The translations under genes were made by a program, and so were the position numbers. The notes beneath the pieces were generated by a model, which ran no database searches, was not told where the DNA came from, and worked only from the letters and a program-made list of their open reading frames with translations. From an uncultured Candidatus Saccharibacteria bacterium (lineage in GTDB: Bacteria; Patescibacteriota; Saccharimonadia; Saccharimonadales; JAGQNJ01): DNA of 35,127 bases. The stretch is taken from contig CAZDDV010000008.1 of assembly GCA_964504275.1 (NCBI GenBank), positions 1 through 35,127 on the forward strand. The letters run 5' to 3'. This document shows, in pieces, positions 1-35,127 of the stretch; position 1 is the stretch's first letter; the number at the start of each line of letters is the position of its first letter.

Positions 1-359
1 AGCAACGCCTGAATAGACGTACTCAAAAGCGACGTTCCGGGCTTAATAAGCAGTAGCCACATCAAGTATCCCACCGCCCAAATCAACTGCCACAACTGAG
101 AGGTTGTTTGTGTCATAAAAATCACGAATGACAAGCCGGCCAAAATATCTACTCCGTTGGCCTGGATATTCGCGAGCCAATACCTCGGTCGAACAGCAAA
201 CATGCGCCACTTGCTCAAAATGATCGCTGCGACTGCCAACTGCGCCAAATCGATTCGGACAAAGACATACATCAAAAGCGGCAGGGCAATCGTTAATGCC
301 AAGTGCAGGATTTGCGCAAAGCCCCCGCTCGGGCGTACTTTAGTTAGAAACCGTCTCAT
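1..359 (-). CDS. Polytopic membrane protein of unknown function (5' part only; runs off the window)
   Basis: Not in the ORF track; read manually. From ATG at 359 the frame is open to the window edge: MRRFLTKVRPSGGFAQILHLALTIALPLLMYVFVRIDLAQLAVAAIILSKWRMFAVRPRYWLANIQANGVDILAGLSF... It has several hydrophobic segments and overlaps the LCP 3' end by 20 nt, suggesting an operon. Confidence 0.8.
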   Translation of the reverse strand, partial: MRRFLTKVRPSGGFAQILHLALTIALPLLMYVFVRIDLAQLAVAAIILSKWRMFAVRPRYWLANIQANGVDILAGLSFVIFMTQTTSQLWQLIWAVGYLMWLLLIKPGTSLLSTSIQAL

Positions 360-1977
360 TACTTCCAAGTATTATAACAAAGTCAGCGTCTTTTGGATCA
401 ACACCTTTAGGAAGATCGTCGATCGCGCTTGTTTTGTAGCGCAGCTCTAGGTAGCGTTTGGTGTATTTCTTTTCGCCGCCACGCATATCAATAAGCTTTG
501 TGTGCGTCGTTTGCTTGCTTGGCGCATCGCCTGTACCAACGACTCGGTATCCGTACGAACGCAGAACTTTCCGCTGCACATCAGCCAAACCTGGCGTAGT
601 GGTACCGTTGAGCACCAGAAGCGCTGGGTCTTCTTTACGAATAAATCCGTCCTTAAACTTGTTGCGCAAGAAATGGTGAATCTCTTGATAATTATTCGCA
701 CCGGCTGTTGGAAGCACTACAGATAAACCGTCTAGCATGCCCGTGGTCAAAAAATTATTTGGCGGATCAGACAAGCCCACAGACTCAAGCTTGGTTGAAT
801 CAATCTCGCCGGCAATTGCGTACAACCGCATGAGATCATCAACACTCAAGTTTGTTTTGATATGAGAACCAAAGGTATCGAATAATTGCGCTAAACGAAC
901 CGGATTGCCAAAGGTTCCTGCAGTCAACACCTTGTCTTTGAGTGCAACAATAACTTGTCGTTGACGCTCGGACCGATCAAAATCACCCCTGTTGCAACCG
1001 TATAAACAATGACGAGTTCGACTATATGCCAAGGCGCGTTGGCCATTAAAATGTTGCTGGCCTTTTTTGACATCAAGCGTGTATGGTTTTCCGTTAATTA
1101 CCATGTCTTCGTACACCGGTGTTTTTACTGCAATATCAACGCCGTCTACCACGTTAATTGCGCGCTCAAAACCCCTGAAATCAACCACTGCATGGTAATG
1201 AACAGGTAGTCCGGTTACGTCCTCGACCGTTTTTTCGATCGCTTCCAGCCCGATTTGCTCGGCCGCTGCCTTATTTTTACCCTGTGCTATTGCTCCATCT
1301 TTTGCAAATGCGTATACAGAGTTTATTTTGGTTGATCCGCCACTCGGCGTTTGCACATATAAATCGCGCGGAATGCTTACCAGTCCAGCGTCTTTTTGCA
1401 ACGGATCAATGCTGGCAACAATAATTGTATCGGTTAAGTCTGGTGCTGTATGCCCCACACCGCCACGACCAAGTAGCAGCACATTAACACGGCCATCGCC
1501 TTCGCCTTTTAGTTGCGACGGATCAATCTCGTTATTGAGCGCTAGCGCGGTGCTGCCGCCCTCGAAAATGCTCGAAGCACGCAAAAAAGCGGTGCCCAGC
1601 AAAAAACCTGCCCCCAGCAAAAAAATCATTAGCAACGACGCGGTACTTTTTTTCATAACTCGCTTTAGGCGGCCAGTTTTTTCTTTTTTATGCTTAGGCT
1701 TCTTTGCGCTGTCCATATCTAGGCTTTCAGTATACTTAGGTTTGCGACCCACGCCAGTTCCATCAGGAATTTGTGGATTATTCACACCGACTGCTCGTGG
1801 AGTAAAACCATCGCGCTGTTTAAAGTCACTTATTGAAATTGCTGCGCGCGCCGATTGGCCACTTTTTTTATCCATCGGATTTCCACCTGGAGCACCTGGA
1901 GTACGACGAATAAAGCCATCCATTATGGTCTTTTCTTTGCGCTTGTTATTCGGATTACTTCGGTCGGATTTGTTCAT
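340..1977 (-). CDS. LCP (LytR-CpsA-Psr) family cell-wall glycopolymer transferase with C-terminal LytR_C domain
   Basis: One TM helix, then NVLLLG, TDTIIVA, SIPRDLYV, KINSVY, ALAYSRTR and DFDRSERQRQV motifs; C-terminal VLNGTTTPGLA...DFVIILG. Start moved to ATG 1977, just downstream of a TATACT at 1991-1996; ATG 1923 is an alternative. Confidence 0.92.
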   Translation of the reverse strand: MNKSDRSNPNNKRKEKTIMDGFIRRTPGAPGGNPMDKKSGQSARAAISISDFKQRDGFTPRAVGVNNPQIPDGTGVGRKPKYTESLDMDSAKKPKHKKEKTGRLKRVMKKSTASLLMIFLLGAGFLLGTAFLRASSIFEGGSTALALNNEIDPSQLKGEGDGRVNVLLLGRGGVGHTAPDLTDTIIVASIDPLQKDAGLVSIPRDLYVQTPSGGSTKINSVYAFAKDGAIAQGKNKAAAEQIGLEAIEKTVEDVTGLPVHYHAVVDFRGFERAINVVDGVDIAVKTPVYEDMVINGKPYTLDVKKGQQHFNGQRALAYSRTRHCLYGCNRGDFDRSERQRQVIVALKDKVLTAGTFGNPVRLAQLFDTFGSHIKTNLSVDDLMRLYAIAGEIDSTKLESVGLSDPPNNFLTTGMLDGLSVVLPTAGANNYQEIHHFLRNKFKDGFIRKEDPALLVLNGTTTPGLADVQRKVLRSYGYRVVGTGDAPSKQTTHTKLIDMRGGEKKYTKRYLELRYKTSAIDDLPKGVDPKDADFVIILGSNETVSN

Positions 1978-2087
1978 GCAAGTGGATACTAGTATAGCCG
2001 TTTGAAAGTGCTTGTGGAAGCGTTTTTTTGGCAAGTTTTTGGTGTAAGTGAGGTTTGGTTTCGCCTGCCAGCTAAGGTATAGTTTTT

Positions 2088-2717
2088 ATGTATATGGATC
2101 ATCAACCGCAACACCGGGCAAACCCCAAGAAACAAACTCCATTCGAAATCGCCAAAAGTATCGTATCGACACTGGGAATTTTTTTACTCGCGCCAGTGGT
2201 TGCGATATTACTGACGACCTTTGTGTTTCGGACATACGAGGTTGAAGGTCAAAGCATGGAACGCACGCTCCAAGACCAAGATCGCCTTATAATTCATAAG
2301 TGGCCCAAAACGTGGTCTACCATTCGGCGGCAAACGTATCAACCGAAACGCGGCCAAATCGTAGTGTTCACCAAAACAACGAGTCTATCCGTCCAAACAA
2401 ACCAGCGCCAGCTTATCAAGCGAGTTGTTGGTATCCCCGGAGATCACATTATCGTAAACAATGGCACTGTAACCATTTATAATGACGAACATCCAGGCGG
2501 CTATAATCCGGATAAGGACCAGCCTTTTTCGGACAATATTACGACGCCTACATCTGGCAATATTGATGTAACCGTCGACGAAGGCCACGTATTTGTGCTC
2601 GGTGATAATCGCCCAAACTCACAAGACTCGCGTGTGATAGGACAAATCAAAACCGACACCATACATGGCACGCTATCTCTGCGAATATATCCATTCGACA
2701 AATTCGAAAACTACTAG
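2088..2717 (+). CDS. lepB: Signal peptidase I
   Basis: TM segment, catalytic Ser box GQSMERTL, Lys box LIKRVVG, and GDNRPNSQDSR. Start could be 2094. Confidence 0.95.
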   Translation: MYMDHQPQHRANPKKQTPFEIAKSIVSTLGIFLLAPVVAILLTTFVFRTYEVEGQSMERTLQDQDRLIIHKWPKTWSTIRRQTYQPKRGQIVVFTKTTSLSVQTNQRQLIKRVVGIPGDHIIVNNGTVTIYNDEHPGGYNPDKDQPFSDNITTPTSGNIDVTVDEGHVFVLGDNRPNSQDSRVIGQIKTDTIHGTLSLRIYPFDKFENY

Positions 2718-2722
2718 GCAAG

Positions 2723-3595
2723 CTAGTTCGTTAGGCTGTCGATTATTACGCCGAGCTGCGCATCATCCGCGAAGTGGATTTCTAAGCGCCCGCCTTTTGC
2801 GGTACGACGAATACTCACCGGTGCATCAATTTTTTGCGACAGTTTTTCGGTTTGCTCGGTCTTAACTGCCATAGTTTTTTTGATGTCTTTAGTGGTCTTT
2901 GTTCCCTGTTTTACCGAAGTTACGAACTGCTCAGCCTGACGAACCGACCATGCATACTTTTGAATACTATCTAACAGTTCCGTTTGTTTTTCTGGCTGGC
3001 CTTTAAGCGCCAAAATCGTCCGGGCATGGCCTTCGCTGATTTTGCTTTCGCGCAGCGCTTCTTTGGCTGCCTCGGGCAATTGCAGCAATCGAACGATATT
3101 ATTCACTGTTGGCGGCGCCTTTCCTAACCGAGAAGCAATGTCGTTATAACTCATACTAAATTGCTGATGCAACCGCTCAATCGACAAGGCTTGTTCTAAC
3201 GGAGACAAATCAACACGTTGGACGTTTTCTACTAGAGCAATCTCGAGTCGCTCCAGATCTTCCGTTGTGCGCACAATGGTTGGCACAGTTTCTAGTCCGG
3301 CAATTTGCGCCGCCCGCCAGCGCCGTTCGCCAGCAATAATTGCATAGCCGCCGTCTTTTTCGGTCACAACAAGAGGCTGCAAAATCCCAAAACGCTTGAT
3401 TGATTCAGCCAGTTCCGCTAGTGCTGTTTGGTCAAAATGTTTTCTCGGCTGATCGGCGCTCGGAGTAATGTCGCCAACCGCTAATTTTTGAATTCGCTCA
3501 CTGTTATCAAGCAAAATTGTGTCGTCAAAATCATCCGGCAATAATGCACCAAATCCTTTGCCTAATCCCTTTGCGCCCGTCGATGACTGTGTCAT
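2723..3595 (-). CDS. parB: ParB/Spo0J chromosome partitioning protein
   Basis: GLGKG N-terminal motif, QPRKHF, GILQPLVV, IIAGERRWRAA, ENVQRVDLSPLE, HTH region; directly follows parA. Confidence 0.96.
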   Translation of the reverse strand: MTQSSTGAKGLGKGFGALLPDDFDDTILLDNSERIQKLAVGDITPSADQPRKHFDQTALAELAESIKRFGILQPLVVTEKDGGYAIIAGERRWRAAQIAGLETVPTIVRTTEDLERLEIALVENVQRVDLSPLEQALSIERLHQQFSMSYNDIASRLGKAPPTVNNIVRLLQLPEAAKEALRESKISEGHARTILALKGQPEKQTELLDSIQKYAWSVRQAEQFVTSVKQGTKTTKDIKKTMAVKTEQTEKLSQKIDAPVSIRRTAKGGRLEIHFADDAQLGVIIDSLTN

Positions 3596-4360
3596 TTACG
3601 CCTTTCTGCCCATCTTTTCGATCAATTCTTTTGCTAATTGTTTATACGCCCGCGCACCCTTGGACCATTTGTCGTGCTCCAGAACTGTTTTGCCGAAACT
3701 TGGCGCCTCGGCCAGTCGCACATTGCGCGGAATCACTGTACTAAATAGTTTATCACCAAAGTGTTTTTTGAGCTCGTCTAGTACGTTGTCGGCCAATGTC
3801 GTGCGGCTGTCATACATTGTTACGACGACGCCCAGCAATTCTAGCTGCGTGTTCAACCCCTTGCGAACTCTTTGAATTACGTCTAAAAGCTGACTTAAAC
3901 CCTCGAGCGCGTAATATTCTGCCTGCACAGGAATCAATACGTAGTTAGACGCTGTTAAGGAGTTAATCGTTAGCAAACTAAGCGCTGGCGGACAATCAAT
4001 CAGTACGTAATCGTATGTAAGATTTTCAAGTGCCTGCTTTAATTTCGTTTCGCGCTGCAGCTCGCTGGCCAGTTCAATCTCGGCGTTTGCTAGTTTCGCA
4101 TTTGCGGGAACAATAGCAATACCACTGGCAGTTTCTACAATCGATTGTTCAACAGGGGTTCTGCCCAAAAGTACGTCATAGGTGGTGTTAGCGCCGGAAT
4201 TTTTGTCTACGCCAAGTCCACTACTGGCGTTTCCTTGGGGGTCAATATCAACTATCAATGCCGTTTTACCGGCCTTTAACAGATACGCCGCCAAGTTTAC
4301 GGCCGTCGTTGTTTTACCGACACCGCCCTTTTGATTAATTACACTGATAATTTTTGCCAT
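3596..4360 (-). CDS. parA: ParA/Soj ATPase
   Basis: Deviant Walker A QKGGVGKTTT, DIDPQGN, DCPP, IPRNVRLAEAPSFG. Start set at MAKIIS (4360), preceded by GAGGG. Confidence 0.96.
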   Translation of the reverse strand: MAKIISVINQKGGVGKTTTAVNLAAYLLKAGKTALIVDIDPQGNASSGLGVDKNSGANTTYDVLLGRTPVEQSIVETASGIAIVPANAKLANAEIELASELQRETKLKQALENLTYDYVLIDCPPALSLLTINSLTASNYVLIPVQAEYYALEGLSQLLDVIQRVRKGLNTQLELLGVVVTMYDSRTTLADNVLDELKKHFGDKLFSTVIPRNVRLAEAPSFGKTVLEHDKWSKGARAYKQLAKELIEKMGRKA

Positions 4361-4482
4361 TTTGTACCCTCGCCCGCTATGCAGGCTTTTTTGCAATTAC
4401 ATACATTAGATTACCATCTCCCGGCCCGCCATGCCACATTCACACTTGCTTGAATATATAGCCGTATAGTACTAGCTCCATT

Positions 4483-5070
4483 TTACTGGCGCTTTATTAC
4501 TCCGTGTTGTTCGAGTATTGGCTCGATCTTTTCGAGCGGCAAACCACTCAGGTTTGAGCGACTCCCGGTGTAGCCTTGTACGAACTCGCGCCCGTTCTCT
4601 GTTATTCCGTAGCCCCCGGCCTTGGTGTAAGCAGATTTACGGTCAGCATGACGCTCCAACAACAGTGGTGACAGCTTCTTGAGTGTTACTGATGCAATAT
4701 CAAAATCAGTAGTTATTGTACGACCCTGCATATTTATGATCGTGAAGCCTGTAATGAACTGGTGTGTCTGCCCACTAAGCCGAGTTAATGTTTTGATAAG
4801 ATCTTGTTTGTCTTTAGGTTTTCCGTAAATCTGGCCTCCAAATACCACGACGCTGTCGGCAGCAATAATCACGGCATCTTTTGGAGTATCTGTTCGATCG
4901 GCGATAGCCTGGGCTTTTTCGAGTGAGAGCTTTTCGATGGCTTTTGGAATCGGCAAGCTATGATCAATAACTTCTTCGATATGACTTGGCCTAACCACAA
5001 AATCATATCCCGCCTCTGTTAGCAGGCGTTTGCGACTGACGGATTGTGACGCAAGAATAAGTTGTGGCAT
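4483..5070 (-). CDS. maf: Maf family nucleoside triphosphate pyrophosphatase
   Basis: LILASQS, IIAADSVV, GKPKD, LSGQTH, KAGGYG and GLPL motifs. Confidence 0.93.
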   Translation of the reverse strand: MPQLILASQSVSRKRLLTEAGYDFVVRPSHIEEVIDHSLPIPKAIEKLSLEKAQAIADRTDTPKDAVIIAADSVVVFGGQIYGKPKDKQDLIKTLTRLSGQTHQFITGFTIINMQGRTITTDFDIASVTLKKLSPLLLERHADRKSAYTKAGGYGITENGREFVQGYTGSRSNLSGLPLEKIEPILEQHGVIKRQ

Positions 5071-5089
5071 GTGTTCAATTATAACCGCA

Positions 5090-7867
5090 TTACTGCTGGA
5101 CTTGGTAGTTAAGCTTCACGTTTGATGCAGCGGGTGCTTCGAAAAACACCGTAAAGCCGTCTTTGTCCGATTCGACACGGTAATTCGGTGCAAATGTGTT
5201 CGTTGCCGTTAGGATGATGTTCGGCTTGCTGCCGTCTTTGTACGGCGCCTTAAACTCATGCTCCATCTCTGTTTCTCCTGCAGGGATTGTTACCACACCG
5301 CGCGTATCTTCGTTACCAATGATGTGTCCTTCGACCGCTATATTCCCTTCGAAAGTCGTATCGCCAGTTACCGCTAGATCACCCTGCACAGAAGCGCTCC
5401 CAGTCACTTCAAGCTTACTGAGCGTTGTTGGTCCGGATGTGTTCACGGTTTGCGTAGTCGACGCAGATTGCTGACTCGCAAGCCCGATCTCTAGCTGTGT
5501 AATTCGATCCGACAAACCCGTGATTTTAGTATCTTGAGACTGGTGGCCCTTAACGAGCACTGGGATAAACGCATCTTTGCTGATGCCAAGATACCCGTTC
5601 GCAGCCTCGGTAACTGCCTGGCCATATACATCTTGGACTTCTTGGGCTATAAAGCCTGTTATGAGTGGCCCGTCGGGGTTCTGTAGACGATTAAAGTCAA
5701 CCACGCGTAACCCGTTTAGAATTTCATCAGCATTGATATCAGTATCGTTGATGTTTGTTTTAGTCCGCACATCTGAAATATCAGTTACAGCAAAAGTACC
5801 AGAGGTATTAGCAATGTAACCAACCTGCGTGCCATCGCCGTCGTATGCATCGAGGTAATACGTTGTGCCCGATGCATCATCAGCACCAGCTTGAATGCGG
5901 ATACCGCTACGGTTAGCGTTATTGCCCACATTGTCAAAACTAGCGGCAAAGCCTGCTACGTCTTCGCCGACATGTAGCCTGTACGCCCCCGTTGCGGCAC
6001 CAACCGCTATATTACCTTCAAAGTAGTTTTGGCTATCTTCGCCAGCCGAATAAATATTGAAAGCATCTGTTGAGCCAACCGCAGACTGATCTTCTACATA
6101 CAGCCCATAATTATTCGTTACGATGTTCCCAGAAGCATCAGCTGGCGCTTGAATCAAAATGCCATACTGGTTATTGATTGCGCCAGTAGCTGTATTCGTC
6201 ATCGAAACTCTTAAGCCGATCGCCGTGCCAGAACTTCCTGAGTTAGAAATATTAACAACACTACCAATAACCTCCCCGTAGTTTTGCGTTGGCCCAGTTA
6301 TTACGTTAGTGGTCATACCTTGCAAAAAGAAAGTACTCTTATTAGCCGTTACGGTGTTTCTGATGCCTACCTGGTCGCCGGTTAGTCCACCAACCGCACT
6401 GACAGTAACGTCGTTATTAATGCCCGTAATACTATTGATTGATCCTGTGCTAAAACTAGATACATTATTGTCGATACCTCTTAAATCTGTGAAATCCTGG
6501 GTACCTAACGTGATCACCTGATTGTAAATCCCTGCGCTACTCGATGTGTTTGGCGTGACATTCGCAATAAGGCCAAGCAAATTATGGATGCCGTACGAAT
6601 CCGTTGTCTCTTCTTCGTAGGCTGATTCGGCACTAATACTAGCGTTACAATCTTCTACCGCTACTAATATCGTACACTGATCATACCCAGAGGTGTTGAG
6701 GTTTCCAACATCGATAGTACCAGAAACATTCATATACTCATTTATTGTATCTACCTGTAAAACATTCGCCGATCCTGCTGCGTTTACAACCGAAAACGCA
6801 TTGGTAGAATCAGTGCTATTTTGAAAACTTACTGCGCCGCCAGCTGCGATAGTCATTTGAGCATTACCGCCCGTTTCGAACACCAGTGATTGCGCGTCAT
6901 TTGTACCCAGTACAGCTATTTCGCCGAAACTATTGCCATTTTGCACGAATCCATCCGCTGCGCCTACGAATCCACAGTTGTTTGAGTTATCACACAGTTC
7001 GTTACCATCCTGTGTTGCCGCTCCGGTAACGGTTAGGTTTGCGAACGTTGGCGAACTGGTCGTTGCTATATTTTGTGGGGTCGCAAGCGTAACTGTATTA
7101 CCATTGTTAGTAACTGTAATCTGGCTCTCGGTACCCTGTATAGTCACGGCTCCGCTTGCGTTATTTACCAGCGTCGTTGTGACGTCCGTTTCTGTTAGAT
7201 AATTACAGTTATTGCTGTCCAAACAGAACGTTCCCGCCGCATTTGGCAGCAAGTACGTGTATACCCCTGCTACGTTTTGCGCCGATATTTGTCCGTACGC
7301 TCCGTCGTTATCGGCGGTCAAGATAATATCGCCTCTGGAAACAAGGCTACCGTTAACGATCAGTTTGTTTTCTTGGCCCTCAATCGCCAAATCAAACACA
7401 CCTTTTGCTTGCCCGACAGTCAAATCAACTCGTTGCTCTGGGATATTGCTTGTGGGATCCACGTTTGGCGCTTCTTGATTCTGCGTGATAAACACAACTG
7501 CTAATGTTGCAATAAAAATAAGCACGCCTACAATTCCGGCACCGATCAAGATTCGCTTGATAAACTTCTTGCGCGGTGGCTCTTGGTTTATGTTCGGGTC
7601 TACTATTGGTGATTGTTGCCGAGCATCTACCGAATTTGCGGCAGGATTCACCCTAGGAGTATCGATATTTGCAGTTGCAGGACTTTCAAGATCATCCAAG
7701 GTGTACGCTTGTTGAGTGGGGTTGGTGCTCAACTCTTGAACCGTTTTTGTAGCCGATTGATCAGAAAAACTTGTTTGCGCGCCAGAAACTTGGACAGGAT
7801 TCTGCGGTGGAACCGAAGGTGTTACCACCTGCGGACCACTTGCTGCAAACGTATTGTTATTTTCCAT
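5090..7867 (-). CDS. Large membrane-anchored surface/fibre protein with Peptidase S74-like intramolecular chaperone domain
   Basis: Low-complexity N-terminus, single TM (ILIGAGIVGVLIFIATLAVVFI), long G/N/T/S-rich beta-type region, S74-like SDVRTKTNI...GFIAQEV...PVLVK followed by a coiled coil, then a small C-terminal beta domain. Confidence 0.8.
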   Translation of the reverse strand: MENNNTFAASGPQVVTPSVPPQNPVQVSGAQTSFSDQSATKTVQELSTNPTQQAYTLDDLESPATANIDTPRVNPAANSVDARQQSPIVDPNINQEPPRKKFIKRILIGAGIVGVLIFIATLAVVFITQNQEAPNVDPTSNIPEQRVDLTVGQAKGVFDLAIEGQENKLIVNGSLVSRGDIILTADNDGAYGQISAQNVAGVYTYLLPNAAGTFCLDSNNCNYLTETDVTTTLVNNASGAVTIQGTESQITVTNNGNTVTLATPQNIATTSSPTFANLTVTGAATQDGNELCDNSNNCGFVGAADGFVQNGNSFGEIAVLGTNDAQSLVFETGGNAQMTIAAGGAVSFQNSTDSTNAFSVVNAAGSANVLQVDTINEYMNVSGTIDVGNLNTSGYDQCTILVAVEDCNASISAESAYEEETTDSYGIHNLLGLIANVTPNTSSSAGIYNQVITLGTQDFTDLRGIDNNVSSFSTGSINSITGINNDVTVSAVGGLTGDQVGIRNTVTANKSTFFLQGMTTNVITGPTQNYGEVIGSVVNISNSGSSGTAIGLRVSMTNTATGAINNQYGILIQAPADASGNIVTNNYGLYVEDQSAVGSTDAFNIYSAGEDSQNYFEGNIAVGAATGAYRLHVGEDVAGFAASFDNVGNNANRSGIRIQAGADDASGTTYYLDAYDGDGTQVGYIANTSGTFAVTDISDVRTKTNINDTDINADEILNGLRVVDFNRLQNPDGPLITGFIAQEVQDVYGQAVTEAANGYLGISKDAFIPVLVKGHQSQDTKITGLSDRITQLEIGLASQQSASTTQTVNTSGPTTLSKLEVTGSASVQGDLAVTGDTTFEGNIAVEGHIIGNEDTRGVVTIPAGETEMEHEFKAPYKDGSKPNIILTATNTFAPNYRVESDKDGFTVFFEAPAASNVKLNYQVQQ

Positions 7868-7970
7868 TTTTTGACTTTTTTGTGTTCGTTTTTCTTTAGA
7901 TTTTTTTGTATTTTTTCGAGCGCTTTTGCTTACTCCAAATTCTAACAGATTTTAAGAGGTAAATAAACAG

Positions 7971-7979
7971 TTATCCACA
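7971..7979 (+). promoter_or_regulatory. Consensus DnaA box (single)
   Basis: TTATCCACA in an intergenic region just upstream of the predicted promoter of the surface-protein gene. Confidence 0.4.
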
Positions 7980-8067
7980 GCTTTCTGTGGGGTTTTGCCA
8001 TCCGATTTTTAGGGCTAATGTAATTTTTACATTCACCCCTGTACAGTACAAAAAATAACGTTGTAAT

Positions 8068-8916
8068 TTATATCCACAAAATAATATAGATAGCGCCCAG
8101 TCCAAAAATTAGAACAATTAAGGCTAGCCACGACACTTGCAAGATCTGTTTAAACACTACTTTCTTGGCTAGCGGGTTGCGGCCAAGTGCAGAAATCGTG
8201 CTGTGTACCGCACCGTAAATAATTGAACCCTCGACAATCATAATAACCAAAAGCACTAAAATGGCTGCAAAAACCTGCACCTGACCAACCCGACGACCAG
8301 TTAAAGACTCGCCCGCAGCAACCAACAGTCCGGGATCTTCCTCTTTACCGCCCCCCGTAACATTGGCCAAGTTTTCTCGTATTTCGACGTTAACTTTGTC
8401 TACCTTGACTGTTTTTTGACCATTCTGCGCATCATTAATGGCTCGGTCCGTAGCTTGCGTCGGATCAAACGACTCGAGCGCAACGCCAATCGTAAATGCA
8501 TTTGTATCTTGTCGATTTGACTTCATGAGGACACCACTAATTGGCGAAATTGTCAGTAAGTCACCTTTTGCGACGCTTCCGTTGATATCGCTCACGAAGC
8601 TTGGTGCTTCGCCAGTTGTCGTGACGAGCACATTAGTGGCATCACTGGTCAGAGACACAATATTGTCGTCAATTGTTGTTATAATTCCTACAAAGTTTTT
8701 AACATTTTGCCTGGTGGTTGCCTCAACTGGCTTCGTATCTTCGTTTCCAGATGAAAGCGAAACCGCCATACCTGCCGCGATATTTTGATCTGTCGTTTTA
8801 TAACCCCTAGAGATACTGTTCGAAACTGCCGATACCGGCAACGAGAAAACACCGAAAATGAACGCCGTACTCAGCGCAAGCCCAACCCCATATATCAAAT
8901 TGTGTATTTTTTTCAT
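8068..8916 (-). CDS. Hypothetical membrane protein: signal peptide, extracytoplasmic beta domain, C-terminal TM hairpin with GRNP loop
   Basis: N-terminal signal-like segment ending VSA; GDLLTISPISGVLMK...IGVALE motif; two C-terminal hydrophobic helices joined by ALGRNPLAK. Confidence 0.8.
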   Translation of the reverse strand: MKKIHNLIYGVGLALSTAFIFGVFSLPVSAVSNSISRGYKTTDQNIAAGMAVSLSSGNEDTKPVEATTRQNVKNFVGIITTIDDNIVSLTSDATNVLVTTTGEAPSFVSDINGSVAKGDLLTISPISGVLMKSNRQDTNAFTIGVALESFDPTQATDRAINDAQNGQKTVKVDKVNVEIRENLANVTGGGKEEDPGLLVAAGESLTGRRVGQVQVFAAILVLLVIMIVEGSIIYGAVHSTISALGRNPLAKKVVFKQILQVSWLALIVLIFGLGAIYIILWI

Positions 8917-9003
8917 TGTTTGCTAACCAAGTTCAAAACCAAGTTAGATCAATTATACTTCAAAACGATTAAATTGTTTATGCTTAGCTAGAAGTAAACG
9001 TGA

Positions 9004-9306
9004 TTAGCTGATCTTGGCGATTTTGATTTGCGAGAGGTGTTGGCGATGACCGCGAACTTTTTTGACACGTTTTTTAGCTTTGTAACGAATTGAGGTTACT
9101 TTTTCGGCGCGAGTGTCTTCGAGCACATCAGCGGTGACGGTAGCGGTCAGTTCAGGAGCACCAACTTGAGTTTTATCGCCGTCAATTACCAATAATGCTT
9201 TGAATTCGACTTTTTTCTTATCGGTATTCAAAAGCTCAATTTCAATAGTTTCGCCTTCAGAGACGAGATATTGCTTTCCACCAGTGATAATGACTGCTTT
9301 TTTCAT
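9004..9306 (-). CDS. rplU: 50S ribosomal protein L21
   Basis: AVIITGGKQYLVSEG and RGHRQ motifs. Confidence 0.97.
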   Translation of the reverse strand: MKKAVIITGGKQYLVSEGETIEIELLNTDKKKVEFKALLVIDGDKTQVGAPELTATVTADVLEDTRAEKVTSIRYKAKKRVKKVRGHRQHLSQIKIAKIS

Positions 9307-9341
9307 TTGTTCTACTTCTTAAAGAATTTAGTTACCAATAG

Positions 9342-9370
9342 AGATTACCAGATTACCTAACAGATGTCAA
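9342..9370 (-). promoter_or_regulatory. Sigma70-type promoter of rplU
   Basis: TTGACA-17 nt-TAATCT with TG at the extended -10 position. Confidence 0.75.
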
Positions 9371-9377
9371 AGGTAAC

Positions 9378-12272
9378 TTAAGCCGCTTTTTTGAGCGAAA
9401 TCGCCAGTTCGGAGCCTTCGACTTTTACGGTAACTTCAAATCCGCTGTTTACTTCGTTAGGTAGTCTTGTGGTTAGCGTTTCGTGTTTGATTGTGTCCGC
9501 GTGCTCATCAATGGCCTTTTGCAGTTCCTTGTCATCTGTTGTGAGCGCAAGTTCAATACGATCATCTACTTGCAGCTCGGCCGCTTTGCGCGCGCTCTGA
9601 ATATGCCGCACAACTTCGCGCATCATTCCTTCGCGCCTGAGCGTCGGTGTTAGTGTGAAGTCAATAAGAACGTGCGTACTTTTATCAACTTCGCTATTGC
9701 CCGTTGCAAAAGTAAAATCAATATTAGTTTCTTCACAGATAATTGCCTTCAGCTCATCCTGTAATTCCACGTTCGTGGTAATTTTTGAGTTACCGGCAAG
9801 ACGCTGTCTGACCTTATATTCACGCCCCTTCTCTGCGCGTTGAGACAAAGCACCGTTGATAAGATCTCTCACGAACTCCATGTTAGTGATAAGCACCTTG
9901 TTGATTGCTCCGCCTCCTGGCCAGTCTTCTAGGTGAACGGATTCACGGCCTGTAAACTTCTGGAACAGCTCCTCGGCCAAAAATGGCGTAAAGGGCGCCA
10001 TGGTCAAACTAAGTCGAACTAGCACGTAGTGAAGCGTTTTGTAGGCGTCGTTCTTGTCGGCATCGTCGTCACTCTTCCAGAATCGCTTGCGAGATCGGCG
10101 GACATACCAGTTACTGGCGTCTTCGATAAACTCCAAAATCGGCTTCATCGCATTTGGCAGATCATACTTTTGCATGTGTTCGTCAACTTCGTGCGTCAGC
10201 TGATGTACGCGCGAAACAATCCATTCGTCCAGCGGGTTTTTCAGCTCAGCACTTGGGTCTTCGAGTTTGCCATTCCATTTCCAGCCGTCAACATCAGCGT
10301 ACATGGTAAAGAAGTCGTACATATTCCAAATCATCGACAGTTTGCGATTTACGTCCGAGACTTCTTTGTCTTGCAGCGTAAAATCCTCGCCGTTCAAAAG
10401 TGGGCTCGAGGCCAGCAAAAATCTTAGGCTATCCGCTGAAAACGTATCCATGAGTTCGTTCGGATCAGTATAGTTGCCGTAGCTTTTGCTCATCTTGCGG
10501 CCATCATTGCCAGCGAGCGTACCGGTAGTAATTACGTTTTTGAATGAATATGTGTCAAATAGTGCAATGTTTACAGCATGCATGTAGTAAAACCACGCTC
10601 TAGTTTGTGCGATATATTCAACGATGAAATCGCCCGGAAAATTAGCCTCAAACTTTTCTTTATTCTCGAACGGATAGTGAAACTGTGCAAACGGCATTGA
10701 GCCCGCTTCGAACCAGCTATCCATTACCTTATCAATCCGCGTGTACTTTAGGCCATCTATTGTAAATGTAACATCATCAATCCACGGCCGGTGATAATCA
10801 TCCAGTTCTTTGCCCGATAACTCTTTAAGTTCGGCATAACTTCCCACAACTTTAACGTGCTCTTTTCCGTCTTTATCGGTGGCTTTCCATACCGGCATTG
10901 CGGTTGCCCAAAATCGATCGCGCGAGATGTTCCAGTCTGGTGCCGTTTCAATTGTTTTAGCAAAGCGCCCGTTCTTGAGATGCTCTGGGAACCAGTTAAT
11001 TGGCTGATTTTTCTCTAACATTTTTGTGCGCTGGCCATCGATATCCATAAACCAACTGGGGTGGGCACGGTACATGAGCTTTGTGCCACAGCGGTGACAG
11101 TGCGGATAACTGTGCAGAATATAGTCAATTTTCCAGACAACGCCCTTTTCTTTCAGGTCTTTGGCAATCTGTTTGTTAATCTCCCAAACGTTTTCGCCTT
11201 TCCAGTCGCCTTCGGTGAACACACCGTTTTGATCCAGCGTGTGTACGACTGGTATTCTATTTTCTTTGGCGAGCTCAAAGTCTTCTTCTCCGTACGCCGG
11301 CGCAAGATGCACAATTCCCGTACCATCGTCGGCGCTCACATAATCTGCATGCCATACTTTGTGCGCATTCTCGCCCCTGTCGGCAAAAAGTGGTTCGTAA
11401 GATTGGCCAACCAGATCCTTACCTCTTAAAGTTCTGGTAACTTCGTGGTCAAGCGGTTGGTGTTTTTCATCAACAAGCACTTTTTCGAGAAGTTCTTTTG
11501 CCAAAATAAATTGTTCGTCGCCAACTTTAACCTCGACGTATTCAAGGTCTTTGTTAACGGCAACTGCCGTATTTCCAGGCAATGTCCACGGTGTTGTCGT
11601 CCAAGCCAGTAGCGTTGATCCGTCTTCTAGCTTAAATTTTACATACACGCTTGGCTCGGTGATGTCTTGATATGCACCCGAATCCATTGTAACTTCGGCT
11701 TTTGAAAGCGGCGTGCCGTCGAGCGTGCAGTACATCAAAACCTTTTCGCCCTCGTAGATTTTGCCTTTTTCGTACAATGTTTTAAACGCCCACCAGATAC
11801 TTTCCATGTAATCTTTGTCCATTGTTTTATACGCGCCCTTAAAATCGACCCAGCGGCCAATACGATCGACGACGTCTTCCCATTCGCTACTGGTTTGCAC
11901 CATGTTGTCGCGGGTGGCGTTAATGTACTTTTCAATTCCGTACTCAATTACCTCTTGGCGCGAGTGAATACCAAGTTTTTTCTCGGTAAAACGCTCGGCT
12001 GGCAAACCATGACAATCCCAGCCCCATACGCGTTCCACTCGCTTGCCTTTCATAGTTTGATATCTGGGCACAATGTCTTTTACGATCGAACTAAGCAGCG
12101 TTCCGTGGTGAGGCGAACCCGAAATAAATGGCGGGCCGTCATAAAACACATACGAATTATCTTTTGGCCGCAAGTCGACCGACCTCTCAAACGTTTTGTT
12201 CTTTTTCCACTGAACAACGAGGTCTTTTTCGTACTCAATCGCTTTTCGCCGTGATCCTGATGTAAATTTCAT
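9378..12272 (-). CDS. ileS: Isoleucine--tRNA ligase (IleRS2-like)
   Basis: FYDGPPF, HIGH-equivalent HHGT, GWDCHGLP, WTTTPWTLP, GTGIVHLAP, DWNISRDRFW, KMSKS. The C-terminus (REG..RE....IQ..RK...L.V.DRI) has no zinc finger, as in IleRS2. Confidence 0.96.
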   Translation of the reverse strand: MKFTSGSRRKAIEYEKDLVVQWKKNKTFERSVDLRPKDNSYVFYDGPPFISGSPHHGTLLSSIVKDIVPRYQTMKGKRVERVWGWDCHGLPAERFTEKKLGIHSRQEVIEYGIEKYINATRDNMVQTSSEWEDVVDRIGRWVDFKGAYKTMDKDYMESIWWAFKTLYEKGKIYEGEKVLMYCTLDGTPLSKAEVTMDSGAYQDITEPSVYVKFKLEDGSTLLAWTTTPWTLPGNTAVAVNKDLEYVEVKVGDEQFILAKELLEKVLVDEKHQPLDHEVTRTLRGKDLVGQSYEPLFADRGENAHKVWHADYVSADDGTGIVHLAPAYGEEDFELAKENRIPVVHTLDQNGVFTEGDWKGENVWEINKQIAKDLKEKGVVWKIDYILHSYPHCHRCGTKLMYRAHPSWFMDIDGQRTKMLEKNQPINWFPEHLKNGRFAKTIETAPDWNISRDRFWATAMPVWKATDKDGKEHVKVVGSYAELKELSGKELDDYHRPWIDDVTFTIDGLKYTRIDKVMDSWFEAGSMPFAQFHYPFENKEKFEANFPGDFIVEYIAQTRAWFYYMHAVNIALFDTYSFKNVITTGTLAGNDGRKMSKSYGNYTDPNELMDTFSADSLRFLLASSPLLNGEDFTLQDKEVSDVNRKLSMIWNMYDFFTMYADVDGWKWNGKLEDPSAELKNPLDEWIVSRVHQLTHEVDEHMQKYDLPNAMKPILEFIEDASNWYVRRSRKRFWKSDDDADKNDAYKTLHYVLVRLSLTMAPFTPFLAEELFQKFTGRESVHLEDWPGGGAINKVLITNMEFVRDLINGALSQRAEKGREYKVRQRLAGNSKITTNVELQDELKAIICEETNIDFTFATGNSEVDKSTHVLIDFTLTPTLRREGMMREVVRHIQSARKAAELQVDDRIELALTTDDKELQKAIDEHADTIKHETLTTRLPNEVNSGFEVTVKVEGSELAISLKKAA

Positions 12273-12628
12273 TATGCTTCTTCCTTATCGAATTTATGTT
12301 TTTTAGGGTCAAATGCTGGACCACATGGAATAATCAAATCCATGTCTCCGCCCCAACGAAATCGCTCAAGGGGTTCAACATGAACAACATCGCCAACTTT
12401 TAGATCATGATGTTCGCCTGTTTTAGTCTCGATGTATCCCTCACCCCGAATCACCACTGCCATTTCGTGCGATTCCTCCAGATAGCCGTAGCCAGACGCT
12501 GGAAATTTTCCGCGAATAAAAATCTTGGCAATATCTATTTTATCGGTGCTCGATGGTTTAAACTCTTTACCATAGCAGATATCGCTGTTTTTGAATTCTA
12601 CGCCGTCTTTATCTGACCACTTTTGCAT
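12272..12628 (-). CDS. Cupin-domain protein
   Basis: E..VVIRGEG and LKVGDVVHVEP..R cupin-like motifs; its TAA overlaps the ileS ATG (TAATG). Confidence 0.82.
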   Translation of the reverse strand: MQKWSDKDGVEFKNSDICYGKEFKPSSTDKIDIAKIFIRGKFPASGYGYLEESHEMAVVIRGEGYIETKTGEHHDLKVGDVVHVEPLERFRWGGDMDLIIPCGPAFDPKKHKFDKEEA

Positions 12629-12652
12629 ATTTGCCTTTCTTGCTGTATTTCT

Positions 12653-12912
12653 AAAAATTAAAAATCACTTCTTTTGTCTATCAGATCCCAAGGGTTCTCG
12701 GGAGGTACCATCTGATTTCCAAAAGAAGTGATTCTCACTCTTCTAGCACTTTCTTGCCGATTAACGGATCGGGTTCCGGAAGATTCTACTGGGCTTGATT
12801 ATTGAATCGTGAGCCGTTCTTTCTTCTCCGTTCTCCTTCGAAGTTTTAACGAAGAAGGATCGTAGCTGATGACTACTCAAGCGGATTTCCAAATTATCGC
12901 AACATCGTTGCA
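12653..12912 (-). ncRNA. T-box riboswitch leader of the cupin-ileS operon
   Basis: Antiterminator AUCAGA-UGGUACC-UCCC...GGGA-UCUGAU (12680-12716); Stem II with GAAC/CAGUA S-turn (12777-12830); Stem IIA CCGAU-CCGUUA-AUCGG (12757-12772); U-tract at 12653-12662; -10 TACAAT at 12919-12924. Confidence 0.9.
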
Positions 12913-12936
12913 AGGTGCATTGTACAACAGTTTTTA

Positions 12937-13200
12937 CTAGCCCACAAGATAGCCAGCGACGTCATTGACTAATGGCAAATGCTCGCCAGTCCAGCTTTTT
13001 GCCAAGCTGCCGTTATCCTGAATTGCCAACACCGAAGGAAACTGCATGACATCGTACAATGCAGCCGTCGATGCGCCTTCGCGAGTATCAATACTCATGA
13101 GCTCTATCCTCTTATCTGTTCGTGATTTAAAATCATGAACAAATTCTTCTACACTGCGGGCGAATTCAGAGTTTGGCCTGTAGAGTACGAGTGCTTTCAT
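12937..13200 (-). CDS. Small thioredoxin-fold-like protein lacking cysteines
   Basis: Pattern LYDVMQFPSVLAI..G resembles the thioredoxin cis-Pro strand; no Cys; extended -10 TGgTATTCT 7 nt before the ATG. Confidence 0.7.
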   Translation of the reverse strand: MKALVLYRPNSEFARSVEEFVHDFKSRTDKRIELMSIDTREGASTAALYDVMQFPSVLAIQDNGSLAKSWTGEHLPLVNDVAGYLVG

Positions 13201-13245
13201 ACCCTACAGAATACCATAAGTACAATGGAGACAAGCTGCGGTTTT

Positions 13246-13302
13246 TCTCATCGCGCGGGACCCGAAATAAATTCGTTCCTCCGGTCGCTCTTTGCTCTCG
13301 AA
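13246..13302 (-). repeat. Dispersed ~57-nt structured repeat, copy A
   Basis: Minus strand TTCGAGAGCAAAGAGCGACCGGAGGAACGAATTTATTTCGGGTCCCGCGCGATGAGA aligns by eye with plus strand 33320-33376. Confidence 0.65.
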
Positions 13303-13314
13303 CACTAACAAATA

Positions 13315-16080
13315 CTATGAACAGCCGGTGGTAGATCCGCACGAAGTACAGACATAGCAGCTACCAGCTTTTTGCGTTTGGTTGCCGCAGTTGTAGCACA
13401 TTGGCGCAGTGTCATCTGATTTAACAGAGCTGGTTGTTTTCTTCGGTGCTGCCGTAGCAACTGGTGCTACTGGCATAACCGGTTTTACTTCTTCAACAAC
13501 CTCTACTTCGGCCACCTTTGGCTCTTCTTGTAGCAAAGTCGTTTGCTCGTTTGGCATATCATCAATCGAAGCTAATCCCAACTCTAGGCGATCATCAAAC
13601 GACAAGTACGTCAGCGCAAGTCGTCGGAAGATGTAATCAACCAGCGACGAAGCAGTTCGAATCTCTGGATCGTCGGTGATACCGGCTGGGGCAAACGACA
13701 TATGCGCCATTCCCTTGATATAGGTTTTGATTGGCACGCCATATTGCAAACCGTAACTGATTGAGCGACCAAATGAATCCATTAGTCCGGCTAGCGTTGA
13801 GCCAATTTTGGCGATACTAACAAACAGCTCACCCGGCGTTCCGTCTTCGTACTCCCCAACGGTAAAGTAACCGTGCAGCCCTGCCACTGTAAACGAAAAC
13901 GTTTTTGCGTTGCGAACTTTCGGCAATGCCCGGCGAACTGCGCCCTTAACAACAATGCGGTCAGCGGCTGGGACAATACCCGGTTTTTCAGCTGCGCCAG
14001 CTTTTTTAGCCATCGATAGTGGCTGTGCAACTTTACAGTTATCACGGTAAATCGCAACGGCTTTGAGACCAAGTTTCCAGGCCTCGATGTGTAATTGCTC
14101 GACGTCTTCTACGGTAGCTTCTTCTGGCATGTTAACCGTTTTACTGATTGCACCAGATATAAACGGCTGTACTGCGCCCATCATTTTTACGTGACCCATG
14201 TAGTGAATTGAATTGTCGCCCATCGAGCAAGCAAACACTGGTTCGTGCTCTTTTTTGAGTTTTGGAGCGCCGAGTATTGTTTTTTCAACATCAATGTAGT
14301 TAACGATGTCGTCAACTTCTTTGGGACTATAGCCGAGCATCTTGAGCGCTCGTGGCACAGTTTGGTTAACAATGCTCATAGTTCCACCACCAACGAGTTT
14401 TTTCACCTTCACGAGACCGAGATCTGGCTCGATACCAGTAGTGTCACAATCCATCATCAGCCCAATGGTGCCGGTTGGCGCAAGCACGCTGGCCTGCGAG
14501 TTACGAACACCGAACATCTGCGAAAGCTCCACTGCCTCATCCCACGAATGAGCTGCGGCGCTCAATAATTCTTCCGAAACCGAGCTTGCATCAATCTTAG
14601 ACACTTCTTCGCGGTGCATTTTTAGTACGTGTAGCATGCCGTCGCGATCTTTGTGGAATCCAGCAAATGGACCAACTCGCTCGGCGATTTTTGCACTGGT
14701 TGCATAAGCATGCCCAGTCAAAAGCGCTGTAATTGCTGCGGCAATTGAGCGACCTTCGTGCGAATCATATGGCAAACCAAGAGCCATCAGTAGTGCGCCA
14801 AGGTTTGCGTAGCCAATTCCCAGCTCGCGGTATGCCTTAGCAGTTTTGCCAATGCTCTCTGTTGGGTATTCAGAATAACCCACTAAAATTTCTTGTGCTG
14901 TAAATATTACTTCAACCGTGTGCTTAAATGCTTCGACATCAAACGAACCGTCTTTTTTAAGGTATTTCAGTAAGTTGATTGACGCGAGGTTACAGGCGGA
15001 GTTGTCCAAGTGCATGTATTCGCTGCAAGGGTTGCTGGCGTTGATACGACCAGCATTTGGAGCGGTGTGCCACTTGTTAATGGTGGTGTCGAACTGCATG
15101 CCTGGATCGGCGCATTCCCACGCCGCCTGGTTAATCTGTCGGAATAGTTCACGAGCTTTAACGCGGCGAACTGCTTTGCCGGTTTTTACGGCGCGGAGTT
15201 CGTAATCTTCGTCGTTCTCAACAGCTTGCATAAATTCATCCGTGACGCGCACTGAGTTGTTAGCATTTTGATATTGAACAGAGAAAATATCTTTGCCGTC
15301 CAGTGTCATGTCGTAGCCAGCTTCCTCAAGCGCACGGGCTTTTCGCTCCTCGATTGCTTTACACCAAATAAATTCTTCGACATCAGGGTGATCAATATTC
15401 AAAATCACCATTTTGGCGGCGCGGCGAGTTTTGCCGCCGCTCTTGATTGCACCAGCTGACGCGTCAGCTCCACGCATAAAGCTCAAGGGGCCAGAGGCCG
15501 TACCAGCACTTTTACCAAGTTTTTCTACCGATGAGCGAAGCACGCTCAGGTTAATACCTGAGCCAGAACCACCTTTAAAAATCATGCCTTCTTCTCGGTA
15601 CCAGTTTAAAATTGCTGGCATGGTGTCTTCGATACCCAAAATAAAACACGCACTTGCTTGCTGCGCTCGCTCTGGCGCACCGATATTAAACCACACCGGC
15701 GAATTAAACGCCGCGCGTTGTGTTGCCAAAATATACTTAAGCTCTTCGCGGAAATCTTCTGCTTCTGTGTCCGAAGCAAAATAATCTTCTTGTGAACCGT
15801 GGCGAGTAACTGTGTCTGCAACGCGATCAATCAGATCTTTGAGGGATTTTTCGCGCCCCTCAGTACCCGGCGTACCGGTAAAATATTTTTGCGCCACAAT
15901 GTTAATCGCATTGAGTGACCAACCCTCTGGAAATTCAATGTCTCGTTGTTCAAAAACTGGCTTCTGAGTCATCGGATTCATAATTAATGAATCGCGCTTT
16001 GTCCACTTTAAGGCGTCGTAGCCCTTCGTTTTTGGCTTTGTAAATAATCGGCCCAGGCTTAGGCTCGTTGTTTGTCCCAT
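13315..16080 (-). CDS. nrdJ: Class II (adenosylcobalamin-dependent) ribonucleotide reductase
   Basis: SACF, GGKTRRAAKM, NPCSE, APTGT, AISKTVN, AIYRD, a TSCPD-like C-terminal region and terminal CxxC...CxxCxxC...GCS. No radical-subunit gene is adjacent. Confidence 0.95.
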   Translation of the reverse strand: MGQTTSLSLGRLFTKPKTKGYDALKWTKRDSLIMNPMTQKPVFEQRDIEFPEGWSLNAINIVAQKYFTGTPGTEGREKSLKDLIDRVADTVTRHGSQEDYFASDTEAEDFREELKYILATQRAAFNSPVWFNIGAPERAQQASACFILGIEDTMPAILNWYREEGMIFKGGSGSGINLSVLRSSVEKLGKSAGTASGPLSFMRGADASAGAIKSGGKTRRAAKMVILNIDHPDVEEFIWCKAIEERKARALEEAGYDMTLDGKDIFSVQYQNANNSVRVTDEFMQAVENDEDYELRAVKTGKAVRRVKARELFRQINQAAWECADPGMQFDTTINKWHTAPNAGRINASNPCSEYMHLDNSACNLASINLLKYLKKDGSFDVEAFKHTVEVIFTAQEILVGYSEYPTESIGKTAKAYRELGIGYANLGALLMALGLPYDSHEGRSIAAAITALLTGHAYATSAKIAERVGPFAGFHKDRDGMLHVLKMHREEVSKIDASSVSEELLSAAAHSWDEAVELSQMFGVRNSQASVLAPTGTIGLMMDCDTTGIEPDLGLVKVKKLVGGGTMSIVNQTVPRALKMLGYSPKEVDDIVNYIDVEKTILGAPKLKKEHEPVFACSMGDNSIHYMGHVKMMGAVQPFISGAISKTVNMPEEATVEDVEQLHIEAWKLGLKAVAIYRDNCKVAQPLSMAKKAGAAEKPGIVPAADRIVVKGAVRRALPKVRNAKTFSFTVAGLHGYFTVGEYEDGTPGELFVSIAKIGSTLAGLMDSFGRSISYGLQYGVPIKTYIKGMAHMSFAPAGITDDPEIRTASSLVDYIFRRLALTYLSFDDRLELGLASIDDMPNEQTTLLQEEPKVAEVEVVEEVKPVMPVAPVATAAPKKTTSSVKSDDTAPMCYNCGNQTQKAGSCYVCTSCGSTTGCS

Positions 16081-16251
16081 AGTTTTACCCTCACTTATGT
16101 TGTTATGTTTGTTGTTTTTATTTGTGCCTATTTCTAGGCTTCTTACTTCTCGGTGAGCCGAAAATTATCCATCTCTCAAAGATAATTCCCTGCCACCCAG
16201 GACTTGTATAGCTAGTATATCAAGCCGGTGATTTTCAGACCATTGTGATTT

Positions 16252-16725
16252 TTATAGCTTGGTCTGATCTGTTTTCATGCTGCGTATCTGCGAAAGTTCT
16301 CGCTCAAAACCGGCGATATCTTTAAATCGTCGATAGACACTCGCAAATCGCACGTAAGCCACTTCGTTTAGCTCGGCTAATCGCTCCATGACAAGCTCGC
16401 CAATTTTAGTCGTTGATATTTCTGCATCGCCACAAGCATAAAGTTGATGTTCTATGTCTGCGACCATCTGCTCGATTTGCAGATTGGTAATGGTTGTTTT
16501 TTCGCATGCGCGGTACAACCCTCCCAACAGTTTATCCCGATTAAATAACTCCCGCTTACCCCCGTTTTTTATAACGATTAATTGCGGTCGTTCGATGCGT
16601 TCGTAGGTTGTAAACCGATACTCGCACTCCGGACAGGCTCGTCGGCGGCGAATAGCTTCACCCTCTGCAACATCCCTCGACTCGATTACTTTCGTGTCCA
16701 AATGTTGGCATTGGCTACATTTCAT
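16252..16725 (-). CDS. nrdR: Transcriptional repressor NrdR
   Basis: CxxC...IRRRRACPEC..RFTTYE zinc ribbon, ATP cone, VAYVRFASVY. Start set at ATG 16725 behind AAGGAGG. Confidence 0.97.
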   Translation of the reverse strand: MKCSQCQHLDTKVIESRDVAEGEAIRRRRACPECEYRFTTYERIERPQLIVIKNGGKRELFNRDKLLGGLYRACEKTTITNLQIEQMVADIEHQLYACGDAEISTTKIGELVMERLAELNEVAYVRFASVYRRFKDIAGFERELSQIRSMKTDQTKL

Positions 16726-16773
16726 ATTGCGCACCTCCTTTGTTCAGCGTAAATGTACTGGTTCGCTAATTTA

Positions 16774-16822
16774 TCACTATATATAGCGTCCTTACAAACA
16801 ATCATAGCCCCACGCATAGCGT
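16774..16822. promoter_or_regulatory. Tandem NrdR boxes upstream of nrdR-nrdJ
   Basis: TCACTATATATAGCGT (16774-16789) closely fits the acaCwAtATaTwGtgt consensus; a weaker GCCCCACGCATAGCGT lies at 16807-16822, offset by 33 bp (about three helical turns). Confidence 0.75.
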
Positions 16823-16879
16823 TTTACAAGTAATTCTTATGGTTCTTGCGATGTAATATTTAGTACGTTCTGTGCCAAA

Positions 16880-18241
16880 TTACTCTGAAGTATCAGGGGT
16901 GTCTTTGGAGTCTTTTTTTTCTGTATCTTCTTTTGATTCGTTAGCGTCGTCTTCTTTTTTGACGCCCTTATTGCCGCCGAACTTGAATCGACGCAAAAAT
17001 GAGGGTTTATCTAATTGGTCGTCATCGCTGGGGCTAATAACCATTCCCGGGCCGTCGTCTTCTTGACTAGCATCGTCTCCGTGGTCCATAGACCAAATGT
17101 TTGGCATAGGCGTGTCTTTGTGAAAATCATCGGCGCCTACTGCGTGCGCAGATGTAGTGAGCTCCATGTCAATATCTTGCATATCTTGATCATTTGTAAG
17201 ACTGGTCGATTTTGTTGTGCTCGTAGAATCATCAGCAGCACTATCATCCGCCGAAGACTGGGTGGCGGCACCACGTTTAGTAAAGTACGAAGCGTCAAAA
17301 CCTGTCGCAACAACGGTAATAATAATTTCGCCCGACAAATCTGGGTTAATTGTTGCACCAAAGATAATATTTGCATCTGGATCAGCGGCATTTGTAATGG
17401 TTTCGGCTGCGGTGTTAATTTCGTGCATGCTCATGTCGTGACCACCAATGACATTAAACAGGATGCCACGCGCACCATCGATCGATACTTCTAACAATGG
17501 GGACTCGATCGCCTGTTGAGCGGCTTTTACTGCTCGGTCGTCACCACTGGCGCGACCAATACCCATAAGAGCTGAGCCGGCCTTGCTCATGACTGTTTTA
17601 ACATCAGCAAAGTCGAGGTTAATTAAACCGTGAACTGTAATAAGATCAGAGATACCTTGAACCCCTTGACGAAGGACATCATCGGCAACCTTGAAAGCTT
17701 CTAGCAATGGAGTTTGGCGATCAATTGTCTGCAGCAAACGGTCATTCGGAATAATAATTAGTGTGTCTACAGCATCTCGCAAGTTATCAATTGCTGATTC
17801 GGCGTTTCGGCGGCGTTTTTCGCCCTCGAATGCAAATGGTTTTGTAGCGAAGCCTACAACAAGTGCACCCATTTCTGTTGCCGCTTTAGCCACAATATGA
17901 CCAGCGCCACTGCCGGTACCACCACCGGCGCCAAGAGTTACAAACACCATGTCTGCACCTTGCAGCATCGTTTTGATTTCGTCGATTGATTCTTCGGCCG
18001 CCTGTTGACCTACCGAAGGGTTTGCGCCGGCACCAAGTCCGCGCGTTGTGTCTTTGCCAATATGAAGTTTTTTGGTTGCCCGAGAGTGGTGCAACGCCTG
18101 CGCGTCTGTATTTACGGCAATAAATTCTACCCCGTCAACGCCAGCCTCAATCATACGATTAATCGCCGCGCCGCCGGCGCCGCCAACCCCAACAACTTTA
18201 ATTGACGCAAATGTCTCGATCGCTGGAGCAACTTGTGGCAT
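16880..18241 (-). CDS. ftsZ: Cell division protein FtsZ
   Basis: VGVGGAG, NTDAQAL, GGGTGSG tubulin signature, INLDFADV, C-terminal core LDKPSFLRR. Confidence 0.98.
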
Positions 18242-18375
18242 GAATTTCTTCCCTATTCCCTTATTTACCTATGTAGGGGCAGTATACCGCATGGTCGTAT
18301 CAACTGCAATCATGAGCGAATACCTTTTGTGTACCAATCAAAAAATGCTGAGTAATTTATTTTGGATGCGTCGTC

Positions 18376-19620
18376 TTACGAAACACGTTTTTTAATTTTG
18401 TCCCAAAAACCATTGATTGCACCGAACACTTTTTCGTTCGCACCCTTGCCATTTTGGCGTCCGCCACTCTGTGGCAGCAAGTACATATCGAGTAACATGA
18501 GCCCAATCGCAGAACTATACGACGGGTCTTTGACTGTATCAACCAAACCACCAACTGACTGTAGTTTGCCCAAGCGTGCTGCGAGCTGTAGTTTCTCTTT
18601 GGTAAATTCGGCAATACCTGGCAAGCGCGAAACGCCACCAACAATAACAACTCCGCCCGGCAAGCGCTGCGATTTATGTATACGTTTGAGCTCTTTTTCT
18701 ACCAGTTCTAACAGTTCTTCGATCCGTGCTTCGGTAATCATTTTTACGTCATCATTCTCAAAGAAGTACTGCTTTTTGCCAATCATCACTTTAACGTTGG
18801 CAGTTCCCTTACGATCAACAAGCGTGGCGTGATCGAGTTTTACTTTCTCTGCGATATCTAAATCAGTCTTGAGCCCAATTGCTAAATCATTCGTTAGGTG
18901 AATACCACCAACAGGAATAACCGCAACATGCTGAACCTCGCCGTCCTCAATAATTGCCATATTCGTTGTGCCGGCACCGATGTCCAAAATAAGCGTGCCT
19001 GCCTCTTTTTGCTCGCGGGTCAATACTGCTTCTGCTGCGGCTAAACTCGAAACGGTCCTGTGTGATGGTCGGACGTGTGCTTTTTCAAGTACGACCTCGA
19101 GTGATTTCATATTCGGTGATGCCGCTGTCACAATATGCGTGTCTACTTCTAGGCGGACGCCGTGCATGCCAACGGGGTCTTTGATATTATCCTGGCCGTC
19201 GACGCGATAATTTTTAGCAAACACCTGGATAATTTCGCGATTAGCTGGCAAATTGACAATGGTGGCCGCTTCTTCAACTCGCAAGCGGTCCTCATTGCCA
19301 ATCTGTCGATCGCTCGAACTTATCGCGATAACGCCTGTCGAATTAATACCGCTGACGTGCGAGCCGTTAACGTTTACGGTTGCTGAATGAATATGAAAAC
19401 CTGAAACGCGCTCGGCCTCAGTGAGAGCCTTACTTATCGCCTCTGACACTTCTTCCATATGAGCAACGGCGCCTTTTCGCATACCGTTGTTTTTGGCTTG
19501 GCCATGACCAACAATCGCAGCCTTGGTTGGATCAACAGGGTCTGGTGTACCCACAACACAACGGACCATAGCCGTACCGATGTCTAACCCCACGAAGTAG
19601 GGGGAATTTTGTTCGCGCAT
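18376..19620 (-). CDS. ftsA: Cell division protein FtsA
   Basis: GLDIGT, GMRKG, PVGMHGVRLE, DIGAGTT, VGG..LTNDLA and a C-terminal amphipathic helix (FWDKIKK). Confidence 0.96.
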   Translation of the reverse strand: MREQNSPYFVGLDIGTAMVRCVVGTPDPVDPTKAAIVGHGQAKNNGMRKGAVAHMEEVSEAISKALTEAERVSGFHIHSATVNVNGSHVSGINSTGVIAISSSDRQIGNEDRLRVEEAATIVNLPANREIIQVFAKNYRVDGQDNIKDPVGMHGVRLEVDTHIVTAASPNMKSLEVVLEKAHVRPSHRTVSSLAAAEAVLTREQKEAGTLILDIGAGTTNMAIIEDGEVQHVAVIPVGGIHLTNDLAIGLKTDLDIAEKVKLDHATLVDRKGTANVKVMIGKKQYFFENDDVKMITEARIEELLELVEKELKRIHKSQRLPGGVVIVGGVSRLPGIAEFTKEKLQLAARLGKLQSVGGLVDTVKDPSYSSAIGLMLLDMYLLPQSGGRQNGKGANEKVFGAINGFWDKIKKRVS

Positions 19621-19682
19621 GTTGGCAGTATACCGCTTATACTAACTTTCGGGCAAGTCCTGTGCCATTTTACTGATACATG

Positions 19683-20447
19683 CTATGGCAGCGGCGTGAG
19701 TATTTCAGCACCATCCCCTGTGACTAATACCGTCATTTCAAAATGAGCCGACTGCGAACCATCTTTGGTCCGAACCGTCCAACCATCGGTCGCATCAACG
19801 TATACTTCGTGTGCGCCGCGCGTCGACATTGGTTCAATCGCAATCGTCATACCGGCGTGCAACATCGGCCCTTGGTTTGGCAAACCATAGTTTGGAACAT
19901 TAGGATCCTCGTGCATCTGATGACCAACACCGTGACCAACAAAATCACGCACAATACCAAAGCCAGCCTGGTCAAGAATGTTCTGAACCGCCGCACCAAT
20001 CGTGCCAGTTTTGACGCCATCTTCAATAACGTCAACGGCTGCTTCCAGAGCGCGGCGAGTTTCGCGTAGCAAATTCTCGTCGGCCCTACTCTTTGGATTG
20101 CCAGCGATCATACTAAACGCCGCATCGGTAATCAATCCCTTGTGCAAAACACAAAAATCCACGCTCACGATGTCGCCATCTTCGACAACACGATTTTTAC
20201 TTGGAATTCCATGTACAACTTCGTCGTTAAGCGACACGCACATGGCCTCCGGGAAACCGTAATAGCCTAAAATAGCCGGTTTTCCGCCAAGATCGGTCAA
20301 CGTTTTGTGCGCATGATCAGAAATTTGCTTAGTCGTTAGCCCGGGCTTTATATACGTTTGTAGTTCCGAAAAGACCTTGCCAAGCATTGCGCCACCTTCA
20401 CGCATTGCGACAATTTCTTCGGCTGTTTTAGGCTGAGTCATTGCCAT
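19683..20447 (-). CDS. map: Methionine aminopeptidase type I
   Basis: SLNDEVVHGIP, DIVSVD, GHGVG..MHEDP, AIEPM, SAHFE. Confidence 0.97.
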   Translation of the reverse strand: MAMTQPKTAEEIVAMREGGAMLGKVFSELQTYIKPGLTTKQISDHAHKTLTDLGGKPAILGYYGFPEAMCVSLNDEVVHGIPSKNRVVEDGDIVSVDFCVLHKGLITDAAFSMIAGNPKSRADENLLRETRRALEAAVDVIEDGVKTGTIGAAVQNILDQAGFGIVRDFVGHGVGHQMHEDPNVPNYGLPNQGPMLHAGMTIAIEPMSTRGAHEVYVDATDGWTVRTKDGSQSAHFEMTVLVTGDGAEILTPLP

Positions 20448-20456
20448 AGCTAGTAC

Positions 20457-20993
20457 TTATTCCATCTGTAATGCTTTAAGAATATCTTGGTGAACGGTTC
20501 CGGTTGGTTGATCGCCGTTGATGTGATGAACTGCGACACCCTGTTGTTCGAGATAGTCCAAAAGTGGTTCTGTCGCGCGATGATATTCTTCGAATCGCTT
20601 CGTAATACTTGATTCGGTATCATCTGTTCGGGCGCGCGCCAATAAACGCTTTCGCACCACCGCCTCGTCAATACCAAGATGAATAACGGCATCCAAGCTA
20701 AACTTTCCGTGTGCAGCCTGCGAAACCAGCCACTCCGCCTGAGGAATACTGCGCGGCGTTCCGTCTAAAATACATTTTTTGAGATCTGTGACAGTTTTAA
20801 TCGCTTCGCCGATCATTGTAAAAATCTCATCGTCGCGTAACAAAACGCCCTCGTGCATTCGCTTTTTTTGATCTTCAGTCGCAAATGTTCGTAGCATTTC
20901 GCCAGTAGAAATCAGGGAATAGTTATTTTTATCAACCAGCATTTGGGCCTGCGTGCCTTTGCCCGCCCCAGCTAGGCCCATCATAATAATCAT
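20457..20993 (-). CDS. adk: Adenylate kinase (short, LID-less type)
   Basis: GLAGAGKGTQA, STGEMLR, LDGTPR, R.DD motif with no long LID insertion. Confidence 0.92.
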   Translation of the reverse strand: MIIMMGLAGAGKGTQAQMLVDKNNYSLISTGEMLRTFATEDQKKRMHEGVLLRDDEIFTMIGEAIKTVTDLKKCILDGTPRSIPQAEWLVSQAAHGKFSLDAVIHLGIDEAVVRKRLLARARTDDTESSITKRFEEYHRATEPLLDYLEQQGVAVHHINGDQPTGTVHQDILKALQME

Positions 20994-21445
20994 TAGTTGA
21001 GTCTTTCTTTTACAAGCCGAGCAATCGTAGCGCCGTCACCGACTGGTCCAATCTTTTGCTTCACCTTACCAATGATTTGCCCCATCATCTGCGGCGTGAC
21101 GTCTGGCGTACCAGCAATGACTTCATCGACAATTTTAGCGACGTCCGCCTCGGGCATTTGCGCTGGCAAATACACTTCTATCAGAACTTTTTCGCGAAGT
21201 TCTTTGTCGGCGCGATCTTGGCTATTGCCCTGAATGTACAGTTCGGCGCTTTCGGTGCGCATTTTTGATTCTCTTTTGAGCAATTGTATTACTTCAGCGT
21301 CATCTAAGCCGGTATCTCGTTTGTTGCTGGCAATTTCGGCGTTCAAAATAACACTTTTAAGCCCGCGAAGTACTGTGGCCTTTTCTTTCTCGCCGGCTAG
21401 AAGTGCAATTTTTAGGTCTTGTTCGATTGTTTGTTTGATGCCCAT
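20993..21445 (-). CDS. GatB/YqeY domain protein
   Basis: L+..LK..I...E, K.R.ES...Y, E...I..YLP.Q, MG.I.G pattern; follows rpsU as is usual. Confidence 0.92.
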   Translation of the reverse strand: MGIKQTIEQDLKIALLAGEKEKATVLRGLKSVILNAEIASNKRDTGLDDAEVIQLLKRESKMRTESAELYIQGNSQDRADKELREKVLIEVYLPAQMPEADVAKIVDEVIAGTPDVTPQMMGQIIGKVKQKIGPVGDGATIARLVKERLN

Positions 21446-21474
21446 TAATTAATGCCCTCGAATAATCGTAGCGA

Positions 21475-21693
21475 TTATCTCTGAGTTGTTGTAGTTGGTC
21501 GAGTCATTTTTACAGATTTGCGAGATTTACGGACGATTGCGCGTTCGCGACGTTCTCGTTTACTGATTGGCTTTTCGAAATACTGGTTTTGTTTAGCCTC
21601 GGCCAAAACGCCTGATTGCTGAACTTTGCGCGTAAAACGGCGCAGTAAGTTCTCGAGTGGTTCTTTTGGATCTTTGCGTGAAACTTGAATCAT
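21475..21693 (-). CDS. rpsU: 30S ribosomal protein S21
   Basis: E.LE.LLRRF.RKV...G.L...K...YFEKP pattern; TTGCAA-17 nt-TAGAAT promoter upstream. Confidence 0.93.
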   Translation of the reverse strand: MIQVSRKDPKEPLENLLRRFTRKVQQSGVLAEAKQNQYFEKPISKRERRERAIVRKSRKSVKMTRPTTTTQR

Positions 21694-21772
21694 ATGTTTG
21701 CTATTCTACTTGAAAGTTTTATTATTTGCAACTAGTTCTTCTCTGTTATTGACGCCCTGGCTGGATGAGTAT

Positions 21773-22060
21773 TTAGGCGTGTGTCTTTTTTTGTGCGGTG
21801 CGCTGTGATTTCAACACAATACTTTGCAATTCTTTAAAGATCACAAAGTGTTTATTGGTGTAGTACACTTTGGTATTTCCCTGTCGCTCTGAGATCAAAA
21901 AACCGATTTTCTCGAGGCGTTTAAGTTCGCGCTGAATGTTTCCAGCATCTTCTTTAATAAGTTTTGCGAGACCCCGAACGTGCGTTTTAAAGTCTGGATA
22001 TTTAGCATATACAACAATAATTTTGCGTCGGACTCGTGATGTTATAAATACGTCTAGCAT
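21773..22060 (-). CDS. Small winged-helix (ArsR-like) DNA-binding protein
   Basis: MLDVFITSRVRRKI...HVRGLAKLIKEDAGNIQRELKRLEKIGFL..ERQGN...Y. Start set at ATG 22060. Confidence 0.85.
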   Translation of the reverse strand: MLDVFITSRVRRKIIVVYAKYPDFKTHVRGLAKLIKEDAGNIQRELKRLEKIGFLISERQGNTKVYYTNKHFVIFKELQSIVLKSQRTAQKKTHA

Positions 22061-22194
22061 GATAATTATGACCTTTTTATCTGTCAGCCCTCCCAAAGAG
22101 CATGAGCGTTATTGTTATTCGAACAACGTAAATATTAGTATAGCGCGAGATTTATATTTTTCAATATGCGACACATACTTTTATACTGATTAGT

Positions 22195-24132
22195 ATGTTC
22201 TTTTACGAAATTTGGGTTGCGTCAATCAGTTATCACAAGCAAGCACCGCTGACGTATTCGAGCGATAAAAAACTCAGCGTCGGCGATATTGTAGAGGTAC
22301 ACCTACAATCCAAGGTAATCACCGGCTTTGTCGCGCGAGCTTGTCCGCAACCTAAATTCAGCGCCAAACCAGTAATTCGGGTGATCGAAACTGCCCGACT
22401 TCCAAGCGAACTTATCAAACTGCACCATTGGTTACTTGAGTATTACCCGGCACCAAGCGGTCAAATCACCCAACTTTTTGTGCCGACTAATTTGCCGCAA
22501 AAAATTACGACCAGCATTTCGCCCGCTGCCAGCAACATAAAAACTTCGCATTTGCCACCGCTCACCAAAGAACAAACAAGTGCACTGAAAACAATTCGCA
22601 GCAAGCGGCCCAGCAACTTTTTGCTGCACGGCGATACTGGCACCGGCAAAACTCGCGTCTACGTTGAACTCACAGAGGAAGCGCTCAATAACAATCAATC
22701 AGCAATAATTTTAACGCCAGAAATCGGCCTCACCCCGCAACTGCAAAAAACGCTGCGCGAAGTGTTTGGCGAGCGCGTTGTCGTGAATCACTCTAAACTA
22801 ACGGCTGCCGAGCGACGATCGTTGTGGTTGCGCGTTGCGGCAACAATAGAGCCACTCGTTATTGTCGGGCCCCGCTCAGCACTGTTTTTGCCTGTCAAAA
22901 ATCTCGGACTGATTGTTCTGGACGAAGCTCACGACCACAGTTACAAGCAAGAACAGTCGCCCAACTATGTTGCTTCGCGTGTTGGCGCAAAACTGGCCCA
23001 GCTACATAATGTGGATTGTATTTTTGGCACCGCAACACCTTTAGTTGCTGATTTTTACAGCTTTAAAGCTCATCATGTACCGATCATCAGAATGACCGAG
23101 CGTATCGGGGATCACATCAAAGAACCTTCGATTGTAGTCATTGCGCGCGGCGACAAAGAAAAATTTAAGCGTTCGTGGTTGTTTTCTGAGCCCTTGCTCC
23201 AGGCAATTGAGGAAGTAAAACAGAATAAAAAAACATCCCTAATATTTTTGAATCGACGCGGCACTGCTCGGCTTGTTATTTGCAATAACTGCGGCTGGCA
23301 AGCAACTTGTCCACGCTGTGATCTGCCGCTTGCCTATCATCAAGATCAGCATTCGCTTCGATGCCACGTTTGCGGATATAATTCCCCGCCGAAGCTCGCT
23401 TGCCCTGATTGCCAAAACACCGATATACAGTTTCGATCGGCTGGCACAAAGGCGCTGCAAGAGGAATTACATAAACTATTCCCTGATCTGTCTATCAGCC
23501 GATTTGATAGCGATAACACCACGAGCGAATCGCTCGAAAAGGCATTTGATACATTACACCGTGGTGAAGTTGACATCATTATCGGCACTCAAATTATCGC
23601 CAAAGGTTTTGATTTGCCCACACTCGGCCTCGTTGGCATTCCGTTCGCCGACAGCAGTTTGTATATTCCCGATTACACCGCCGATGAGCAGACCTTCCAA
23701 CTCCTTACACAGGTGATGGGGCGTGTTGGTCGCACCGATCAGGCGACCAAGATTATTGTTCAAACATATGACGCTGATCAGCCAGTTCTAAAAGCTGCTT
23801 TAGCGAAGAAATGGAATGATTTTTACAACAAACAATTGATTGAACGTGAACAATATCAATATCCACCTTTCCACTATTTGTTACAGCTGAGTTATTCGGC
23901 AAAAACAGAGGTTTCGGTAAAACAACATGCGAATGCTTTAGCCGAACAACTTAAAAAAGCCAGTTCTCGACTAACTATTTTGGGACCGACACCAAGGTTT
24001 CATCACAAAATTAACGACGTTTATAATTGGCAAATCATCGTGAAAGCAAAGAATCGCAAGGATCTTCTTGCGGTGATCAAGCAGCTGCCTCCAAAATGGC
24101 GACACAATATCGACCCAGTTAATCTACTCTAG
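22195..24132 (+). CDS. priA: Primosomal protein N' (replication restart helicase)
   Basis: GDTGTGKT, PEIGLTPQ, DEAHD.SYKQ, LNRRG, four CxxC pairs, GTQIIAKG.D, QVMGRVGR. Confidence 0.97.
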   Translation: MFFYEIWVASISYHKQAPLTYSSDKKLSVGDIVEVHLQSKVITGFVARACPQPKFSAKPVIRVIETARLPSELIKLHHWLLEYYPAPSGQITQLFVPTNLPQKITTSISPAASNIKTSHLPPLTKEQTSALKTIRSKRPSNFLLHGDTGTGKTRVYVELTEEALNNNQSAIILTPEIGLTPQLQKTLREVFGERVVVNHSKLTAAERRSLWLRVAATIEPLVIVGPRSALFLPVKNLGLIVLDEAHDHSYKQEQSPNYVASRVGAKLAQLHNVDCIFGTATPLVADFYSFKAHHVPIIRMTERIGDHIKEPSIVVIARGDKEKFKRSWLFSEPLLQAIEEVKQNKKTSLIFLNRRGTARLVICNNCGWQATCPRCDLPLAYHQDQHSLRCHVCGYNSPPKLACPDCQNTDIQFRSAGTKALQEELHKLFPDLSISRFDSDNTTSESLEKAFDTLHRGEVDIIIGTQIIAKGFDLPTLGLVGIPFADSSLYIPDYTADEQTFQLLTQVMGRVGRTDQATKIIVQTYDADQPVLKAALAKKWNDFYNKQLIEREQYQYPPFHYLLQLSYSAKTEVSVKQHANALAEQLKKASSRLTILGPTPRFHHKINDVYNWQIIVKAKNRKDLLAVIKQLPPKWRHNIDPVNLL

Positions 24133-24186
24133 CAATTTACTCTGGCAATCTGTTATAACACCGTAATATGCGCTATACTGGCGTCA

Positions 24187-24765
24187 ATGGCCGCAAGTAG
24201 AAAAGACATTATCACCCTACCTCATAAGGATTTACGCAAACGCTCCGTACGGGTTGGGCTTATCACCCCTGAGATTTATCAAAAAATTGAGGATATGAAG
24301 ACCGCGACCCTAGACTGGGAAGATCATCGCGATCACGAAGTCAGTGTGGCCCTCGCTGGTGTGCAAGTTGACGAATTGCTGCGCATCGTAATTATCCGCG
24401 AAAGTTTTGAAGATAAATCTAACCGTAACTTTATGGTATTCATTAACCCAGAAATTACCAAACTCGAGGGCGAAATCGAAGAAGATTTCGAGGGATGCCT
24501 CAGTATCCTCGACGTCTACGGTAAAGTCCCCCGTCATAATAAGGTGAGGGTTAAAGCGCTGAATAGTAACGGTAAAGAAGTCCGTATCACTGCCGAAGGG
24601 TTTTTGGCGCGCGTGTTCCAGCACGAAATTGATCATACTAAAGGAACATTATTTGTCGATCACATCAAAGACGACCCCGAGGCATTCTACAAACTCAGCA
24701 AAGACGGTAAACTGGAGGCGCTCGATTATGACAAAGATGTCAAAAACAATCGTATTCTTTGGTAG
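24187..24765 (+). CDS. def: Peptide deformylase
   Basis: EGCLS and QHEIDH motifs; motif 1 is degenerate (SVALAGVQ instead of GxGLAAxQ). Confidence 0.95.
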   Translation: MAASRKDIITLPHKDLRKRSVRVGLITPEIYQKIEDMKTATLDWEDHRDHEVSVALAGVQVDELLRIVIIRESFEDKSNRNFMVFINPEITKLEGEIEEDFEGCLSILDVYGKVPRHNKVRVKALNSNGKEVRITAEGFLARVFQHEIDHTKGTLFVDHIKDDPEAFYKLSKDGKLEALDYDKDVKNNRILW

Positions 24766-25639
24766 TGGCCCGGTTGCTGCCGCGTCACTAGAGTTTTTGC
24801 ATAAACACTTTTCAATCGAAGCGGTTGTTACTAAAACAAAACCAGCGCACCACAAAGGTTCGGCGCCAGTTGAAGAGTTCGCCAAAGAAAAAAACCTCCC
24901 AACTCACTACGCAAACTCCATGAGCGAACTCGATAACGTTGTTGGTACGAACCAGTTCTCAAGTCCGCTTGGAATAATCATTGATTACGGCGTCATCGTA
25001 AGTCAACAAACCATTGATTACTTCCCGCTCGGCATCGTAAACAGTCATTTCAGCCTACTCCCAGAGTGGCGGGGAGCAGACCCTATTACATTTTCACTAC
25101 TGAGTGGCCAGAAAAAAACAGGCGTTAGTTTAATGATTATTGAGCCCGATTTAGACACCGGTAAATTAATTGCTCAACGTAGTCTCGCTATTCGTCCGGC
25201 AGATACAATTCAAACCCTAACCGACAGCCTGATTCAGCTCAGCAACCAGCTACTTCTAGAATTCATTCCGCCCTATCTTAGCAGTGATTTAAAACCTCGC
25301 AATCAGTCGCATCCAGACAGAGCTACGTACTCGAGAAAACTCACCAAAGCAGATGGAATCATTGATTGGCAAAAACCTGCCGAACAGATTGAGCGAGAAA
25401 TTAGAGCTTTCTTGGGCTGGCCGGCTAGTCGAACACAACTTGCAAATAAAGATGTAATTATTACGTCTGTCCGCGTATTAACAGATCTGGGAGAGTCAGG
25501 CAAAGCCGTTGTAAAAGATAAAAATTTAGTAATATTCTGCGGTAAAAACGCACTAATTATTGATTCGTTGAAACCTGCTGGCAAAAAAGAAATGTCCGGC
25601 GCTGCGTTTGTAGTCGGACATAAAGATTTACTTATCTAA
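24728..25639 (+). CDS. fmt: Methionyl-tRNA formyltransferase
   Basis: IVFFGS, NSHFSLLPEWRGADPI, TGVSLM, LDTG, IDW. Start is 24728 or 24737, overlapping the end of def. Confidence 0.95.
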   Translation: MTKMSKTIVFFGSGPVAAASLEFLHKHFSIEAVVTKTKPAHHKGSAPVEEFAKEKNLPTHYANSMSELDNVVGTNQFSSPLGIIIDYGVIVSQQTIDYFPLGIVNSHFSLLPEWRGADPITFSLLSGQKKTGVSLMIIEPDLDTGKLIAQRSLAIRPADTIQTLTDSLIQLSNQLLLEFIPPYLSSDLKPRNQSHPDRATYSRKLTKADGIIDWQKPAEQIEREIRAFLGWPASRTQLANKDVIITSVRVLTDLGESGKAVVKDKNLVIFCGKNALIIDSLKPAGKKEMSGAAFVVGHKDLLI

Positions 25640-25647
25640 ACTTATTA

Positions 25648-26136
25648 TTACTGAGGGTACTGTGGTGGATTTTGGGCTTGCTGCGGCGCAGGCGGCATCG
25701 GTTGAGGCTGTTGTGGCTGGACTGCTAGTGGTTGTGGTATTTGCGGCGACTGACCAATGCCCATCGCTGGATCTTGCGCAGCAGTCATTTGTGGTACTGG
25801 CGGAGCAGAGGCCAAAATCTGCGGAGCGGCCGTTCTAATCTCAACTTTTAGTTTTTCTAACTCTTCGGCGACGACTGCTTTATAGTTTGGAAAGTTTGAT
25901 TCCAGCCATTTAAGCGCCGCTTGTTCTTTTTGCTGTCGGACTTCTTGGCTATCTTCTTGAAGTGGCATGAGCGTTTCAAATTCATCAAGCTGAGATTCAC
26001 TCATTCCCTCTGCAAGTCGCATGCCAACACGCATCTCGAGCGTTTCGTATATATGCGCAAGCATTCGGTTTTTTTCTTGAGGTGGCAATCCGCCGAGCCC
26101 AAGTTCAATCAGTAAATTGTTGTCGAGTTTAAACAT
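25648..26136 (-). CDS. DUF5663-like protein with Pro/Gln-rich tail
   Basis: L..LGL..LP..EK..ML..IYETLE.RVG.RL...MS..QL.EF pattern, recalled as typical of CPR; C-terminal P/Q low complexity; three consecutive TAA codons. Confidence 0.75.
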   Translation of the reverse strand: MFKLDNNLLIELGLGGLPPQEKNRMLAHIYETLEMRVGMRLAEGMSESQLDEFETLMPLQEDSQEVRQQKEQAALKWLESNFPNYKAVVAEELEKLKVEIRTAAPQILASAPPVPQMTAAQDPAMGIGQSPQIPQPLAVQPQQPQPMPPAPQQAQNPPQYPQ

Positions 26137-26179
26137 AGTTTTATTGTATCAGACAGCTTAGTAAGATTAAAAATGCTTT

Positions 26180-26770
26180 CTATTGCGTTAGTTTGAGCGT
26201 TATAAAAATCGCCAGAATCGCAGTTGCTGCCGTCAAGCCAACCAGAATCGCTTGTTGGTACATGCTAACTGATGTTGGTACATAATTATTGGTCTTCGTT
26301 AAATCCCGTAATTCGGTGCGTAAGTCTGCCTTGGCTTGTTGCTCGTCTTCAAAGGATTGATCTGGCAGTAACGTATGTGTTGAGTCATCATCGACTACGC
26401 TATTATCGTCCTGGCGGCTGATATATGCACTGGGCTCATCTTTGGCTTCGTGACTAAGCTCCTCGAGGGCTTCTTGCGCGTTATTCCGTTCCGCGGCTTG
26501 TTGAACTTGCCTAAGAATCGCATCTGTGTCCATACTGACCGGACGCGGCATCGGCAGCGTAGAAGGATCAACTTCGGCCATTTGCCGCACTTGACTATTC
26601 GGATTCTTCTTAAGGGTTTCGGCCGCCACGAGCGCCGCAAGTGTCGGCTGAGCCTGACGCATTTCATGACTGGTTTCTTGGGCGAGCTCTGGCGCCGGCA
26701 GCAGATGCTCTACTTTTGGCAATTGCATTTCTGTAGCATCAAGGTCTATGCGGGGCTGATCGCCTTCCAT
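26180..26770 (-). CDS. Hypothetical tail-anchored membrane protein
   Basis: Acidic, probably disordered body and a single C-terminal hydrophobic helix; AAGGAG upstream; 12 nt after the infB stop. Confidence 0.75.
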   Translation of the reverse strand: MEGDQPRIDLDATEMQLPKVEHLLPAPELAQETSHEMRQAQPTLAALVAAETLKKNPNSQVRQMAEVDPSTLPMPRPVSMDTDAILRQVQQAAERNNAQEALEELSHEAKDEPSAYISRQDDNSVVDDDSTHTLLPDQSFEDEQQAKADLRTELRDLTKTNNYVPTSVSMYQQAILVGLTAATAILAIFITLKLTQ

Positions 26771-26782
26771 GATTATCGCTCC

Positions 26783-28585
26783 TTACAGTTTCCGTGCAAC
26801 CGACTCTCGAGTAAAAAGCTCCAGTCGGTCACCTTCTTCGACCACCACCTTCGAATTAGTTTTAAGTTGCAGGCCACACATATCGCCTTCGATCGCTTCT
26901 TTAACTTCTTGCGGTCCTTTTTTGAGGCTCATCATTTCGGCCTCGGCCAGAACCTCATCACCCCTGGTAATTCGCACGAGTGCTGGCATTGATAACTTGC
27001 CTTTTGTGACTTCGCCACCACAGATAATCTCAGTCTTAGTAGTGTTGAAAACACCCTTAACGATTAATCGCCCCAGAGATGTTTCTACTATTTCAGGTGC
27101 GAGCATACCTGTTAATTGTTCTTTAACGTCATCAATTAGTTCATAGATAACAGAAAATAGCTTGATCGAGACTTTGTCTCGTGAGGCGTGTTGCTTCACT
27201 GTTGTTGGCATGCCAACATGGAAACCGTAAATCATTGCATTACTGGTGTGTGCCAAGTGTAAATCTGTTTCATTTACATCGCCGACACCTGAGCTTACGA
27301 TTCGCACGGAGACTTCTTCGTTCTCAAGCGTCTTTAAGCTATCAATCACAGATGTTAATGATCCTTTAACGTCAGCTTTGACAACAATTGGCAACTCGGT
27401 AACTGTCATATTGCGATTTATCATTCGCATTAACTCACTGCTGGTATCAACACCGGTTCTAGACTCGGCTTTATTATCGCGAACGGACTGCTCTGTCAGG
27501 GTGCGAGCTTCTTTTTCGGAAGCTACAACCTGAAACTCATCGCCAAATTCTGGCAACTTTTTAAATCCTGTAATAATTGCTGGTGTAGACGGACCAGCGG
27601 ATTTCATCAGCCTGTTTTGCATGTCCTCTAGATTACGCACTTTGGCATACGTTGTGCCCGCAACAACAAACTCTCCTTGTTTAAGCGTTCCTGTTTCGAC
27701 GAGTACGACTGCGATTGGTCCGCGCCCCTGTTCCATATGCGCTTCTATAACCAAGCCTGTTGCAGGAATATCAACATCAGCCTTGAGCTCTTCGATGTCA
27801 GCAACCAATAGTACAGTACTAAGCAAGTCTTCGATTCCGTCGCTCGTTTTGGCACTTACGGCCACCATCGGCACATCACCACGCCATATTTTATCGTCAG
27901 GAATAACGCCATTTTCGGCGAGTTGACCCTTAACGACGTCGGCATTTGCGGATTCTTTGTCCATTTTATTTATTGCAACAACCATCTTAACGCCGGCCTT
28001 TTTAGCAAATCGAATCGCTTCAAGTGTTTGAGGTTTTACGCCGTCATCGGCAGCGACCACAATGATCACAACATCGGTCAGTTGTGCTCCGTGCTCTCGC
28101 AAGGCAGCAAAAGCCTCGTGGCCGGGAGTATCAAGGAACGTAATTTTTCGGGCGATTCCATTTGATGTATGTTCGACTTGATACGCCGAAATGTGCTGGG
28201 TAATACCGCCCGCTTCACCCTTTGTAACCTCTGAGCCGCGGATAGCGTCAAGCAAACTGGTTTTGCCGTGATCAACGTGACCCATAACTGCGACCACTGG
28301 TGGTCGAGATGCTGCTGTGTCACTAGCCACTTTTTTGGCACGGTGCTGGCTGATCTTTGTTTCTTCTTCTTTCTTAGAGAGTTCGATCTCTAACCCAAGC
28401 TCACCAACAATAATCTGAGCGGTGTCAAAATCAATTCGCTCATTTACCGTCACCATAACACCATTCTTGAACAATTCGCCGATCAATTTCGTGGCCGGGA
28501 TCATAAGTTTTTCGGCAAGCGCACCAACGGTGATCGAGTCTTCGATTTCGATGATTGTCTTCTCTGCTTCGTCTGTCTCCGACAT
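26783..28585 (-). CDS. infB: Translation initiation factor IF-2 (short N-terminus)
   Basis: [45 protein letters not shown]; AAGGAGG SD. Confidence 0.98.
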
Positions 28586-28654
28586 GTCTTGCCTCCTTCC
28601 TTATGATTTTCTTGTTGATGTATGCTGCACTGTATCTGTAAATTGCTCTAAATT

Positions 28655-29710
28655 TTAGCCTTTAAGACTTAGGGCGATTTTACGAGCATCAGTATCGATA
28701 TCTAACACCTTGAATGTTTTCTTTTCGTTCAGTTGGAATAGTTTTTCTGGGTCAACACTGTCGTCGTCGCTCATCTCTGATACGTGTACGAGCGCTTCGA
28801 CTGACGGAGAAAGCTGCACAAATGCACCAAACGGTGTAATTCGGGTAATTTTACCCTCGACGTTGGCGCCTTTTTTGAATGCCTTTACTTCTTGTAGCCA
28901 CGGATCTTCTTGCATTTGCTTCAAGCTCAAACTCAAGCGATCTTTGTCGATAGCAATGATTTTAGCCTTAACGTCTTCGCCAACCTTGACGTATTTCTTA
29001 GGGTCTTCAACACGTTCCCATGAAATCTCAGAGATGTGAATCAACCCTTCGATACCGTCAACGTTTACGAATGCGCCAAAGTCGATAACTCCAGTAATAA
29101 CGCCGTCGACTTCATCGCCAACGCTAAGTTTGGTGAATCGATTCTGCAGTTCGTCTTTGATTGCTTCTTTTTCGGACACAATCAATTTGTTTTCTTTGCG
29201 GCTCACGTCCAACACGCGCACTTTAAGCGTCTTTTTGGTCAGAGCGTTAAGCTTTTGCAGTATCTCGTCTTTGTCGGCACCAGAGACGCGAGGATAGTTG
29301 CCTGCGGCAAGTTGTGACACCGGCAAGAAGCCACGAATGCCTTCAACTTCTACTAACAGTCCGCCACGATTTGCGTCGTACGGGGTAATTTCGATGATTT
29401 CTTGGGCTTCAAATACTCGCTGGAGTTCGTCCCAGCCACGATCTTTAGCAGCGCGGCGCATACTCAAAATCGCCCAGCCTTCGTCGGTTTCAGGCTCGAT
29501 CACGCTTACTGTTGTCTTTTCGCCCACCTTTAGATTTGCAGCGCCGGTAATCTCGCGACGTCCGACCACACCAACACCGTTGGCGCCAAGGTCAATCCAG
29601 ACCTCGTTCTTTTTTACTTCAGTTATAACTCCCTCAACGACATCACTTGCCTTGAGAGCTTTTACATCGGATGCTTCGAGAAGCTCATCCATACTTATTG
29701 CTTTTGACAT
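28655..29710 (-). CDS. rpsA: 30S ribosomal protein S1 (four S1 domains)
   Basis: GFLPVSQL, FGAFV..GIEGLIHISEISW, FGAFV...EALVHVSE repeats. Start set at MSKAISMDELL behind AAGGAGG. Confidence 0.95.
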   Translation of the reverse strand: MSKAISMDELLEASDVKALKASDVVEGVITEVKKNEVWIDLGANGVGVVGRREITGAANLKVGEKTTVSVIEPETDEGWAILSMRRAAKDRGWDELQRVFEAQEIIEITPYDANRGGLLVEVEGIRGFLPVSQLAAGNYPRVSGADKDEILQKLNALTKKTLKVRVLDVSRKENKLIVSEKEAIKDELQNRFTKLSVGDEVDGVITGVIDFGAFVNVDGIEGLIHISEISWERVEDPKKYVKVGEDVKAKIIAIDKDRLSLSLKQMQEDPWLQEVKAFKKGANVEGKITRITPFGAFVQLSPSVEALVHVSEMSDDDSVDPEKLFQLNEKKTFKVLDIDTDARKIALSLKG

Positions 29711-29780
29711 GATAAATCCATGCCTCCTTATGAGTGCTGCGGTAACCCGTGGGTCAATACTCCGATCAGACTTGAGTGTC

Positions 29781-29809
29781 ATTATATCTGTTATCACCCC
29801 TAGTGTCAA
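29781..29809 (-). promoter_or_regulatory. Perfect consensus sigma70 promoter of rpsA-infB
   Basis: TTGACA-17 nt-TATAAT. Confidence 0.88.
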
Positions 29810-29868
29810 AACATAAACAATGCGTTCTGTCTGGCGCTTTAATCAACCAAAATGCTATACTAAAGATT

Positions 29869-30690
29869 ATGTATTTGGCGGTTGATATTGGGGGTACTAA
29901 GACGTTAATGGCGGTATTCGACGCCAACGGCAAGGTTACCTCACAGCTAAAATTTGCAACACCGAAAGAATATCCTGCCTTTTTAGAGGCGCTCACCCAA
30001 ACATTCGAAAAGCTTGAAACTAATGGCATTACAGAGATAATAGCTGCGGTGCCGGGCAGACTTGACCGAGAAAACGGCAAAGTCCTTGGATACGGCACGC
30101 TTCCCTGGCCGCCAGCGACAATACGTAGCGACCTACAAAAGGCGCTCAATAATCTGCCTGTGACAATAGAAAATGATGCAAAATTAGCTGGCCTGTCCGA
30201 GGGAATCATTATCATAAATGAGTTTAAGAAGGTGCTTTATATAACAATAAGCACCGGGATCAGCAATGCTCTTATCGTAAATGGTGTTATTGACCCATCA
30301 TTGCGTGATAGCGAAGGTGGTCAAGTCCTTATTGAAGAAAACGGCCAACTCAAGCAATGGGAAGATGTCGCTTCCGGCCGCGCTATCGTAGCAAAATATG
30401 GCAAACGAGCCAGCGAACTTGACGACCCGAAAGCTTGGGAAGAAATTGCAAGCAATATCGCTATCGGTGTTATTGATCTACTAGCAATTCTCCAGCCAGA
30501 GGTCGTCGTATTTGGTGGTGGCGTTGGTGCTCATTTTAAAAAGTTCGAGAAACCTCTCACGGCTACATTACACAAACTCGCAAGCTCCGTCATGACTGTT
30601 CCCCCTCTAAGAGTTGCGAGGCGAGCAGAAGAAGCTGTCATTTATGGTTGCTACGAACTAGCGAAGCAAGCACATGGAACGTCTTCTTAA
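29869..30690 (+). CDS. ROK family sugar kinase
   Basis: AVDIGGTK, AVPG, IENDA, ITISTGI, E...SG, GGGV; no N-terminal HTH. Start set at ATG 29869, 7 nt after TGcTATACT. Confidence 0.92.
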   Translation: MYLAVDIGGTKTLMAVFDANGKVTSQLKFATPKEYPAFLEALTQTFEKLETNGITEIIAAVPGRLDRENGKVLGYGTLPWPPATIRSDLQKALNNLPVTIENDAKLAGLSEGIIIINEFKKVLYITISTGISNALIVNGVIDPSLRDSEGGQVLIEENGQLKQWEDVASGRAIVAKYGKRASELDDPKAWEEIASNIAIGVIDLLAILQPEVVVFGGGVGAHFKKFEKPLTATLHKLASSVMTVPPLRVARRAEEAVIYGCYELAKQAHGTSS

Positions 30691-31171
30691 AAAACTTGTT
30701 CAGGATTTTCCCGACTTTACCTTTATTTCTGGTGAACAATTCTATTGGTCACCGCAACAACGTAGAATTATATACAACACTAGCCGCCAGAACGACACCA
30801 TTGACTGCTGGTCACTCCTGCACGAACTCGGTCATGCAGTCCTAGATCATGCATCGTACGATTCTGACTTAGAACTTGTCGAGATGGAAAGCCAAGCATG
30901 GGATAAAGCCGAACAACTTAGCAAAACCTACGGTATCGACATCGACGAAAATCACATTCAAGACTGTCTGGATACTTACCGTGACTGGCTGCACCAGCGA
31001 AGTGCTTGCCCGAAATGCGGTAATCGTAGTTTTCAGCAAAACAGCCACGAATATCACTGCTTTAACTGTGCTAGCGAATGGAAAGTTTCGTCATCAAGAT
31101 TCTGTCGCCCTTATCGCATGAAAGCCAAATCAAAAACGTCGCCCTCGGGTTCGAAGACGACGTTTGTTTAA
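30674..31171 (+). CDS. HExxH metallopeptidase-like (ImmA/IrrE-like) protein with C-terminal zinc ribbon
   Basis: LLHELGH...E..AW and CPKC...CFNC; overlaps the ROK gene end. Confidence 0.8.
   Translation: MERLLKKLVQDFPDFTFISGEQFYWSPQQRRIIYNTSRQNDTIDCWSLLHELGHAVLDHASYDSDLELVEMESQAWDKAEQLSKTYGIDIDENHIQDCLDTYRDWLHQRSACPKCGNRSFQQNSHEYHCFNCASEWKVSSSRFCRPYRMKAKSKTSPSGSKTTFV
31134..31165 (-). terminator. Intrinsic terminator, probably bidirectional
   Basis: Minus strand AAACGUCGUCUUCG-AACC-CGAGGGCGACGUUU followed by further U; lies between convergent genes. Confidence 0.75.
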
Positions 31172-31184
31172 AAACTAGTTTAAA

Positions 31185-31382
31185 TTAAACTGTTTTCTTT
31201 GTGCGGCGTGAAATTCGGCCACCTTTTGCACCAGCTGCACGAGCTAGTTCACGGTTAGCGAAAAATCCACCAGTACGGCCTTTTTTGCCGCCCATAGCAC
31301 CGATTTTTGCATAAAAATCTGCACCGTATTTAGTTTTGTTTGTTGAAGCAGCAGCTTTGCCGCCGTCTTTAGTTCCAGCCAT
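31185..31382 (-). CDS. KGG-repeat general stress protein (GsiB/YciG-like)
   Basis: MAGTKDGGK...FYAKIGAMGGKKG...ARAAGAKGGRIS; GGGAGG SD before ATG 31382. Confidence 0.88.
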   Translation of the reverse strand: MAGTKDGGKAAASTNKTKYGADFYAKIGAMGGKKGRTGGFFANRELARAAGAKGGRISRRTKKTV

Positions 31383-31501
31383 GTTGTTAGCCTCCCTTGA
31401 TTGATATGGTGCCCACCACGTATGCCAGAGAGAAGAAAAAGATCGCACGCCTGCAATGAATGCTTCGTACGACCCTCTGTTCCATCTCCGGAATTACGCT
31501 T

Positions 31502-31530
31502 ATGATATCATTATGTATTGCTTATGTCAA
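31502..31530 (-). promoter_or_regulatory. Sigma70-type promoter of the KGG gene
   Basis: TTGACA-17 nt-TATCAT with extended -10 TG. Confidence 0.75.
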
Positions 31531-31554
31531 TAACTTTGCACCGTTGAGCTATTG

Positions 31555-31767
31555 TTAGGCTACTTTTGAAAGATGGCTAGCAACACCCTGGGAATATTCA
31601 CGTAATAGCCCGTTTATTACGCTTCGCTTGAAAGGTTCTGTTTGCAACACATCTTTTACAACACTAGCCTGGTAGTCTCGTTCCTCTTCGGGCATTTCAG
31701 CGTCTTCGGCAGCTTGAGTCACGACAAATTCGTGAAGATCGTTGATTGTTTCTTTGATTGCACTCAT
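31555..31767 (-). CDS. Small hypothetical protein (70 aa)
   Basis: Own TTGACA-17 nt-TAATAT promoter (31819-31847), A-rich leader, plausible helical composition. Confidence 0.7.
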   Translation of the reverse strand: MSAIKETINDLHEFVVTQAAEDAEMPEEERDYQASVVKDVLQTEPFKRSVINGLLREYSQGVASHLSKVA

Positions 31768-31900
31768 ATTTTTGGGTTTCTTTTTGTGTTAATGTTTGTT
31801 TTATTGCTTAACAAATCTATATTAGCATAAGCACTATTTATTGTCAATATTGTTGTATTGTTGCTACGGTTTTTGGGCTATTTTAAGTTATAATTGAGCT

Positions 31901-32269
31901 ATGCCCCGAGAAATGGATTTATCAATCAAGACAATCGATCAGTTTATAGCTAAATATCCCAAAGATACTCAGACAATCATGCAAAAGATGCGCCAGACCA
32001 TCCACGAAGTCGTCCCCGATGCGACCGAAAAAATGAGCTACGGAATTCCAACCTTTGCCTTAAACGGCAAAAACCTGGTACATTTTAGCACTTATGCCAA
32101 GCACATCGGATTTTACCCTGGCGCAATTGTTACACAGTTCGCCAATGAGCTAAAAAATTATAAAACCAGCAAGGGTACAGTCCAGTTCCCGCTCGACAAA
32201 CCAGTCCCCTACGATCTAATCCAAAAAATCACTCTCGCCGCCATCGACCGCAATTCTTCCAAAAAATAA
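31901..32269 (+). CDS. DUF1801 (YdhG-like) protein
   Basis: E.MSYGIPTF, HIGFYP, SKGTVQFP.DKP.PYDLI. Confidence 0.9.
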   Translation: MPREMDLSIKTIDQFIAKYPKDTQTIMQKMRQTIHEVVPDATEKMSYGIPTFALNGKNLVHFSTYAKHIGFYPGAIVTQFANELKNYKTSKGTVQFPLDKPVPYDLIQKITLAAIDRNSSKK

Positions 32270-32617
32270 CTACTTTTTTTGGAAGAATACGAGTTTGTAG
32301 CCGTCGGGATCGCTGATCATGGTTTCGCGGCGACCTGTTTTGTAATCTTCTGGTTTGGTTGGCTTAAGTTTTTTCTCTGTTAATTGCTTACAAGTTTCGT
32401 CAACATCAGCCACGCTGACGTATAGATACTGACCGTCGTTCCCTGTTGCACGGTATTCGTGCGCCTGAACAAAGTCTAACCAGAACCAGTTTACTCTAAC
32501 GGAGGCCAGATCGGCTTCGCGCTTGGCGACCAAAAACCCCAAATCCTCATAAAAATCCGCACTCTTAACCGGATCCTTCACCATGAATATCAACCCCGAA
32601 ACACTATTCAACTTCAT
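32270..32617 (-). CDS. VOC/glyoxalase family protein
   Basis: V.D...S..FY..LGF, V.DVD, GRRE....DPDGY.L.F. Confidence 0.9.
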   Translation of the reverse strand: MKLNSVSGLIFMVKDPVKSADFYEDLGFLVAKREADLASVRVNWFWLDFVQAHEYRATGNDGQYLYVSVADVDETCKQLTEKKLKPTKPEDYKTGRRETMISDPDGYKLVFFQKK

Positions 32618-32658
32618 GGAGTTATTATAACATTCTATATTTCGGGTATAATAAACGT

Positions 32659-32685
32659 ATGGCGAAGAAATTTACTGGCTTTTAG
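32659..32685 (+). CDS. Putative leaderless 8-aa uORF (MAKKFTGF) upstream of ybaK
   Basis: TATAAT (32647-32652), then 6 nt, then ATG: the same geometry as other leaderless starts in this window. Confidence 0.5.
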   Translation: MAKKFTGF

Positions 32686-32733
32686 ATCAACTCCTGCTTT
32701 ATTGTTAATATTCTTTAATTTAAGGAGTCCTTT

Positions 32734-33264
32734 ATGAAGTTAGGAAAATTAGAATTTGGATCTGTTAAAGATAGCAAAAACTTAATTGGCAAGCCAACCA
32801 TACAAGCCATCGAGTCCAACAATCTTCAAGATGTTTTGGTCGCTCAAATCGATCCCGGCCTCTCTGATACGACGGCTTTTTGCGAACACTATCAGTACGA
32901 TATGGATAAAACCGTGAACTGCGTGATTCTTGAAGCGAAGCGCGCAGACAAATTATGGTATGCCGCTTGCCTAGTAAGGGGAACGGAGCGTGTCGATGTT
33001 AACGGCATTGTCCGTCGCGAGCTCGATGCCCGAAAGATATCGTTTACCTCAATGGATAAGGCTGTTTCACTTACTGGTATGGAATACGGCGCCATTAACC
33101 CGATTGGCTTGCCAGCTGATTGGCCAATCTTGGTTGATGATGCCGTTTCCCGGCTGGAACACACCATTGTAGGGAGCGGTATTAGGGGGTCTAAACTGTT
33201 GGTATCTGGCAGTTTTCTAGGCTCGCTACCCAATGCGACAGTTCTTAATATCGTTAAGGGTTAA
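32734..33264 (+). CDS. YbaK/EbsC family aminoacyl-tRNA deacylase-like protein
   Basis: DT.AFCE.Y, NCV, RK.SF..MD.AV.LTGMEYG.I.PIGLP..WPILVD, GSG.R.SKL; TAAGGAG SD. Confidence 0.9.
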   Translation: MKLGKLEFGSVKDSKNLIGKPTIQAIESNNLQDVLVAQIDPGLSDTTAFCEHYQYDMDKTVNCVILEAKRADKLWYAACLVRGTERVDVNGIVRRELDARKISFTSMDKAVSLTGMEYGAINPIGLPADWPILVDDAVSRLEHTIVGSGIRGSKLLVSGSFLGSLPNATVLNIVKG

Positions 33265-33281
33265 CGATTAGAGAAGCTGGA

Positions 33282-33310
33282 AGAAAAGGCGGATTTATTT
33301 CGCTTTTTCT
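33282..33310 (+). terminator. Hairpin/terminator after ybaK
   Basis: AGAAAAGGCGG-ATTTAT-TTCGCTTTTTCT. Confidence 0.65.
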
Positions 33311-33319
33311 GACTTAACT

Positions 33320-33376
33320 TTCGGGAGAGGAGCAGCCCGAGCAAACGAATTTACTTCGTTCACCGGCGCGTTGAGA
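33320..33376 (+). repeat. Dispersed ~57-nt structured repeat, copy B
   Basis: TTCGGGAGAGGAGCAGCCCGAGCAAACGAATTTACTTCGTTCACCGGCGCGTTGAGA; similar to 13246-13302 (minus strand). Confidence 0.65.
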
Positions 33377-33399
33377 GGAGGAGTTATTTTTTCTCAAAA

Positions 33400-33431
33400 G
33401 CAAAGAACCACCCCTAGAGGTGGTTCTTTGC
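33400..33431 (-). terminator. Second rRNA-operon terminator
   Basis: 13-bp perfect stem GCAAAGAACCACC/GGTGGTTCTTTGC followed by TTTT on the minus strand. Confidence 0.8.
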
Positions 33432-33523
33432 ATAATTTGGCACCCCTAGCCCACTCAAGATGTTGGATGGGCGGCTATTTTCTATTGTTTTCTGCTGGGA
33501 AAATAGCACGGCGACCAAAAGAA

Positions 33524-33545
33524 AAAGAGTCCTTTCGGACTCTTT
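33524..33545 (-). terminator. First rRNA-operon terminator
   Basis: AAAGAGUCC-GAAA-GGACUCUUU followed by UUCUUUU immediately after 5S. Confidence 0.85.
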
Positions 33546-33552
33546 CACTATA

Positions 33553-33669
33553 ATTTGGCACCGTGCTATTTTCCCAGGGGTGAACCCCCAAGTATTGTAA
33601 CCGCTGAGAGGCTTAACTGCTGTGTTCGGCATGGGAACAGGTGTTTCCCTCTCGCTATGGGCACCAAAT
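33553..33669 (-). rRNA. rrf: 5S ribosomal RNA
   Basis: ACACCUGUUCCCAUGCCGAACACAGCAGUUAAG core; complementary ends UUUGGUGC/GUGCCAAA. Ends are approximate. Confidence 0.97.
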
Positions 33670-33691
33670 TTGCGCTTCGTCCCGAAGCGCG

Positions 33692-33760
33692 GTATGAAGT
33701 ATGACGTATTAAGTATCACGGGGGTTAGCTCCGTTATACGTTATACGTTATACGTTATAC
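33692..33760 (-). repeat. Heptamer tandem repeat (GTATAAC)x4 with a degenerate complementary arm in the 23S-5S spacer
   Basis: Plus strand CGTTATA x4 at 33732-33759; partner heptamers at 33692-33719. Confidence 0.8.
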
Positions 33761-34002
33761 TCACGCCTCATTAGAGGCGGATATTGGTGTCCATGTTTTT
33801 CGCACGGGTTTGGGATGTAAATTCTATAATTTTCTGAATATTCTCTGTTACTTTGTTTAAAAACAAACGGTTTTGGAGTCTATCGTTGTTAGAATTACTT
33901 CTAATTAACAGATAAACACCAATAACTAGTCAATGCACTTAATCGTTCCACAAGAAACGCAGGTTACCATACAAGTATGAAAACTACGTTACTTATGGTC
34001 GT

Positions 34003-35127
<1,125 letters not shown>

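Follow-up and report, generated by a model that had tools for sequence, protein, structure and literature searches.

An isoleucine-specific T-box leader in a Candidatus Saccharibacteria bacterium with a predicted terminator that encloses the antiterminator

Results

The leader and the genes downstream of it

The window, by which we mean the whole stretch of DNA analysed, is 35,127 nucleotides long and comes from an uncultured, ultrasmall Candidatus Saccharibacteria bacterium of the order Saccharimonadales (assembly GCA_964504275.1, contig CAZDDV010000008.1). Judged from its sequence, positions 12888-12650 of the minus strand are an Ile-specific T-box leader, which precedes a cupin-like open reading frame (ORF) and ileS.

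12640-12634 (-): Shine-Dalgarno-like AGAAAGG, 3' of the U-tract and unpaired in the fold
12628-12272 (-): cupin-like ORF of 118 amino acids, the first regulated gene (ORF list)
9378-12272 (-): class I aminoacyl-tRNA synthetase of 964 amino acids, read as IleRS and overlapping, at its start, the cupin-like ORF's stop codon

The 118-aa ORF matched Pfam Cupin_3 and Cupin_2 with E-values of about 2e-4, under the cut-offs of these models, and the same gene stands after the leader in L013 as well. The synthetase matched tRNA-synt_1 (3.7e-112) and also Anticodon_1 and DUF5915; we read it as IleRS from this domain make-up together with the AUC specifier of the leader. A consensus scan of 12200-13400 found no sigma-70 promoter.

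An earlier note on this DNA had called the element a T-box riboswitch, and this identity is borne out by the alignment to the Rfam T-box model RF00230, an AUC+A loop, the motif RRRxG-Stem III-AA, a UGGUACC bulge and the class I synthetase downstream. In a local scan, RF00230 aligned end to end over 12679-12888(-) with 35.7 bits (E 2.1e-6), the sole T-box-like match across the 873-kb genome. The model's gathering score of 93 was not reached, and for that reason the T-box was missing from the default scan of the window. The sub-threshold score is in keeping with the lack of a long Stem I, since the short form lies outside what the curated model covers.

No tRNA-Ile(GAU) gene was found by aragorn among the 37 tRNAs of the assembly, nor was one present in any of the 41 tRNA matches of a relative assembled as one contig (G006). 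The gene probably lies in an rRNA spacer, unassembled or outside the sequence searched.

The decoding half

Four features make up the 5' half of the leader.

12862-12876 (-): short Stem I, hairpin GUAG-UCAUCAG-CUAC (sequence and MFE fold of the leader)
12870-12868 (-): specifier AUC, followed by A12867, in the 7-nt apical loop of Stem I (sequence)
12780-12861 (-): additional hairpin, CCUUC...GAAGG, and after it the region of Stem II, which has S-turn-like motifs GAGAAGAAAG / CAGUAGAA (Rfam alignment and relatives by eye)
12757-12779 (-): candidate Stem IIA/B pseudoknot CCGGAACCCGAUCCGUUAAUCGG (aligned to the IIA hairpin of RF00230)

Stem I is a hairpin of 4 bp that covaries in homologues when these are compared by eye (GUAG/CUAC, GCAG/CUGC, GUGG/CCAC, GCGG/CCGU). 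The specifier and the purine that follows it fit the downstream synthetase read as IleRS, and the AUC+A loop was kept, again by eye, in 10 of 11 blastn homologues. The pseudoknot candidate contains a IIB pairing, CCGAU/AUCGG, recognised in the same way.

This half has the features of a class III T-box: Stem I is short and has no distal platform for the tRNA elbow, its apical loop carries the specifier, and the Stem II and IIA/B regions align to RF00230. The class III leaders of ileS in Nocardia farcinica, Mycobacterium tuberculosis and M. smegmatis are alike in the AUC of the apical loop and in the short Stem I, and they share with the Ile leader Stem II, the IIA/B pseudoknot, RRRxG-Stem III-AA, A1, a UGGN bulge, A2 and the control of ileS, although their apical loop is given as 5-6 nt in a passage of PMC10482949, against 7 nt here. 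The long Stem I with a platform that marks classes I and II is absent from the Ile leader.

The discriminator

The 3' half begins with the purine strings and Stem III and continues into the antiterminator, and every coordinate that the earlier note had given for the latter and its UGGUACC bulge holds on the minus strand.

12747-12751 (-): 5' purine string AAGUG, the RRRxG motif (sequence)
12719-12746 (-): Stem III hairpin CUAGAAGAGUGA-GAA-UCAC-U-UCUUUUGG (RNAfold of a transcript cut at 12677)
12718-12717 (-): AA linker after Stem III (sequence)
12680-12716 (-): antiterminator (sequence, Rfam alignment and fold)
12716-12711 with 12685-12680 (-): A1, 6 bp, AUCAGA with UCUGAU
12710-12704 (-): 7-nt T-box bulge UGGUACC between A1 and A2
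12703-12697 with 12692-12686 (-): A2, 7 bp, UCCCGAG with CUUGGGA, loop AACC

By itself, Stem III folds with -9.5 kcal/mol (RNAfold). The UGGU of the bulge may read an ACCA end of tRNA-Ile, as the earlier note proposed. Across 89 related leaders the bulge reads UGGU in 78, UGGA in 10 and UGGC in one, having been placed in three of them after a look-alike pattern match, UUGGAAAC, was set aside. A G-U wobble at the foot of A2 has been described as the steric sensor of T-boxes. The Ile leader has the pair U12703-A12686 at this position, and among 34 distinct relatives in the alignment the foot is G-U in 13, U-A in 13, A-U in three, G-C in one and unpaired in four. A passage of PMC11404447 describes G-C at the A2 foot as also present in working T-boxes, and the motif RRRxG-Stem III-AA is as defined in PMC7583486.

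A helix around the antiterminator

A second helix, which we call the outer helix, can form across the antiterminator.

12720-12733 (-), to 12737 in the MFE fold: 5' arm of the outer helix, AAUCACUUCUUUUG, made of the loop and 3' arm of Stem III
12663-12676 (-), to 12659 in the MFE fold: 3' arm of the outer helix, CAAAAGAAGUGAUU
12653-12664 (-): U-tract UUUUUAAUUUUU, adjoining the outer helix, presumed termination site (sequence)

The perfect 14-bp pair that the earlier note had seen enclosing the antiterminator, ahead of the U-tract, is indeed there: 12733-12720 and 12676-12663 form Watson-Crick pairs at all 14 of 14 positions, and the MFE fold extends the helix to 18 bp. The note was also right that the 5' arm of this terminator is common to Stem III, as 12746-12719 overlaps 12733-12720. 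RNAfold of 12640-12760(-) gave a nested hairpin in which the 18-bp outer stem closes over an intact A1 and A2. Its energy was -43.2 kcal/mol; 200 dinucleotide shuffles averaged -22.4 (sd 3.3; z -6.35), and none of them folded as stably. A simple terminator scan of 12200-13400, limited to loops of 3-8 nt, does not list this hairpin because its "loop" is larger than 8 nt.

The antiterminator's 3' strand has no pairing partner downstream, a claim of the note that both the sequence and the fold uphold; between the end of A1 at 12680 and the start codon at 12628, the outer arm is the only hairpin-forming partner. T-boxes of classes I and II (Bacillus subtilis tyrS and glyQS; RF00230) are alike in being co-transcriptional ON switches with a hairpin, a U-tract and the same discriminator core. 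In their canonical platform the 3' strands of A1 and A2 serve as the 5' strand of the terminator, which makes terminator and antiterminator mutually exclusive, whereas in the Ile leader that strand is located within Stem III, upstream of A1.

The leader was calculated to have -25.5 kcal/mol in the ON fold and -42.1 kcal/mol in the OFF fold. The OFF fold being more stable by 16.6 kcal/mol, either kinetics or tRNA must maintain the ON state, as is the case for known T-boxes. This difference also lends something to a reading in which the hairpin always forms and tRNA either has no effect, as in a decayed T-box, or increases termination; the antiterminator lies inside the terminator hairpin, so that stabilising A1/A2 could in principle stabilise the terminator as well. 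We regard this reading as quite improbable. Many families of the order have kept the AUC, UGGNACC, Stem III and the purine motifs, which argues for continued selection on tRNA sensing, and it would be maladaptive to repress ileS at a time when tRNA-Ile is uncharged. Read-through of the Staphylococcus aureus ileS leader reportedly increases under mupirocin.

Conservation of the outer helix in the order

Of the 151 genomes of the order, 84 have a match to a covariance model built on the nested structure. The earlier note had proposed conservation of the outer stem in homologous leaders as a check, and the result was positive: the helix, counted when it has at least 5 bp, is found in 85 of 89 leaders, and 10 of its 14 pairs show compensatory changes. 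In 12 homologues aligned with MAFFT, 92.1% of the outer-helix cells were paired and 6 of the 14 pairs showed compensatory changes; sliding the partner by 1-3 columns reduced pairing to 39-54%, a figure for the whole structure, and none of 500 shuffles reached the covariation score of the whole structure. In a model-fitted alignment of the 35 best matches the outer helix was 96.8% paired, with compensatory changes in 10 of 14 pairs, and the slid partner gave 40-51% (whole structure); A1 and A2 were 100% and 97% paired, compensatory changes being present. Seven pairs of Stem III were scored in the 12-sequence alignment, with 93% and 87% pairing, and four of them change on both sides. Sequences chosen as best-scoring or fitted to the model gave most of these covariation counts, and the relatives do not form independent samples. 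Because Stem III and the outer helix are both conserved and covarying, we take the two helices to be mutually exclusive alternatives.

Arm-to-arm duplexes in the 89 leaders had an energy of -13.7 kcal/mol for cognate arms, -6.8 for non-cognate arms and -4.9 for shuffled ones. The cognate 3' arm was the single best partner in only 28 of the 89, many arms being near-identical. Of the 85 leaders with an outer helix, 79 retain A1 in the same fold, and in 82 at least five of the eight bases after the 3' arm are T.

This T-rich tail bears on the possibility that the hairpin and U-tract affect ribosome access or mRNA decay, in the manner of the actinobacterial class III/IV ileS T-boxes, and cause no termination. 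The decoding half resembles that of class III, whose members are described as "mostly" regulators of translation initiation in a passage of PMC10482949; there, the anti-sequestrator's 3' half is re-paired by the sequestrator to the Shine-Dalgarno region, with an effect on translation (passages of PMC7583486 and PMC12647780). The Ile leader has instead a predicted intrinsic terminator 5' of a free Shine-Dalgarno sequence, with A1 and A2 left intact. With the AGAAAGG unpaired and beyond the U-tract, and the tail so widely kept, we consider control of translation or stability very unlikely.

The outer helix of the window, like that of most relatives, spans 12-18 bp, and where a local Stem III is present (69 leaders) it takes up 3-12 (median 9) of the bases paired in that stem. 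The other 16 of the 85 lack a local Stem III hairpin; here the RRRx and AA purines immediately flank the 5' arm of the terminator. The earlier note had inferred a competition of Stem III with the terminator, in which uncharged tRNA would stabilise Stem III. The competition agrees with the conservation and covariation of both helices, and the second part cannot be the general mechanism since it leaves out these 16 leaders. A competition with the juxtaposed purines that flank Stem III fits the leaders with the hairpin and those without it.

The same 16 leaders give some ground for another explanation, that the outer helix terminates transcription but tRNA blocks it with no part played by Stem III: a tRNA stacked on A1 would, with the rest of the T-box, make the enclosed element too bulky or rigid for the arms to close or for the hairpin to fit into the polymerase's RNA exit channel. 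Eleven of the 16 have a short outer helix (5-8 bp), and there A1 would have to serve as part of the terminator stem near the polymerase, and tRNA has been reported to stack coaxially on A1 (a passage of PMC7583486). A helix of 12-18 bp, on the other hand, is long enough to terminate alone, far from the tRNA, and the systematic overlap of the 5' arm with a covarying Stem III would be left unexplained. We hold this explanation to be unlikely, and prefer the competition with Stem III and the purines on either side of it.

A classifier that asks where the arm adjoining the U-tract pairs was applied to 88 leaders, and in 84 it located the partner upstream of the bulge. Among 105 control T-box sites with a terminator it classed 96 as canonical and nine as enclosing; five of these nine (L148, L157, L182, L214 and L217) were artefacts or ambiguous on inspection, and four stand. 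L284, a further candidate for an enclosing T-box, was set aside on the same ground. Canonical terminators do exist in the order, in three of the eight leaders found only by RF00230 (L338, L340 and L341), as well as elsewhere in the phylum (L110), and one genome of the order holds a canonical terminator alongside an enclosing one. Such coexistence means that nothing forces the enclosing design; it also gives some room to the idea that the Ile leader has an overlooked conventional terminator built from the 3' strands of A1 and A2. The classifier, with its opposite outcomes in these leaders and in the controls, and the lack of any other hairpin partner between A1 and the start codon speak against this. 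We reject it on the sequence as extremely improbable.

Enclosing terminators outside the order

Elsewhere in the phylum, leaders of the Thr type and further Ile leaders also have the enclosing wiring. It is not peculiar to Saccharibacteria or the CPR, being found in Bacillota as well: in ileS leaders of a family that includes a Jeotgalicoccus genome (L170/G316), where 22 of 23 distinct members fold with an enclosing terminator, in an alaS-like leader of Ligilactobacillus aviarius (L150), and in three leaders of an uncultured Bacilli genome (L184, L294 and L298). Their topology is the same, with a terminator 5' arm taken from Stem III, a 3' arm after A1, a U-tract and then the gene start, although these leaders are longer than the Ile leader of Saccharibacteria. 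The part of Stem III that the outer helix re-pairs is its 5' arm and loop, or all of it, in L170 and relatives, and the loop and 3' arm in the Ile leader. The L170 ileS leader scores 54 bits against RF00230, while other T-box leaders in the same four genomes are above the Rfam cut-off.

Discussion

The leader described here is rather likely to be a transcription-attenuating, tRNA-Ile-sensing T-box of the cupin-ileS operon, with a terminator that competes with Stem III and the latch formed by its purines. Its wiring architecture is well supported: the analysis shows the sequence features and the two alternative helices, as well as the conservation and covariation of both. From these we infer the switching mechanism, that is, termination, its dependence on tRNA and the docking step.

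In the textbook T-box, the tRNA protects A1/A2 from being torn apart by the terminator. The Ile leader would work differently. Stem III and the antiterminator would fold first during transcription. As CAAAAGAAGUGAUU emerges, it would pair with the loop and 3' arm of Stem III and unzip the stem, and this pairing would extend A1/A2 downward into one long hairpin that ends at the U-tract and acts as an intrinsic terminator. Uncharged tRNA-Ile, held at the specifier, would pair its NCCA end with the bulge, and the resulting duplex would let the purines that flank Stem III dock on it; docking would lock Stem III, hence the 5' arm of the terminator, and RNA polymerase would read through. With charged tRNA or none, Stem III would remain undocked and displaceable, and the far more stable terminator would form. 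A1 and A2 would thus persist in both states, the switch being whether RRRxG and AA are together or not. In the leaders that have no Stem III, the terminator 5' arm would be the 5-7 nt between the purines, and the outer helix would separate the two purine strings. Single-molecule FRET on the ileS T-box of M. tuberculosis, as described in passages of PMC12647780, found that the linker and Stem III stay docked with uncharged tRNA and that a mimic of charged tRNA lets Stem III move away, which makes this docking the aminoacylation-sensitive step. It is the readout that the enclosing wiring would need.

We found no description of an enclosing terminator in the T-box literature accessible to our search. 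The abstract of Grundy et al. 1997 reportedly notes "several critical differences" in the S. aureus ileS leader, and that leader may already show the enclosing wiring. Among the matches listed, no paper joined T-box riboswitches with Saccharibacteria, or T-box with Patescibacteria, CPR or TM7. RF00230 matches 22 of the 151 genomes of the order, none of them at the gathering cut-off, and TBDB, according to a passage of PMC7778990, sought short-Stem-I forms in Actinobacteria or among detections by the class I model. With no leader of the order at the Rfam cut-off and with this search scope of TBDB, these host-dependent bacteria with reduced genomes have their main switch for sensing amino acids left unlisted.

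We suggest tentatively, and with some doubt, that these leaders represent a second general, overlooked T-box platform, in which a "latch-competing" terminator closes around an antiterminator that never unfolds and opposes only the juxtaposition of the purines. It would be the default in Saccharibacteria, recur in Bacillota and, for Thr-type and other Ile leaders, elsewhere in the phylum, and have a minimal form without the Stem III hairpin, where the 5' arm of the terminator replaces Stem III. If this is true, the terminator opposes the very contact reported to sense aminoacylation, and it need displace only Stem III or, in some relatives, the strand between the flanking purines. The enclosing wiring would then put the "latch" idea, which has come from crystal, cryo-EM and single-molecule work, to a clean test provided by nature, and because cultivable Bacillota have the same wiring, it could be tested at the bench without growing the epibiont.

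The window leader is a T-box with a divergent expression platform

At Rfam's curated thresholds, only rRNA was matched in the window. In a permissive scan of 501 bases, the T-box model RF00230 aligned end to end with 12888-12679 at 35.7 bits (E 2.1e-6; cut-off 93), and the genome (873 kb, 40 contigs) has no T-box-like match besides this minus-strand leader. The elements recognized in it, with two antiterminator helices (A1 and A2) flanking the T-box bulge, are as follows.

Features of the window leader and its locus (from the sequence; f, also from folds)
13315-16080, minus: class II (B12-type) ribonucleotide reductase with TSCPD domain, upstream of the leader
13200-12937, minus: 87-aa ORF, no Pfam match, upstream of the leader (ORF list)
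12876-12862, minus: short Stem I hairpin GUAG-UCAUCAG-CUAC (f)
between Stem I and IIA/B, minus: extra hairpin, then Stem II region with S-turn-like motifs (f)
12779-12757, minus: IIA/B pseudoknot candidate (f)
12751-12747, minus: AAGUG purine string
12746-12719, minus: Stem III (f)
12718-12717, minus: AA linker
12716-12711 with 12685-12680, minus: A1 (f)
12710-12704, minus: bulge UGGUACC
12703-12686, minus: A2 (f)
12676-12663, minus: outer-helix 3' arm CAAAAGAAGUGAUU, preceded by AGA
to 12653, minus: UUUUUAAUUUUU, continuous with the 3' arm
12640-12634, minus: Shine-Dalgarno-like AGAAAGG, free
12628-12272, minus: 118-aa cupin-like ORF, ATG at 12628 (ORF list)
after the cupin-like ORF, minus: class I aminoacyl-tRNA synthetase, 964 aa (tRNA-synt_1 at 3.7e-112, Anticodon_1, DUF5915)
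33553-33668, minus: 5S rRNA gene
34000-35127, minus: 23S rRNA gene, truncated by the contig end

The 7-nt apical loop of Stem I holds AUC (Ile) followed by a purine. We filed the leader as a T-box because its sequence has the discriminator and specifier features that define T-boxes, its Rfam score being below the cut-off. The decoding half fits a class III T-box, with a short Stem I, an apical-loop specifier and a required Stem II, but the expression platform is unlike that of canonical T-boxes, whose terminator takes its 5' strand from the 3' strands of A1 and A2 (PMC7583486). The window leader is thus a variant twice over: a short Stem I is combined with a terminator, and this terminator encloses the antiterminator and competes with Stem III.

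The structured leader fills the minus-strand gap between the 87-aa and cupin-like ORFs. The cupin-like ORF's stop overlaps the start of the synthetase, which we read as IleRS from its domains and the AUC specifier. The C-terminal motif of the 87-aa ORF reappears just 5' of the leader in several relatives, and the first gene 3' of the homologous Ile leaders varies (loci L003-L013): it is ileS itself in L003 and L009, the cupin-like ORF in the window and L013, a HAD-like ORF beginning MKYKAIIIDLDG in L004 and L012, and an ORF beginning MKFK in L007, L008, L010 and L011. Neither the source assembly nor G006, a relative in one contig, yielded a tRNA-Ile(GAU) gene, and G006 yielded no tRNA-Ala(UGC) gene either (search covering all but 197 bases of G006); both genes are probably located in the rRNA spacer.

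Stem III and the outer helix exclude each other

All coordinates in the earlier note proved correct on the sequence. The outer pair it had described does enclose the antiterminator, the 14-nt segments 12733-12720 and 12676-12663 being perfectly complementary. As it had also said, the 3' strand of the antiterminator has no complement downstream, and a hidden canonical switch, which would build its terminator from that strand, seems scarcely credible to us. The RNAfold minimum-energy structure was a nested hairpin with an 18-bp outer stem and A1 and A2 intact (-43.2 kcal/mol, z -6.35; none of 200 shuffles folded as well). When the transcript was cut 5' of the 3' arm, Stem III and the antiterminator formed (-25.5 kcal/mol; Stem III alone, -9.5 kcal/mol), and the full transcript favoured the outer helix (-42.1 kcal/mol).

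We then compared related leaders. With the leader as blastn query, homologues turned up in 12 of 61 related genomes, source genome included, and by eye the outer pairing was kept in all of them with differing sequences (UAAUCUCUUUUG/CAAAAGAGAUUA, ACCUCAAAGG/CCUUUGAGGU and GCCAUUUCUU/GAAGAAGUGGC, for example). In a MAFFT alignment (n=12), the 14 outer pairs were 92.1% paired, with six pairs changed on both sides, against 39-54% of cells when the partner was slid; Stem III, scored as seven pairs, was 93% and 87% paired with four pairs changed on both sides, and none of 500 shuffles reached the covariation score of the whole structure. When the 35 best matches were aligned by fitting them to the model, an alignment that leans toward the structure and whose sequences are mutually related, the outer helix reached 96.8% pairing, and compensatory changes occurred at 10 of its 14 pairs. 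Two conserved, covarying helices are thereby shown which, because bases are common to both, exclude each other, the antiterminator being predicted in both states.

A covariance model built on the nested structure matched 84 of 151 sampled genomes of the order Saccharimonadales (77 of 131 high-quality ones), the 84 including the unpublished G055, counted without its sequence being read. We scored 89 leaders, 88 fetched matches plus the window leader, with scripts independent of the model alignment. The earlier note had staked its reading on conservation of the outer stem in homologous leaders, and 85 of the 89 had an outer helix, 5 bp or longer, in a fold ending at the U-tract. A first, independent classifier called 84 of 88 enclosing. 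Among the 85, A1 was retained in 79, and T occupied at least five of the eight bases after the 3' arm in 82; non-transcriptional control is in our judgement very improbable. Mean flank duplex energy was -13.7 kcal/mol for cognate, -6.8 for non-cognate and -4.9 when the 3' flanks were shuffled. Of the 89 leaders, 28 had the cognate arm as best or tied-best partner, and 51 had it in the top five. The four exceptions were L053, an early T-run artefact, L090 and L096, with a stand-alone hairpin, and L097, ambiguous.

The stand-alone hairpin and U-tract of L090 and L096 begin 0-1 nt past the A1 3' strand and those of L337 farther downstream, with little or no antiterminator overlap in all three. 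UGGA replaces UGGU in 10 of the 89 leaders (L027, L028, L029, L032, L066, L068, L073, L082, L083 and L088), and L077 has UGGC; these bulges predict that the corresponding tRNA-Ile would carry a different discriminator base.

Leaders without Stem III and the proposed mechanism

A local Stem III hairpin was found in 69 of the 85 outer-helix leaders, where the outer helix uses up 3-12 (median 9) Stem III-paired bases, and was absent in 16. The hairpin is lacking in L075, L080, L081, L085, L086, L089, L092-L094 and L342-L344; all of these except L086 and L342-L344 are, with others, the clearest cases. Their layout is ...UAAGUCCC-AA-A1-UGGUACC-A2-A1'-N4-7-GGGAC-UUUUU, A1' being the 3' strand of A1. 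In the clearest cases the spacing from pseudoknot to A1 is only about 16 nt, and the terminator 5' arm occupies the exact place of Stem III, between the RRRx and AA purines. This strand of 5-7 nt, often GUCCC, pairs with GGGAC directly 5' of the U-tract.

For the ileS T-box of M. tuberculosis, docking of Stem III and the linker persists with uncharged tRNA, and a charged mimic frees Stem III to move away (PMC12647780). Here, uncharged tRNA-Ile would lock Stem III and with it the terminator 5' arm, and polymerase would pass the U-tract. Failing that, the 3' arm would displace the Stem III 5' arm as it emerges, and the hairpin, more stable by 16.6 kcal/mol, would terminate transcription. That the hairpin is instead a constitutive or inverted attenuator appears quite improbable to us. 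The outer helix sets RRRxG and AA at opposite duplex ends and is therefore incompatible with an unbroken string of purines, even where the Stem III hairpin is absent, which lets one principle cover leaders with and without Stem III. Bound tRNA might instead act by steric hindrance, which we consider unlikely. Competition of the outer helix with Stem III, controlled by tRNA-Ile, is probably the working mode.

Enclosing and canonical wirings coexist

We searched the 151 genomes of the order again with RF00230, a check without bias toward the outer helix, and obtained matches in 22, none above the cut-off. Eight of these loci had been missed by our own model: three enclosing without Stem III, three canonical (L338, L340 and L341), one with a stand-alone hairpin and one of another design. 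In genome G124, L053 is enclosing and L340 is canonical; therefore, both wirings coexist in the order, even within one genome. A T-box-like leader with bulge UGGGACC, L339 (G026:C1:83485-84080), shows yet another wiring, its U-tract hairpin seemingly being built by the bulge (GGGACC...GGUCC, then U7) inside the A2 region.

Of 151 genomes sampled across the phylum Patescibacteriota, 16 contained a match to our model, and 10 of these genomes lie outside the order. By eye, the 11 loci in these 10 comprised eight enclosing, one canonical (L110) and two unclear (L104, Val-type with GUC, and L108). Four of the enclosing loci (L102, L106, L107 and L111) have a UGGA bulge and lie 5' of genes with ThrRS-like N-termini; L105, L109 and L113 are Ile-type, and L103, grouped with them, is ambiguous in specificity.

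As a control, we looked for the canonical T-box word AGGGTGGTACCGCG in a single genome of each species, which gave at least 121 loci, those listed being mostly from Bacillota, Chloroflexota and Actinomycetota. Among the matches listed, the classifier, for which 'canonical' means a terminator 5' arm downstream of the bulge, called 96 of 126 motif sites canonical, 21 without terminator and nine enclosing. Inspection upheld four of the nine, each with a gene start directly past the U-tract: L150 (Ligilactobacillus aviarius, AlaRS-like start), L170 (Jeotgalicoccus MAG, IleRS-like start), L184 (uncultured Bacilli) and L210. The other five were artefacts or ambiguous. Within the family of L170, all 41 genomes sampled carried a homologue of its leader, and 22 of the 23 distinct discriminators from 30 fetched loci had the enclosing fold, the 23rd being shortened by an internal T-run. 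Among 27 T-boxes from four Bacillota genomes, a biased sample in that each was picked for one enclosing leader, 23 were canonical and three truly enclosing. The Bacillota enclosing loci listed also include L294, L298 and L307-L336, and one uncultured Bacilli genome has three such leaders.

We found no description of the enclosing wiring in the T-box literature searched. A 1997 paper on S. aureus ileS reportedly mentions 'critical differences' in that leader. Enclosing wiring is not peculiar to CPR bacteria; it is rare overall, about 4 in 100 of the motif sample among the matches listed, yet fixed in some lineages.
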